Source of the DNA: an uncultured beta proteobacterium | Lineage (GTDB): Bacteria; Pseudomonadota; Gammaproteobacteria; Burkholderiales; SG8-39 | Assembly (NCBI GenBank): GCA_963747775.1 | Contig: CAVVGT010000012.1 | Coordinates: 30,975 to 94,974 of the forward strand | Direction of reading: 5' to 3' | DNA length: 64,000 nucleotides | Part shown: one piece after another, positions 1-64,000 of the stretch | Position numbering within the stretch: the stretch's first letter is position 1 | Layout: each line of letters starts with the position of its first letter | Notes under the pieces: generated by a model | The model's input: the letters and a program-made list of their open reading frames with translations, nothing else | What the model was told of the DNA's origin: nothing | Databases searched by the model: none | Translations under genes and position numbers: made by a program

Positions 1-1252
1 AGTTTTGCCTTTCGTTGTACATCGTGAGCGACCAGAAGGCGCGTACCGGCGGAAGCTCGTCTTTATTGAAATGTAGTATGTACCGGTTGTCGCTACTGAA
101 AGGCTTGCCATCGGCATCGGTGACTGCCGAGGGATAGACCGCATCTTCGATTGTGTTGGCGCCGATACCGACATAGGCGATCATTGCCCGGCTCAAATAA
201 TCAGCGCCGTAAGTTCCAACAGCGGTGAGGTTAGTGCGCCAGCCTGCGTTTGCTACGCCGGCCCGCAAAAACCTTGCCCTGATTTTCTTTAACGCGAGCG
301 GCCCAGCTTCGCTCAATGCGCTCTGAACCTCGGGCGATGCCTTGTCGAGCGCGAAGGGCTTACCCGGTTCGATCCCCATGCGTCGCATCTGCTCGAGGAT
401 CGGATAGTCGTTCGCGTGCGGCGGGTTCAGCTTAGTCAGTTCGGTGAACAGCGAGAAATACGCAGCCGAGCCGAGCTTTTCTACTTGATCGACTGCCGGC
501 GTCTTCATGTCCCAATCGGGATTGATTGCTGCTGCCGGCGGCCGATACGATTTGCCCCATTCGCTGAGTGGCGTCGTGATTAGCCCGGCCTGAAATTTGT
601 GCACGGCGTCGTAGTCAGCTTTGCCGTTGGTCTGCGTGCGCCCGATCACCCAGCCACACGCGGTCGGACTACGAACGAGCATGGCCCCCGAAGGGAGTTG
701 GCCTTGCCAGCGCGGCTCGGCAATCGCAAGTAACTGCGCACTGGTCCCAGTCGTGCGTGAGCCTGTGCTTTGGAAAACGTCGGTCCACATGTCAAGCATC
801 GGCAGCAGATAATAGCGCCCTGCCGAATCGGGCACATTAATCAACAGTGGCTCTTTCGACACGTCGAACCACATCAGCGAATACAGAGTGTCCGCGTTCG
901 GCCGTGCGATGTCCGTGTAGGTGGCGTCAGGGAATGCCGGCAAATTCGCAAATTGGTTCATCGGTGCCTTGGCGAACTGGCGAGTGTCGGCGACATTGGT
1001 GCTGAGCCGGCGCGTCATTTCCATGCTGATAAGCGGATAGGTGTATAGGTAGGCGTTTACTGCAACTTCACCGATCTGATCGGAAGGAAGCGCAGCAGAC
1101 ACGGCTACGGGACGCTGCTGCGCTTGCGCCGTGTGAATACGCGCCGCTGATCCCATCGCCATTGCGACGGCAAGCGTGGTCCCGCCCAGCAGGATTTTGC
1201 GCCGACTGACGGCACCGTCTATCACCTTGGTCTTCTCGTCTTGAACTCGCAT
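1..1252 (-). CDS. DUF1254/DUF1214 domain exported protein (3' end runs off window)
   Basis: Not in the ORF track. Manual translation from ATG 1252 (AGGAGG RBS) gives MRVQDEKTKVIDGAVSRRKILLGG.. (twin-Arg), AYLYTYPL, RPNADTLYS, GRYYLLPMLDMWTDVF and PPVRAFWSLTMY, typical of the family. Confidence 0.88.
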   Translation of the reverse strand, partial: MRVQDEKTKVIDGAVSRRKILLGGTTLAVAMAMGSAARIHTAQAQQRPVAVSAALPSDQIGEVAVNAYLYTYPLISMEMTRRLSTNVADTRQFAKAPMNQFANLPAFPDATYTDIARPNADTLYSLMWFDVSKEPLLINVPDSAGRYYLLPMLDMWTDVFQSTGSRTTGTSAQLLAIAEPRWQGQLPSGAMLVRSPTACGWVIGRTQTNGKADYDAVHKFQAGLITTPLSEWGKSYRPPAAAINPDWDMKTPAVDQVEKLGSAAYFSLFTELTKLNPPHANDYPILEQMRRMGIEPGKPFALDKASPEVQSALSEAGPLALKKIRARFLRAGVANAGWRTNLTAVGTYGADYLSRAMIAYVGIGANTIEDAVYPSAVTDADGKPFSSDNRYILHFNKDELPPVRAFWSLTMYNERQN

Positions 1253-1372
1253 CTGTCCCTCCTGATGGTGATGCGGGTCGCACCCGAGGAAACTCTGAAC
1301 CAGATGCGCTAGGGGAAAAATTGCCCGAAGGGCCAATACCGCCGTGTAAATAGGAAAGTAACGCTGCCTTTA

Positions 1373-1445
1373 ATGTCCGCTTTGGGTCATTAGCAGACAT
1401 TTGCAGTGCAAAACGTCATGTCCGCTTTGTGCCAATAGCGGACAT
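1373..1445. repeat. REP/BIME-like palindrome cluster, 2 units
   Basis: ATGTCCGCTTTGGGTCATTAGCAGACAT + 17-nt linker + ATGTCCGCTTTGTGCCAATAGCGGACAT. Confidence 0.85.
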
Positions 1446-1453
1446 CGCGAGAC

Positions 1454-2432
1454 TTATTCGATCACCTCGTCAGCCGCGACCAGTAGATTTTGTGGAATAG
1501 CAAGTCCGAGCGTCCTAGCGGTTCTCAGGTTGACGACCAATTCGAACCGGCTCGATTGCACGACTGGCAAATCGCCAGCTTTATCGCCCCTAAGGATTCG
1601 GCCGGCATAAGCGCCAGCCTGACGATCTGGTAACGCTCGCTCCGTAGCTCATCAACCCACCCGCAGTCACAAAATCCCGCGTTTCATAGATCGTGGGCAA
1701 GGCGTGCCGCGCGGCCACAGCGACGAGCGCACTGCGATTGCTGTTAAAGAACGGATCGGTGAAATGTATGAGCGCACCAAGATGTTGGCGCGCAGCAGCA
1801 GCAAACGTCGGTTCGAGGTCGCGCTCGCCAACAATATCGAGAAACAGTATTTTTCGTCCAAGCGTAGCAGCGGCAGTCTCGATCTGCTTCCTGTCCGCCG
1901 CATATCTCGGCTCCTGCGGGCGCCCTAGAAATCCGATGATGGCCTCTTTCGCCACCAGTTGCGACGCCAGCTCCAGACGCTTGTCAACAAGCTGAGCCCC
2001 CAGAAAACTCACACCCGTGACATTTCCACCAGGCCTGTTGAGGCTTGTTACGAAGCCGAGTTTGACGGGGTCGCTTGCGGCCGTGAAAACGATGGGAATT
2101 GTTGCAGTAGCGGCCTTAGCTGAAATCGTCGCCCAAAGGCTGCCGCCGGTGATCAGTGTAGCGACCGGACGGTTGACCAGCTCAACCGCCATCGCAGGCA
2201 GCCTCTCGTCATGGCCGTCTGCCCAGCGATATTCAATGACGACGTTTTGACCCTCGACAAAACCTAAATCCTGCAGGCCAAGGCGAATTCCGGCTGCGTT
2301 ATGGGAAAAGCTGTCGGCGGACTGTCCGTTCAACATCCCGACCACTGGCATGGCCGACTGCTGGGCGCGAGCTGCGAGGGGCCAAACTACCGCCGCGCTG
2401 CCGACCAAGGTGATGAATTCTCGCCGCCTCAT
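1454..2432 (-). pseudogene. ABC transporter substrate-binding protein (ABC_sub_bind/DUF534 type), frameshift near 1625
   Basis: MRRREFITLVGS..IEYRWADG..GGLMSYG. The C-terminus ([19 protein letters not shown]) continues in another frame to TAA at 1454. May be a sequencing error. Confidence 0.85.
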
Positions 2433-2498
2433 TGTAGCCCCCGAGGCTCAAGACGCGACATGTTACACGTCCAATCCGGAAGATTGGAAGCGTAGCTA

Positions 2499-2617
2499 AT
2501 GTCAGCTTTGGGTCAAAAGCAGACATGTGCAGCGCAAGAGGTCATATCCGCTTTACCCCCAATAGCGGACATGTGCAGTGCAACTCGGTATGTCCGCTTT
2601 GTGCCAAAAGCAGACAT
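2499..2617. repeat. REP/BIME-like palindrome cluster, 3 units
   Basis: Units at 2499-2526, 2544-2572 and 2590-2617, separated by two 17-nt GTGCAG(C/T)GCAA linkers. Confidence 0.85.
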
Positions 2618-2625
2618 TCGTCCTG

Positions 2626-3606
2626 CTACTCGATCACCTCGTCCGCGCGCCCAATTATTGTGTTGGGGATGTTGAGGCCAAGCGCCTTTGCAGTTTTGAG
2701 ATTGATGACCAGCTCGACCTTGGTGGCCTGTTGAACCGGAAGATTGGCCGGCTTCTCCCCCTTTAGAATCCGGCCGGCGTATACTCCGACCAAACGATAA
2801 GGCTCCGCGAAATCGGCTCCGTAACTCATAAGACCGCCGGCGACCGGAAACTCCCGGTACGCATATATGGTTGGCACTGCATGGCGAGCCGCCAGCTCGA
2901 CGAGCCGATCACGCTGGTTCAGAAAAAATATTTCGCCGCTTACCACAAGTGCACCTACCCGCTGACCGATAAGTACCTCGAAAACCGATTCGATCTCGCT
3001 GGGACTACTTGCATTCAGAATCACCACGCGCGCGCCGAGGGCACGTGCGGCGTCCTGTACGGTCGCCCTTTCAGTCGCGGTTTGGGCGACGTTAGCCGGG
3101 TTGACGAGGACCGCGATCGTAGAAGCCGGAGGCATCAGGCTGTGCATCAGCTCAAAGCATTTTTTGAATAGCTCGACGTTCAGGTTAGTAACACCAGTTA
3201 TGTTGCCGCCGGGCTGCGCTAGGCTGGCGACGAGACCAATTCCGACGGGATCGGTACCGACAATAAAAGCGATCGGGATTGTCTGAGTGGCCGCCTTAGC
3301 AGCCAGGGAAGCTGGTGTGCTGGCCGCAACGATGACTGCTACCTGACGGCGAACCAAATCCGCAGCCAGTGCAGGTAGCCGCTCATTTTGACCCTCTATC
3401 CATCGATACTCGATCCCTACGGTGCGGCCCTCAACAAATCCTTCACCGGCTAAACTTCGATGGAATGCGGCAACATAGTCACGCGCCATTTCAGATGTTC
3501 CAGCACTGAGAAACCCGATGATGGGCATCGCTGGCTGCTGCGCGCGCGCCGCGATCGGCCAAGCAATTGCACCGCCGAGAAGGGTGATGAACTCGCGCCG
3601 TCGCAT
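2626..3606 (-). CDS. ABC transporter substrate-binding protein (ABC_sub_bind/DUF534 type)
   Basis: MRRREFITLLGGA..GGNITG..GGLMSYG..ILKGEKPANLPVQQATKVELVINLKTAKALGL..ADEVIE. Confidence 0.93.
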   Translation of the reverse strand: MRRREFITLLGGAIAWPIAARAQQPAMPIIGFLSAGTSEMARDYVAAFHRSLAGEGFVEGRTVGIEYRWIEGQNERLPALAADLVRRQVAVIVAASTPASLAAKAATQTIPIAFIVGTDPVGIGLVASLAQPGGNITGVTNLNVELFKKCFELMHSLMPPASTIAVLVNPANVAQTATERATVQDAARALGARVVILNASSPSEIESVFEVLIGQRVGALVVSGEIFFLNQRDRLVELAARHAVPTIYAYREFPVAGGLMSYGADFAEPYRLVGVYAGRILKGEKPANLPVQQATKVELVINLKTAKALGLNIPNTIIGRADEVIE

Positions 3607-3687
3607 GTGCCCTCCGTGAGGCTCAGGACAGGCCATCGTATCGCGTCAAATGGGCAAACTGGAAGGGGTCGGGTCTGAGGACAGCCG

Positions 3688-3715
3688 ATGTCCGCTTTGG
3701 GTCAAAAGCGGACAT
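3688..3715. repeat. Single REP-like palindrome
   Basis: ATGTCCGCTTTGGGTCAAAAGCGGACAT. Confidence 0.85.
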
Positions 3716-3718
3716 CGG

Positions 3719-3880
3719 TCAATTGTTAGGACCGACCGCTGCCAACCAATCTGCAGCGCGCTCGCTCGCCCAGCATCTAGCGGTAAGGTTGGCAAGACTC
3801 GGCACGGTCGGGAATACCGAGGCATCGATGACGTAAAGATTATCAGTCCCGCGAATTCGCTTAGTCGCTCCGAAACCGCC
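3719..3880 (-). pseudogene. GMC oxidoreductase C-terminal remnant
   Basis: RIRGTDNLYVIDASVFPTVPSLAN...SERAADWL matches the GMC_oxred_C tail; no upstream part of the gene is present. Confidence 0.65.
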
Positions 3881-3980
3881 CCAGCACATCGGAGGTGAAC
3901 AATGATGCTCATTCACAAGTTTGCTACTTGCCTCTCGTAACGTTCGTAAAATCAGAACTGCCGTGTGATACGATTGCAAC

Positions 3981-4493
3981 ATGGCAAAGTACATCGCGCT
4001 GCTTCGTGCTGTGAACGTTGGCGGAACTGGCAAGCTCTCAATGGCCGACCTGAGAGCGATGTGCACTAACGCAGGTTTCGCTCGTGTCGAAACTTACATT
4101 GCGAGTGGCAATATTGCCTTCGAAAGCAAGGCCGCCCCATCAAGAGTGAAGGCGAAGCTTGAGAGTCGTTTGCTCGCCTATGCGGGCAAGCCCGTAGGAG
4201 TCGTGGTTCGGACGGCACCAGAAATGGTGGCCATACTTAAGGCTAATCCGTTCCCAAAGGCGGAGCCGAAGCACACGTATGCGGTTTTCCTCGATCGCCG
4301 CCCCCCACGCGACGCCTTGGATCATGTGGTCGGGCAAAATGATGAGGAGATACGTCTCGGTGATAGAGAGATTTTCGTCCACTACAGGAATGGCATGGGC
4401 CGCTCTAAACTCAAGATTCCAGCAGCCAGAAAGGGCACGGCGCGCAACATGAACACTGTTGCGAAACTGGCAGAAATCGCATCGAAGCCCTGA
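3981..4493 (+). CDS. DUF1697 family protein
   Basis: YIALLRAVNVGG, VETYIASGN and TARNMNTV motifs. Confidence 0.9.
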   Translation: MAKYIALLRAVNVGGTGKLSMADLRAMCTNAGFARVETYIASGNIAFESKAAPSRVKAKLESRLLAYAGKPVGVVVRTAPEMVAILKANPFPKAEPKHTYAVFLDRRPPRDALDHVVGQNDEEIRLGDREIFVHYRNGMGRSKLKIPAARKGTARNMNTVAKLAEIASKP

Positions 4494-4523
4494 GCAAAGT
4501 TTCCAATCTATCAAACGGTAAAG

Positions 4524-4640
4524 TTGGTCGCTTTGGCACAAAGCGGACATCCCTAGTTGCAATGCACTGTCCGCTTTCGGGGGTAAAGCGGACATCGCGT
4601 TCGCATCGCAAAATGTCTGCTAATGACCCAAAGCGGACAT
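4524..4640. repeat. REP/BIME-like palindrome cluster, 3 units, inverted relative to the others
   Basis: Units end AAAGCGGACAT at 4550, 4595 and 4640, with 17-nt linkers. Confidence 0.83.
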
Positions 4641-4704
4641 TGCGCGCTTCTAGTATGTTGGTTTAAGTCGGTATGATGGCTGGTCCCGAGCCTCAAGGGC
4701 CTCA

Positions 4705-5073
4705 ATGAGACGGCGCGAGTTCACGATCCTTCTCGCGAGTGCGGCGGCGTGGCCGGGCGTTGCTATTGCACAGCAGGATAATAAGAAACGGCTAGTCGGT
4801 TTGATTTCTGCATTCAACGACAAAGAAATGATGCCGCTTGTCGCAGCATTTCGCGCACGGATGCAAGAGCTGGGATGGGTCGAGGGTCAAAACATTGTTT
4901 TCGACGTTAGGACTACCAGCGGAGACTATACAAAGTTAGATACAGAAGCAGGTAGTTTAGTCTTGGCCGCAGCCGATGTAATTGTTGCCCAGGGAACACC
5001 TGGCCTCGTCGCTGCAAAAAAATCAACCAAGACCGTACCAGTAGTGTTCATGCAAGTTGCAGAGAGCGATTGA
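4705..5073 (+). pseudogene. ABC substrate-binding protein, truncated at the junction
   Basis: MRRREFTILLAS..LGWVEGQNI..KTVPVVFMQVA then stops where DPV.. is expected; 122 aa versus ~325 aa for the paralogs. Confidence 0.85.
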
Positions 5074-5091
5074 TCGACGGTTTGGCTCACC
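5062..5091. other. Probable chimeric or recombination junction
   Basis: Genes are broken on both sides, GC and codon style shift abruptly, and the palindrome family disappears. Confidence 0.75.
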
Positions 5092-5655
5092 TACGAATAC
5101 GCGGGCAAGAGCTACGCGGGACGCTTCGCGCACGCGGCAGGCGCGAATACCTGCACCAGCTGCCACGATGCGCACGGCGGGCAGCTGGCGTGGGAGAACT
5201 GCGCCGCGTGCCACAAGAAGACCGGGATCAAGAGCGAGGCCGAAATCGTGAAGATCCGCATGACTGCGGGCGACTGGGACGGCAACGGCGCCCAGGAGGG
5301 AGCGGCTCAGGAAATCGCGAGCCTGCAGGAGCAGCTCTACGCGGCGATCCAGCAGTACTCGCGCGCGGTGGGCGGCGTGCAGATCGCCTTCTCGCCCGAG
5401 GCCTTCCCCTATTGGTACGCGGACCGCAACGGCAACGGCAAGATCGACCCGGACGAGCTGAAGCCCGACAACAAGTACCCGGCCTACACGCCGCGGCTGC
5501 TGCAGGCGGTCTACAACTACACCTTCTCGATCCGCGATCCCGGCGCCGCCTATCACAACGGCAAGTACACGGCGCAGCTGCTGCACGACTCGCTCGAGAG
5601 CCTCGCGCAGAGCGGCAAGGCCGGCGCGAGCGTCCAGGGCAAGATCCGACCCTAG
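5092..5655 (+). CDS. Multiheme cytochrome c, C-terminal fragment (polyheme/OmcB-like)
   Basis: In frame upstream of ORF 5248: YEYAGKSYAGRFAH..CTSCH..CAACH; then DWDGNG, DRNGNG and the AYHNGKYTAQLLHDS terminal motif. Confidence 0.82.
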   Translation, partial: YEYAGKSYAGRFAHAAGANTCTSCHDAHGGQLAWENCAACHKKTGIKSEAEIVKIRMTAGDWDGNGAQEGAAQEIASLQEQLYAAIQQYSRAVGGVQIAFSPEAFPYWYADRNGNGKIDPDELKPDNKYPAYTPRLLQAVYNYTFSIRDPGAAYHNGKYTAQLLHDSLESLAQSGKAGASVQGKIRP

Positions 5656-5669
5656 CCGTCGACCGAGGG

Positions 5670-6969
5670 CTACTTGAAGACGTCCTTCACCAGCAGGTCC
5701 GGCAGCCAGGTGGCGAGCTCCGGGAAGAAGATCACCAGCAGCAGCACGATGGCGTCGCCGATGAAGAAGGGAATGCGTCCCTTGACCACCTGCTGCAGCG
5801 GGATCTTGGAGGTGCCGCTGACGGCGAACAGGTTCAGGCCCACCGGCGGCGTCACCACGCCCATCTCGATGTTCAGCGTCAGCATGATGCCGAGGCGCCA
5901 CCGGGTCGATCTTCATCGCGTAGGCGACCGGGAAGATCACCGGCACGGTGAGCAGGATCATCGCCACGCCGTCGACGAACATGCCGAGGATCAGCAGCAC
6001 GCCCATGTAGGCGAAGATGAAGCCGAGCGGGGTCAGGCCCCAGCCGACGATGGTGTCGGTGATCTTCTGCGGCCAGTACATGTTGGCGGCGAGGAACTGG
6101 AACACGCCGACGCTGCCGATCAGGAACATGATCACGCCGGTCAGGTTCATCGCGCGCATCGCCGTCGGCAGCAGCTCGCGCACGAACTCGCTGCGGCCGA
6201 CGATCAGAGCCGTAGACCATCGCGTAGCCGCAGGCCGCGGCCGCGGCCTCGGTGGGCGTGAACAGGCCGCCGTAGAGGCCGCCGAGGATGACCACCGGCA
6301 TGCCGAGCGCGGGCAGCGCGCCCTTCGACTCGCGCAGCACCCGGCCGCCCTCGAACCTGCCGCCGCGCGGCAGCTTGAGCCATAGCGCGATGCAGCATGA
6401 TGGTGATGATGTAGCCGAGCGCGAGCAGCAGGCCCGGGATCACGCCGGCGAAGAACAGCCGCACGATCGAGGTCTCGGTGACGATGCCGTAGATCAGCAG
6501 CGGGATGCTCGGCGGGATCAGGATGGCGATGCCGCCGGCGGTCGCCACCAGCCCGCCCGAGAGCCAGTCGGGGTAGCCGCGCTTCCTCATCTCCGGGATC
6601 GCGATCACCGACATCGCCGCCGCCATCGCCACGCTCGAGCCGGAGATGGCGCCGAACAGCACGCAGGCGAGCACGGTCGCGACGCCGAAGCCGCCCGGCA
6701 GGTGGCCGACCAGCGAATCGGCGAAGCTGAACAGCTGCTCGATCAGGCCGGTCTTCTCCATCAGGAAGCCGGCGAAGATGAACAGCGGGATCGCGGTGAG
6801 CGAGTAGCGCGCGATGAAGCTGAAGAACTGGCGGAAGATGACGGTCGGCTCGAGCAGCGGGTCGACCATGATGTAGGCCGCCGCCGCGGAGCTGAGCGCG
6901 ATGCCGATCGGCACCGCGAGCAGCAGCAGCGCGAACAGCGACGATGCCGACGATCGCCATCTCGTCCAT
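5670..6969 (-). CDS. dctM: TRAP transporter large permease (frameshifted)
   Basis: Pieces: AIPLFIFAG, FGAISGSS, LIPPSIPLLIYG, GLFTPTEAA, EMGVVTPPVGLNLF. Confidence 0.88.
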
Positions 6970-7536
6970 CAGCGTGCGCCGTCAATCCGCCTGTCGTCGA
7001 CCGGCTCCTCGAGCACGGTGCGCCCGCGCAGCGCCTGCACTGCCGTAGATCTGGAACAGCATGGTGATCCCCATGCAGGCGAAGGAGACCAGCAGCGACG
7101 GCGAGGAACGGCCACATCGGGAAGGCGAGGCTCTCGGTGCGCGTCTCGTACTTGATGCGTCCTCGACCTCCGGCAAGCCCCACCAGACGACCGCCGACCA
7201 TGAAGGCGCACGAGAACACGAGCGCGACCAGCTTCACGACCTCGGCGCCGCTGCGCCAGCGCCCGCCGAACGCGTCGAACAGCTCCGGGATCAGCGTGAC
7301 GGTGAGGTGCGCGTCACGCCGCTGCGAGACGCTGAAGTAGAGGAACACCCCGCTCAGGATGAAGAAGGTGACCGCGTCCTGCTGCCACTCGAAGGACACG
7401 GCCGAGGACGTAGCGCCGCCCCACCTCGAGCAGCGCGAGCAGCGTGGAGCCGACGAACAGGACCGCGGCGGCGGGCGCCAGGAAGCCGGTCCTGGAACGC
7501 ACGCCAGGCCGCGTACGCCTTCTCCACGGTGCGCAC
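6969..7536 (-). CDS. dctQ: TRAP transporter small permease (frameshifted)
   Basis: EVGRRYVLG..SFEWQQDAVTFFIL..RRDAHLTV..FPMWPF; lies between dctP and dctM. Confidence 0.78.
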
Positions 7537-7539
7537 TAC

Positions 7540-8678
7540 CTACGGATGACGATCTTCGAGGCGTGCTTCGAGCAGTCGATCTTCTCGATCCACGACGAGC
7601 CCGGCGGGTGCTGCCGCGACAGCTCCTGGCCTTCCTTGCGAAGTTGTCGACCAGCTGCTGGCCGGCGGCGGCATCTTGCTCTTCATCCAGTTCGCCGGGC
7701 CGTCGCCCAGCGCGCCGGTGAGCGTGCGTCGACCTCCTGCGGGGTCATCCAGTACACGCCCGGCTTGGACGGGTCCTTGGTGCCGTACTTGTCGTAGGTC
7801 ATCTTGTCGACGCACCAGTTGAGTTCCTTCTGCACCTGGATGGTCTCGGCGACCAGCTTCTCGAGCGCCTCCTGCGTCGGCTGGGCAGGCGGTCCCACCA
7901 GCGCCGGCTCGCGCTGACCATGTAGTAGTCGCCGGTGAACACGCCCGCGCCGCCGGTCGTGTAGAAGGGCGACTGCTCGCGCACGCCGAGCCAGCCGCCG
8001 ATGCTGGTCATCAGGCCGTCGATCACGCCCGATTCGAGCGCGCTCGGCACCTCGCCGAACGCCATCACCACCGGGCTCGCCTTCCAGGACTCGAGCACCG
8101 GGTTCTCCGCCGGGCCCATGCTGCGCACCTTGCGGCCGATGAAGTCCTCGGGCTTGAGGTAGCGCTTCTTGCCGCCCACGCCCATGCCGAAGCTCATGTG
8201 CCCGGCGCCGAACACCTTGATCGCCTGCTGCTTCTGCAGCCGGTCGACCAGGATCTGGTAGGTCTTGGTCTTCTCGAGGTTGTCGACCGCGCCGACCGTG
8301 GTCAGGATGCCCGGGCCCGACCACCGCCATCATGTACGGGTCGACCGGCGCCGCCTTGCCCATCTGCATCCAGGTCATCTCGAGGTTGCCCTGGCGCATC
8401 GCCTCGAAGGCCTCGGGGATCGTGTAGAGCGCGCCGGCGTAGTAGAGGCGCGCCTCGCTGCCGGGGATGACCTGCGGCAGGCGGTCGCCGAAGTACTTCA
8501 TCGCCAGCCCCGCCGGGTGCGGCGGCGCCGGGAAATCGGACACGAAGCGCAGCACGACGGGCTTCGGCGGGTCTGTGCGTGCGGCGACGCGGTCCGGCGC
8601 GCCGATCGCGGCGAGCGCGCCACGAGGGCCGCGAGCGCGAACTGCGTTGGACAGACGTCGCGTCTGATCGTGATGCAT
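7540..8678 (-). CDS. dctP: TRAP substrate-binding protein (frameshifted)
   Basis: VLRFVSDFP, EAMRQGNLEM, PEDFIGRKVR, MAFGEVPSALESGVIDG. Confidence 0.83.
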
Positions 8679-8801
8679 GATCCTCCTCCTCGAAGGTGGT
8701 CGCGCAGCGGGACCGGTTCCGATGCGTCTGCGATCGAAGACCCCTCGCAGCGCCGGCTTCCGCGCTGATACGGAAACGGGTAGATTCTAGCCAGGAGGAG
8801 A

Positions 8802-9331
8802 ATGCCAATGAGAAAGCTAATCTGCACCGTCGCCGCAGTCGCGTTGCTGGCGGCGTGCCAGAGCCGTCACCGGATGAACCGCCGCGCGCCACTGCTGCAC
8901 TGCAGCCGACCAAGGGCAGCAAGGCCTTCGGCGAGGCGACCTTCGAGCAGGTCGGCGACAAGGTCCGCGTGATCGTGTTCGCCCAGGGGCTCAAGCCCGA
9001 CGGCGAGCACGGCTTCCACATCCACGAAGCCGGCGACTGCAGCTCGGGCGACGGCATGAGCGCCAAGGGCCACTTCAACCCGTACGGCAAGCCGCACGGC
9101 AACCCGACTTCCGCCGAGCGCCACGCCGGCGACCTGCCCGTCGCTCAAGGCCGGCAAGGACGGCCGCGCCAAGATCGACGTGACGCTGGACGTCATCACC
9201 GCTGCGTCCGGGCGCCGGCGAGCATCGTCGGCCGCGGCCTCATCATCCACGCCGACCCGGACGACTACAAGACGCAGCCCACCGGCAACGCCGGCGCGCG
9301 CATCGCCTGCGGCGTGATCAAGGCGGGCTGA
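8802..9331 (+). CDS. sodC: Cu/Zn superoxide dismutase, lipoprotein (frameshifted)
   Basis: AGGAGGAG RBS and MPMRKLICTVAAVALLAAC lipobox; HGFHIHE, GHFNP, RHAGDLP, IIHADPDDY, GNAGARIACGVI. Confidence 0.9.
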
Positions 9332-10079
9332 GCGCCGCGGGGGTCCACGGGGAGCGGCGCTCGCCGCGAGGCCGGAACATCCCCCGCGAGCGTGATCCGG
9401 TGCATCAGTCGCCGGTACCCGTGGTAGTCGTTCACCGGGTTGTGCTGCGTGCAACGGTTGTCCCAGAAGGCGATCGAGCCCGGCTGCCGGGAGAAGCGAC
9501 AGGTGAATTCGGGGCGCACCTGGTGCCGAAAGAGGAAGTCCAGCAGCGGCGCGCTCTCCGCCTCGGTCATGCCCGAGAAGCGCATCGTGTGGCCGAGGTT
9601 TACGTAGAGCGCCTTGCGGCCGGTTTCCGGGTGGGTGCGCACCACCGGGTGCTCGGCGACCCGGTCGGCGCGCGCCGCGTCGGCGCCGGCGGCCCTGATG
9701 CGGTCCTCGCGCGTCGTCGAGGCGTCGGCCTTGGCGGAGCTGTTCACCGCCCTGAGGCCTGCAAGCATCCCCTTCATCGTGTCCGAGAGCGCGTCATGGG
9801 CCGCGTACATGCTCGCGAACAGCGTGTCCCCGCCGTACGGCGGCACTTCGCGCGCGAGCAGCATCGAGCCCATCGGCGGGCGCTCGAGGTAAGTGGTGTC
9901 GCTGTGCCAGACGGCGCCGAACGCGGTGCGCTCGTGCTCGAGCTTCTTCACTTCGATGATCTCGGGAAAGTCCGCGATCCCCTTCACGAACGGGTATTCC
10001 ACCGGTTCGCCGAAGCACCGCGCGAACGCGAGGCGGAGATCTCCGCGCCCAGCGCACCGGCAATGCGCCTGATCCGCAC
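9265..10079 (-). pseudogene. tauD: TauD/TfdA-family 2-oxoglutarate dioxygenase with internal deletion
   Basis: WHSDTT, HPVVRTHPETG, WDNRCTQH. The N-terminal VRIRRIAGALGAEIS is joined out of frame to LAFARCFGEPVEYP at ~10035. No stop at the usual GDVP end (~9370). Confidence 0.8.
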
Positions 10080-10108
10080 GGTTTCGACGCGCTGCTTCGA
10101 CTGCGCGC

Positions 10109-10507
10109 TCAGGGCAGCTGGATCTTCCCGCCGCCGCCGCGCGGGCCGCCGCCGAGGTCTGGCACGCCGCCCTGCGGGATGACGATCGACGAGGCCGCCT
10201 GGCGGCGCAGGTCCTGCAGCTCGCGCACGGTGCGCTCGATCGCCTCCTTGGCGAGCGGGCCGAACTTGACCGCGGCGTCCTCGACCGAGGTCGCGTCGAT
10301 CTCGAACACGATCGGCAGCGCGCCGACGGTGCTCATCACCTGGGTCTCGCCGACGTAAGTGATCTCGCGCGAGGGGTCGCGCTCGCCATCGCCCTTCACC
10401 GGGGTCATGCGGCGGATCGTGCCGACGCGCCGATCGGTGAAGACTTCCTCGAGATACAGGGCGGCCGGGTCGATGTTGGGCTCGGTGGGGCCGGGGCGGG
10501 TAGCCAT
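10109..10507 (-). CDS. Conserved hypothetical cytoplasmic protein
   Basis: GGAG RBS; LYLEEVFTDRRVGTIRRMTPV; GC-typical codon use. Confidence 0.8.
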   Translation of the reverse strand: MATRPGPTEPNIDPAALYLEEVFTDRRVGTIRRMTPVKGDGERDPSREITYVGETQVMSTVGALPIVFEIDATSVEDAAVKFGPLAKEAIERTVRELQDLRRQAASSIVIPQGGVPDLGGGPRGGGGKIQLP

Positions 10508-10578
10508 GGCGATGCTCCTGGAGTCAGAATGCCGCCTATTGTCCCGCAGTCGGGCGCCGCGCGCCGACCGGAGCTCGA

Positions 10579-11244
10579 ATGGATCGCCGCCGACTGGTTC
10601 TCGCCGTACCGACGCTTGCGGTCATGAGTATGGCCGCCGCGCAGGCGCCCGATCGGGATGCGCAGCTAGTCCGCGCCGCGGACGCCGGCGATGCGGCGCA
10701 GGTGCGCACGCTGCTCGCGCAGGGGGCGGGCGTGAAGGCGCGCGATGCCCGGGGACGCACCGCGCTGCTTGCCGCCACGCAGGGCAACCGGGTCGAGGCG
10801 GCGCGGCTCCTGATCGAGGCGGGCGCGGACGTCAACGCGCAGGACGACATCCGCGACAGCGCGTTCCTCCTCGCCGGCGCGCGCGGCTATCTCGAGATCC
10901 TGCGCATGACGCTGAAGGCGGGCGCGGACCTGAAGAGCACCAACCGTTACGGCGGCACCGCGCTCATTCCGGCGTGCCACTATGGCCACGTCGAAACGGT
11001 GCGCGAGCTGCTTGCGACGAAGATCGACGTCGACCACGTCAACAACCTCGGCTGGACGGCGCTGCTGGAGGCGGTGATCCTCGGCGACGGGGGCGCGGCG
11101 CACACCGAGATCGTGCGGCTTCTCGTCGCCGCCAAAGCGAACCTGGACATCGCGGATCGGCAGGGCGTCACGCCACTCCAGCACGCGCGGGGTCGCGGCT
11201 ACCGGGAGATCGCGGCAATCCTCGAGAAGGCCGCCGGGCGCTAG
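10579..11244 (+). CDS. Exported ankyrin-repeat protein
   Basis: Repeated GxTAL/GADVN motifs; MDRRRLVL..AAA signal. Confidence 0.92.
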   Translation: MDRRRLVLAVPTLAVMSMAAAQAPDRDAQLVRAADAGDAAQVRTLLAQGAGVKARDARGRTALLAATQGNRVEAARLLIEAGADVNAQDDIRDSAFLLAGARGYLEILRMTLKAGADLKSTNRYGGTALIPACHYGHVETVRELLATKIDVDHVNNLGWTALLEAVILGDGGAAHTEIVRLLVAAKANLDIADRQGVTPLQHARGRGYREIAAILEKAAGR

Positions 11245-12131
11245 CCCTTCCGGCGTTGCTCGTACGCCGCGATCGCGGCGCCGCTCGTCAGGATGATCGC
11301 GATGCCGACGAGCGTCACGGCGTCGGGGAACTGCCCGAAGAAGACGAGCCCCGAGATCGTCGCCTGGACGATGTGCATGTATATGAACGGCGCGATGAAG
11401 GACGCCGGCGCGAGGCGGTAGGCGCGCATCAGGAGCAGATGGCTCACCGAGCCGGTGACGCCGAACGACAGGAAGAGAATCGTCTGCCACAGGTCGGGCC
11501 AGCGGTCCGGTAGGCCGAAGGGCAGCAGCGCGGTTGCGGCGACGGTACCGACGAATGACGAGAGGAAAACCGTGGTGATCGGATGCTCGGTCAGCGCGAG
11601 GCGGCGCGACATCAGCTGGAACGCCGCGTTGCAGGCGAGCGTCGCAATCGCGAAGACGATGCCGATCGTCGCGAGCCCCGATCCCGGCCGGACGATGACC
11701 AGCATGCCGGCGAAGCCGGCGAGCGCCGCCGCCCAGCGCGCCCGGCCGACGTGCTCGCCGAGCAGGGGCCCGGCGAGCACGAGGATGAGAAGCGGCGCGA
11801 CGAAGCTGATCGCGGTCGCCTCGGCCTGCGGCAGGTATTTCAGCGCCGCGAAGAGGAAGATCGCGAAGCTGAACACCGTGACCGCGCGCGCGAGCTGCAG
11901 CGCCGGGCGCCGGGTCCTGAGCAGCGCGCGGTCCCCGATCGCCGCGACGTACGCCGCCATGAAGAGGAGATGAAAGAAATAACGCGCCCAGACGACGCTG
12001 AGTACGGGGAAGTCGCGCACCAGGTACTTGCCGGTGGCGTCGACGAGCACGAACAGGAACTGCGCACCGAGGAAGAGCAGCAGCGCCGTCAGGAGCCCGC
12101 CCTTCCCGGCGCTGCCGCGACGCGGGGACAT
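11241..12131 (-). CDS. DMT/EamA family transporter
   Basis: About 10 hydrophobic segments; VVWARY, LLGEHVG, IVRPG. Confidence 0.9.
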   Translation of the reverse strand: MSPRRGSAGKGGLLTALLLFLGAQFLFVLVDATGKYLVRDFPVLSVVWARYFFHLLFMAAYVAAIGDRALLRTRRPALQLARAVTVFSFAIFLFAALKYLPQAEATAISFVAPLLILVLAGPLLGEHVGRARWAAALAGFAGMLVIVRPGSGLATIGIVFAIATLACNAAFQLMSRRLALTEHPITTVFLSSFVGTVAATALLPFGLPDRWPDLWQTILFLSFGVTGSVSHLLLMRAYRLAPASFIAPFIYMHIVQATISGLVFFGQFPDAVTLVGIAIILTSGAAIAAYEQRRKG

Positions 12132-12205
12132 GACGCGGAGCCTATCAGACGCCGCGCGGCTACAATCCGGCGCGTCCGCACCAGCGCACCGACCCAGGGG
12201 ACACG

Positions 12206-13168
12206 ATGATCCGCGCCGCTCTCGCCGCCGCGCTCGCGCTCTGCGCGACGCTTCCCGCCGTCGCCCAGGAATGGCCCGCCAGGCCGATCCGCATCGTCGT
12301 CCCGTTCTCGCCCGGGGGCGTCGCCGACAACAGCGCGCGCGTGATCGCCGACAAGCTCGGTGCGCGCCTCGGCCAGCAGGTGATCGTCGAGAACCGCGCG
12401 GGCGCGAGCGGCAACATCGGAGCCGAGGCGGTCGCGAAGGCCGTACCCGACGGGTACACCCTGCTCCTCGGCTTCGACGGCACGATGGTCATCAACCCGC
12501 ACGTGTTCGCGAAGCTGGGGTTCGACACGCTGCGCGACTTCCAGCCGGTCACCAAGCTCGGCGACGCAACGCTGATCCTCGTCGCGCACCCGTCGCTGCC
12601 GGCGAACAGCCTCGCGGAGCTGATCGCCTACTCGAAGGCGCAGTCGGGCGGCGTGGCCTATGGCACTTCCGGTACGGGCGGCACGCCGCATCTCGCCGGG
12701 GAGCTGCTCGTCCAGCGCAGCGGCGCGAACCTCGTGCACGTGCCCTACAAGGGCGGCGGGCAGGCGATCGGCGACGTCGTCGGCGGGCAGATTCCGCTCG
12801 TGTACACGGCGATCGCCACCGCGCAGCAGTACGTGAAGTCGGGTCGCCTCAAGGCGATCGCCGTATCGAGCGGGAAACGCGCGAGCTCGCTGCCGGAGGT
12901 GCCGACCTTCGTCGAGGGCGGCCAGCCGGGGTTCGTCGTCGACTCCTGGGTCGGCATTCTCGCGCCGGCGAAGACCCCGCGCCCGATCGTCGACCGGCTG
13001 CAGAAGGAGATCGCGGCAGTGCTCGCGGACAAGGAGGTGAAGGCGCGCTATGAGGTGCTCGGCATCGAGCCGGTCGGCAACACGCCGGGCGAGTTCGCGG
13101 CGCAGATCAAGACGGACCTCAGCCGCTGGGAGCAGGTGGTGAAGCAGGCAGGCATCAAGGTGGACTGA
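12206..13168 (+). CDS. Bug/TctC tripartite tricarboxylate transporter substrate-binding protein
   Basis: WPARPIRIVVPFSPGG, VENRAGASG, HVPYKGGG. Confidence 0.95.
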   Translation: MIRAALAAALALCATLPAVAQEWPARPIRIVVPFSPGGVADNSARVIADKLGARLGQQVIVENRAGASGNIGAEAVAKAVPDGYTLLLGFDGTMVINPHVFAKLGFDTLRDFQPVTKLGDATLILVAHPSLPANSLAELIAYSKAQSGGVAYGTSGTGGTPHLAGELLVQRSGANLVHVPYKGGGQAIGDVVGGQIPLVYTAIATAQQYVKSGRLKAIAVSSGKRASSLPEVPTFVEGGQPGFVVDSWVGILAPAKTPRPIVDRLQKEIAAVLADKEVKARYEVLGIEPVGNTPGEFAAQIKTDLSRWEQVVKQAGIKVD

Positions 13169-13172
13169 GATC

Positions 13173-13925
13173 ATGGCCGAAGTGATTGCATTTCCCGCGG
13201 GCGGTTACCGCTACATCAAGGGCGTCTTCCAGTACTCGGCCGGCGTCGCCGCCGAGCCCGGGTTCGAGATCGAGCGCGTGCGCTTCCGCCGCCCGCTGCC
13301 GCTCGCCGAAGGCTTCCGCGTGGTGGAGGCGCAGGTGCGCGGCATGGGTCGGCCGCTGACCGCGTTCTGCGCGTGCGAGCTGCGCTCGCCGGCGCCGTTC
13401 ACCGAGGAAGGGTTCACCGCGTTCAACCGCGTCTATGTCGGCACGCTCGAGCGCTGGGGCCTCTACCGCGGCGGACTGAACCCGGTCGCGCGCTCGAACG
13501 TTTGCCCCGCGGTCAATCCACCGTCGGAGCCGAGCCTGCACGCGTTCTCGTACACCGTGCCGGCCGAGGACGACATCGTCGCGAGCTTCGTGATCGCCGG
13601 CAGCGGCGAGGCGCCGGAGGGCATGGGCAACTACCGGGATCACATCATCCGCCGCGGCGACGCGTCCGCTGCAGGTCTGCTCGAGAAGGCGCGCTGGGTA
13701 CTCGGGGAGATGGAGCGCCGGATGGGCGCGCTCGGCTTCGCATGGCGCGACACCACCGCGACGCAGCTCTACACCGTTCACGACGTCCATCCGTTCCTCG
13801 CCGACGAGATCGTCAGGCGCGGTGCAGCGTCGGGCGGGCTCACGTGGCACTTCTGCCGGCCGCCGGTGGTCGAGCTCGACTACGAGATGGACGTGCGCGG
13901 GGTCGCGCGGGAGCTGGTGCTTTAG
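13173..13925 (+). CDS. CnbZ-like (2-amino-5-chloromuconate deaminase family) protein
   Basis: GVFQYSAGVAA, FCACELRSP, NPVARSNVCP, RPPVVELDYEMD. Confidence 0.75.
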   Translation: MAEVIAFPAGGYRYIKGVFQYSAGVAAEPGFEIERVRFRRPLPLAEGFRVVEAQVRGMGRPLTAFCACELRSPAPFTEEGFTAFNRVYVGTLERWGLYRGGLNPVARSNVCPAVNPPSEPSLHAFSYTVPAEDDIVASFVIAGSGEAPEGMGNYRDHIIRRGDASAAGLLEKARWVLGEMERRMGALGFAWRDTTATQLYTVHDVHPFLADEIVRRGAASGGLTWHFCRPPVVELDYEMDVRGVARELVL

Positions 13926-13998
13926 TTCGCTTCGACGACACGAGGGGCCGCATCTCCTCGTACTCCCCAATGCCAGGGCCCCAACGTCCTTGGGGCCG

Positions 13999-14718
13999 TC
14001 AGCTCAATGCGCCATCCACCGCGATCACCTGCCCGGAGATGTAGCCCGCGCGGTCGGAGGCGAGGAAGGCGACGAGGTCCGCGACCTCCTGCGGCGTGCC
14101 GGCTCGCTGCATCGGCACAAGCGCCTTGATGCGCTCCGGCGGAAACGCCTCCGCGGTGATCTCCGACTCGATGACGCCGGGCGCAATCGCGTTGACCGTC
14201 ACGCCGCGCGAGGCGCACTCGAGCGCGAGCGCGCGCATTGCGCCGATGAGCCCCGCCTTCGCCGCCGCGTAATTGGTCTGGCCGCGGTTGCCCTTGATCG
14301 CGGACACCGACGACACGTTCACGATGCGCCCCCAGCGGGTGCGCAGCATCGGCATCAGCAGCGGCTGCGTCACGTTGAAGAAGCCGTTGAGGGAGACGTC
14401 GATGACCGCGCGCCAGGCCTCGCCGCTCATCCCAGCCATGACGCCGTCGCGGACCGTGCCGGCGCTGTTCACCAGCACCTGGATGGCGCCGGCGTCGAGC
14501 AGCCGCTCCAGCGCGGAACGCGTCGCGCCGGCATCGGTGACGTCGAACCCCACCGCTTCCGCGGCGCCGCCCGCCGCGATGATCTCTGCCACGACGCGCT
14601 CCGCGTTCTCGGGGCGCGAGTGCGCATGCACGATCACGTGCAGGCCACCGGCGGCGAGCGTGCGCGCGATCGCGGCGCCCAGCGCACCGCTTCCCCCGGT
14701 GACCAGCGCCCGCTTCAC
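13999..14718 (-). CDS. fabG: 3-oxoacyl-ACP reductase (aryl-polyene type)
   Basis: TGGSGALG and NYAAAK; GTG start overlaps the upstream stop. Confidence 0.92.
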   Translation of the reverse strand: MKRALVTGGSGALGAAIARTLAAGGLHVIVHAHSRPENAERVVAEIIAAGGAAEAVGFDVTDAGATRSALERLLDAGAIQVLVNSAGTVRDGVMAGMSGEAWRAVIDVSLNGFFNVTQPLLMPMLRTRWGRIVNVSSVSAIKGNRGQTNYAAAKAGLIGAMRALALECASRGVTVNAIAPGVIESEITAEAFPPERIKALVPMQRAGTPQEVADLVAFLASDRAGYISGQVIAVDGALS

Positions 14719-15152
14719 GACGCTCCCGCACTGATCCCGAGCATGACGGTTGCGCGACCCTCCGCAAGCGCTCGGCCGCCCGCTTGGACGACGAACGCAT
14801 AAACCAGCCCGGCGGCGCCAGCCGCGAGCCGCGTCGCCGCGATCTCGAGGTCCTCGGCGACGTCGTCGAGCCACACCGAGTGAAGCCGCACGTCGCGCAC
14901 CGCGACGAGCTGGCCGGGGGTGGCACCTGCGCCGCCGGCCAGGGCCCCGTGCGCTGCCATCGCCTGGGCCGCGTACTCGATCGCCGCAGCGGCCGGCAGG
15001 CGGCCGTCCACCCGCAGCGGATTGGCCGCCGAGCGATGGCTCGCCGCGCGGCACACGACGCGCGCGGCGTCGTGCGCCTCGACCGTGTCGAGCAGGCACA
15101 TCGCGCCGCGGTGCGGCAGCAGTGCCTCGAGCTCAGTTCGCGCGAGCGGCAC
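14715..15152 (-). CDS. Hotdog-fold dehydratase (ApeP-like)
   Basis: LLPHRGAMCLLD, IEYAAQAMAAHG. Confidence 0.85.
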   Translation of the reverse strand: MPLARTELEALLPHRGAMCLLDTVEAHDAARVVCRAASHRSAANPLRVDGRLPAAAAIEYAAQAMAAHGALAGGAGATPGQLVAVRDVRLHSVWLDDVAEDLEIAATRLAAGAAGLVYAFVVQAGGRALAEGRATVMLGISAGAS

Positions 15153-15221
15153 GGACGGGCACCTTCACGGCAGCGACGCAGGCGAGGAGAACGCGGGGAT
15201 CCAAGGTCGTCGGTGGCGTAA

Positions 15222-15252
15222 CGCGTTGCGAGCCCGAGAATATCGCAACGCG
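15222..15252. terminator. Stem-loop downstream of the MMPL gene
   Basis: CGCGTTGCGA-11 nt-TCGCAACGCG; no clear U-tract. Confidence 0.45.
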
Positions 15253-15254
15253 CG

Positions 15255-17567
15255 TCACCGCGGCTGCGACCACGCGGCGGCGAAGACGAGCGAGAGCGCC
15301 GCGCCGAGCGCGACGGTCGTGCCGATCGCCTGCAGGATCGCGGTGCCGGAGGTCGCCAGCGCCCCGAACGCGATCAGCGTCGTGGCGGTGGCGACCAACA
15401 CCGCATAGGCGTTGCGCAGGCGCTCGTCGTCGTCGGGCACGAAGCGGCTGAAGAACAGCGAGTAGTTCGTCCCGATGCCGAGGACCAGCAGGAGCGCCAC
15501 GAGGTGCAGGAGCGAGAGCCGGGTGCCCGCCGCCGCGAGCGCCGCCGCCGTGGTTGCGATCGCCGCCAGCACGGGGAGCATCACGACGGTCACGGCGCGC
15601 GCGCTGCGCAGGCCGAGGGCAAGGACGGCGCCGATGACCAGGACGCCGAGGCCGGCGAGCTGGAGCGACTGGTCGCGATAGGCGCTCACCATCGCGTCGG
15701 ACTCCGCCTTAAGGTCGAGGAGCGTCACCTCGGGGTCGCGCAGCGCACCGACGGTCTGCGCGAGCGCGCCTGCGTCGGCGAGACCCGTGAGCGGGGCGAG
15801 CCCCGCCCAGCGCCCCTCGAGCTCGACGAGCAGCGCGCGCGCGGCGAGGCCCCACACGGTGCCCTCGAGATCCTTCGCGTCCAGCGGCGGCGCCGTGCGT
15901 GCGCGCTCGACCTCCGCGAGAAACGGCGCGAAGAGACCGTCGCGGAACGGCAGACCCTCGGTCGCGGTTGAAAGGTGGCGCACCAGCTCCGGTTCCTCGA
16001 GCAGGGCGGCCTGCCGCGCGCGCTGCGCCGCGACGCTGGGCAGGTACCGAGCCGGCGTGTCGAAGCCGCGCACTACCCCGCGCGCGACGAGCTGCGCGAG
16101 ATCCGGCTCGAGGCGCTCGAGGCGCTGCAGTACCGCCTCGCGCGTTGCGCCGGTGACGACGATCAGATGACGCACGTCCGGCGCGCCGAGGGCGTCGCGC
16201 ATCTCCTGGTCGCGGCGCTTCTCCGCCTCTGCGATCGGATTCAGGTTGGCGAGATTGTTCTCCCAGAGCCGTGCATGGTTGAAGGTCAGCACGGTTATCG
16301 CCGCCACCAGCGCGACCGGCACCAAGGCGGCGAGCTTGCGCACGCCGCGAGCGAGCACTGCCAGCGCGGCCGGCGCCGGCACCGCTGGCGCATCGCGCGT
16401 CGCCCATCGTTCGGGGACGACTGCGGGGAGCACGTAGCGGGTCGCCAGGCCCGCGGCCAGCGCGCCGACGAAGGTGAGCAGCCCGAGTTGCGCCAGGCCC
16501 GTGAAGCTCGACAGTAGCATCGCGAGCGAGCCGAACACCGTGGTGAGCACCGCGAGCCGCAACGTCGGCCACACCCGCGCCGCGGTCGCGGCGAGCGCCT
16601 CTCCGCGCGCGCGCTGCGCGAACAGGTACGTCGAGTAATCGGCCGCCTCGCCGATGAGCGTGGCCCCGAACCCGAGCGTGATGCCGTGCACCGCCCCGAA
16701 CGCGACGGCGACCGCCGCGATGCCGGCGAGGATGCCGGTCGCAACCGGCAATGCGCCGAACGCCACGAGCGCTGCGCGCCGGTACGCTGCGTAGAGCACG
16801 AGCGCAACGCCGACGCTCGCGACGAGCGACAGCCGCCACGCGTCCTGCTCGATCGCGTCGCGCGAGCGCACGGCGAACACGCTGGGGCCGCTCAAGACGA
16901 GGCGCACGCCGGGATCGGTGCGCACTGTGGCGAACGCCATCGCGATCTCGGCCTGAATCGCGGCCTGGGCGTCGAGGTCATAGCCCGGCGCGCGGGTCTC
17001 GGCCGTCAGCAGCGCGCGCCGCCGCCCGACGTCGAACCAGACGCCCTCGCGCAGGGCGGGCTGCGTGCGCCCGGCGTGCACGGCGAGGAGCGTCGTGAGC
17101 TCGCCGGTCGGGTCGCGCGCGAGCGTTGGGCGCACAAGGGTACCGGCGGGCGAGGCGAGCAGCTCGAGCGTGCGCTCGAGCGCGGCGCGCAGGCCGGCAG
17201 CGGAAAACTGCTCCGCGCTCACCGCGGGGCTGAGGAGGTAGCGATGGTCGAGCAGCGCGTCGCGGTCGCGCTTGGAGAGGCCGCCTGCGCCGTTCGCCAC
17301 GTAGGCGAAGCGGTCGCTTGCGCGGAGCCGCTCGGTGAGCGCACGGCTCGTCGCCGCGAGCGTCGCCTCGTCGGCGCCCTCGAGCCCGACGAGGACGAGC
17401 CGTGCGGCGACGCCGTCGCGCAGCTGCGCGATCAGCAGTGCCTGGTTCGGGGTGACGGACGGCGGGAGGAACGCGGTGAGGTCCGCGGTGTAGGTCGCCC
17501 GCACGGCGATCCATGCGCACGCAATGACGGCGGCGAGCCAAAGCGCAACGGCCGCGCCGCGCCTCAA
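15255..17567 (-). CDS. MMPL/RND family exporter
   Basis: TLGFGATLIGEAADY and LLVLGIGTNYSLF; two TM blocks; TTG start coupled to the upstream stop. Confidence 0.9.
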   Translation of the reverse strand: MRRGAAVALWLAAVIACAWIAVRATYTADLTAFLPPSVTPNQALLIAQLRDGVAARLVLVGLEGADEATLAATSRALTERLRASDRFAYVANGAGGLSKRDRDALLDHRYLLSPAVSAEQFSAAGLRAALERTLELLASPAGTLVRPTLARDPTGELTTLLAVHAGRTQPALREGVWFDVGRRRALLTAETRAPGYDLDAQAAIQAEIAMAFATVRTDPGVRLVLSGPSVFAVRSRDAIEQDAWRLSLVASVGVALVLYAAYRRAALVAFGALPVATGILAGIAAVAVAFGAVHGITLGFGATLIGEAADYSTYLFAQRARGEALAATAARVWPTLRLAVLTTVFGSLAMLLSSFTGLAQLGLLTFVGALAAGLATRYVLPAVVPERWATRDAPAVPAPAALAVLARGVRKLAALVPVALVAAITVLTFNHARLWENNLANLNPIAEAEKRRDQEMRDALGAPDVRHLIVVTGATREAVLQRLERLEPDLAQLVARGVVRGFDTPARYLPSVAAQRARQAALLEEPELVRHLSTATEGLPFRDGLFAPFLAEVERARTAPPLDAKDLEGTVWGLAARALLVELEGRWAGLAPLTGLADAGALAQTVGALRDPEVTLLDLKAESDAMVSAYRDQSLQLAGLGVLVIGAVLALGLRSARAVTVVMLPVLAAIATTAAALAAAGTRLSLLHLVALLLVLGIGTNYSLFFSRFVPDDDERLRNAYAVLVATATTLIAFGALATSGTAILQAIGTTVALGAALSLVFAAAWSQPR

Positions 17568-18133
17568 CGCGCGCCCTCGCCGAAGCGCGTGACGACGCGA
17601 TCGCCGCCCGTCTCGAGGACCTCCATGCCGGTGAGTCGCCCGCCGACACCGCCGATGCGGATGACGGTCACGAGCTCTGCCATGACCGGATCGGACGGGA
17701 GCAGCACGAGCGTCCAACCGGGCGGCGCGCCCTCGAGCTCGACGCGATAGTAGCGCTTGAGCGAGGCGAGATCGCCGCGCAGCGTCGCGCGGATGCTCTC
17801 GAGGAATGCGCCGAGCGCCGGCTGGCTCGCGATCGACACGGTCCGGGGCGGCGCGCCCTTGCGCTCGATCGTGACGCGGTCACCGTCCACCAGGTAGCGC
17901 TCCTCGACCGGTGTCTGCACGCGGCGCTCGAGCTGCGCGGGGTGCGTGAAACGCAGCTCGCCGCTCGTGACGAGAGGCGCCTTGAGCGCGCTCGAGTGGC
18001 GCGTCTCGGTGAACGTGACGGTCGAATCGCCGCCCGCCGCCAGGCTGCGCATCAGGTCCTCCACCGCATACGGCGCTTGCGCGCATGCGGCGCCGGCGCC
18101 GAGCAGCGCGACGGCGAATGCGACGCGGATCAC
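17564..18133 (-). CDS. LolA-like periplasmic carrier
   Basis: Signal peptide VIRVAFAVALLGAGAACA; FTETRHSSALKAPLVTSGELRF. Confidence 0.85.
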   Translation of the reverse strand: MIRVAFAVALLGAGAACAQAPYAVEDLMRSLAAGGDSTVTFTETRHSSALKAPLVTSGELRFTHPAQLERRVQTPVEERYLVDGDRVTIERKGAPPRTVSIASQPALGAFLESIRATLRGDLASLKRYYRVELEGAPPGWTLVLLPSDPVMAELVTVIRIGGVGGRLTGMEVLETGGDRVVTRFGEGAR

Positions 18134-19056
18134 GTCCGCGACTCCTGATCGGGCGACGCCCAGACGTCGTAGAAGTTGAACCAGTTGTACGGCGCGCTGC
18201 GCGCGTAATGCTCGAGGCGCATCGCGTACTCGCGGGCGAGCGCGGCCATCGCTTCGGCGCGGCCCGCCCGCGGCACCTCGAGCGGATCGCGAAACACCTC
18301 GAAGTGCACGTCGTAGCGGCGCCCCCCGCGGTAGAGCCCGAAGCAGATCACGACCGGGGCGCCGAGCACTGCGGCGATCGCGTACGGGGCCTGGGGGAAG
18401 CGCATCATCGCCCCGAGGAACGGGCAAGCCACGGGCTTCCCGCCGGGGCGCAGGCGGTCGCCGAGCACGCCGAGCATTGCGCCCGCATCCACCCGCTCCT
18501 TGGCGCGGATCAGCGAGTCGGGCCTGCCGGCCTCGATGATCAGCTTCGCAAGCTCGGGGTTGAGTGCGGCGAACGCGCCGGTGGCTTTATGCGCGTTCGC
18601 GTTGTCCATCAGCATCGCGAGCGGCCAGTGCGCGCCGAATATCGCCGCGGCCCGCAGCGCCTCGAAGCTGCCGAGGTGGGAGCCGAGGAGCACGCAGCCC
18701 TTCCCGCGCTCGACGATCGCCCGCAGCTCGGCCGCGCCGTGCAGCCGGATATCGAAGTAGTCCCAGCGGCCCGATAGGAAATACACCCGGTCGAGCAGCG
18801 TGGCGGCGAAAGTGTAGTAGTGCCGATAGAGGTCGGCGAGCGTGGCCGTCCGCCCGAGCACGCGCTCGAGATAGGCGCGCGAGGCGGCGCGCGCGCGACC
18901 CGAGAAGACGAGGAAGTACACGACGATCGGCGGCAGGAACGTACGGCCGACCGTGCGGCCGAGCTTGCGCGTGACCCAGATCATGAAGGCGAGGAGGCGC
19001 GGGCTGCCGCGCTCGCGCACCTCGCGCCACGGGACGTCGGCGCGTATCGAGCTCAT
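18130..19056 (-). CDS. LpxL/LpxP-like acyltransferase
   Basis: ERGS, SHLGSFE, PYNWFNFYD. Confidence 0.88.
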   Translation of the reverse strand: MSSIRADVPWREVRERGSPRLLAFMIWVTRKLGRTVGRTFLPPIVVYFLVFSGRARAASRAYLERVLGRTATLADLYRHYYTFAATLLDRVYFLSGRWDYFDIRLHGAAELRAIVERGKGCVLLGSHLGSFEALRAAAIFGAHWPLAMLMDNANAHKATGAFAALNPELAKLIIEAGRPDSLIRAKERVDAGAMLGVLGDRLRPGGKPVACPFLGAMMRFPQAPYAIAAVLGAPVVICFGLYRGGRRYDVHFEVFRDPLEVPRAGRAEAMAALAREYAMRLEHYARSAPYNWFNFYDVWASPDQESRT

Positions 19057-19352
19057 CGGCGTTCGAAGCGCAGCGTCCCGCGGGCAATCACGCGCTCGCC
19101 GCTGCGGCACTCGAAGCGCGCCTCGGCGGGGCCGAGCGCCGGGAACGTGATCGCACAGGGCTCGCCCGGTGCAAGGGGTGCGAGAAACTTCGCTTGCGGG
19201 ATTGCGGTGATCCGCACCGGCCCCGCGCGGTGCGCGAGCGCGGCGAGCACGTGGCCGAGGAGCAGCACGCCGGGCACGAGCGGATTGCCCGGGAAGTGGC
19301 CGGGCAGCGCCGGGTGGTCGGGCCGGATCACGAAGTCCGGATCACTCCCCAT
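19053..19352 (-). CDS. FabZ/ApeI-like dehydratase
   Basis: HPALPGHFPGNPLVPGV. Confidence 0.88.
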   Translation of the reverse strand: MGSDPDFVIRPDHPALPGHFPGNPLVPGVLLLGHVLAALAHRAGPVRITAIPQAKFLAPLAPGEPCAITFPALGPAEARFECRSGERVIARGTLRFERR

Positions 19353-20724
19353 CGGGGTGTGGCGTCGCGTCGTCGTCGCGCGCGCGTACCCTCACGGTGT
19401 GCGCGGCCTCGAGCGCCCGCAGGGCCTCGAGCGGCAGCTTGCCGGTCGCCGCCCGCGGCAGGCGCTCGACCTTCACGAGCGGTCGCGGGAGGAACGCCGG
19501 ATCGACCGTGCGGCCCAGGGCCGCCAGGATCTCGCGCTTCGTCTGTCGCGGCGCGACGACGAACGCCATCAGGCGCGTCACGCGGCCGTCGGCGCGCTCG
19601 GGGGCGTGGAACGCGCCGTCGTCCACGCCCGGGATCGCGGTGAGCGCGCGGTTGAGATCGGCAAGTGAGGCGCGCTTGCCGGCCACGTTGACGATATCGG
19701 TTGCGCGGCCTTCGAGCACGAATTCGGTCTCGCTCAGGCGGCGGATCAGGTCGCTCACCGGCACGCGCCCGTCGATCATCGCGCCTTCGACCGCCCAGCC
19801 GTCGCCGGCAGACACCACGCGGATGCCGTTTATCGTGCGCCACACCGGCGCGGCGGTAGTGTGGCGGGTCGCCACCTGCCCCGCCTCGGTGAAGCCGTAG
19901 ATCTCGTGCACGCGCGTCGCGAAGCGCTGTTCGGCGCGAGCGGCCAGCGCGGGCGCGAGCGGCGCCGCGGCGGAGAGGACGAGTTCGAGCGGCGGGAGCG
20001 TCACGTCGGCCTCGACCAGCGCGCGAATGTGGATCGGCGAGGTCACCAGCACGCGCGGCGCCGGCAGCTCGTTGAGCGCGGCTTGCACGTCGTGCGGGAA
20101 CAGCGGCCGCGCCGGGTGCAACGCGCCGCCGCCCGCGAGCGGCATGAGCACCGTCGACTCGAAGCCGTACATGTGCTGGGGCGGCACCGTGCCGAGCACG
20201 CTGAAGCCGTCGGCGGGGAGCTCGAGCGCCGCACGCTCGGCCGTGCCGCCCGCGACGAGCTTGCCCCAGCGCTTCTCGCTCGGCTGCGGCACGCCGGTGC
20301 TCCCGGAAGTGAACACGATCGCCGCCAACTGATCCGCCGGAATCGCGGGCACCGGGCCCGACCATTCGCCCGCGCCGAGATCGGACGGGTAGAGGACGAG
20401 CGCTCCCGCGCAGCCCGGCACAGCAACCTCGGCGATCGCGCCGGCGTCGGGATGTGCGGCAAGGACGCGCGCGAGCGCGTGCGCGTGGCGGCTCGGCGGG
20501 AAAAGGCTCGCCTTGCCCGCCAGGAGCGCGGCGGCAAACGCGACCGCGAACCGGTAGCGGTCCTCGCACAGGTTGACGAGATGCGGGCCCGCGGGCAGGC
20601 GCTCGGCGAGCGCGGCGACCTCGGCCAGGAAGCGTGCGCAGGACACCGGCACGCCGTCGCGCCAGGCGAGCGGGCGCGCGAGCTCGCGATGCCCGATGAG
20701 CGGAACGCGGTCGGTGGGCGTCAC
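19342..20724 (-). CDS. AMP-dependent acyl-CoA/ACP ligase (XanA2-like starter ligase)
   Basis: FTSGSTGVP, PPQHMYG, EIYGFTE, ATGKL. Confidence 0.88.
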   Translation of the reverse strand: MTPTDRVPLIGHRELARPLAWRDGVPVSCARFLAEVAALAERLPAGPHLVNLCEDRYRFAVAFAAALLAGKASLFPPSRHAHALARVLAAHPDAGAIAEVAVPGCAGALVLYPSDLGAGEWSGPVPAIPADQLAAIVFTSGSTGVPQPSEKRWGKLVAGGTAERAALELPADGFSVLGTVPPQHMYGFESTVLMPLAGGGALHPARPLFPHDVQAALNELPAPRVLVTSPIHIRALVEADVTLPPLELVLSAAAPLAPALAARAEQRFATRVHEIYGFTEAGQVATRHTTAAPVWRTINGIRVVSAGDGWAVEGAMIDGRVPVSDLIRRLSETEFVLEGRATDIVNVAGKRASLADLNRALTAIPGVDDGAFHAPERADGRVTRLMAFVVAPRQTKREILAALGRTVDPAFLPRPLVKVERLPRAATGKLPLEALRALEAAHTVRVRARDDDATPHPDGE

Positions 20725-20725
20725 G

Positions 20726-21328
20726 TCAGGGTCGGAGCAACTCTGGGGCGCGGCGCACAAGGTTGGCCGCGACCGTGACCGGGTTTTTGTGCGGGAACTG
20801 CGGGTAGCGCCACACCCGGTAAGCGTACTCGCCGAAATAGAGGAGCGCCAAGAGCGCGTAGCTCGCAAAGTTGACGAAGAGCGATTGCGCTGCGGCAGTC
20901 GCGAAGAGCGCGAGCGCTGCGGCCACTCCCGGGATGCCGGCGAGCAGGATCGCCCACGCCCAGGTCAGCCTGCGCGCGTAGCCGGCGAGGCCTGTCGGAA
21001 AATCGCCGTCGCGCTCCAGCCGCGCGATGGTCTCGACCAAGGGCGTGCGGCCGGGCAGGAGCGTGCGTCCGAAGAGCCACGCGCCGGCGAGGAAAGCGAG
21101 CGCAGGGCCGGCGAGCGCGAGCTGCGCGATCACGCGGAGGTCGATCCAGGCGGAGGCGATCGCGGCGACCGCCGCGAGGGCGGCGACCCATGTCGGCATG
21201 CGGGCCACCAACGCGCCGACGGTGAGCACGGCGAGGAACGCGACCATCACGGCGCGGTTCTCAGCGACGATGGCGAGGTGCAGCGCGAGGGGGCTCGCGA
21301 ACGCGAGGATCGCGATCGCGGCCTTCAC
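20726..21328 (-). CDS. Aryl-polyene cluster membrane protein (COG4648-like)
   Basis: FGRTLLPGRTPLV, YARRLTWAW, GEYAYR. Confidence 0.78.
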   Translation of the reverse strand: MKAAIAILAFASPLALHLAIVAENRAVMVAFLAVLTVGALVARMPTWVAALAAVAAIASAWIDLRVIAQLALAGPALAFLAGAWLFGRTLLPGRTPLVETIARLERDGDFPTGLAGYARRLTWAWAILLAGIPGVAAALALFATAAAQSLFVNFASYALLALLYFGEYAYRVWRYPQFPHKNPVTVAANLVRRAPELLRP

Positions 21329-21365
21329 GGCCCCGGACCGGCGCGGCGCTGTGGGCCGCCGCGCC

Positions 21366-21632
21366 TCACTTCTTGCGGTGCTCGTCAACGTGACGTGCGA
21401 GCCTGCGCAGGCTGGCAAAGATGTCGCGATTCGCCTCGTCGTCGGCGCGCAGCTCGACCCCGTACTGCTTGCCGATGGCAAGCGCGATCTCGAGCATGTC
21501 GATCGAGTCGAGGCCGAGCCCTTCCCCGTAGAGCGGCGCCTCGGGGTCGATCGCCTCGGCGGGCGCCTCGAGGTTCACGGCCTCCACGACCAGGCGCGCA
21601 ATCTCGGTTTCGAGGGAAGTTTGGACGTTCAT
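21366..21632 (-). CDS. Acyl carrier protein
   Basis: 88 aa, acidic; GLGLDSIDMLE phosphopantetheine site. Confidence 0.92.
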   Translation of the reverse strand: MNVQTSLETEIARLVVEAVNLEAPAEAIDPEAPLYGEGLGLDSIDMLEIALAIGKQYGVELRADDEANRDIFASLRRLARHVDEHRKK

Positions 21633-21703
21633 TGTGGTGCCATTTGTTTGTGTCCGCAATTCTACGTGACCGAAGGGAATTGTGGCGGTGCGGCAGCACC
21701 GTC

Positions 21704-23044
21704 TCAGGGCGCGGCAGGCCGGATGTTCTCTCGCCGTCGGCGCATCGCCGCAAGCGTGCGGCGCGGCGTCAGCGCGCTGAAGAAGTAGTAAATCAGCTTG
21801 AAGAGCCGGATGCGGGCGTGCACGCCGTTCGCGCGATAGATGTCCCCGGCTAGAAACGAGATCAGGCCGTCGACGGCCCCGAGCACGTTCCTCGGACCCA
21901 TCAGCAGGTCGCGCATTGCCGGCGTGGTGATGCGATAGATGAACCAGGAGAACGTGCGGATGCCGCGCCGCACGTGGCGCTCGTAGCGCGCGAGCGCGCG
22001 TGGGGCCTGCGCCGGGTCGCGCAGTGCCGCGTCCACGGCCTCGGCGCCCGCAAAGGCGCTGGACATGGCGAGGTAGACCCCCGAGGAGAAGACCGGGTCC
22101 ACGAAGGCGTAGGCGTCGCCGACCATCAGGTGGTTCGCGCCCGTGCAGCGCGTCGCCTGATAGCTGTAGTTGCCGGTCGCCGTCACCGGCGCGATGCGGC
22201 GCGCCCGCGCGAGCCGCTCGGCAATCGCCGGGCAGAGCGCGATTGTCTCGTCGAGGAACTGCTCGAGCGAGCCCTTGCGCCGCTTGAGGTAGTAGGGCCA
22301 GCACACTGCGCCCACGCTGGTGATCCCGCGCTGCAGGGGGATGAACCAGATCCAGCCGTGGTCGAACCAGTATATGCTGATGTTGCCCTCGTCCTCTCCG
22401 GAGAACCGCTGCGCGTCCTCGTAGTGGCCGTAGAGGGCCACGCTGGCGTGCTTCGGGTTCGTCTCCTTGATCCGGAACAGGCCCGCGAGGAACGTGTCGC
22501 GGCCCGAAGCGTCGACGAGGAACCGCGCGCGCCACTCGAGCGCGCCCTCCGGCCCGGGGGTTTCCAGCCGGCTGGTTTCCGACCCCCGGGTTTCAGGCCC
22601 GCGGGCCCGCACGCGCACCTCGTCGCGGCCGAAGTCGACCTGCTCGGCGCGCGTGTCCTCAAGCACCTGGACACCCTTGCGCGCCGCGTTGCGCAGCAAG
22701 AGGTGATCGAGGTCGGCGCGATGCACCTCGAAGCCGCTCGGCAGGGACTTGTCGAGCGCCTGGCGGAAGTAGAACGTCTCCGCCTTGCCGTGATACATGG
22801 AGCTGAACTGCGCGCCGTTCTTCACCAGGCCGATCTTCCGCACGTCCTCGAGCACGCCGAGCCGCTCGAACAGGGGATTGTTGTGCGGGAGCAGGGATTC
22901 GCCGATGTGAAAGCGCGGGTGGCGGTCCTTCTCAAGCACCACGACCTTCCAGCCGCGCTCCGCGAGAAGCGCCGAGATCGTCGCGCCCGCCGGCCCCCCG
23001 CCGATCACCATGACGTCGCAGCGGTGATGTGCGTCAGCGCTCAT
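21704..23044 (-). CDS. Flavin-dependent halogenase
   Basis: GGGPAG, HIGES, VKNGA (candidate catalytic Lys), GWIWFIPL (WxWxIP), GDAYAFVDPVFSSG. Confidence 0.85.
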   Translation of the reverse strand: MSADAHHRCDVMVIGGGPAGATISALLAERGWKVVVLEKDRHPRFHIGESLLPHNNPLFERLGVLEDVRKIGLVKNGAQFSSMYHGKAETFYFRQALDKSLPSGFEVHRADLDHLLLRNAARKGVQVLEDTRAEQVDFGRDEVRVRARGPETRGSETSRLETPGPEGALEWRARFLVDASGRDTFLAGLFRIKETNPKHASVALYGHYEDAQRFSGEDEGNISIYWFDHGWIWFIPLQRGITSVGAVCWPYYLKRRKGSLEQFLDETIALCPAIAERLARARRIAPVTATGNYSYQATRCTGANHLMVGDAYAFVDPVFSSGVYLAMSSAFAGAEAVDAALRDPAQAPRALARYERHVRRGIRTFSWFIYRITTPAMRDLLMGPRNVLGAVDGLISFLAGDIYRANGVHARIRLFKLIYYFFSALTPRRTLAAMRRRRENIRPAAP

Positions 23045-23096
23045 GCTTGGCCGTGGCTCCGAGCCGGATAACGAGGGGCGACGAACGACGCACCGA

Positions 23097-23849
23097 TTAT
23101 AGCCACCGCCGGGCCGCCAGAATGGGCAATCGCGTGATGAAGCCGATCATCAGGCGCGCGTGCATCCAGGTGAGGAGCGCGTTGTCGCGGACATACTTGA
23201 AGTGCGACACGCCCCCCTCCTCGGGACGCAAATAACGAACAGGCGCCGACCGGTTCACCGGTGGCACGCCGGCCCAGGCGAGCTTCACGACCGCCTCGGG
23301 ATCGAAGTCGAAGCGGCGCATGAAGGGCGTGCGCGCCATCGCGTGCGCGAGGGGGGCGATCGGATATACGCGGAATCCGAACAGCGAGTCGCCGATCCCG
23401 CTCCAGAGGGTCTCGAGGTTCGCCCACCAGTTGGAGATCCTGCGCCCGCGCACGCGCAGCGCGGGCGCGGACGCGTCGAACACGGGCACGCCGAGGATCA
23501 TCGCCTCGGGCGCGGCGTGCGAGGCGGCCATGAACTCGGGAATTAGGGCGGCCGGATGCTGGCCGTCGGCGTCCATTGTGAGCGCGTGGGTGAAGCCCGC
23601 CGCCGCCGCGGCACGGATGCCGTGCAGCACTGCGGCGCCCTTGCCCGAGTTGACGGCGAGCTCGAGCACCCGCAGCCCGGGATCCGCCGCCGCGAGCAGC
23701 GCGAGGCACTCGCGGCTGCCGTCGGTGCTGCCGTCCAGCACGACCCAGACTGGGTTCCAGTGTGCGCGCGCCGCGCGCACCGTCTCCACCAGGATCGGGC
23801 CGGTGTCGTAGCTCGGAACGAGGACGAGATGGGTCGTCGAGGTCTGCAT
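23097..23849 (-). CDS. Glycosyltransferase family 2
   Basis: LDGSTD, NSGKGAA, MDADGQH. Confidence 0.9.
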   Translation of the reverse strand: MQTSTTHLVLVPSYDTGPILVETVRAARAHWNPVWVVLDGSTDGSRECLALLAAADPGLRVLELAVNSGKGAAVLHGIRAAAAAGFTHALTMDADGQHPAALIPEFMAASHAAPEAMILGVPVFDASAPALRVRGRRISNWWANLETLWSGIGDSLFGFRVYPIAPLAHAMARTPFMRRFDFDPEAVVKLAWAGVPPVNRSAPVRYLRPEEGGVSHFKYVRDNALLTWMHARLMIGFITRLPILAARRWL

Positions 23850-23872
23850 CTGCGGCGGGGCGCCCGCGGCGC

Positions 23873-24640
23873 TCACGCCGCCCGCGGCTTGACGGCGCGG
23901 TATTCCGAGAAGACGCCCAGCTCCACGTGCCGCGTGACCTCGGCGAAGCCCGCAGCGGCAAGCGTGCGCATCACCGCCTCGGGCGGCACGCAAGCCTCGA
24001 TCGTGTCCCAGTAATAGCGCATGAGTCGTGGGCTGTCGTCGGTGCGGGCAATCACCCGCGCAAGCAGGGGCACGAACCCGCGCATGTACGCCTTGAGGAC
24101 CGCGGTGCCGAGCCGGCTCGCCGGCCGCGTGATCTCGAGGATGCAGGCGACCCCGCCGGGCGCGAGGACACGGTGGAACTCGTGGAATGCGACCTCGAGG
24201 TCGGAGATGTGCCGCAGTGCATAGCCCATGCTCAGGAACTCGGCGCAGCCGTCGAGGAGCGGGATCGATTCCGCCGCGCCCTCCAGCAATCGCACGTCCT
24301 CCGGAAGCGCCGCATTGCGCCGCATGCCGGCGCTCGGATCCACGCCGGTGACCGCGCGCGGATCGCCGACGATGCGCACCGCCTCGCGCGCGAGGAGCCC
24401 GGTGCCGGTGCCGACGTCCACGACGCGCATGCCAGGCGCGAGGCCTGCGCGCAGGAGCGCCTGCCGCCGGTACCAGGGGCCCGAGCCGAACGCCATCGCC
24501 CGCTCGACGCGGTCGTAATCGACGGCGGTGCGGTCGAAGATGTCGCGCACCCACGCGCGTCGCTCGGTCTCGCTCGGGAAGTACGCCTTGAGCGGCGGAT
24601 GCGGGGCGTGAACCGGCTCGCGCTCGTTCGTCATGGCCAC
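23873..24640 (-). CDS. UbiE/MenG-like SAM methyltransferase
   Basis: IFDRTAVDYD, DVGTGTG, GYALRH, RVLAPGG. Confidence 0.87.
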   Translation of the reverse strand: MAMTNEREPVHAPHPPLKAYFPSETERRAWVRDIFDRTAVDYDRVERAMAFGSGPWYRRQALLRAGLAPGMRVVDVGTGTGLLAREAVRIVGDPRAVTGVDPSAGMRRNAALPEDVRLLEGAAESIPLLDGCAEFLSMGYALRHISDLEVAFHEFHRVLAPGGVACILEITRPASRLGTAVLKAYMRGFVPLLARVIARTDDSPRLMRYYWDTIEACVPPEAVMRTLAAAGFAEVTRHVELGVFSEYRAVKPRAA

Positions 24641-24670
24641 GCGGCGTTCGCGCCGGACTGCTTCGCCTGA

Positions 24671-25459
24671 CTAGGGTGCATCGTTGATCATCCTTCCGAG
24701 CTCGGCGCGAAAATAGGTCTCCACTTCCGCGACGAGCGCCTGGGAATCGTCGCGCGGCGCAAACCGCTGGCCGAGCCGTACGCGGTAGACGAGCGGGAAC
24801 TCCGGTCTACGGAGAAGCGGCCAGCCCTTGCGCATATAACGTGTGTCGGTCTCGATGATCACCGTCTGAACCAACACCCCCGCACGCTGCGCGATCGGCG
24901 CGAAGCCGGTCCTGAACGCGTTCACCGGTGCCTGCACGGTGCGCGTGCCCTCGGGAAAGAAGATCACGTGCTGCCCGGCGCGGAGCGTGGCCACCGCCGA
25001 CCGGATCATGGCCTTGGGCGCGTCGCCCGGGATGTAGCCGGCGAGCTTCGCGCCGCCGCCGAGGAACGGATTGTCCAGGACTTCGCGTTTCATGACGCAA
25101 ACCGCTTTGGGCAGGCGCGACACCAGCAGCATCGCGTCGAGGTAGGTCGGATGATTCGGCGCGATCACGACCGGCGGTCCGCCGCGAAGCGCGTCGAGGG
25201 CGCGCAGATCGCAGCGTGCGAGGCCGAGCCGGTGCAGCAGGCCGAGGAAACACCGGAATGAGAGCGTTGCGGCGCCTTGGCCGAGGGCACACCCGACACG
25301 GCGCGGGAGGAGGAAGTACAGGACCGATCCGGCGACCGTGTGGGCGAGCCCGGCGACGCAGAACACGAGCACCGCGAAGCCGAAGGCGATGCGCTCGTAG
25401 AGCCCGCGCGCGAACGGCGCGGCGCGCTTGCCGGGGAGGGCGCCCACGCCGTCCGGCAT
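24671..25459 (-). CDS. PlsC-like lysophospholipid acyltransferase
   Basis: NHPTYLD (HX4D), FPEGTR. Confidence 0.9.
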   Translation of the reverse strand: MPDGVGALPGKRAAPFARGLYERIAFGFAVLVFCVAGLAHTVAGSVLYFLLPRRVGCALGQGAATLSFRCFLGLLHRLGLARCDLRALDALRGGPPVVIAPNHPTYLDAMLLVSRLPKAVCVMKREVLDNPFLGGGAKLAGYIPGDAPKAMIRSAVATLRAGQHVIFFPEGTRTVQAPVNAFRTGFAPIAQRAGVLVQTVIIETDTRYMRKGWPLLRRPEFPLVYRVRLGQRFAPRDDSQALVAEVETYFRAELGRMINDAP

Positions 25460-26313
25460 CAGTCGTCCGACTCGACCAGCGTGGCCGACTGCGCGAAGAC
25501 GTACGCGATGCCGATTCCGGCGAGGAGCGCCGACCGGCTCTTCACGAGCGGACTGCCGTCGAAGACCGCGCCGTGCAGATCGAAGGCGCGCAGGAAGCCG
25601 CCCACCCAGATCCGGTTGAAGCGCTTGTTCAAGCTGAAGGTGAGCTGCGTTCCGCTATAGCCGCCGGACGCGCTATACGCCGGCCGGTCCGGGGTCGCGT
25701 ACTGCGGGTCGACCTGGTAGTAGTACTGGTTGTAGCGGCGATCGGCGAACAACGGCCCGGCCTGCACGCCGAAGCGCCAGCCGCCGCCGGGGCCGGTGTT
25801 GCGCATGAAGAAGTCGATTACCGGGTTGAAGACGACGCCGATGTACTCCGGACTCAGTCCGCCGATCGCGAACGCCGCGCGCACCGGGAGCTGCAGCGAG
25901 AGCTCGTTGTCGCGCGCGGCGTTCTCCCAAAGCTTCATCTTGAGCAGCGGTCCGAGCTCCACGGTGGGCTCGAGGTCGGGCATGCCCTGACGCGCGGTGT
26001 TCTGGTCGCTCGGTGCCGGCTGGCTCGCGTTGGCCGACACGTCGAACTCGAAGCGCTCGCTGTCGAGCAGCAGCAGGGCCGCGAGGCCGTGCCGGTCGTC
26101 CACCTTCAGCACCTCGCCGCGGTAGCGGGCGTACGGGAACGGGTACAGGTAGAAGCGCGACTGGTCCGAGCCCCGGTAGTCCGGCAGCCACATGGGATAT
26201 GCGCCGGCGCCGAGCTCCCACAGCGGCCGCTGCTCGGCGCCGGCGCCGGGCGGGAGGATGGCACAAAGCGCGAGCATCGCTCGGGCAATGGCGGAGGTTG
26301 TATTGGGGCGCAT
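25459..26313 (-). CDS. MipA/OmpV family outer-membrane protein
   Basis: Signal peptide; PLWELGAG, PDYRGS, SPLVKS; amphipathic beta strands. Confidence 0.85.
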   Translation of the reverse strand: MRPNTTSAIARAMLALCAILPPGAGAEQRPLWELGAGAYPMWLPDYRGSDQSRFYLYPFPYARYRGEVLKVDDRHGLAALLLLDSERFEFDVSANASQPAPSDQNTARQGMPDLEPTVELGPLLKMKLWENAARDNELSLQLPVRAAFAIGGLSPEYIGVVFNPVIDFFMRNTGPGGGWRFGVQAGPLFADRRYNQYYYQVDPQYATPDRPAYSASGGYSGTQLTFSLNKRFNRIWVGGFLRAFDLHGAVFDGSPLVKSRSALLAGIGIAYVFAQSATLVESDD

Positions 26314-26405
26314 AAAATCCTGGGCCGCGCGGGCCAACCAGCGTGCCGAGTCTAGCAGCGCCCGGCAACCGCCGCGAGCGCGCCGCACGTAAAATGTGCG
26401 TGCCG

Positions 26406-27260
26406 ATGGCCTCTCCAATCGCTCTCGCCCCGAGTCTGCGACCTGCGCCGCGACCGTGGCGCCCGGCCCCCGCCGTGCAAGCGTCGGCGGCGCTGCACGT
26501 TGCCGGTGCGGCGGCGCTCGTCGCTGTCCCGGCGGCCTGGCCCTGGGTGCTCGGCGGCCTCGTTGCGAATCACGCGGCGCTTGTCGTTGCCGGCCTCCTG
26601 CCGCGCAGTCGCGCCATCGGCCCGAACGTCGCACGGTTGCCGCCGGCCGCCGCGCGGCGCGAGCAGGTCGCGCTCACCTTCGACGACGGCCCGGATCCCG
26701 AGGTCACGCCGCGGGTGCTCGACCGGCTCGACGAAGCCGGCATGACGGCGACGTTCTTCCTGATCGGCGAGCGGGCCGCGCGGCATCCCGCGCTGGTGCG
26801 GGAGATCGTGCGCCGCGGGCACGCGGTGGAGAACCACAGCCATCGCCACTCGACGGCGTTCGCCTTCTACGGCCTCGACCGCATGCGGCGCGACGTGGAG
26901 GCGGCGCAAGCCACGATCGCGGACGCCGCCGGGGTCGCGCCGGTGTTTTTCCGCGCGCCGTTCGGGATCCGCAGCCCGCTGCTCGACCCGGCGCTCGCGC
27001 GCTGCGGCCTGCACTACGTCTCGTGGACGCGTCGCGGCTTCGATACCGTCGCGCGCAAGCCGGAGCGGGTGCTCGAACGGCTCGCCCGCGGCGCCGCGGC
27101 GGGAGACATCTATCTGTTGCACGACGGGATCGCGGCGCGCCCGCGCGCGGGCGAGGCACACGCGCTCGAGGTGCTGCCCGCGCTCGGCGCACGCCTGGCC
27201 GCGCTCGGGCTGAGGTCGGTGACCCTGCGGGCCGCGTGCGTGGGCGATGAAGGCGCCTGA
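26406..27260 (+). CDS. Polysaccharide deacetylase (NodB/CE4)
   Basis: LTFDDGP, NHSHRH, FRAPFG, LLHD. Confidence 0.92.
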   Translation: MASPIALAPSLRPAPRPWRPAPAVQASAALHVAGAAALVAVPAAWPWVLGGLVANHAALVVAGLLPRSRAIGPNVARLPPAAARREQVALTFDDGPDPEVTPRVLDRLDEAGMTATFFLIGERAARHPALVREIVRRGHAVENHSHRHSTAFAFYGLDRMRRDVEAAQATIADAAGVAPVFFRAPFGIRSPLLDPALARCGLHYVSWTRRGFDTVARKPERVLERLARGAAAGDIYLLHDGIAARPRAGEAHALEVLPALGARLAALGLRSVTLRAACVGDEGA

Positions 27261-27966
27261 GCGCGCGGCGCTCGATGCGATCGTCGCGGCGGCGGGCAGC
27301 GCCTATGCGCCGGCCGGACGCACGCCGCTGCACTTCGCGCGCGGCAAGCTGCGCCACGATCCGGTCTTCCGCGCGATCGTCGCGCGCGGCCTGGTTCCCG
27401 ACAGCGCGCGCCTCGTCGACCTCGGCTGCGGGCAGGGCGTGCTGCCCGCTTTCCTCTTCGCTGCGCGCGCCTGCTACGAGCACGGCGAGTGGCCGACCGC
27501 CTGGCCGCCGCCGCCCCGGCTCGCGTCGGTGCTCGGCGTGGATCTGCGGCGCCGTGCGGTCGTCGCCGCGCGCGTGGCGCTCCGGGAGCGAGCCACGGTT
27601 CAGGTCGGGAACGTGCGGGACGCGGAGATCCCGCAGTGCGAGGTCATCGCAATCCTCGACGTGCTGCATTACCTGCCGCCCGACGATCAGGCGGGCGTAC
27701 TCGCGCGCTGCGCGGCCGCGCTCGCGGCTGGTGGCACGCTGCTCCTGCGGGTCGGCGACGCCGATGCCGGTGTGCGTGCCGCGGTCACGCGCCTTTCCGA
27801 CCAGGCGATCACCCTGCTCCGCGGCGGATGGCCGCGGCTCTACACGCGCGGGCTCAAGGCGTGGATCGCGGCGGTCGAGCAGGCGAGCTTCCACGTCGAG
27901 GCCGCGCCGATGAGCGCGGGCACGCCGTTCGCGAACGTGCTGCTCGTCGCGCGCCGGGCGGGGTAG
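27247..27966 (+). CDS. Class I SAM methyltransferase
   Basis: [30 protein letters not shown]. Confidence 0.88.
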
Positions 27967-28009
27967 CATCTCGACTCGACACTCGTTCCTTCCCTTCCGG
28001 AGTACCCCA

Positions 28010-28861
28010 ATGACGATCAAGCATGTCGGCATCGTCGGCGCCGGCACCATGGGCAACGGCATCGCGCAGGCCTTCGCGGTCGCGGGCATCCCGGTGACGA
28101 TGACCGATATCGGCGCGGCGCCCCTCGAACGCGCCCTCAAGTCGGTCGACGGCAGCCTCGAGCGCCTCGTCAAGAAGGACAAGATGACCGCGGCTGACAA
28201 GGCCGCCGCGATCGCGCGCATCCAGACCTCGACGAGCCTCGAAGCGTTGCGCGCCGCCGACCTCGTCATCGAGGCGGCGACCGAGAACCTCGACCTCAAG
28301 CTCGAGATCTTCGGGCGCATCGATGCGGTCGCGAAGGCGGACGCGGTCGTCGCGACCAACACCTCCTCGATCTCGATCACGCGACTCGCCGCGGCGACGA
28401 AGCGGCCCGACAAGGTGATCGGGATGCACTTCTTCAACCCGGTGCCGGTGATGCAGCTCGTCGAGGTCATCCGCGGCCTGCAGACCTCGGACGGCACCTA
28501 CGCCGCGGCCGAGGCGGTCGCGAAGACGATCGGCAAGACGCCCGTGAAGGTGAGGAACTCGCCGGGCTTCGTCGTGAACCGCCTGCTCTGCCCGATGATC
28601 AACGAGGCGGTCTTCGCGCTCGGCGAGGGGCTCGCGACCGCGGCCGAGATCGACGCGGCGATGAAGCTCGGGTGCAATCATCCCATCGGTCCGCTCGCGC
28701 TCTGCGACCTGATCGGGCTCGACGTGGAGCTCGCGGTGATGCAGGTGCTGTTCGAGGGCTTCAAGGACCCGAAATACCGTCCTGCGCCGCTGCTCGTCGA
28801 AATGGTCGAGGCGGGGTATCTGGGGCGGAAGACCGGGCGGGGGTTCTACCCGTATAGCTGA
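28010..28861 (+). CDS. hbd: 3-hydroxybutyryl-CoA dehydrogenase
   Basis: [25 protein letters not shown]. Confidence 0.92.
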
Positions 28862-29027
28862 CTGGCGGGGCGCGGGGCGATCGGTTTGCTAAGCGCCCGG
28901 TTTGCCGGCAAAATTCGCGTCCCCGCAAGGCCGGCTCGAGCCGGCGACGGCCCGGCACGAGGCCGGCGGGTCGCGGCGACGTTGCCGCACTGTTTCCACG
29001 CAACCGCATCAAGCCGAGGAGGGGGCC

Positions 29028-30977
29028 ATGGCCAGCGAGCTGGACACGTTTCCGCGCCTGCTCTTGCATCACGCGCAGGTCCGTGGGGACCGGCCGGCGA
29101 TCCGCGAGAAAGACCTCGGCATCTGGCAGACCTGGACGTGGAGCGAGGTCGCCAACGAGGTTCGCGCACTCGCCTGCGGGCTCGCCGCACAAGGGTTCAA
29201 GCGCGGGATGTCGCTCGCGATCATCGGCGAGAACCGGCCGCGCCTGTACTGGGCCATTGCCGCCGCGCAGTCCCTCGGCGGCATCCCGGTGCCGATCTAC
29301 GCGGACGCCGTGGCGCAGGAGATGGTCTACGTCTTCCACAATGCCGACATCGAGTTCGCGCTCGTCGAAGATCAGGAGCAGGTCGACAAGCTCCTCGAGA
29401 TCATGCCGCAGTGCCCGAAGCTCGCGCACATCTACTTCGATGATCCGCGCGGGATGCGCCATTATGCGCAGACCGAGCTGATGAGCTTCGACAACCTGCA
29501 GGCGATCGGGCGCGACTTCGACGGCCGCAATCCCGAGTTCTTCGCCGACGAGGTGGCGCAGGGCAAGACCACCGACATCGCTTCGATGTTCCACACCTCG
29601 GGTACCACCGGCCACCCGAAGGGCGTCACGCACACGCATCACGCGCTGATCACCGCCGGTCGCGCCGGAGCGGAGATGGAGGGGCTCGATCCGTCCGACG
29701 AGGTGCTCGCCTACCTGCCCATGGCGTGGATCGGACAGAACATCTTCTCCTACACCCAGTCCTACGTCGTCGGCTTCTGCATGTCCTGCCCCGAGTCGGC
29801 CCAGACGGTGAGCACGGACATGCGCGAGATCGGGCCGACCTACTATTTCGCGCCGCCGCCGGTGCTCGAGGGGCTGCTCACGCAGGTGTCGATCCGCATC
29901 GAGGACCTGTGGTGGGGCGGGCGCAAGGCCTACGCGTTCTTCATGGATCTCGCGCGTCGCGTCGGGGGCAGAATCCTCGATGGCCAGCCGGTGCCGCTCA
30001 AGGACCGGTTGCTGTACAGGCTCGGGAACGTGCTCGTCTACGGGCCGCTGCGCAACGTGCTCGGCATGAGCCGCGTGAGGGTGGCCTATACCGCGGGCGA
30101 GGCGATCGGGCCCGACCTCTTCGTCTTCTATCGGTCGATCGGCGTCAACCTGAAGCAACTGTACGGCTCCACCGAGACCGCGGTCTTCGTCTGCGTGCAG
30201 CCGAACGGGCAGGTGAAGTCCGACACCGTCGGCCCGCCCGTGAAAGGCGTCGAGGTGAAGGTCATCGACAGCGGCGAGATCCTGATCCGCAGCCCGGGCC
30301 TGTTCCGCGAGTACTACAAGAACCCCGAGGCGACCGCCGAGGCGAAGGACCCGGAGGGCTGGTTCCATACCGGCGATGCGGGGTACTTCGACAAGGACCG
30401 CCACCTCAAGATCATCGACCGCGCCAAGGACGTGGGGCGCCTCGCCGACGGCACGCTGTTCGCGCCGAAGTACCTCGAGAACAAGCTCAAGTTCTTCCCG
30501 TACATCAAGGAGGCCGTGTGCTTCGGCCACCAGCGCGACCGGGTGTGCGCGTTCATCAACATCGACTTCGAGGCGGTCGGCAACTGGGCGGAGCGTCGCA
30601 ACCTGCCGTACTCCGGCTACACCGATCTCTCCGCCCAGCAGCCGGTCTACAACCTGATCCGCGAGTGCGTGGAGAAGGCGAACCGGGACCTCGCCGCGGA
30701 CCCGACGCTCGGCGGGTCGCAGATCCACCGGTTCCTCGTCCTGCACAAGGAGCTCGACCCGGACGACGGCGAGATCACGCGCTCGCGCAAGGTCCGCCGG
30801 CGGTTTATCGCCGAGAAGTACGCGCCGCTCGTGGACGCGCTGTACGGCGGCAGGCACGAGTGCTTCATCGAGACCCAGGTGCGCTTCGAGGATGGACGCA
30901 CCGGCTCGATCAGCGCGAATCTCCAGATCGCCGACGCGAAGACCTACCCGGTCGAGGCGGCGAAGAAGGCGGCCTGA
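29028..30977 (+). CDS. Long-chain acyl-CoA synthetase (AMP-binding)
   Basis: TSGTTGHPKG, YGSTE, WFHTGD; GAGGAGG RBS. Confidence 0.92.
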   Translation: MASELDTFPRLLLHHAQVRGDRPAIREKDLGIWQTWTWSEVANEVRALACGLAAQGFKRGMSLAIIGENRPRLYWAIAAAQSLGGIPVPIYADAVAQEMVYVFHNADIEFALVEDQEQVDKLLEIMPQCPKLAHIYFDDPRGMRHYAQTELMSFDNLQAIGRDFDGRNPEFFADEVAQGKTTDIASMFHTSGTTGHPKGVTHTHHALITAGRAGAEMEGLDPSDEVLAYLPMAWIGQNIFSYTQSYVVGFCMSCPESAQTVSTDMREIGPTYYFAPPPVLEGLLTQVSIRIEDLWWGGRKAYAFFMDLARRVGGRILDGQPVPLKDRLLYRLGNVLVYGPLRNVLGMSRVRVAYTAGEAIGPDLFVFYRSIGVNLKQLYGSTETAVFVCVQPNGQVKSDTVGPPVKGVEVKVIDSGEILIRSPGLFREYYKNPEATAEAKDPEGWFHTGDAGYFDKDRHLKIIDRAKDVGRLADGTLFAPKYLENKLKFFPYIKEAVCFGHQRDRVCAFINIDFEAVGNWAERRNLPYSGYTDLSAQQPVYNLIRECVEKANRDLAADPTLGGSQIHRFLVLHKELDPDDGEITRSRKVRRRFIAEKYAPLVDALYGGRHECFIETQVRFEDGRTGSISANLQIADAKTYPVEAAKKAA

Positions 30978-30989
30978 CCGGCCGGTCGG

Positions 30990-31778
30990 ATGCAGCACGC
31001 GCGAAAAATCGGCGAGCCGATCCTGACCGTCGAGGGTGTATCGCTCTCGTTCGGCGGTGTGCGCGCGCTGCAGGACGTGTCGTTCGACGTCCGCGAGCAC
31101 GAGATCCGCGCGATCATCGGCCCGAACGGCGCGGGCAAGAGCTCGATGCTGAACGTGATCAACGGCGTGTACCATCCGCAGGACGGCAAGATCACGTTCG
31201 CCGGGAAAGTGCGCCATCAAGTCGATCCGCACGAGGCCGCGGAGCGGGGCATCGCACGCACCTTCCAGAGCCTCGCGCTCTTCAAGGGTATGAGCGTGCT
31301 CGACAACATCATGACCGGGCGCAACCTGAAGATGCGCGCGAACTTGCTGCTGCAGGCGCTGCGGATCGGGCCGGCGTTGCGCGAGGAGATCGAGCATCGC
31401 GCGGCAGTCGAGCGCATCATCGACTTCCTCGAGATCCAGGCCTATCGCAAGACGCCGGTGGGCCGGCTTCCCTACGGCCTGCAGAAGCGCGTCGACCTCG
31501 CCCGGGCGCTCGCGCTGGAACCGCGGGTGCTGCTGCTCGACGAGCCGATGGCCGGCATGAACGTCGAGGAGAAGCAGGACATGTGTCGCTTCATCCTGGA
31601 CGTGAACGACGAGTTCGGCACCACGATCGTGCTGATCGAGCACGACATGAGCGTCGTCATGGACATTTCCGACCGCGTGGTGGTGCTCGACTACGGGCGC
31701 AAGATCGCGGACGGCACGCCCGACGCGGTGCGGGCCGACCAGGCGGTGATCGACGCCTATCTCGGGGTCGGCCACTAG
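30990..31778 (+). CDS. LivG-like ABC ATPase
   Basis: GPNGAGKS, LLLDEP. Confidence 0.93.
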   Translation: MQHARKIGEPILTVEGVSLSFGGVRALQDVSFDVREHEIRAIIGPNGAGKSSMLNVINGVYHPQDGKITFAGKVRHQVDPHEAAERGIARTFQSLALFKGMSVLDNIMTGRNLKMRANLLLQALRIGPALREEIEHRAAVERIIDFLEIQAYRKTPVGRLPYGLQKRVDLARALALEPRVLLLDEPMAGMNVEEKQDMCRFILDVNDEFGTTIVLIEHDMSVVMDISDRVVVLDYGRKIADGTPDAVRADQAVIDAYLGVGH

Positions 31779-31788
31779 AGAACCCGGC

Positions 31789-32795
31789 ATGCTGAAGAGA
31801 AACTGGCCCGTCGCCGCCCTGATCGCGCTGCTCGCTTGCGGGCCTCGTCGCGCCGCTCGCGACCGGCGCCTCGCCGGTCGGCTTCTACGTGGAGGTGGTG
31901 CTCGGCGGGCTGATGACCGGCGTCCTCTACTCGCTCGTGGCGCTCGGCTTCGTGCTGATCTTCAAGGCCTCGGGCGTGTTCAACTTCGCGCAGGGCGCGA
32001 TGGTGCTCTTCGCCGCGCTGTCGGTCGCGCGCATGGCGGAGGTCATGCCGTGGTGGCTCGCCGCGCTCCTCGCGGTGGTGATCATGGTGGCGCTTGCCTG
32101 GCTGATCGAGCGGCTGGTGCTGCGGCCGCTCGTCAACCAGGAGGCGATCGCGCTGCTGATGGCCACGCTCGGGCGTCACCTACTTCCTCGACGGCTTCGG
32201 GCAGACGGTGTGGGGGAGCGACATCTACGAGATCAATCTCGGCATCGCGAAAGAGCCGGTGATGGTCCTCGACAAGGTCTTCCAGGGCGGGATCCTCGTC
32301 AACAAGGAGGACTTCGTCGCGGCCCTCGCCGCCGCGGCACTGGTGGCGGCGCTTGCGCTGTTCTTCCAGAAGACGCCGACCGGCCGCGCGCTTCGCGCCG
32401 TGGCCGACGACCACCAGGCCGCCCAGTCGATCGGCATCCCGCTCAACCGGATCTGGGTCATCGTCTGGTCGGTGGCGGGCGTCGTCGCGCTGGTCGCCGG
32501 CGTGATCTGGGGCGCCAAGCTGGGCGTGCAGTTCTCGATCTCCCAGGTCGCGCTGAAGGCGCTCCCGGTCGTCATCCTCGGCGGATTCACGTCGGTGCCC
32601 GGCGCGATCGTCGGCGGCCTGATCATCGGCGTCGGCGAGAAGCTCGCCGAGGTGTTCCTCGGTCCGGTGCTCGTCAAGGCGTTCGACCTCGCCGGCGGCG
32701 GCATCGAGAACTGGTTCGCCTACATGCTCGCACTGCTGTTCCTGCTCGTCCGCCCGGAAGGGCTGTTCGGCGAGAAACACATCGACCGGGTATGA
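31789..32795 (+). CDS. LivH-like ABC permease (frameshifted)
   Basis: YSLVALGFVLIFKASGVFNFAQG and GRALRAVADD lie in different frames. Confidence 0.88.
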
Positions 32796-32821
32796 GACAG
32801 ACGACTCCCCTCCCGCCCCGA

Positions 32822-32853
32822 CCCTCACCTCCCCGCGAATGGGGAGGGAGGGC
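32822..32853. repeat. Intergenic C-rich/G-rich REP-like hairpin
   Basis: CCCTCACCTCCCC-GCGAAT-GGGGAGGGAGGG. Confidence 0.45.
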
Positions 32854-32891
32854 GTAACCGACTGCTCCGGCCAAAGGCGTCCCACGCACCC

Positions 32892-33956
32892 ATGCTCTAC
32901 CGCGAGAACGGCCAGTTCAAGACGACCTACGCCGCCGACCAGCAGATGCTGCCGATCCGGCAGGATCAGCTGTTCATGGTCGCGCTCGTAGTGTTCGCCT
33001 TCGCGGTCGTGCCGTTCATTGCGAACGACTACCTCATCCGTGCGATCCTGATCCCGTTCCTCATCCTCGCGCTCGCGGCGCTGGGCCTGAACCTCCTTAC
33101 CGGCTACTGCGGTCAGGTCTCCATCGGCCACGGGGCGTTCATGGCGGTGGGCGCCTACGCCGCCTACAACATCGCGATCCGGGTGCCGGGGCTGAGCTTC
33201 CTCGTCGTGCTCGTGCTCGCGGGCCTCGCGGCGGCGCTGGTCGGGATGATCTTCGGGATCCCGAGCTTGCGGATCAAGGGGCTGTATCTCGCCGTGGCCA
33301 CGCTCGCCGCCCAGTTCTTCTTCGACTGGGTGTTCGCTCGGGTGAAATGGTTCACCAACTACGCCCCGTCGGGCTCGGTGTCCGTTCCCAACATCGACCT
33401 GTTCGGCTTCGTGCTGGACACGCCGCAGCGGAAGTATCTCTTCGTCCTGGCGATCGTCGCGCTGTTTGCCCTGCTCGCGAAGAACCTCGTGCGCGCCCGC
33501 GTCGGCCGCTCGTGGATGGCCATCCGCGACATGGATGTGGCGGCGGAGGTCATCGGCATCCGGCCGATGGCGGCCAAGCTCTCCGCGTTTGCCGTCAGCT
33601 CGTTCTACGTCGGCGTCGCGGGTGCGCTGTGGGGGTTCATCCACCTCGGCTCGTGGGAGCCGCTCGCGTTCAGCATCACGCTGTCGCTGAACCTGCTCTT
33701 CATGATCATCATCGGCGGGCTCGGTTCGATTCTCGGCAGCTTCTTCGGCGCGGCGTTCATCGTCGTGCTGCCGATCCTGTTGAATCAGGCCCCGACCTGG
33801 CTCGGCATCCCGATTTCCACGAGCATGATCTCGCACCTCGAGTTCATGATCTTCGGGGCGCTGATCGTCTTCTTCCTGATCGTCGAGCCGCACGGGCTGG
33901 CCCGACTGTGGGCGATCGGCAAGGAGAAGCTCCGTCTGTGGCCCTTCCCCCATTGA
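32892..33956 (+). CDS. LivM-like ABC permease
   Basis: GLNLLTGYCGQVSIGH, GRSWMAIRD. Confidence 0.93.
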   Translation: MLYRENGQFKTTYAADQQMLPIRQDQLFMVALVVFAFAVVPFIANDYLIRAILIPFLILALAALGLNLLTGYCGQVSIGHGAFMAVGAYAAYNIAIRVPGLSFLVVLVLAGLAAALVGMIFGIPSLRIKGLYLAVATLAAQFFFDWVFARVKWFTNYAPSGSVSVPNIDLFGFVLDTPQRKYLFVLAIVALFALLAKNLVRARVGRSWMAIRDMDVAAEVIGIRPMAAKLSAFAVSSFYVGVAGALWGFIHLGSWEPLAFSITLSLNLLFMIIIGGLGSILGSFFGAAFIVVLPILLNQAPTWLGIPISTSMISHLEFMIFGALIVFFLIVEPHGLARLWAIGKEKLRLWPFPH

Positions 33957-34102
33957 TTCGGCCCCCCCTCGGGGGAGGTGCGTCCGGAGGGGGCATATGG
34001 CGTATATTGGGAACTTCCGCAGCCGGCAGTTTCCAAAGACAGGCGAGGCAGATTTCGACCCGCCGCGGACCGGGGCGGGCGATCCAACCTGAGGAGGCAA
34101 AA

Positions 34103-35413
34103 ATGTTTCTGAAAGCGATGACCGCGGCCGCGGTTGCCCTGAGCGTCAGCTCGGCGGCCTACGCGCAGGCCAAGGAGCAGTTCTTCCCCTTGCTCGTGTA
34201 CCGGACCGGCGCGTACGCGCCGAACGGCGTCCCGTTCGCGAACGGATTCCAGGACTACCTGAAGCTCGTCAACGCGCAGGGCGGCGTCAACGGGATCACG
34301 CTGACCTGGGAGGAGTGCGAGACCGGGTACGCGACCGACCGCGGCGTGGAATGCTACGAGCGCCTGAAAGGCAAGGGCCCGACCGGCGCGACCCTGGTGC
34401 ACCCGCTCTCGACCGGGATCACCTTCGCGCTGACCGACAAGGTGCCGGCCGACAAGATTCCGCTCGTCACCGCGGGCTACGGGCGCGCCGATTCGGCGGA
34501 CGGCACCGTGTTCAAGTGGAACTTCCCGCTCATGGGCACGTACTGGTCGGCGGCCGACATCCTGGTCCAGCACATCGGCAAGAAGGAAGGCGGGCTCGAC
34601 AAGCTCAAGGGCAAGAAGATCGCGCTCGTCTACCACGACTCGCCCTACGGCAAGGAGCCGATCCCGCTGCTGACCGAGCGCTCCAAGCTGCACGGCTTCG
34701 AGCTGCTCCTGCTGCCGGTGACCCACCCCGGGGTGGAGCAGAAGGCAACCTGGCTGCAGGTCCGCCAGCAGCGCCCGGATTACGTGTTTCTCTGGGGCTG
34801 GGGCGTCATGAACTCGACGGCGATCAAGGAAGCCGTTGCGACCGGGTACCCGCGCGAGAAGATGTACGGCGTGTGGTGGTCGGGCGCCGAGCCCGACGTG
34901 CGGCCCGCGGGCGAGGGCGCGAAGGGCTACAACGCCCTCGCATTGCAGCATTCGTCCGGCCGCACGCAGGTGCACGAGCAGATCCTGAAGCTGGTGCACG
35001 ACAAGGGCCAGGGCACCGGTCCGAAGGACGAGGTCGGCGAGGTGCTCTACAACCGCGGCCTGATGTCGGCGATGCTCAGCGTCGAAGCGGTGCGCAAGGC
35101 GCAGGACCGCTACGGCAAGAAGTCGCTCACCGGCGAGCAGGTGCGCTGGGGCCTCGAGAACCTCTACATCGACGACGCGGCCATCAAGCGCCTCGGGTTC
35201 GTGGGCATCCTCCAGCCGATGCAGACGACCTGCAAGGACCACGAGGGCGTGCGCCGCGCGCGCATCCAGACTTGGGACGGCACGAAGTGGATCGTCGGGA
35301 ACGAGTGGTACGAAGCCGACGAGACGATCATCAAGCCGCTGGTCAACAGCACCGCCAAGCGCTACGCGGCCGACAAGAAGATCGAGATCCGCGACTGCGC
35401 GAAGGACGCGTGA
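34103..35413 (+). CDS. Liv-type ABC substrate-binding protein
   Basis: GAGGAGG RBS; signal MFLKAMTAAAVALSVSSAAYA; YRTGAYAP, ECYERLK. Confidence 0.92.
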   Translation: MFLKAMTAAAVALSVSSAAYAQAKEQFFPLLVYRTGAYAPNGVPFANGFQDYLKLVNAQGGVNGITLTWEECETGYATDRGVECYERLKGKGPTGATLVHPLSTGITFALTDKVPADKIPLVTAGYGRADSADGTVFKWNFPLMGTYWSAADILVQHIGKKEGGLDKLKGKKIALVYHDSPYGKEPIPLLTERSKLHGFELLLLPVTHPGVEQKATWLQVRQQRPDYVFLWGWGVMNSTAIKEAVATGYPREKMYGVWWSGAEPDVRPAGEGAKGYNALALQHSSGRTQVHEQILKLVHDKGQGTGPKDEVGEVLYNRGLMSAMLSVEAVRKAQDRYGKKSLTGEQVRWGLENLYIDDAAIKRLGFVGILQPMQTTCKDHEGVRRARIQTWDGTKWIVGNEWYEADETIIKPLVNSTAKRYAADKKIEIRDCAKDA

Positions 35414-35509
35414 CCTGACGGGAACGCGCGGGCGCGAGCCGGCGCGCGCTTACCGACTGTTCCTGCGGGCGCTCCGGCGCCCGCAACCATTTTGCAGGAT
35501 TGCCAGGCG

Positions 35510-36343
35510 ATGTCCGCAGTGCCGAAGCCAGCCGCCGCCGAGCAGGCCTACCTCGCGGTGAACAACATCGAGGTCATCTACAACCACGTCATCCTCGTGC
35601 TCAAGGGCGTGTCCCTGAAGGTCGAGAAGGGCCGCATCGTCGCCCTCCTCGGCGCCAACGGCGCGGGCAAGACCACCACCCTGAAGGCGATCTCGAACCT
35701 GCTGCGCGCCGAGCGCGGCGAAGTCACCAAGGGCTCGATCGAGTTCGACGGCGAGCGCATCGACGCGCGCACCCCGGCCGAGCTGGTGCGGCGGGGCGTG
35801 TGCCAGGTGATGGAGGGCCGGCACTGTTTCCAGCACCTGTCCGTGGAGGAGAACCTCCTCACCGGGGCCTATACGCGCGGCGTCAACCGGGCCGACCTCA
35901 AGCGCGACCTCGACCTCGTCTACAGCTACTTCCCGCGCCTGCGTGAGCGGCGCGGCTCGCAGTCCGGCTACACCTCGGGCGGCGAGCAGCAGATGACCGC
36001 CATCGGCCGCGCGCTGATGGCGCATCCGAAGATGATCCTGCTCGACGAGCCGTCGATGGGGCTCGCGCCGCAGCTCGTCGAGGAGATCTTCGAAATCGTG
36101 AAGAGCCTCAACCAGAAGGAGGGCGTGTCGTTCCTCCTCGCCGAGCAGAACACCAACATCGCGCTCAAGTACGCCGACTACGGCTACATCCTGGAGAACG
36201 GCCGGGTCGTGATGGACGGCGAGGCGCAGCGGCTGCGCGAGAACGACGACGTGAAGGAGTTCTACCTCGGGGTGTCGACCGGCGGCCGCAAGAACTTCCG
36301 CGACACCAAGTTCTACCGACGGCGCAAGCGCTGGCTCTCCTGA
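35510..36343 (+). CDS. LivF-like ABC ATPase
   Basis: GANGAGKT, SGGEQQM, LDEPSMGLAP. Confidence 0.93.
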   Translation: MSAVPKPAAAEQAYLAVNNIEVIYNHVILVLKGVSLKVEKGRIVALLGANGAGKTTTLKAISNLLRAERGEVTKGSIEFDGERIDARTPAELVRRGVCQVMEGRHCFQHLSVEENLLTGAYTRGVNRADLKRDLDLVYSYFPRLRERRGSQSGYTSGGEQQMTAIGRALMAHPKMILLDEPSMGLAPQLVEEIFEIVKSLNQKEGVSFLLAEQNTNIALKYADYGYILENGRVVMDGEAQRLRENDDVKEFYLGVSTGGRKNFRDTKFYRRRKRWLS

Positions 36344-37593
36344 TGTCGGAACATTACGACGCCCTCGAGACCCGCGACATCGCGGCGCGCGAGCGCGATC
36401 TGCTCGCGCGGCTGCCGCGGCAGGTCGCGCACGCACGGACGAACGCACCGGGCTTCGCGCGGATGCTCGAGCACGTCGACCCGCGCGAGATCGTCTCGCG
36501 GACCGCGCTCGCCGGGCTCCCGGTCACGCGCAAGTCCGACCTGAAGGCGCTGCAGGCCCGAATCCGTCCGCTCGGCGGCCTCAATGCGACGCCGGTGGCG
36601 AAGCTCGCGAAGATCTTCGTCTCGCCCGGCCCGATCTGCGAGCCCGAGGGGTACGGAAAGGACTGGTGGCGCACCGGCCGCGCGCTGTTCGCCGCCGGGT
36701 TCCGGCCGGGCGACCTCGTCGCCAACACCTTCGCCTATCACTTCACGCCGGCCGGCTCGATGCTCGAGACCGGCGCGCTCGCCTGCGGGTGCGCCGTCGT
36801 GCCCACCGGCGTCGGGCAGACCGAGATGCAGGTCGCCGCGATCGCCGATTTGCGGATCAGCGCCTACATCGGGACGCCGTCGTTTCTGAAGCTGATCGTC
36901 GAGAAGGCCGACGAGTTGAAGGCCGACGTCGCATGCTTGAACAAGGCCATGGTGGGAGGCGAGTACGTCCCGCCGGCACTGCGCGCGGCGATGGCCGATC
37001 GCGGCTTGAGCGTCATGCAGTGCTACGCCACCGCCGATCTCGGGCTCATCGCCTACGAGTCGCGCGGGCCGGACGGCAAAGTGTGCGACGGCATGACGGT
37101 CGACGAGAACATTCTCCTCGAGATCGTCCGGCCGGGAACGGGCGATCCGGTCGCCGACGGCGAGGTCGGGGAGGTGGTCGTCACGACCTTCAACCCCGAC
37201 TACCCGCTCATCCGGTTCGCCACCGGCGATCTGTCCGCAGTGCTCCCGGGCCCCAGCCCTTGCGGCCGCACGAACGTGCGCATCAAGGGCTGGATGGGGC
37301 GCGCCGACCAGACGACCAAGGTGAAAGGCATGTTCGTGCACCCCTCCCAGATCGCGGAGGTGGTGAAGCGCCACCCGGAAGTGAGGCGCGCGCGCCTGAT
37401 CGTGGACACCGCGGATGGTCAGGACCGCATGACGCTCCACTGCGAGGTCGAGAGCGCGCCCGCCGGCCTCGCCGAGCGGATCGTCGCGACGCTCCGCGAC
37501 GTGACCAAGCTGCGCGGCGAGGCGGCCGTGCGCTCACCCGGCGAGCTGCCGAATGACGGCAAGGTGATCGAGGACACCCGCAAGTACGAGTAG
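36343..37593 (+). CDS. Phenylacetate-CoA ligase family protein
   Basis: GTPSFL, YPLIRFATGD, GRADQTTKVKGMFV. Confidence 0.88.
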   Translation: MSEHYDALETRDIAARERDLLARLPRQVAHARTNAPGFARMLEHVDPREIVSRTALAGLPVTRKSDLKALQARIRPLGGLNATPVAKLAKIFVSPGPICEPEGYGKDWWRTGRALFAAGFRPGDLVANTFAYHFTPAGSMLETGALACGCAVVPTGVGQTEMQVAAIADLRISAYIGTPSFLKLIVEKADELKADVACLNKAMVGGEYVPPALRAAMADRGLSVMQCYATADLGLIAYESRGPDGKVCDGMTVDENILLEIVRPGTGDPVADGEVGEVVVTTFNPDYPLIRFATGDLSAVLPGPSPCGRTNVRIKGWMGRADQTTKVKGMFVHPSQIAEVVKRHPEVRRARLIVDTADGQDRMTLHCEVESAPAGLAERIVATLRDVTKLRGEAAVRSPGELPNDGKVIEDTRKYE

Positions 37594-37661
37594 CGCGGCG
37601 CCGACGACGCGCGGCCGGCGACGCCGGTATGCTTCGGGCCGTGGCCCAGGGGAGCCATTCG

Positions 37662-37829
37662 ATGATCTCGTTGCCGGTCGCGCTGCCGTTTGTCGTGCTC
37701 GTCCTCGCGGCCCTCGCCGTCGCGCTCGGCCTGCGCAGGACCTCCGTCCTCGTGTGGGTCGTCGCCGCGGCCCTCCTGCTCTACTCGTTCGCGGGGCACG
37801 TGACCGTCCCGCTCAAGATCGCGCTGTAG
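37662..37829 (+). CDS. Small membrane protein (DUF5993-like)
   Basis: 55 aa, hydrophobic, ends HVTVPLKIAL; immediately upstream of the DsbB-family gene. Confidence 0.7.
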   Translation: MISLPVALPFVVLVLAALAVALGLRRTSVLVWVVAAALLLYSFAGHVTVPLKIAL

Positions 37830-37831
37830 CC

Positions 37832-38374
37832 GTGACTGCGCTCGCCCGCACCCTGAACGCGCTCGCGCTCGCCGGCGTCTGCGGCGTGATGCTCTTCGCC
37901 TTCTATTGGCAGATCGCGCGCGGGGAGCTGCCGTGCCCGCTCTGCCTGCTCCAGCGCGCGGCGCTCCTCGCGGCGGGCCTCGGCCTCATGCTGAACGTCC
38001 GGTTCGGCGCCTCGGAGTCGCACTACGGCATCGTGATCGTCAGTGCGCTCGCGGGCGCCGCCTTCGCGGTCCGCCAGATCTTGTTCTACATCGTGCCGGG
38101 CACCGGCGCGTACGGATCCGCGGTGCTCGGCTATCACTTCTACACCTGGGCGCTCGTCGGCTTCGTGGTGCTGATCGCCTTCTCCGGCGTGATGCTCTTC
38201 ATCGAGGCGCAGTTCGTCGAGGGCGTGCATGCGCTCCGGCCGTCGGCCGGCGCGCAGGCGCTCGGCTGGCTGTTCGTCCTCGTCGTCCTTGCCAACGCGG
38301 TGTCGACGCTGCTTGAGTGCGGTTTCGGCCCGTGCCCGGACAACCCGAGCGGCTACGAGCTGCTCGCGAAGTAG
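37832..38374 (+). CDS. Disulfide bond formation protein B family
   Basis: ELPCPLCLLQR and C-terminal ECGFGPCPDNP; several TMs. Confidence 0.88.
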   Translation: MTALARTLNALALAGVCGVMLFAFYWQIARGELPCPLCLLQRAALLAAGLGLMLNVRFGASESHYGIVIVSALAGAAFAVRQILFYIVPGTGAYGSAVLGYHFYTWALVGFVVLIAFSGVMLFIEAQFVEGVHALRPSAGAQALGWLFVLVVLANAVSTLLECGFGPCPDNPSGYELLAK

Positions 38375-38391
38375 GCGGCGGGACGACGCAC

Positions 38392-39450
38392 ATGGCCTTT
38401 CACGCATTTCTGCGCGCCGGCGAGAAGCGCTACCAGGAGCGCTTCGGCCTCGACTTCGAGGAGTTCGCCGCCGGCCAGCGCTTCCGGCACCGCCCCGGCG
38501 TGACCGTGTCGCAGCAGGACAACGCGGACGAGGCGCTCGACACGCTCAACTCGGCGATGCTGCATTACGACGCGCACTACGCGGAGCAGACCGCGTGGCG
38601 GCGCCCGCTGATGGTGTCGACGCTCACGATCCAGCGCGTCATCGGCATGGCGTCGAAGACCTTCGGCCGGAAGAAGGCGATCCTCGGGTTCGCCGAGATC
38701 GCGCTGACCGGGCCGGTGTTCGGCGGCGACACGCTGTACGCCGAGTCGGAGGTGACCGGCGTCCGGCCGGGCGATGCGCCGGACCACGGCGTGGTCACCG
38801 TCGCCACCCGCGGCGTCAACGGCGCGGGCACCGAGATCGGGAAGCTCGTCTACGACGTCGCGATCTATCGCCGCGGCGCGCACCCCGACGAGGCCGGCCG
38901 CCCGGCGCTGCCGATCGCCGACGAGGAGCGGTTCGGCATGTACGTCGCGCAAGGCGACGGCGCGCTCGTCGAGCGTTACGGCCTCTTCTTCGAGGACGCA
39001 CAGCCCGGGGAAACGTTCGTCCATTTCCCGCGGCGCGCGTTCTATCGGGACGAGGCGGTCGAGCATGCGTTCCGCGCGCTCGAGGTCAACCCGCAGTTCC
39101 ACGACTCGACCTGGGTCGATGCCCACGCGGGCGGCCGCTACCGGGTGATGGAGACCTTTGTGGTGGGGGCCGCGACCGCGCTCACGACCCGCACGTTCGG
39201 CCGCGTCGTCGCGAACCTCGGCTGGTATGACGTGAAGCTCCCCGTCCCGGTGTTCGCGGGCGACGCGATCGAGGCCGAGTCGACGATCGTCGACAAACGG
39301 GAGTCCAAGTCGCGCCCGAACGAGGGCATTCTCACCGTCGACACGCGCGCCTACAACCAGCGGCGCGAGCTGGTGCTCTCGTACCGGCGCAACCTGCTCG
39401 TGTACCGCCGCGGCGCCGCGACGCCCTACGGCGCCGCGGGCTACGCCTAG
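38392..39450 (+). CDS. Tandem MaoC (RipB/Mch-like) acyl-CoA hydratase
   Basis: Two hotdog repeats: GLDFEEF..PVFGGDTLYAES and GLFFED..PVFAGDAIEAES..KRESKSRP. Confidence 0.85.
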   Translation: MAFHAFLRAGEKRYQERFGLDFEEFAAGQRFRHRPGVTVSQQDNADEALDTLNSAMLHYDAHYAEQTAWRRPLMVSTLTIQRVIGMASKTFGRKKAILGFAEIALTGPVFGGDTLYAESEVTGVRPGDAPDHGVVTVATRGVNGAGTEIGKLVYDVAIYRRGAHPDEAGRPALPIADEERFGMYVAQGDGALVERYGLFFEDAQPGETFVHFPRRAFYRDEAVEHAFRALEVNPQFHDSTWVDAHAGGRYRVMETFVVGAATALTTRTFGRVVANLGWYDVKLPVPVFAGDAIEAESTIVDKRESKSRPNEGILTVDTRAYNQRRELVLSYRRNLLVYRRGAATPYGAAGYA

Positions 39451-39462
39451 ATCACCGTCCCC

Positions 39463-40320
39463 ATGCCCCGCGCCGATCTCGCTCACTGCCGCGCACTTCT
39501 CTTCACCCCCGCCAATCGCGCCGAGCGCTTCGCGAAGGCCGCCGCCACCGGCGCCGACGCGCTGATCCTCGACCTCGAGGACGCCGTGGCCGCGCCGGCG
39601 AAGGACGAGGCGCGCGCCATCCTGATCAAGCACTTCCACGGCGACTTTCGCGCCGGCCTCGGACCCCAGCAGCTCAAAGGGCTGCGGGTGAACAACATCC
39701 ACACCGGCCCCGGCCTGCGCGATCTGGACGCGCTCGCTTCGAGCGGCGTCGTGCCCGATTTCGTGATGGTCCCTAAGGTCGAGTCGGCGTTCGAGGTCCG
39801 GCTCTATGCGCGCCATCTCGAAGGCGCGCAGGCGGCGATCGGTCTCGTCTGCCTGATCGAGTCGGCGCGCGGGCTCGAGGCGGCGGTGGAAATCGCGCAA
39901 GCGGACCCGCGGGTGCGCGTCCTCGCGTTCGGCGGCGTCGACCTGGCCGCGGACTTGCGCGCCGAGCTCGCCTGGGAGCCGCTGCTCTACGGCCGCTCGC
40001 GCCTCGCCCAGGCGGCCGCGAGTGCCGGGCTGGGGCTCCTCGATGTGCCGCACCTCGCGCTCGACGACGCGGCGGCCCTGCGCACCGATTGCCAGCGGGT
40101 TAAGGCGCTCGGCTTCACCGGCAAGCTCGCGATCCACCCGAAGCAGGTCGCGCCGATCGTGGACGCCTTCACACCGACCGCGGCCGAGGTCGATCGCGCG
40201 ACGCGGATGATCGCCGCGCTGGAACAGGCGGGCGGCAACGCGGTGGAGTTCGAGGGCAAGATGCTGGAGGGGCCGGTCGTGAAGGCGGCGCGGCGCATGC
40301 TCGCCCTGGCACGACGCTGA
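39463..40320 (+). CDS. CitE/HpcH family CoA-ester lyase
   Basis: ILDLEDAV, PKVES, IESARG, GKLAIHPKQ. Confidence 0.92.
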   Translation: MPRADLAHCRALLFTPANRAERFAKAAATGADALILDLEDAVAAPAKDEARAILIKHFHGDFRAGLGPQQLKGLRVNNIHTGPGLRDLDALASSGVVPDFVMVPKVESAFEVRLYARHLEGAQAAIGLVCLIESARGLEAAVEIAQADPRVRVLAFGGVDLAADLRAELAWEPLLYGRSRLAQAAASAGLGLLDVPHLALDDAAALRTDCQRVKALGFTGKLAIHPKQVAPIVDAFTPTAAEVDRATRMIAALEQAGGNAVEFEGKMLEGPVVKAARRMLALARR

Positions 40321-40329
40321 GGAGCTGCG

Positions 40330-41184
40330 ATGACCTACACGACGCTCAAGTACGACCGGCAAGACCGCATCGCGCGCATCACCCTGAACCGCCCCGAGCG
40401 GTTGAACGCGATCAACGCGGCGATGCCGGGCGAGATCCGCCGCGCGGTCGAGCAGGCCAACGCCGACGATGCCGTGCACGTGATCGTGCTCGCGGGCGCG
40501 GGGCGCGCGTTCTGCGCCGGCTACGACCTGAAACAGTACGCGGAAGGCGAGACCCCGCTGATCCAGGACATGCCCTGGGACCCGATGCAGGACTACCGGA
40601 TCATGAAGGGCTTCACCGACGACTTCTTCTCGATCTGGCGCAGCTACAAGCCGGTGCTCTGCAAGGTGCACGGCTACGCGGTCGCGGGCGGGTCGGACAT
40701 TGCGCTGTGCGCGGACATCGTGGTCATGGCGGAGGACGCGCGCATCGGCTACATGCCGGCGCGCGTGTGGGGCTGCCCGACCACCGCGATGTGGGTGTAC
40801 CGCCTCGGCGCCGAGAAGGCGAAGCGCATGCTCCTCACCGGCGACACGATCGACGGCAGGACCGCCAAGGCCTGGGGGCTCGTCTACGAAGCAGTGCCCG
40901 AGGACCTGCTGGACGCCGAGGTCGACGCGCTCGCCGAGCGGATGAGTGCGGTGCCCAGGAACCAGCTCATGATGCAGAAGCTGATGATCAACCAGGCCTA
41001 CGAGAACATGGGGCTCACGAGCACGCAGATGATCGCGACGCTCTTCGACGGCATCACCCGGCACACCCCCGAGGGGATGTGGTTCAAGCGCCACGCCGAG
41101 GCGCACGGCTTCCACGCCGCCGTCGAATGGCGCGACAGCGGCAAGCCGATTCCCGAGGGCCGCGCGGCGGGCGACGCGAAATGA
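40330..41184 (+). CDS. Crotonase/enoyl-CoA hydratase family
   Basis: [23 protein letters not shown]. Confidence 0.9.
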
Positions 41185-42005
41185 GGGCCGTGGTCGCGCT
41201 GGCCGGAATGCTCGTCGCGGCGGCCGCGGTCGCGCAAAGCGACTCGCCGCCGCCCCGGGACGCGCCGTACTTCCCGACGCCGCAGTCGGTGGTCGAGCGG
41301 ATGCTCCAGCTCGCAAAGGTCGGTCCCGAGGATTTCGTGATGGACCTCGGCGCGGGCGACGGGCGCATCGTCATCACCGCGGCGAAGAAGTACGGCGCAC
41401 GGGGGCTGGGCATCGAGATCGAGCCCAGCCTGGTGACGCAGGCGAACTGGTACGCGCGGCGCAACGGCGTGGGCGACCGGGCGAAGTTCGTCGAGCAGGA
41501 TCTCTTCCAGACCGACCTCCGGCCGGCGACCGTGCTGACGTTGTACCTCTTCCGCGAGCTCAACATCAAGCTCGCACCGCGCATCCTCGAGCAGCTGCGC
41601 CCGGGGGCGCGCGTCGTGTCGCACGACTGGGATCTGGGCGACTGGCCGCCGGACCACCAGGAGACCATGCCCGCACCGGACAAGGCGGTGGGCATCAGCC
41701 GCGAGAGCAAGGTGTTCATGTGGGTCGTGCCGGCGCGCGTCCAGGGCCAGTGGCGCCTCGAGACCACGCTGCCCGGCGCGCAGTCCGCGACGCTCGCGCT
41801 TCGACAGCGCTATCAGTTCTTCGAAGGGACGCTGGACTCGGTGGCCCTGCAGGGCGGGCGTGCGAACGGCACGGGGCTCGCGTTCACCGTCTCCGGTGCG
41901 ACGCCGTTCGCGGGACGCTACGAGGGGACCGCGGACGGCGACGCGATTTCCGGCCGCGTCGCGCGGGCGGACGGCGCCACGGGCACGTGGCGGGCGGTGC
42001 GCTGA
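41181..42005 (+). CDS. Signal-peptide class I methyltransferase, paralog 1
   Basis: [18 protein letters not shown]; [25 protein letters not shown]. Confidence 0.88.
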
Positions 42006-42008
42006 GCG

Positions 42009-42839
42009 ATGCGCCGAGCCGCTGCCATCGTTGCCATGGCGCTCGCGATCGCCGTCGCGCACGGGTACACCTACGACGTCGGCTATGACCCCTACGTCCC
42101 GACGCCGCATTCGATCGTCGAGCGCATGCTCGCCTTCGCCGAAGTCGGTCCGAGCGATCTCGTCGTCGACCTCGGCTCGGGCGACGGGCGCATCGTGATC
42201 GCCGCTGCGAAACAGTTCGGCGCGCGCGGGCTCGGCGTCGAGATCGACCGCACGCTGATCGCCGAGGCGCAGGAGAAGGCCGCGAAAGCCGGGGTCGCCG
42301 GGCGGGTGCGGTTCGTCGCGCGCGACCTGTTTGAAGCCGACCTGCGCGAGGCAACGGTGCTCACGCTCTATCTCCTGCCCGAAACCAACCGCAAGCTCCT
42401 GCCCAAGATCCTCGCCGAGATGCGCCCCGGGACGCGCGTCGTGGCGCATCGCTTCGCGGTCGGCGACTGGCGTCCGGACGCGCGGATCAACGTCGATGCC
42501 TCCGACGACTGGTCGGCGTCGCACTCGGAGCGTTGGCTGTACCTCTGGTACGTGCCGGCGCGCGTCGCCGGCGAGTGGGAGGTCGTGCGCGAGGGCGACG
42601 GCACGTCGTTCCGCCTCGCGCTCGACCAGGCGTATCAGCAGATCGGCGGTGCCGCCGCCGGCGGCGAAGCGCGCGTGGCGCTCGAGCTCGCGGCGCTGCA
42701 CGGCACCGAGATCCGCTTCATCGTGCCCGGGTCCGCGCCGTTCGCGGGCGACTACGCCGGCCGGATCGACGGCGACACGATGAGCGGCGACCTGAACGGC
42801 GGGGCGCAGTGGCGCGCGGTGCGGAGGCGGGCCCCGTGA
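42009..42839 (+). CDS. Signal-peptide class I methyltransferase, paralog 2
   Basis: MRRAAAIVAMALAIAVAHG; PYVPTP, DLGSGDGRI, LYL, RVVAHRF. Confidence 0.88.
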   Translation: MRRAAAIVAMALAIAVAHGYTYDVGYDPYVPTPHSIVERMLAFAEVGPSDLVVDLGSGDGRIVIAAAKQFGARGLGVEIDRTLIAEAQEKAAKAGVAGRVRFVARDLFEADLREATVLTLYLLPETNRKLLPKILAEMRPGTRVVAHRFAVGDWRPDARINVDASDDWSASHSERWLYLWYVPARVAGEWEVVREGDGTSFRLALDQAYQQIGGAAAGGEARVALELAALHGTEIRFIVPGSAPFAGDYAGRIDGDTMSGDLNGGAQWRAVRRRAP

Positions 42840-43666
42840 CCGCCTTGCGCCTGCTCTGCGCGCTGCTGCTGCTCGCGGCGACGGCCGCACGCGGAGAGGA
42901 GGTGCCGTACGTCCAGACGCCGCAGAACGTCGTCGAGGCGATGCTCGAGCTCGCGGGCGTGCGCGGCAACGATTTCCTGATCGACCTCGGGTCGGGCGAC
43001 GGCCGCATCGTGATCACCGCGGCGAAGCAGTACGGCGCGAGCGGCGTCGGCATCGACTACGACAACTACCTCGTCAAGGAGAGCACCGACAACGCGGCGA
43101 GGGCCGGCGTCGCCGACCGCGCGCGCTTCCTCAAGGAGGACATCTTCGAGACCGACCTGAGCGCGGCGACGGTGGTCACGATGTACCTGCTGCCCGAGTT
43201 CAACCTCCGACTGCGGCCGCGGCTTCTCGCCGAGCTGCGCGCCGGTGCGCGCGTGGTGTCGCACGATTGGGACATGGGCGAGTGGGCGCCCGACGCGAGG
43301 ATCGAGGTGGCGGCGCCGGAGAAGAAGATCGGGCTGCGCAAGACGAGCACGCTCTTCCTGTGGATCATCCCGGCGCAGCTCGCCGGAAAATGGGAGACGC
43401 GCGTGCCGGTGGGCGACGGCTCGATGGAGATCGAGCTGGAGCTCGAGCAGGCATTCCAGAATCTCGGCGGCATCGCGCGCATCGACGGCTCGGCGCGACC
43501 GATCGAGCGTTCGGAGGTGAAGGGGCGCTACGTCGCGTTCCGGATCGACGATCCGGCCGGGGGCGCAATCCGGTTCCAGGGCAACGCCTCTTCGGACCGC
43601 ATCGTCGGGCAGGTCTCCTCGCCCGACGGCCGCACCTATCCCTGGCGCGCGCTGCGCGTGAAATAG
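42836..43666 (+). CDS. Signal-peptide class I methyltransferase, paralog 3
   Basis: GTG overlaps the paralog-2 stop; TALRLLCALLLLAATAARG; PYVQTP, DLGSGDGRI, MYL, RVVSHDW. Confidence 0.88.
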   Translation: MTALRLLCALLLLAATAARGEEVPYVQTPQNVVEAMLELAGVRGNDFLIDLGSGDGRIVITAAKQYGASGVGIDYDNYLVKESTDNAARAGVADRARFLKEDIFETDLSAATVVTMYLLPEFNLRLRPRLLAELRAGARVVSHDWDMGEWAPDARIEVAAPEKKIGLRKTSTLFLWIIPAQLAGKWETRVPVGDGSMEIELELEQAFQNLGGIARIDGSARPIERSEVKGRYVAFRIDDPAGGAIRFQGNASSDRIVGQVSSPDGRTYPWRALRVK

Positions 43667-43673
43667 CTGCGCG

Positions 43674-44303
43674 TCACCAGCCGCCGCGCTGCGCCGCCAG
43701 CCGGCGCCAGCGGCGCAGCAGCAGCCACCCGCCGAGCATGCCGCCGAGGTGCGCGAAGTGCGCGACGCCCTGCGACGTCCCGGTCACGCCCAGGTACAGC
43801 TCCAGCGCGCCGTACACCGTCACGAATAGCCACGCCGGCATCGGGATCGGCGGGAAGATCAGCATGATCATGCGGCGCGGGAACAGCATTCCAAATGCGA
43901 GCAGCAGCCCGAACACGCCCCCCGATGCCCCGACGGTGGGGTACGGCGTGGCGCTCCCGACCCCCGACACGACGAGCTGCGTGATCGCGGCGACGATCAC
44001 CGCAACGAAGTAGTACTGCAGATAACGCCGCGGGCCGAACACGCGCTCGATCTCTCCGCCGAACATGTACAGAGCGAACATGTTGAAGAAGAGGTGCAGG
44101 GTGTTGCCGTGCAGGAACGCGTAGGTGACGAGCTGCCACAGGTTGAAGCCCGCGCCCGACTCGGGGCCGAGCATCGACGCGGAGCCGAGCGGCCAGAGCG
44201 CGAAGGCGGCGACGAACCCGTCACCGAGCAGGAGTTGGGCGCAGAAGATCGCGACGTTTGCGAAGATCAGCGCGCGGGTGACGGGCGGGATCGAGCGGAA
44301 CAT
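43674..44303 (-). CDS. Rhomboid intramembrane serine protease
   Basis: HLFFNM, GASG, AHFAHLGG. Confidence 0.93.
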   Translation of the reverse strand: MFRSIPPVTRALIFANVAIFCAQLLLGDGFVAAFALWPLGSASMLGPESGAGFNLWQLVTYAFLHGNTLHLFFNMFALYMFGGEIERVFGPRRYLQYYFVAVIVAAITQLVVSGVGSATPYPTVGASGGVFGLLLAFGMLFPRRMIMLIFPPIPMPAWLFVTVYGALELYLGVTGTSQGVAHFAHLGGMLGGWLLLRRWRRLAAQRGGW

Positions 44304-44418
44304 GGTGGGTGGAGGTCGACCAGACTCTACATGAGGGCGGTCGAGCGGGGCTCAATGCCCGGAATCGGCCGGCGCCTGCAGGCGAGGGGGCGTGCCGCCG
44401 GGGGCGGGGCGCGATTAG

Positions 44419-44946
44419 TTGCGCGCCTGCGCTCTGCGGGTTTGGTGGTCGGACACCGTGCAGGCCTGGCAACCGGGCAAGTCTGCCAGGGGCGTTGCAG
44501 TCAATGCGTTTCTCCTGTCGTTTGCGGCCTTTCTCATTACGTTCTTGAAACCCACGATCTCCCTAGCAAGAGGTGTAGGCGCGCTCGGGCTTTTCGTGTG
44601 CGTGGTTTGGGCGCTCTTGATGATGCGTAATTTCGACTTCTATAGGTACTACTGAACCTGGGCCCGCAAGTTTGAAATGGATGCCTTCGGAGATCTTGTT
44701 CAAATGGTTCGACGCGGCGAGGATTTTGCGCGAGGAGATACCGTGGATGTTGAGGGCGCAAAGGTTCGTTTGCGATGGGGAAGCAAACTCTTCAGAGCCG
44801 AATGGCTGATCTACGCCGTAATAGCTGCCTTTGCAGTTGTCTACGCCTATATCACGATGCCGACCATGATGGCCGAGAGAAGGGCGCCGAAGAGGATCGG
44901 TGCAAAACGAGCGGGAATACGCATTTCATACTCCTGTCAGAAGTAG
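44419..44946 (+). pseudogene. Small membrane protein (RipA/octameric-membrane-protein-like) with in-frame TGA
   Basis: ORFs 44419-44655 and 44677-44946 share a frame: VNAFLL..GLFVCVVW..FYRYY*TWARKFE..TM; 5' end unclear. Confidence 0.5.
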
Positions 44947-44979
44947 CTGACCAAGCAAGTGCTGTTGCGGACGCCGCCT

Positions 44980-45471
44980 TTACGCCGTGTACAGAAAGCT
45001 GGTAGCCCAGCCGGCTGCATAGAGTCCGAGGCCGAAAATCGCGTGCGTGACGAGGCTCTGAAACCGGGCGGCGGCAGGGCGCGGAGTGCGGCTGGCGGCG
45101 ATGCCGGCGCCCATGCCCGGTTGCATCACCAGGAAGGGCGCCGCCACGGTGCAGATCCCGACGAGTAGCGCGGGCCCGATCGTCGGGTGGTGAATCCAAG
45201 CGAGGCCCCAAACACCAAGCAGGATGGCCGCAAACGCAACACCGGTCAGGTAATGTGCGGTCCACCCGATCAGGCGCTCGCCGTGCACCGGTAGCGCTGC
45301 CGCGATGGAATCATGGCAAAAGCGCCCGCGCGGCATATAGGCGAACCAGCGGCCCACCAGCCCATAGTTCGGTGGAGGGATGCCGAGAAGGTGCTTCCGG
45401 GCAATCGCCCAGAGGTCCGTCAGCGCCGTCGCGCCCACCCCGGTGAGCAGAATGCCTACCAAATAGTCCAT
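44980..45471 (-). CDS. DUF2938 membrane protein
   Basis: GVGATALTDLW, VGRW, GWTAHY, PFLVMQPGMGAGIAAS. Confidence 0.88.
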   Translation of the reverse strand: MDYLVGILLTGVGATALTDLWAIARKHLLGIPPPNYGLVGRWFAYMPRGRFCHDSIAAALPVHGERLIGWTAHYLTGVAFAAILLGVWGLAWIHHPTIGPALLVGICTVAAPFLVMQPGMGAGIAASRTPRPAAARFQSLVTHAIFGLGLYAAGWATSFLYTA

Positions 45472-45520
45472 GACCGTCCCCAATTGATTGCCTTCAAGCG
45501 GCACAAGCTGCACAGTGCCA

Positions 45521-45543
45521 CTTGAAGTCAACTTGAGGTCAAG
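45521..45543 (-). promoter_or_regulatory. MerR/SoxR-type operator overlapping the -35 of the DUF2938 promoter
   Basis: Minus strand CTTGACCTCAAGTTGACTTCAAG: TTGACC plus a dyad resembling the SoxR box CCTCAAGTTAACTTGAGG. Confidence 0.75.
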
Positions 45544-45554
45544 GGGCGCGAGAA

Positions 45555-46040
45555 ATGGACATTTCCGAGGTGGCGAAGCGGTCCGGCGTTCCTGCCTCGA
45601 CGCTGCGCTTCTACGAGGAAAAGGGCCTGATCGCCTCTGTCGGCAGGCGGGGACTGCGCCGCCTGTTCGATCCCGGCGTGCTGGAACGGCTGGCGCTGAT
45701 CGCACTGGGACGCTCTGCGGGCTTTTCGCTCGATGAAATCGCGCGCATGTTCGCGTCTGACGGGCGCCCGAACATTGACCGGCGCGTACTCTCGGCCAAG
45801 GCAGAGGAACTGGACGGGAAGATTCGCAAGCTGAGCGCCATGCGCGACGGCCTGAGACACGCCGCCGTCTGCCCCGCCCCGAGCCACATGGAATGCCCGA
45901 CGTTCCGCCGCTTATTGTGGGGCGCTGGTTCTGGAGCTATTGGCAAGCGAAGCAAGAACACGTCCGTTAAGTCAACGACGGCCTCAGTAGTGTCCGGATG
46001 TTTACCGCTCGATGTTCCAGAACTGCTTGATGCGAAATAG
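45555..46040 (+). CDS. MerR family regulator (C-terminus extended by IS4 insertion)
   Basis: MDISEVAKRSGVPASTLRFYEEKGLI; CPAPSHMECP. Confidence 0.92.
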   Translation: MDISEVAKRSGVPASTLRFYEEKGLIASVGRRGLRRLFDPGVLERLALIALGRSAGFSLDEIARMFASDGRPNIDRRVLSAKAEELDGKIRKLSAMRDGLRHAAVCPAPSHMECPTFRRLLWGAGSGAIGKRSKNTSVKSTTASVVSGCLPLDVPELLDAK

Positions 46041-47309
46041 GTAGTTCATGTTGTTGCCTGGTCTCGATTTCGACCGCGAGCACCGATTCTGCGACCCTGC
46101 GGAGCTATTCCTCGCGGGGTCGACCGATGAATCTGGGCAAGCTCGTGTTCTCGCAGCTCATGGGGCATCTTCCGCTGACTACCTTCCGGCGATGTGTCGC
46201 ACGCTACCGTGGTCATTTCAAGGTCAAGTCGTTCAGCTGTCTGGAGCACTACCTGTGCATGGCCTTTGCGCAGCTCACCTTTCGCGAGAGCCTGCGCGAC
46301 ATCGAAGCGTGTTTGCGAGCGCAATCCGCCAAGCTCTATCACATGGGCATTCGCAGTGCGGTGTCGCGCAGCACGCTGGCCGATGCGAACGAGTCGCGCG
46401 ACTGGCGCATCTACTGCGACTTCGCCCAGAGCTTGATTGGGATCGCCCGCCGGCTCTACGCCGAGGACTCCTTCGGCGTCGAGTTGAAGAACACTGTCTA
46501 CGCGCTCGATTCCACGACGATCGACCTGTGCTTGTCGATGTTCCCCTGGGCACCATTTCGCTCCACCAAGGCGGCAGTGAAGCTTCACACGCTGCTCGAC
46601 CTGCGCGGCAACATCCCGTCTTTCATCTTCATCAGCGACGGCAAACTCCACGACGTCAACATCCTGGACGAGCTCCTGCCCGAGGCGGGTGCTTTCTATG
46701 TGATGGATCGGGGCTACATCGACTTCGAGCGCCTGGCGCGCTTGCACCAGGCAGGCAGTTTCTTCGTCACCCGCGCCAAGTCCAACTTCCAGGCGAGCCG
46801 CCGCTACTCCGCTCCGGTCGACCGAACCACTGGGCTGGTCTGCGACCAGACGGTGGTGCTCACGGGTTTTTACTCCCGCAAGGGATTCGAGGAGCCGCTG
46901 CGAAGGATCAAGTTCAACGATCCGGAGTCGGGCAAACGGCTGGTGTTCCTGACCAACAACTTCGCGTTGCCCGCCTTCACCATCACCCAGCTCTATCGGC
47001 TGCGCTGGCAAGTGGAGCTCTTTTTCAAATGGATCAAGCAGCATCTTCGGATCAAGGCGTTCTTCGGCACCAGCGAGAACGCGGTCAAGTCACAAGTCTG
47101 GATCGCGGTGTCCGTCTACGTGCTGGTGGCCATCGTCAAGAAACGGCTCGATATCTCGGCAAGTTTGTACGAGATCCTACAAATCCTGAGTCTCACGATG
47201 TTCGAGCGAACGCCGCTGGATCAACTGCTTACGCTCTCTGCACCGGAGCCCGACACCTTGAATTCGGCTAACCAGTTGAGTTTGTTTGTCTAACATCCGG
47301 ACACTACTG
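45985..47309 (+). mobile_element. IS4-family insertion sequence, 1325 bp
   Basis: Perfect 18-bp IRs CAGTAGTGTCCGGATGTT / AACATCCGGACACTACTG; 9-bp TSD CGACGGCCT at 45976-45984 and 47310-47318. Confidence 0.95.
46127..47293 (+). CDS. IS4 family DDE transposase (DUF4372 N-terminus)
   Basis: LDSTTIDL, VMDRGY, YRLRWQVELFFKWIKQ (YREK motif). Confidence 0.95.
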   Translation: MNLGKLVFSQLMGHLPLTTFRRCVARYRGHFKVKSFSCLEHYLCMAFAQLTFRESLRDIEACLRAQSAKLYHMGIRSAVSRSTLADANESRDWRIYCDFAQSLIGIARRLYAEDSFGVELKNTVYALDSTTIDLCLSMFPWAPFRSTKAAVKLHTLLDLRGNIPSFIFISDGKLHDVNILDELLPEAGAFYVMDRGYIDFERLARLHQAGSFFVTRAKSNFQASRRYSAPVDRTTGLVCDQTVVLTGFYSRKGFEEPLRRIKFNDPESGKRLVFLTNNFALPAFTITQLYRLRWQVELFFKWIKQHLRIKAFFGTSENAVKSQVWIAVSVYVLVAIVKKRLDISASLYEILQILSLTMFERTPLDQLLTLSAPEPDTLNSANQLSLFV

Positions 47310-47314
47310 CGACG

Positions 47315-47340
47315 GCCTAACAATTCGCCGCAGGGTCGAC
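47315..47340 (+). repeat. attC left-half remnant
   Basis: GCCTAAC (RYYYAAC) AATTC GCCGCAG. Before IS4 insertion this TAA was the MerR stop. No right half found. Confidence 0.55.
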
Positions 47341-47437
47341 AGCACCTCACCGGATAATGTGGACACCCCCACCCAACGCTGAAGGAAGGAGCTGCGCGAG
47401 TATCGTTTCGCTTTCGCCGAACGGACTGGAGCGCGAC

Positions 47438-47899
47438 ATGCCCGAGGAGATACGTGCTGAGATCGACGACCTCTCCCTGATCAGGGAGCTCGTGCTGAAT
47501 CAGTTCCGCGGCCTCGCTTGGACGCGCGACCAAGAACCGAACTGGCAGGCGTTCGCTCAAGGGGTTATTCCCGACGCACGCCTTTTCCCTGCGGCGCGCC
47601 CGCTAAGGTCTCAAACGATCGATCAGTTCATCCATCGGATGAAAAGATTACGAGCCCAGGGTAAGCTCGTTTCGTTCCAGGAAACTCCTCTCGGTTGCGC
47701 CGTGCGAGTGTTCGGCAACGTCGCTGTCGCCTTCGCTGCCTGCGAGATGCTTGAGAACAACTCAACGGTGACTCGCGACGTTAGCGCCATCGTTCTTGTC
47801 CGAGACAGCGGCACCTGGCGCATTGTCGCGCAAGCGTGGGACGTCGAGACTGAATCGAACAGGATTCCGAGTGATCTCGCGACGCCCGCAACCCATTGA
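47438..47899 (+). CDS. NTF2-like/DUF4440 family protein
   Basis: GGAG RBS; VRVFGNVAVAF..LVRDSGTWRIVAQAWD. Confidence 0.78.
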   Translation: MPEEIRAEIDDLSLIRELVLNQFRGLAWTRDQEPNWQAFAQGVIPDARLFPAARPLRSQTIDQFIHRMKRLRAQGKLVSFQETPLGCAVRVFGNVAVAFAACEMLENNSTVTRDVSAIVLVRDSGTWRIVAQAWDVETESNRIPSDLATPATH

Positions 47900-47929
47900 G
47901 AGGCCCGCGACAGCTCTGTCGCAAGTGGC

Positions 47930-48013
47930 GCCCAACCGTCCGATACGGCGGACCGCTTCGCAGCGGGCTTGCGCCCGCCTGCTTCGCGGCCACTGATCGG
48001 GAACGTTTAGGGC
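47930..48013 (+). repeat. Degenerate attC site
   Basis: GCCCAAC..CCGAT..GCGGACCGC..GCAGCGGGC/GCCCGCCTGC..GCGGCCACTGATCGG..GTTTAGGGC. Confidence 0.72.
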
Positions 48014-48042
48014 TCGACCACACCCACGCACCGAGAGGGACC

Positions 48043-48678
48043 ATGGCAGACGATCCGATGTACCACGATGGGATGCGCCAGCTTCAGGACCTGCGCGAAA
48101 CGAGGCGCCTCGCTGATCGGCTGGAGAAAACGATTGTTCGCACAGCGTTCACCGACGAGGATCGCGCGTTCATTCAACGTTGTTCGATGTTCTTTGTGGC
48201 AACCGCAGACGGCCGCGGCCGTCCGGACTGTTCGTATAAGGGTGGATTGCCCGGATTCGTGCGCGTCCTCGACGGCCGCACTCTTGCCATTCCCGACTAC
48301 GATGGCAACGGAATGTATCGAACCTGGGGAAACATTCTCGCCAATCCTCACTTGGGGTTACTGTTCATCGACTTCGAGAATCAAAAACGCCTTCGGGTCA
48401 ACGCCACAGCGCAGATCAGAGCGGACGACCCTTTACGCGCCGAATACCCTGGCTCGGTGTTCATTGTTCGCATGACGGCGCACCGAATCTTCCCGGTATG
48501 CCCACGCTACATTCACAAGATGCAGCTTGTTGAACTCTCGGCGTACGTGCCGAAACCCGATTACACGCCACCGGTTCCTGCATGGAAGACTTTTGCCGAG
48601 TTTCGCGATGCACTACCAGCCCGTGACCGTGAAGATGACAGTAATCAGGGAGCAAACAGCCAGCCGACGAAGCCCTAA
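48043..48678 (+). CDS. Pyridoxamine 5'-phosphate oxidase-like FMN-binding protein
   Basis: FFVATAD..DCSYKGGLPGFV, PDYDGNG, CPRYIH; the stop TAA lies within CCCTAAC (attC R''). Confidence 0.9.
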   Translation: MADDPMYHDGMRQLQDLRETRRLADRLEKTIVRTAFTDEDRAFIQRCSMFFVATADGRGRPDCSYKGGLPGFVRVLDGRTLAIPDYDGNGMYRTWGNILANPHLGLLFIDFENQKRLRVNATAQIRADDPLRAEYPGSVFIVRMTAHRIFPVCPRYIHKMQLVELSAYVPKPDYTPPVPAWKTFAEFRDALPARDREDDSNQGANSQPTKP

Positions 48679-48700
48679 CCCGCGTATATGGACTCCCCCC

Positions 48701-48973
48701 AAGAAGGAAGAGGCTGATCGATAGTTCTGGCACGGAGGGAACGCCTGCAGTCGTATATCCGGCATCGTGAGTGGGCTCTGTGTGGCCCGTGCCGACATGG
48801 AATCTGCGAGCACCGAGGCGCCAATCGTTGCAACGGGCAGAGCGTGATAGCTCGCCACGCAGGGTTATCGGCGTCAGTCGGTGCGGGGGTGACCCGGGGT
48901 GCCATGGTGGGCGATCAGTCTCTACGCAAGCGATGGCGGGGTGAGTTCGTTCAGTCGAAGCGATCTCGCGCGC
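48701..48973 (-). ncRNA. Candidate bridge/seek RNA in the IS1111 3' non-coding region (boundaries approximate)
   Basis: ~270-nt NCR downstream of tnp; contains TAACCCTGCGT and TGCAACG (target-like) and GATTCCATG / GGATATAC (donor-like). Confidence 0.7.
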
Positions 48974-50068
48974 TCAGGCCGGGATCGGATAAGCGCTGCG
49001 GGTGATCTTCTTTTCCGGCCGTCGGATCTGCCCGTAGGGCGCGCTGTCGCGCAGGCACGCGTAGCAGATGCGCGCGAGCTTGTTGGCGAGCGCGCAGGTG
49101 GCCTTGTTGTGGTTGCTTCGTGCCTGCACGGCGAGCGCCCAGCTACGCAGCCCGTCGACTGCGCGGCCGGCCTGGGTGGCGGCGGTGGCCGCGCGCAGCA
49201 CCGAGCGCGCCCCGTGGGTGAGGAGCATGCGCAGATAGCGGTCGCCGCGCTTGGAGATGCGTCCGATGCGCCGCGTGCTGCCCGAGGAGTATTCCTTGGG
49301 CGTCAGGCCGAACCAGGCGGCGAAGTGGCGCGCGTCGCGGAAGTGCGCACGCTGCCGCTGGTGGCCGCCACCATGGCCGTGGCGGTGAGCAGTCCCACGC
49401 CGGGAATCGACAGCAGCGTCGTGCACGCGCTCGACTGGCGTGCCGATTGCGTCAGCTCGCGCTCGAGCTGCCCGATCGCGCGCCTCGAGCAGCCGGATCT
49501 CCTCGACGAGCAGCTTCATCGTTTCCCGGATGAGATCGGGAATGGCCGAGTTCGGATCGGCGAGCACCCGGGCGATCTGCTCCAGCCCTAGGCGCGCGCC
49601 CTGCGCGATCGCGATGCCGAACTCGCGGCAGAAGCCGCGCAGCGCGTTGATGCGCGCGGTGCGCGTGGCCATCCACAGCGAGCGCGTGCGGTGCAGCGCC
49701 TGGAGGGCCTGCTGCTCGACCGACTTCACGCGCACCGGGACGATGTCGGCGCAGCGCGCCGCTTCCAGCAGCGCCTCGGCGTCGGCCGCATCGGTCTTGT
49801 TGCGCTTCACGTAGGCGCGCACGTACGGCGCCGGCAGCAGCCGGACCTCGATGCCCAGGCCACTGAGCCAGCGCGCCCAGTGGTGCGCGCTGCCGCAGGC
49901 CTCCATCACGACCAGGCCGACGGCACGGTTGGCGAACCAGCGCTCGAATTGGGTACGCGTCAGGCGTTGGCGCTCGACCACGCGCCAGTTGGCATCGGCA
50001 ATTGCGAGCTGGAAGACGGACTTGGCGAGATCGACGCCCACGATGGGCAGCGCGGCGGTAGCATTCAT
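48974..50068 (-). CDS. IS110-family DEDD recombinase (compensating frameshifts ~49350-49475)
   Basis: GVDLAKSVF, MEAC, KTDAADA, GLTPKEYSSG, ISKRGDRYLR, ALANK; the LLSIPGVG segment is in an alternate frame. Confidence 0.93.
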   Translation of the reverse strand: MNATAALPIVGVDLAKSVFQLAIADANWRVVERQRLTRTQFERWFANRAVGLVVMEACGSAHHWARWLSGLGIEVRLLPAPYVRAYVKRNKTDAADAEALLEAARCADIVPVRVKSVEQQALQALHRTRSLWMATRTARINALRGFCREFGIAIAQGARLGLEQIARVLADPNSAIPDLIRETMKLLVEEIRLLEARDRAARARADAIGTPVERVHDAAVDSRRGTAHRHGHGGGHQRQRAHFRDARHFAAWFGLTPKEYSSGSTRRIGRISKRGDRYLRMLLTHGARSVLRAATAATQAGRAVDGLRSWALAVQARSNHNKATCALANKLARICYACLRDSAPYGQIRRPEKKITRSAYPIPA

Positions 50069-50200
50069 CTCGGACTCTCCTCGGTTGAGCGCTGACACCC
50101 CACACCACATGAGGCCAGCTGGCACGATGATGCCGAGAAGCCGGGGGGAGTCCATCCCATCATTCGAGATGGTGTTCCCGTACCTTCGCCGTCCGTCGCG

Positions 50201-50296
50201 GTCTAACCCGCGCTCCGAGCCGCAGGCTGCAAGCGTACCGCTTGCAGTTCCCTCCTCGCTTCGCTCGTCGGCCGCGGCTCAAGCGCCGCGTTCGAC
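50201..50296 (+). repeat. Degenerate attC site
   Basis: GTCTAAC..GCGCTCCGAGCCGC..CTGCAAGCGTACCGCTTGCAG..GCGGCTCAAGCGC..GTTCGAC. Confidence 0.78.
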
Positions 50297-50317
50297 GGCC
50301 TGCGTGGAGCCAAAGCC

Positions 50318-50406
50318 ATGGCACGCAACTTCTACATAATCGACGTCTTCGCAGAGCGACCTTACGCCGGGAATCAACTCGCGGTTGTCGTCGGCGCAAA
50401 TGGCTT
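50318..50406 (+). pseudogene. PhzF-family epimerase N-terminal remnant
   Basis: MARNFYIIDVFAERPYAGNQLAVV; GGAG RBS; directly after an attC. Confidence 0.75.
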
Positions 50407-50437
50407 CGCTAGGCGGCATAGACACAGGACTAGCCAC

Positions 50438-50845
50438 ATGAAGATCACCATTGAAACCGTCGTCTGTGCACCTGTTGAAGAGGTCTGGCGCGCTTGGACG
50501 ACACCGGAAGACATCAAGCAATGGAACGCCGCGTCCGACGATTGGCACACGACCGAGGCGTCCGTGGATTTGCGGGTCGGCGGCGCCTTTTCATCTCGCA
50601 TGGAAGCCAAGGATGGCAGCATGGGCTTCGATTTCGCTGGGACATACACCACGGTCGTGGCGAATCAGTTGATCGAGTGCTCGTTCGGTGACCGCGTACT
50701 GCGAGTTGAGTTTGTGGATCGGAACGGCGTCGTGACCGTACGTGAAACCTTCGACGCAGAGTCCACGCATTCCGTCGAACAGCAGCGCGACGGATGGCAA
50801 GCGATTCTCAACAGGTTCGCACGGCACGTTGAGAGCAGGCGCTAG
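50438..50845 (+). CDS. SRPBCC/AHSA1 family protein
   Basis: AGGA RBS; VWRAWTTPEDIKQWNAASDDW, QQRDGWQAILNRF. Confidence 0.9.
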   Translation: MKITIETVVCAPVEEVWRAWTTPEDIKQWNAASDDWHTTEASVDLRVGGAFSSRMEAKDGSMGFDFAGTYTTVVANQLIECSFGDRVLRVEFVDRNGVVTVRETFDAESTHSVEQQRDGWQAILNRFARHVESRR

Positions 50846-50871
50846 ATTCCGCCGCTCGTGTCCCTAATGGC

Positions 50872-50950
50872 GCCTAATCCTTCGCTTAGCAGGACGCGCA
50901 GCGGCAATACGGCCTTCCGGCGCCAAATCCATGTCGTCGCCTCCAGGCCG
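50872..50950 (+). repeat. attC left-half remnant
   Basis: GCCTAATCCTTCGCTTAGCAGGACGCGCAGCGGC resembles GCCTAAC-N5-GCTCAAGCGGAC; right half missing. Confidence 0.5.
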
Positions 50951-51101
50951 CACGATTAACAACCAGAAAGCGATCGGCGACGCATTGACGCGGGCGTTTG
51001 CACGCGCTGGGCCCACCTTCCTCGTCATCGATCGCGAACCATAGTGTCCATCCCCAATCGTGTGACGCAGCGCGGGTCGGCCACGGGTTTCTGGCTATGA
51101 C

Positions 51102-51182
51102 GCCCGACCCGTCGATGCACCGGCCCGCGCAAGCGGGCCGGTGCATCGCTATCGGTGGGCCGGTGCATCGCTATCGTTGGGC
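51102..51182 (+). repeat. attC-like palindrome with duplicated right arm
   Basis: GCCCGAC..CGATGCACCGGCCCGC-GCAA-GCGGGCCGGTGCATCG; 22-bp tandem copy ending GTTGGGC. Confidence 0.65.
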
Positions 51183-51289
51183 CGGTTGTCCGGGACTTCG
51201 TTTGAGGCGCGAGCGTTGTCCCCCGACCATTCAAAGGCGTGACTCAAACCCGCGGCGGTGCGGTAGCCGCGAGAGTGTCACGACGCCCC

Positions 51290-51743
51290 TCAAGCGCTCT
51301 TTGGTCTCTTCCGAGAGCGAACGGGGCGAGCGGTAGCTCGCACCGACGTGTTCAGTGCCACGGCGGCGCGAATGAGCGCCTTCAACGCCTCTTCATCAAT
51401 CTTGTCGCCCTCGTGGAAATCGATGGCACGCCTGGTGTTGCCTTCGAGGCTGGCGTTGAAGAGGCCTGAAGGGTCCTCCAACGAGGCGCCCTTGGCGAAG
51501 GTCATCTTCACGACGTTCTTGTACGTCTCGCCGGTGCAGATCATTCCGGCGTGCGACCACACCGGAACCCCTCTCCACTTCCACTCCTCGACCACTTCGG
51601 GGATCGGCCTGCTTGATGAGAATTCGGACCCGAGCGAGCGTCTTGCCCCGCCAGTCACTCAACTCCTTAATTTTCGCATCTATAAGCTTAGAGGCAGAGT
51701 CTCCTCCTTTTCCTTCCTTCGAGTCGCCCTTCCTCTGCTTCAT
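51290..51743 (-). CDS. DUF1801 family protein (frameshift ~51600)
   Basis: [19 protein letters not shown] / [32 protein letters not shown]. Confidence 0.85.
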
Positions 51744-51759
51744 GGTTGTCGTCGCTCTG

Positions 51760-51900
51760 TTGTCGCTCGCCCGTCACTCGAGTATCGCTGGTCAGCACTT
51801 GGTACCATCGCATCTCGTTTCCATCGGGGTCTTCGATGTCGAACCAGCCTATCACGTTGGGTCTCGTCTCGATTTCGGGTACATCGACCCCGTTAGCCCT
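51760..51900 (-). pseudogene. VOC/glyoxalase C-terminal remnant
   Basis: RANGVDVPEI..WFDIEDPDGNEMRWYQ. Confidence 0.55.
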
Positions 51901-52025
51901 GCCCAATAGGTAATCTGCGCAAATGGGCCCAATGGCAACCGTGGAAGCTCTTTCCCAAGTCTTCGCATCGTTCGGCCTGGCGACGATCCAGCAGCTAAGA
52001 CGCGGGCAGTATCGACCGTTGGCTA

Positions 52026-53381
52026 TTGGCGGCACTCCTGATCGGTCTTTGCCAAGCAGGCCAGGCGCAGGAAGCGCCGCGCGCGAGTCCTTCCACTCCG
52101 TCCGGCGGCGCGGTCACGCTATTTCAGAACGTCCGGATTTTCGACGGCAAGAGCGGCACTCTTTCAGGGCCGAGAAACGTCCTGGTGCGCGGGAACCAGA
52201 TCGAGCGCATCTCCACCGGTCCGATCCCGACCGATCGAAGCGCCACCACCGTGCTCATCGACGGCGGCGGGCGCACGCTGATGCCCGGGCTGATCGACAT
52301 GCACTGGCACACGATGCTGGTGCGGCCGACGCCCGCAGCGCTGCTCACGGGGGACATCGGCTACCTCAATCTCGTGGCAGGCGCCGAGGCTACGGCCACG
52401 CTGATGCGCGGGTTCACCACCGTTCGCGACATGGGCGGGCCGGCGTTCGGGCTCAAGCGCGCCATCGACGAGGGCATCGTCGCCGGCCCGCGCATCTTCC
52501 CGTCCGGCGCCATCATCACCGTCACCAGCGGTCACGGCGACTTCCGCCAGCCGTTCGAAGTGCCGCGCATCCTCGGCGCTCCGCAGTCTCGCGGGGAGCA
52601 GACTCGGCGCCGCCATGATCGCGGACAGTCCGGACGAGGTCCGCGTGCGCGTGCGCGAGCAGCTCATGCTGGGTGCGTCGCAGATCAAGCTGACGGCGGG
52701 CGGCGGCGTGGCGTCGCCCCACAGCCCGCTCGACGCGTCCACCTTCACCGAGGCCGAGCTGCGCGCCGCCGTTGAAGCCGCCGAGAACTGGGGCACCTAC
52801 GTCACCGTGCACGCCTACACGCCCGCCTCGATCCAGCGCGCGATCGCCGCCGGCGTGAAGTGCATCGAACACGGCCACCTGATGGACGAAGCCGACCGCC
52901 AAGCTGATCGCCGAGAAGGGCATCTGGTTGAGCACTCAGGCGTTTCCCGACGAAATGGCCGACGCGTTTCCGCCCGGCTCGTTGGAGCGGGCCAAGGCGG
53001 TGGAGGTGTTCGCCGGTACGGACAGAACCTTCGCGCTGGCGAAGAAGTACAAGATCAAGACGGCGTTCGGCACCGACATCCTGTTCTCCCCGAGCGCTGG
53101 CGCAGCGTCAGGGGGAACTGCTGACCAAGCTGGTCCGCTGGTACACCCCCGCCGAAACGCTCGTCATGGCGACCGGGACCAACGCCCAACTGCTGGCGCT
53201 GTCCGGGAAGCGCAATCCGTACCCCGGCAAGCTCGGCGTGGTCGAGGAAGGCGCGCTCGCCGACCTCCTGCTCGTCGACGGCGATCCGATCGCCAACATC
53301 AAGCTGATCGAGGATCCGGAGAAGAACCTGCTCGTCATCATGAAGGACGGCAGGATCTACAAGAATGCACTGCGCAAATAG
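52026..53381 (+). CDS. Exported metal-dependent amidohydrolase (Xaa-Pro dipeptidase-like), frameshifted
   Basis: MPGLIDMHWH, GFTTVRDMGG, QIKL, VHAY, IEHG, FGTD and GALADLL spread across four ORF pieces. Confidence 0.88.
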
Positions 53382-53460
53382 GGCCCGATCAGTGTGCGCT
53401 TCCCTGTTGCCCTTTCGTCGCGAGAATGACGCACACCTTGTCACCCTCACGAGCAGCGAC

Positions 53461-53525
53461 GCCCAACCATGCGTTCGAGGGGACCGCTTGTCGGCGCCGG
53501 GGTGCGCTCTAACCGGCCATTCAGG
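53461..53525 (+). repeat. attC left-half remnant(s)
   Basis: GCCCAAC-CATGC-GTTCGAGGGGACC, then a second CTCTAAC at 53507. Confidence 0.6.
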
Positions 53526-53554
53526 GATCACGGAGCGCAACGTCGCCGAAGACC

Positions 53555-55117
53555 GTGGACTCTCTCGTTGGCAAAGTCATCGCCGTCTTTGTCATCGCCG
53601 TAGCGCTCTCAGCACTCGGCGCGTGGCTGTTGGCCTGGCGCTTTCGCACAGCGATGCGCGCGCTGATGATCCGACCCGTCGGCGCACGAGTTGCGGCCCT
53701 TGCGCCGGCGCCGCCGGCGCCATGGGTCGCGCCGGCGGCGGTGAGTGCTGCCGACAACCGCCGCGCCGGCTGGCGCCTCGCTGCGCTGCTGGTCACGCTG
53801 TCAGCCTTGATGTCGCTCACCAGCGCGGCACTATGGCTCGGGCTGACGTTCGGCCATCTGGCCACACCCGCCCAAACGCTGACGATGGCCTTCGTCTTCC
53901 TCTGGCCGGTGATCCCCGCGCTGGGCCTGATGTGGCGGTGGTCGTGGCAGCGCGTGGCCGGCGCGCTGTTGCTCTGGTCCCTGTTCGCCTTCCTGGTGGT
54001 GGCCTGGCGGATGATCGAAGCAAGACCGGCCGGCGACATCCTCCTGTTGGTGGCCTTGCAAATCGGCCCGACGATGCCTCTCGTCGCCTTGCTTTGCATG
54101 GGCAATGCGACACGCGCGATCGCACCCTGGCTCTTGCCGCCGCTGCTCGTGCTGGTCTGGGCATCGATCACGGGCCTCGACCTGCTCAGCCTGATGGTCA
54201 AGCAGCCGCCGGAATGGCTGCACGCGCTGACCGCATGGGTCGATACCTCTGGGTCCATGCTGCTGTCCAACACTGCGCTCCTGCTGATCTTTGGGCTGTT
54301 CATCGCCTTGCCTTGGGTGCTGATCTGGCGGCCGCTGAAGTGGCTGGCGAGTAAGCTTGCCGCAGCGTACTCCGCGCAATGGATCTCCGAGCTGATGGTG
54401 GTGTTCACCGCGGTGTGGGGCATCGCGTTGCTGGACAAGGCCATCGAGCGTGGCGCAGCGATGCTGCTGCCGCTGCTCTGGATCCCGCTTGCAATCGGCC
54501 TGGTCAAGAAGCAAGATCGCCCGCTCGGCCGTCCGCCGACGCTGCTCGTGCTGCGCGTATTCCAGCGTGACCGCGCGATGCGCGCGCTGTTTGACACGGT
54601 CATCGAGCGCTGGCGGCTTTCCGGCAACACTTTGCTGATTGCCGGCACCGACCTGCTCGAACGCACCCTCGGCGGCGATGACATCTTCACCTTCCTCGAC
54701 GGCCGGCTGGCGGAGCGTTTCATTCTCAGCGTCGACCAGCTCCCCGCACGCCTGGCCGCCTTCAGGCTCGAGCCCGATACTGAGGGCCGGTACCGCGTCA
54801 ACGAGTGCTATTGCCACGACAACACGTGGCGCGATAGCCTGGTTGCGTTACTGGCGCGCAGCGACGTGGCGCTAATGGACCTGCGCAGCTTCCAGCGCCG
54901 CAACGAAGGCTGCGCCTTCGAGCTTCACGAGCTCGCGCGCGCGCCGCACCTGGCGCGGGTGGTCGTGCTGACCGATGCACAGACCGATCATGCTGCCGCA
55001 CAGGCCGCTGCCGCCCCGGCGCCAGCGGGCCGCTTCGTCTGGCTCGATGCCACGCACGTGGACCGCGCCAAGCGGCGCGAGGTGCTGAACGCGCTGTTCG
55101 TCGCTGCACCAACCTGA
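53555..55117 (+). CDS. Multi-pass membrane protein with C-terminal TIR/NDT-like alpha/beta domain
   Basis: About 9-10 hydrophobic segments, then LLVLRVF..TWRDSLVALLARSDVALMDL..GCAFEL. Confidence 0.75.
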   Translation: MDSLVGKVIAVFVIAVALSALGAWLLAWRFRTAMRALMIRPVGARVAALAPAPPAPWVAPAAVSAADNRRAGWRLAALLVTLSALMSLTSAALWLGLTFGHLATPAQTLTMAFVFLWPVIPALGLMWRWSWQRVAGALLLWSLFAFLVVAWRMIEARPAGDILLLVALQIGPTMPLVALLCMGNATRAIAPWLLPPLLVLVWASITGLDLLSLMVKQPPEWLHALTAWVDTSGSMLLSNTALLLIFGLFIALPWVLIWRPLKWLASKLAAAYSAQWISELMVVFTAVWGIALLDKAIERGAAMLLPLLWIPLAIGLVKKQDRPLGRPPTLLVLRVFQRDRAMRALFDTVIERWRLSGNTLLIAGTDLLERTLGGDDIFTFLDGRLAERFILSVDQLPARLAAFRLEPDTEGRYRVNECYCHDNTWRDSLVALLARSDVALMDLRSFQRRNEGCAFELHELARAPHLARVVVLTDAQTDHAAAQAAAAPAPAGRFVWLDATHVDRAKRREVLNALFVAAPT

Positions 55118-55188
55118 GCAGAGGAATGAGGTTCGGTCCCTTCGGTGTCGGCGCGGTCGCCACCCTCAGCATCTGGAGGGCCTAAGAA

Positions 55189-55962
55189 ATGACCTTCGAG
55201 CACTTGGTGGTGCACCGATCGGAGGGCATCGGCTGGCTCGAGTATCGGCGCGTGCCGCGCAACGCCTTCAATTGGGAGATGCTGCGCGAGATGCCCGTCG
55301 CGCTGGACGAGCTTCTGACCGCCGCCGACGTGCGCGTGATCGTGATTGCGAGCGCGCTTGACGGGTACTTCTCGACCGGCGCGGACCTGACGACGTTCCA
55401 GGGCATGACCCAGGCGGACATTCGATCCTGGGTCGGGATCTGCCATGCCCTGGTGCGCCAAATGCGTGCGGCGCGAAAGCCGCTCCTGGCCGCCATTCAC
55501 GGGGTCGCGGTGGGAGGTGGGCTCGAGATCGTGCTTCACTGCGACGTCCGGTTTGCCGCCCACGACGCCAAGCTCGGGCAACCCGAGGTGAACATCGGTT
55601 TCATCCCGCCCGTTGGTGGCACACAGGCCCTCGCGCGGCTGCTGGGCCGACCGCGCGCGCTTCGCCTCCTTTACGAGGGCGGCCTGATCTCTGCGCCGGA
55701 AGCACTGGACATCGGCCTCGTCGATCTCGTCGTTCGAGGCGAGGATCTGCGGGCCAGAGTGACCGAGTACGCGTCGGCGCTTGCGCAGAAGCCCGCAGCC
55801 ACTCTCGCGGCCATTCGTCGCTGCGTCACGGAGGGCGTCGAGGGTTCCTTCGAGGAAGGTCTGGCGATCGAGTTCGACGCTGCGATCGAGCTCGCCGGCA
55901 ATCCCGACTTCGCCGAAGGCGTGAACGCCTTTCTCGCCAAGCGGGCACCGAGATGGAAATAG
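55189..55962 (+). CDS. Enoyl-CoA hydratase/isomerase
   Basis: FSTGADL, GGGLE, QPEVNIG, EGVNAF. Confidence 0.92.
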   Translation: MTFEHLVVHRSEGIGWLEYRRVPRNAFNWEMLREMPVALDELLTAADVRVIVIASALDGYFSTGADLTTFQGMTQADIRSWVGICHALVRQMRAARKPLLAAIHGVAVGGGLEIVLHCDVRFAAHDAKLGQPEVNIGFIPPVGGTQALARLLGRPRALRLLYEGGLISAPEALDIGLVDLVVRGEDLRARVTEYASALAQKPAATLAAIRRCVTEGVEGSFEEGLAIEFDAAIELAGNPDFAEGVNAFLAKRAPRWK

Positions 55963-55972
55963 CGTTCGATCG

Positions 55973-56068
55973 CTCGGCGATCCGTTCGGCCACGGCTTCT
56001 GGCTGCTCGAATGGAAAGGCGCCGGGTACGATGAGGTCGAGTCGGCGCGGGGTCCGGACGGCCGGTGA
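55973..56068 (+). pseudogene. VOC family C-terminal remnant
   Basis: LGDPFGHGFWLLEWKGAGYDEV...* with no start. Confidence 0.65.
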
Positions 56069-56110
56069 CCCGCGAACTCGGCAGCCGCTAACGCTCCTGC
56101 TTCACCGCCC

Positions 56111-56569
56111 ATGCGCATCGGCTTGATCTCCGACACGCACGGCCTCATGCGCCCCGAGGCGCTGGACGCGCTGCGCGGCTCGAGCCACATCCTGCACGCT
56201 GGCGACATCGGCGCCCCCGCCGTTCTGGACGCGCTCCGGACGATCGCGCCGCTGACGGTCGTGCGCGGCAACAACGACGGCGGCGCATGGGCGCGCGCGA
56301 TCCGGGACACCGAGACCGTCGAGCTCGGCGGCGTCGCGATCCACGTGATCCACGAGCTCGCGCTGCTCGCGGCCGAGCCTGCCGTCGGCGGATGGCGCGT
56401 CGTGGTTTCCGGCCACTCGCACCGGCCGGCGATCGAGACGCGCGGCGGCGTGCTCTACGTTAATCCCGGCAGCGCGGGGCCGCGGCGCTTCACGCTGCCG
56501 GTGTCCGTCGGGTTCCTGGACATCGACGGCGGCAACGCCGCCGCCCGGATCGGGCGGCTGCCGGTCTGA
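56111..56569 (+). CDS. YfcE-like metallophosphoesterase
   Basis: SDTH, HAGD, GNND, GHSH, NPGS. Confidence 0.92.
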   Translation: MRIGLISDTHGLMRPEALDALRGSSHILHAGDIGAPAVLDALRTIAPLTVVRGNNDGGAWARAIRDTETVELGGVAIHVIHELALLAAEPAVGGWRVVVSGHSHRPAIETRGGVLYVNPGSAGPRRFTLPVSVGFLDIDGGNAAARIGRLPV

Positions 56570-56647
56570 CCTAGGGCCGCCTGAAGGCGCGCCACATGTG
56601 GAAGGAGACGGGCGCGCTCGTGGCGAGCATGTTGCCGTTCCGTCGGG

Positions 56648-57562
56648 TCAGGCGCGCACCTGCGCCACGAGATAGCCGCGCTCCCGCGTCACCGCACGCG
56701 CGCGCTCGAGGTCCTCGACCAGCCACGCCGCCATCGCCCCGGGCGTCATGCCGAGGAACTCGCGGTTGAGGTGGCGCAGGATGCCAACGGCCTCGCAGTA
56801 GCGCGGCAGTTCGGCGATCGCCATGCGGCCTTTCTGCAGCAGCGCAAACACGATCATGACTTTGGCAGTGTGGCGCGCGAGGCGCGTCAGGTCGCGCTCG
56901 AAGCCCTCCAGCCGGCTGTACGCGCGCTCGAGCGCCGGCACGACGCGGTCGAACACCGGACCGTGGCCCGGAATCACGGTGCGCGGGTCGAGCCGCGCGA
57001 TCGCATCGAGCGTGGCGCGCGTCTGCACGAGCGCGTGCGAGTCGCCGAACAGCGCCGAAAAGATCACGCCGAAGCCGTCCTCCCACAGCGCATCGCCCGC
57101 GATCAGCACGCGCTCCGCCGGGGCGTAGAACATGAGCGCGTGCGGATCGTGGCCGGGCGCCGCGACCGCCTGCCAGTCGAGATCCCCCATGCGGAAGGTC
57201 GCGCCCGGCACGAGCGTGTCGTCGTAGCGGAACCGGTCGGCGCGCTGGTCGGCGAAGCCGAGGATCAGCCCCTCTTCGTCCCAGGCGTCGACGAGCGGCG
57301 CTTCGCCCGCGGGGATGGTCGTGCGGCAGCCGAACTTCTCCTGCACCGCACGATTGCCGCCCATGTGATCGGAGTGGCAGTGCGTGTTGACGAGCCACGT
57401 CAGCGGCCGTCCCGCAAGCGCGTGGTCCAGCAGCGCGAGCGTCTGCGACGCGTGATCGCCGTAGCCCGAGTCCACCAGCGTCACCCCGTCGCCGTCGGCG
57501 AGCAGGGTGTTGTTGCACGACAACCAGCCGCGTTCGAGAACCTGGATGTGCTTGGGAAGCAA
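56648..57562 (-). CDS. MBL-fold metallo-hydrolase
   Basis: THCHSDHMGG, PGH, GD, PGHG. Confidence 0.9.
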   Translation of the reverse strand: MLPKHIQVLERGWLSCNNTLLADGDGVTLVDSGYGDHASQTLALLDHALAGRPLTWLVNTHCHSDHMGGNRAVQEKFGCRTTIPAGEAPLVDAWDEEGLILGFADQRADRFRYDDTLVPGATFRMGDLDWQAVAAPGHDPHALMFYAPAERVLIAGDALWEDGFGVIFSALFGDSHALVQTRATLDAIARLDPRTVIPGHGPVFDRVVPALERAYSRLEGFERDLTRLARHTAKVMIVFALLQKGRMAIAELPRYCEAVGILRHLNREFLGMTPGAMAAWLVEDLERARAVTRERGYLVAQVRA

Positions 57563-57568
57563 AGGCGG

Positions 57569-57787
57569 CTAGCGGGCTGCGTGCTTTCGCGCTTCGAGCT
57601 TGGCGCGCACCGCGAGCTTCTCCTCGCGCGTGTAGCCCGACCAGCAGGCGATCTCGTCGAGCGTGCGGAAGCAGCCCTCGCACAGACGCGTCGCCTCGTT
57701 CATCCGGCAGACGTTGATGCACGGCGACGGCACGTCGTCGCCGGGCGCCTGCGCGGCGACCGCGGAAATGGAGACGACGTTCGTCAC
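57569..57787 (-). CDS. DUF1289 family protein
   Basis: [25 protein letters not shown]; GTG coupled to the upstream stop. Confidence 0.88.
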
Positions 57788-58692
57788 GCGGCCCTCTTCG
57801 CCGCGAGCGCCTTCGCGACCTTCGACGTCGGCTCGCGCCCGAGCGCGGCGCAGATGAAGCGTCCGGCCTCGAACACCTGCGCGAGGTCGACGCCGGTCTT
57901 GATGCCGAGGCCGTCGAGCATGTAGACGACGTCTTCGGTCGCGACGTTGCCCGACGCGCCCTTCGCGTAGGGGCACCCGCCGAGACCCGCGACCGAGCTG
58001 TCGGCCGTGGCGACCCCCATCTCCAGCGCGGCGTAGAGGTTCGCGAGCGCCTGGCCGTAGGTGTCGTGCAGATGCACCGCGAGCCGGCCGATTGGCACCT
58101 CGCGCGCCACTGCCTCGATCATCGCGCGCACCTTGCCCGGCGTGCCGACGCCGATCGTGTCGCCGAGCGAGAGCTCGTAGCAGCCCATCGCGTCGAGCGC
58201 CTTCGCCACCGCCGCGACGGCCGCCGGCGCGATCGCGCCCTCGTATGGGCACCCGGCGACGCAGGAGATATAGCCGCGCACGCGCATGCCCTGCGCGCGC
58301 GCCGCCGCCGCGACCGGCGCGAAGCGCTCGAGGCTCTCGGCGATCGAGCAGTTGATGTTCTTGCGGCTGAAGGTCTCGGAGGCGGCGCCGAAGATCGCGA
58401 TCTCGTCGACGCCGGCCGCGACCGCGGACTCGAAGCCCTTCATGTTCGGCACGAGCACCGGGTACGAGACGCCGGGCTTCCGGCGGATGCCCTTCAGGAC
58501 CTCCGCGGAGTCGGCCATCTGCGGCACCCATTTGGGCGACACGAACGCGCCCGCCTCGACCGCCGGCAGGCCGGCGTGGGCCAGCCGGTTCACGAGCTCG
58601 ATCTTCGTCGCAGTTGGGACGGTCTGCGGCTCGTTCTGCAGGCCGTCGCGCGGACCCACTTCGACGATGCGGACTTTTGGCGGGAGCGGCAT
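57784..58692 (-). CDS. liuE: Hydroxymethylglutaryl-CoA lyase
   Basis: [24 protein letters not shown]. Confidence 0.93.
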
Positions 58693-58737
58693 GCGGCGAT
58701 TCTAGCCGGAGTGCCCCCCGGGGCCGGGGGGCGAGCG

Positions 58738-59661
58738 TCAGTAGCCGCGCCCGGGATCGACGACGCCGGTCACCCGCTCCCCGCGGTCGAGCGCGCGGAT
58801 CTTGCCGGCGACCTGCGCGACCGAGTCCTCGACGAGCGTCAGCGCCGAGGTGTGCGGGGTGAGGAACACCCTCGGGTGCGACCAGAACCGGTGCGTGGCC
58901 GGCAGCGGCTCCTGATGGAACACATCGAGCGTGGCGCCGGCGAGATGCCCGCTGTCGAGCAGCGCGAGGAGGTCGTCGTCGACGACCAGGCCACCGCGCG
59001 CGACGTTCACGAGGTACGCGCCCTGCGGGAGCCTGCCGAGCGTGTCGCGGTTCAGCAGCCCGGCGGTGTCGGGCGTGAGCGGGAGCATGCATACGAGCGC
59101 GCGCGTCGCGCGCAGGAAGGCGTCGAGTCCGTCGCGCCCGGCGAACGTGCGCGCGCCGTCGAGCGCCTTGGCGCTCGCGCTCCAGCCCAGCACCGGGAAC
59201 CCGAGCGATCGCAGCATCGCCGCGAGGCGCGTCCCGAGCACGCCGAGTCCCATCACGCCGACCGGGAACTCGGCGTGGCGGCGCGGCGCGTGCACCTTCC
59301 ATTCGGCGCGCGCCTGCTGTGCGGCGTAGTCGTCGAGGCGCCGGAAGTAGCGCAGCACCGCCCAGGCGACGTACTGCTCCATCTGCCGCCCCATGCCCGC
59401 GTCCTCGAGACGGACGAGCGGCACGCCGGACGGAATCGAGAGCGCATTCAGGGTCGCGTCCACGCCCGCGCCGAGATTGAACGCGGCCTTGAGCCGCGTC
59501 TGGCCGTCGAGGAGGTCGCGCGGCGGATACCAGAACGCGGCGTAATCGGCCTGCCACGCGGTGCCGGGCGTCCACATGCGGATCTCCGCTTCCGGCAGTG
59601 CGCGGGCAAAGGCTTCGCGCCATTCGTCGGGTGACTTCGGGATGTAGAGCAGTACGTTCAC
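58738..59661 (-). CDS. ghrA: Glyoxylate/hydroxypyruvate reductase A
   Basis: GAGVD, RLEDAGM, GLGVLG, NVARG, EPLP, TPH. Confidence 0.88.
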   Translation of the reverse strand: MNVLLYIPKSPDEWREAFARALPEAEIRMWTPGTAWQADYAAFWYPPRDLLDGQTRLKAAFNLGAGVDATLNALSIPSGVPLVRLEDAGMGRQMEQYVAWAVLRYFRRLDDYAAQQARAEWKVHAPRRHAEFPVGVMGLGVLGTRLAAMLRSLGFPVLGWSASAKALDGARTFAGRDGLDAFLRATRALVCMLPLTPDTAGLLNRDTLGRLPQGAYLVNVARGGLVVDDDLLALLDSGHLAGATLDVFHQEPLPATHRFWSHPRVFLTPHTSALTLVEDSVAQVAGKIRALDRGERVTGVVDPGRGY

Positions 59662-59700
59662 GGGTCTTGCTATCTATCCGGCGCAAGCCGGAACGACGTG

Positions 59701-61701
<2,001 letters not shown>

Positions 61702-61710
61702 CGGCGGCGT

Positions 61711-62544
61711 TCAGCCCTTCTTCTTGCCCTTGGCGGGCTTTCGCGCCGGCGCCGCTTCGGCCGCCCATGCCGGCTTGCGCTTCTCGAGGAACGACCGGAC
61801 GCCTTCCTTGCCTTCCTCGGACGCGCGCGCCGTGGCGATGCGGGTCGCGGTGTCGCCGATGAGGTCGTCGTCGATCCGCCGGCCCGCGACGACGCGGATG
61901 AGCTCTTTCGTCGACGCCTGGGCCGCGGGGCTGCCGGCGACGAGCTCCCCCAGCATGGCATTGATCGTGGCGTCGAGCTCTTCGTCCAGGGTGATCTCCT
62001 GGACGAACCCGATGCGGTAGGCCTCGGCCGCGGAAAATCGCTCCGCCGTGAGCATGTAGCGCGAAGCCGCGCGCTCGCCCATTGCGGCGATGACGTACGG
62101 GCTGATCGTCGCCGGGACGAGCCCGAGCTTCACCTCCGAGAGGCAGAACTCCGCACCTTGCGCCGCCACCGCGACGTCGCACGCCGCGACGAGCCCCATC
62201 CCGCCTGCGAACGCCGCCCCGTGCACGCGCGCCACGGTCGGCTTCTTCATCGTGTGCAGCGTGTGCAGCATGCGGGCGAGGCCGAGCGCGTCCTCGTAGT
62301 TCTGCTTGAACGTGTAGCCCGACATCTTCTTCATCCAGTTCAGGTCGGCGCCGGCGCAGAACGCCGGCCCGTGCGCGGCGAGCACCATCGCGCGCATGCC
62401 CGCGTCGCCGTCCACGACGCGGAACGCGTCGGTGAGCTCGGCGATCATCGTCTCGTTGAACGCGTTGCGGACGTCGGGCCGACTGAGCCAGACGAGCGCG
62501 ATGCCGGCGGGGGTCTTGTCGAGTTGGATGGTCGTGTAGGACAT
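61711..62544 (-). CDS. liuC: Methylglutaconyl-CoA hydratase
   Basis: FCAGADLNWM, LSEVKLGLVPATISPYV; operon context. Confidence 0.87.
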   Translation of the reverse strand: MSYTTIQLDKTPAGIALVWLSRPDVRNAFNETMIAELTDAFRVVDGDAGMRAMVLAAHGPAFCAGADLNWMKKMSGYTFKQNYEDALGLARMLHTLHTMKKPTVARVHGAAFAGGMGLVAACDVAVAAQGAEFCLSEVKLGLVPATISPYVIAAMGERAASRYMLTAERFSAAEAYRIGFVQEITLDEELDATINAMLGELVAGSPAAQASTKELIRVVAGRRIDDDLIGDTATRIATARASEEGKEGVRSFLEKRKPAWAAEAAPARKPAKGKKKG

Positions 62545-62560
62545 GATCGTTCGATCGTTC

Positions 62561-63710
62561 TCAGGGACTGAACCGCTTCGCCACTTCTTCCAGCATCACC
62601 TCGGTCGCGCCGCCGCCGATGGCGAGCACGCGCGCGTCGCGCACCAGGCGCTCGATCGGGCTCTCGCGCATGTAACCCATGCCGCCGTGGAACTGCTGGC
62701 AGGCGTAGAGGACCTCGTTCGCCAGCTCGCCGGTCAGCGCCTTGAGCGCCGACACCTCCCGCACGCACTCGCGCCCCTGCGTGACGAGCCAGGCGCAATG
62801 ATAGAGGAATGCCCGCGCCGCCTGGACCTTCGCATCGAGCATCGCGAGCCGCTGGCGGATCGTCTGCATGTCGAACAGCGTCGCGCCGAAGGCCTTGCGC
62901 CCCATCACCCACTCGAGCGTGAGCTGCAGCGCCGTCTGGCAGTGCCCGATCGCCATTGCGCCGAGCGCGATCCGCTCGGTCTGGAAGTTGCGCATGATCG
63001 CGTAGAAGCCGCGGTTCTCCTCGCCCGAGCAGGTTGGCGCCGGGGATGCGGCAGTCCTCGAACACGAGCTCGGCCGTGTCCGACGAGAGCCAGCCCTGCT
63101 TCTTCAGCGCGCGGCCGACCCGAAAGCCCGGCGTGCCCTTCTCGACGATGAACATCGAGATGCCGCGCGCGCCCTTGTCGTCCGGATCGGTGCGCGCCGC
63201 GACGAAGTAGAGGTTGCCGTGCACGCCGTTGGTGATGAACATCTTCGTGCCGTTCAGCACCCACGCATCGCCGTCACGCCGCGCGCGGGCGCGGATCGAG
63301 GCGACGTCGGAGCCGGCGTCGGGCTCGGTCACCGCCACCGCGGTCACCAGCTCGCCCGCGATCACCCGGCGCAGGTAGCGGTCGCGCTGCGCCTTCGAGC
63401 CGCCGTGCACGAGGTGCGGGCTCGCCATGTCGGTGTGCACCAGCACCGTCACGATGAAGCCGCCGAAGGTCGAGCGCGACAGCGCCTCCTGGAACACGAC
63501 GGCGGTGAGCGCGTCGGCGCCGGCGCCGCCGTACTCGGGCGGATAGGTGATGCCGAGCAGGCCGAGGTCGCCGAGCTTGCGGATCACCTCGCGCGGGACG
63601 CAGCCCTCGTCCTCCCAGCGCTCGCCGTGCGGCTCGACCTCGTCGGCGAGGAAGCGGGCGACCGTGATGCGAAGCTGCTCGTGCTCGGGGCGGTCGTAGA
63701 TCGTCGTCAT
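62561..63710 (-). CDS. Acyl-CoA dehydrogenase (frameshift ~63020)
   Basis: TEPDAGSD, NGTKMFITNG, QFHGGMGY, IGGGATE. Confidence 0.9.
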
Positions 63711-63820
63711 CGACCCGACCGCAGCGCGGCCGTCCAGGTGAAGAGCGTCCAGAGGAAGCTCCCGAAATCCTGGATCGAGAAGATGAGCGCGAGCGGGCCG
63801 GGCAGGGTCGTCGTTGTCAT
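63707..63820 (-). CDS. 37-aa small hydrophobic ORF
   Basis: AGGAG RBS; MTTTTLPGPLALIFSIQDFGSFLWTLFTWTAALRSGR*; ATGA overlap with the next gene. Confidence 0.5.
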   Translation of the reverse strand: MTTTTLPGPLALIFSIQDFGSFLWTLFTWTAALRSGR

Positions 63821-63830
63821 GGCCGCGCTC

Positions 63831-64000
63831 CTACATTCGAAAGACGCCGAACTTCGTCTCCTCGACCGGCGCATTGAGGGCGGCCGAGAGCCCCAGTGCC
63901 AGAACGCGGCGGGTGTCCTCCGGCGCGATCACGCCGTCGTCCCACAGACGGGCCGAGGCGTAGTACGGGTGGCCCTGGCGGTCGTACTGCTCGAGGATCG
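63831..64000 (-). CDS. liuB: 3-methylcrotonyl-CoA carboxylase carboxyltransferase subunit (3' end only)
   Basis: [22 protein letters not shown]. Confidence 0.9.

Follow-up and report, generated by a model that had tools for sequence, protein, structure and literature searches.

A minus-strand element of 1478 bp at 48685-50162 of the window (the whole 64,000-nt stretch of DNA analysed) is very probably an insertion sequence of the IS1111 group that is specialised for the attC sites of integrons and guided by a two-loop bridge/seekRNA. The sequence-only reading of this DNA had proposed an RNA-guided recombinase directed against integron cassettes, and that proposal withstood the two of its stated refutation tests that can be computed: the attC-like segments were found in internal loops of a conserved RNA structure, and they varied together with the flanking DNA across the insertion sites of relatives.

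We propose that the 3´ non-coding region encodes an RNA of the bridge/seekRNA kind with two loops, to which the DEDD/Ser recombinase would bind. In the target loop, the 5´ strand would present the top strand of attC (the YAAC of the R'' box and some 6 nt more) and the 3´ strand the bottom strand across the crossover (the end of the L'' side plus CGA), so that an R''-N6-L'' stretch of about 20 bp would be read on both of its DNA strands. The donor loop would read the abutted element ends likewise, and recombination would leave the element 3´ of the R'' box, at a distance of about 6 nt, with tnp always antisense to the cassettes. Published work on ISKpn4, ISPst6, ISPa25, ISEc11 and IS621 suggests, by analogy, that the RNA is made, is bound by the protein and directs the reaction.

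The element and its site

The element, its gene and the surrounding cassettes are laid out as follows.

48685..50162, minus strand: whole IS1111-group element, with tnp and RNA both on the minus strand; alignable over its entire length with 12 full-length relatives (81-89% identity)
50156-50162, minus strand: 7-nt extension TGATGGG outward of the left repeat, read from the sequence
50143..50155, minus strand: left subterminal inverted repeat, 13 bp, read from the sequence and conserved in relatives
48974..50068, minus strand: tnp, DEDD/Ser recombinase ORF of 364 codons, with Pfam and NCBIfam matches
48688..48700, minus strand: right subterminal inverted repeat, 13 bp, read from the sequence and conserved in relatives
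48685-48687, minus strand: 3-nt extension ATA outward of the right repeat, read from the sequence
47930..48013, plus strand: canonical attC (GCCCAAC ... GTTTAGGGC) that precedes the PNPOx cassette, from the DNA fold
47896-48678: PNPOx cassette ORF, Pfam PNPOx_N
48672..48684, plus strand: left part of the target, composed of R'' box GCCCTAAC and spacer CCGCG, where the PNPOx cassette ends; read from the sequence
50163..50168, plus strand: right part of the target, TTCGAG, the start of an L''-like box, from the fold of the recomputed empty site
50201..50296, plus strand: complete attC (GTCTAAC ... GTTCGAC), from sequence and fold, 38 nt downstream of the insertion
50318-50845: AHSA1/SRPBCC cassette, 3´ of the complete attC

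Read directly from the sequence, the element belongs to the IS110 family and its IS1111 group. Its two 13-bp inverted repeats are perfect (ATGGACTCCCCCC at 48688-48700 against GGGGGGAGTCCAT at 50143-50155) and subterminal, with a length inside the 7-17 bp spanned by the subterminal repeats of the IS1111 group (PMC11208160). The non-coding region downstream of tnp is 289 nt long (48685-48973) as opposed to 94 nt upstream, and a longer downstream region is likewise a hallmark of the group (PMC11187229). The ends kept among full-length relatives are TGATGGGATGGACTCC... and ...GGAGTCCATATA. No direct repeat surrounds the element (...GCCCTAACCCGCG, then the insertion, then TTCGAGATGG), CCCGCG and TTCGAG having no repeat in common, and a target-site duplication is also absent from 12/12 full-length copies. 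The earlier description of 13-bp subterminal repeats without target-site duplication was thus borne out by direct reading. The element start that it gave, 48686, was one base off; the A after CCATAT is kept in 12/12 full-length copies, and the empty site given in the same reading, CCCTAACCCGCGTTCGAG, itself places the start at 48685.

Profile matches supported the assignment of tnp as a DEDD/Ser IS110 recombinase. The ORF matches Pfam DEDD_Tnp_IS110 (PF01548, 5.7e-14) and Transposase_20 (PF02371, 1.9e-17), as well as NCBIfam NF033542, 'IS110 family RNA-guided transposase', with 246.9 bits in two stretches; intact relatives score 306 bits against the same model. The N-terminal DEDD (RuvC-like) domain is present, and GVDLAK, VMEACG and KTDAADA are conserved in the protein alignment. 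We take the D, E, D and D of these three motifs to be the catalytic residues. The window tnp also contains GLTPKEYSSG, corresponding to the C-terminal motif GL-P----S(t)G (as defined in PMC11187229), but the first 25 positions of the PF02371 profile are out of frame there; intact relatives have the C-terminal feature in full.

The sites around the element were located by direct DNA folds. The element lies 5 nt 3´ of an attC R'' box. Insertion between the R'' and L'' boxes of an attC, as first read, holds for the box, the spacer and the start of the L'' side, all of which are present, but the target amounts to just half an attC: past TTCGAG the sequence diverges, and a complete hairpin partner is absent from the fold of the recomputed empty site. 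The complete attC downstream is of the same type as those in relatives L014 and L022, and the attC at 47930..48013 folds at -24.2 kcal/mol with R and L boxes paired and extrahelical bases. The region of the element has a G+C content of 0.53-0.65, compared with about 0.70, and consists of short genes split by attC-like sites. No integron integrase was found within the window; the only one of the genome is on another contig, split by a frameshift, and a truncated relative of the element with a complete RNA module lies 2.3 kb from it. All of the right ends in this genome (5/5) abut the complement of an R'' box.

The predicted two-loop RNA

The final 300 nt of 13 copies aligned well except for one variable patch, and RNAalifold resolved them into two stem-loops with an internal loop each. 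A covariance model, R1 (166 positions), was seeded with 29 diverse copies including ISPa25, and a search of 100 sources with it returned 101 matches. The parts of the predicted RNA in the window are the following.

48740..48910, minus strand: bridge/seekRNA module, matched by R1 with 165.3 bits (E 1e-42)
48857..48868, minus strand: 5´ strand of the target loop, AUAACCCUGCGU, unpaired in the consensus structure and carrying sequence of the attC top strand (R'' box plus spacer)
48836..48856, minus strand: apical stem-loop of the target loop, with compensatory changes in 4/5 pairs among 97 distinct sequences
48824..48835, minus strand: 3´ strand of the target loop, CGUUGCAACGAU, internal loop in the consensus and carrying attC bottom-strand sequence across the crossover
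48795..48803, minus strand: 5´ strand of the donor loop, AUUCCAUGU, complementary to ATGGGAT of the left end if one G-U pair is allowed
48751..48758, minus strand: 3´ strand of the donor loop, AUAUACGA, equal to the right-end terminus ATATA plus CGA

Across the 101 RNA copies, 16 of the 26 stem pairs show compensatory changes on both sides. Paired cells made up 98.2%, compared with 26-44% when the partners were slid, and none of 500 shuffles reached any of five measures, with the reservation that the alignment used was fitted to R1 itself and so somewhat favours the structure. The single-sequence fold of the window RNA is not unusually stable (z = -1.34; equalled by 21/200 shuffles), and nowhere in the window did an Rfam family score at or above its gathering threshold. 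A consensus scan of 48600-50300 found no promoter-like or terminator-like sites, nor did the abutted element ends present a convincing -35/-10 pair by eye. Contigs from RNA libraries (X15, X20) cover the RNA region of relatives, which is not proof of transcription.

The four motifs to which the sequence-only reading had pointed are all present, at the places given or displaced by no more than one or two bases. In the first internal loop, the 5´ strand carries TAACCCTGCGT (reverse complement of 48857-48867) and the 3´ strand TGCAACG (reverse complement of 48826-48832), both outside the stems. The donor-like motifs, GATTCCATG (reverse complement of 48796-48804) and GGATATAC (reverse complement of 48753-48760), overlap the 5´ and 3´ strands, respectively, of the second internal loop. 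The predicted RNA would therefore, as these placements stand, have internal loops that match the strands of both target and donor. For the donor loop the match is one of complementarity alone, because its strands and the element ends are essentially invariant in the family and covariation is uninformative; RNAalifold pairs parts of the donor-loop strands with each other. We also noted that the 3´ strands of both loops typically carry ACGA, which gives the donor loop a better match to the junction of right end and flank (ATATA followed by CGA) than to the abutted ends (ATATA followed by TGA). The crossover falls at YG, which is CG in the targets and in both guides and TG at the left end of the element.

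Guides, targets and the window copy

Among 201 genomes of the same family searched at the DNA level, the 12 full-length copies (81-89% identity) were accompanied by a more distant set (71-73%), and a protein-pattern scan of one genome per species found at least 518 confirmed relatives, mostly in Burkholderiales and Rhodocyclales assemblies. Solo RNA or right-end modules were found in the genome of the window and in L057, L075 and L097. The types of target loop among the relatives include a TTGCAACGA type and a TTGGAGCGTG type. An apparent recombination hot spot at the start of the donor loop of L013 was dropped, since the break proved to be an unrelated insertion of the IS3 family.

For the comparison of guides with targets, loop strands were extracted for each R1 match, flanks were taken where both ends could be located, and repeated sites were removed. 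At 73 unique sites, the 5´ strand of the target loop and the right flank were identical at 228 positions, compared with a permuted mean of 179.2 (sd 5.9), and none of 5000 permutations attained this value. At 69 unique sites, the match between the 3´ strand and the left flank was reached by 0-1 of 5000 permutations in two registers. These permutation figures overstate the significance, because related elements in related hosts are not independent. With distinct guides as the unit, a better fit to their own sites than to those belonging to other guides was seen for 20/24 on the 5´ strand and for 23/33 on the 3´ strand, where the covariation is modest (p about 0.02-0.04). The covariation between guide and insertion site that the sequence-only reading had called for is thus found among its homologs. 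It is uneven along the guide: at position n4, G faced G at 20 sites and T faced T at 25, with 26 discordant, position n6 equalled the target base in just 9/58 sites, and the base before CG was the last base of the flank at 39/69 sites, with all four bases in use.

A GTT[AGT] box lies 4-9 nt beyond the right end at 73/76 unique sites, at 6 nt in 56/73. The empty sites recomputed for the relatives form canonical attC hairpins when folded, and R''-N6 precedes the insertion point in them. Between the R'' box and the crossover there can be 4, 5 or 6 nt even among elements with the same guide, and a register with one bulged guide base beats the contiguous register at 54/69 sites. Since the spacing varies by this much with one guide and the bulged register fits most sites, we tentatively suggest that the target loop's 3´ strand and the YG core might jointly place the crossover, the 5´ strand being anchored on the R'' box and tolerant of bulges. 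The better match of the donor loop to the junction of right end and flank might reflect an RNA tuned to the excision substrate or pairing of the handshake type. ACGA in both 3´ strands, the fit to the donor junction and the variable spacing are not described for IS1111 RNAs in the literature examined, the supplementary folds of PMC11187229 aside; those folds, of the RNAs of ISKpn4, ISPst6 and ISPa25, may already contain the second loop or the bulged register.

The window copy fits its own site imperfectly, as the sequence-only reading had recognised: the R'' side is one base short, and the L'' side has CG where the guide has GC. The matches are short (TAACCC and GCGT with a one-base bulge; AACG). 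The 5´ strand AUAACCCUGCGU fits TAACCC-GCG^T only with one U bulged, and the 3´ strand CGUUGCAACGAU meets TCTCGAA^CGCG either in AACG alone or in the bulged register common in the family (5/7 positions). When the non-coding region was shuffled by mononucleotides, 84/2000 shuffles reached its match to the top strand of the empty site and 1092/2000 that to the bottom strand. Taken alone, then, the matches of this copy are weak, and the support above chance comes from the family comparison. The ideal target that its guide spells, TAACCCTGCG^TTGCA, has both halves occupied by relatives (right flanks CGCAGGGTTA; left flanks ending in TGCAA); in the genome of the window only 4 loose matches to it were found, none in an attC context.

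The tnp of this copy differs from those of 5 relatives by an insertion of one base near 49478 and a deletion of one base near 49346. These two compensating indels, which agree with an earlier remark that tnp is frameshifted, put ~44 codons out of frame, and the IPGVG segment is lost from the protein alignment; the middle segment of tnp is still recognisable in another frame. No intact cognate recombinase was found in the genome of the window, the two other IS110-family genes there belonging to other lineages. Contigs from a soil run (X1) span both element junctions with 0-1 differences and leave the two indel positions uncovered, and the fraction of sampled words present in any one sequencing run was at most 0.28.

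attC sites are structured, and IntI and group IIC-attC introns recognise them, so the recombinase could conceivably find attC by protein-DNA contacts or as a folded single-stranded hairpin, with the likeness of RNA and attC a leftover from a captured attC that has no guiding role; the near-chance matches in the window copy would agree with this. We consider this highly improbable given that the attC-matching segments sit on the loop strands of an RNA structure with compensatory changes and track the flanks across 69-73 sites, and that the window site was used although the other half of the hairpin is missing. Dependence on RNA is moreover experimental for ISEc11, and the seekRNAs of the attC-targeting elements ISKpn4 and ISPst6 co-purify with their transposases (PMC11187229).

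A later rearrangement, and not targeting by the element itself, could account for where it now sits, for example a deletion that fused an occupied attC to unrelated DNA; the element would then be a fossil whose imperfect match says nothing about tolerance of mismatches. The site is the R''-L'' half of an attC only, 38 nt from a complete one, tnp is frameshifted, and another IS and other broken-looking genes are nearby. Both junctions are nevertheless typical of the family (5 nt separate the R'' box from the right end, and TTCGAG adjoins the left end), and TTCGAG matches the CTCGA(A/G) left flanks of the relatives L048, L013 and L014, which have the same guide; any deletion would need to start over 6 nt past the left end, and we regard a later rearrangement as unlikely. 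That the frameshifts are instead assembly errors in an intact and active copy is possible, though doubtful. Many relatives from metagenome-assembled genomes also carry frame breaks, the integron integrase and an amidohydrolase gene of this genome are split too, and the two indels compensate exactly, but neither sits in a homopolymer run and the long housekeeping ORFs in the window are intact. With an imperfect half-site and an apparently broken tnp, the window copy is most likely immobile unless the frameshifts are such errors, and it is probably a dead copy of an attC-targeting, RNA-guided element.

Known systems and a betaproteobacterial clade

The only close named element in the plasmid collection is ISPa25, which occupies a cassette attC within a class 1 integron of Pseudomonas aeruginosa. 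It shares terminal sequences with the window element (TGATGG... and ...GTCCATATA), has the same two-loop RNA (98 bits to R1, of which it is one of the 29 seeds) and is inserted at the same point after R''-N6. In both elements tnp is antisense to the cassettes, and a fixed position and orientation in attC is what characterises the IS1111-attC group. That group was reportedly described by Tetu and Holmes in 2008 and Post and Hall in 2009, with ISPst6, ISPa21 and others as founding members. The recombinase of ISPa25 is just 48% identical to that of the window, and the guides differ as well: the target-loop strands TAACAAT and GCTTGAACGA of ISPa25 fit class 1 attC sites, whereas TAACCCTGCG and GTTGCAACGA of the window element fit GC-rich betaproteobacterial attC sites.

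The seekRNA of ISPa25 is predicted to have the same target matches as that of ISKpn4 (PMC11187229). ISKpn4 and ISPst6 target attC, have their non-coding region downstream of tnp and carry the top-strand match 5´ of the bottom-strand match (PMC11187229), the order seen in the window RNA. The likeness is one of description. The short seekRNAs published for these two elements are 82-86 nt long; the module here has 166 positions and a second loop. Reprogramming of ISEc11 needed changes in both the RNA and the donor flanks (PMC11187229), and for 93% of IS1111 elements a bridge RNA is predicted within the right end (Durrant et al., PMC11208160). As predicted for the window element, the RNA of IS621 has two internal loops that each read both DNA strands, with loop strands that overlap at the crossover (PMC11208160), and its handshake bases can pair with partner DNA (PMC13626964). 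The two differ in that the IS621 RNA lies upstream of the recombinase gene with the order of strand matches reversed, and in that IS621 has subterminal repeats of only 2-3 bp and a defined CT core, compared with 13 bp and a crossover at YG here. ISPpu9 of Pseudomonas putida, also of the IS110 family, resembles the window element in having an RNA gene, Ssr9, downstream of tnp and extra solo copies of that gene, but targets REP sequences rather than attC (PMC12288879).

The mechanism is therefore not new. That IS1111 elements target attC under RNA guidance was already published in 2024 (Siddiquee 2024, PMC11187229), where attC-targeting seekRNAs of ISKpn4, ISPst6 and ISPa25 already appear, and the sequence-only reading had overrated the novelty of the find. 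What the element brings to light is an abundant, apparently unnamed clade of attC-targeting IS1111 elements in environmental Betaproteobacteria, represented by the at least 518 confirmed relatives. About 70 independent sites of insertion and guides of 24-33 distinct kinds, as examined here, make it a natural data set in which the sites display the natural tolerance of such an RNA for mismatch, wobble and register shift, and in which half an attC suffices as a target. These sites should be of use to designers of bridge/seek recombinases and to annotators of the chromosomal integrons that these elements disrupt.

Ends of the element and its target

The IS1111-group element has these terminal extensions:
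Window 50156-50162, left extension
Window 48685-48687, right extension

The left extension, TGATGGG (7 nt), is similar to YGAYGGG, the consensus with which the right target flank begins, and consequently the abutted ends of the element (ATA|TGATGGGAT) resemble a target (GAA|CGACGGGTT). For two relatives, L073 and L097, the flank reads literally TGATGGGTTAG.

Other features of the window

Window 46008-47312, second insertion sequence, with a DDE transposase ORF at 46127-47293 (domains DUF4372 and DDE_Tnp_1)
Window 52026-53512, amidohydrolase-like gene, apparently spread across three overlapping frames (ORFs 52026-52775, 52615-53124 and 52928-53512)

The second insertion sequence is bounded by terminal inverted repeats of ~18 bp (CAGTAGTGTCCGGATGTT) and has a 9 bp direct repeat (CGACGGCCT). 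Immediately adjoining it is an R''-like box (GGCCTAACAATTCG), another such box besides that of the element. We also noted a short tandem duplication of ~24 bp (GGCCGGTGCATCGCTATCG...) at window 51100-51185, within a palindromic stretch between cassette-like genes. The apparently frame-split gene, putatively labeled an amidohydrolase from reading its translation, is either a pseudogene or the mark of indel errors in that part of the assembly.

RNA modules and right ends without a recombinase

Contig C3 485047-488753, integron integrase and a relative of the element (loci L002, L007, L008 and L045)
C3:636920-637037, C9:387479-387554 and C4:299573-299627, solo right-end fragments of 55-118 bp (L003-L005)
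L097 2727-3434, L057 554-774 and L075 655-857, additional RNA-plus-right-end modules with no recombinase gene, in relatives

The integron integrase gene, the sole one in the window's own genome, is broken, its two frames being 487811-488227 and 488229-488753. At a distance of 2.3 kb, the element has a truncated relative that retains a complete RNA module together with only the last ~50 codons of tnp, and these codons are fused with the beginning of another, distinct IS110-type gene. The R''-box complement (GGTTAG...) adjoins all three solo right-end fragments in this genome, the longest of which starts precisely at the donor-loop 5´ strand. For contigs from the RNA-library runs X15 and X20 that matched relatives of the element, depth peaked across the donor-loop portion (window 48744-48817) of the RNA module, only a hint of transcription given that such contigs are incapable of showing it. 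L097 carries two identical RNA-plus-right-end modules in tandem. These modules and those of L057 and L075, all lacking the recombinase, recall the solo ssr9 copies reported for ISPpu9, a Pseudomonas putida IS110-family element (PMC12288879).
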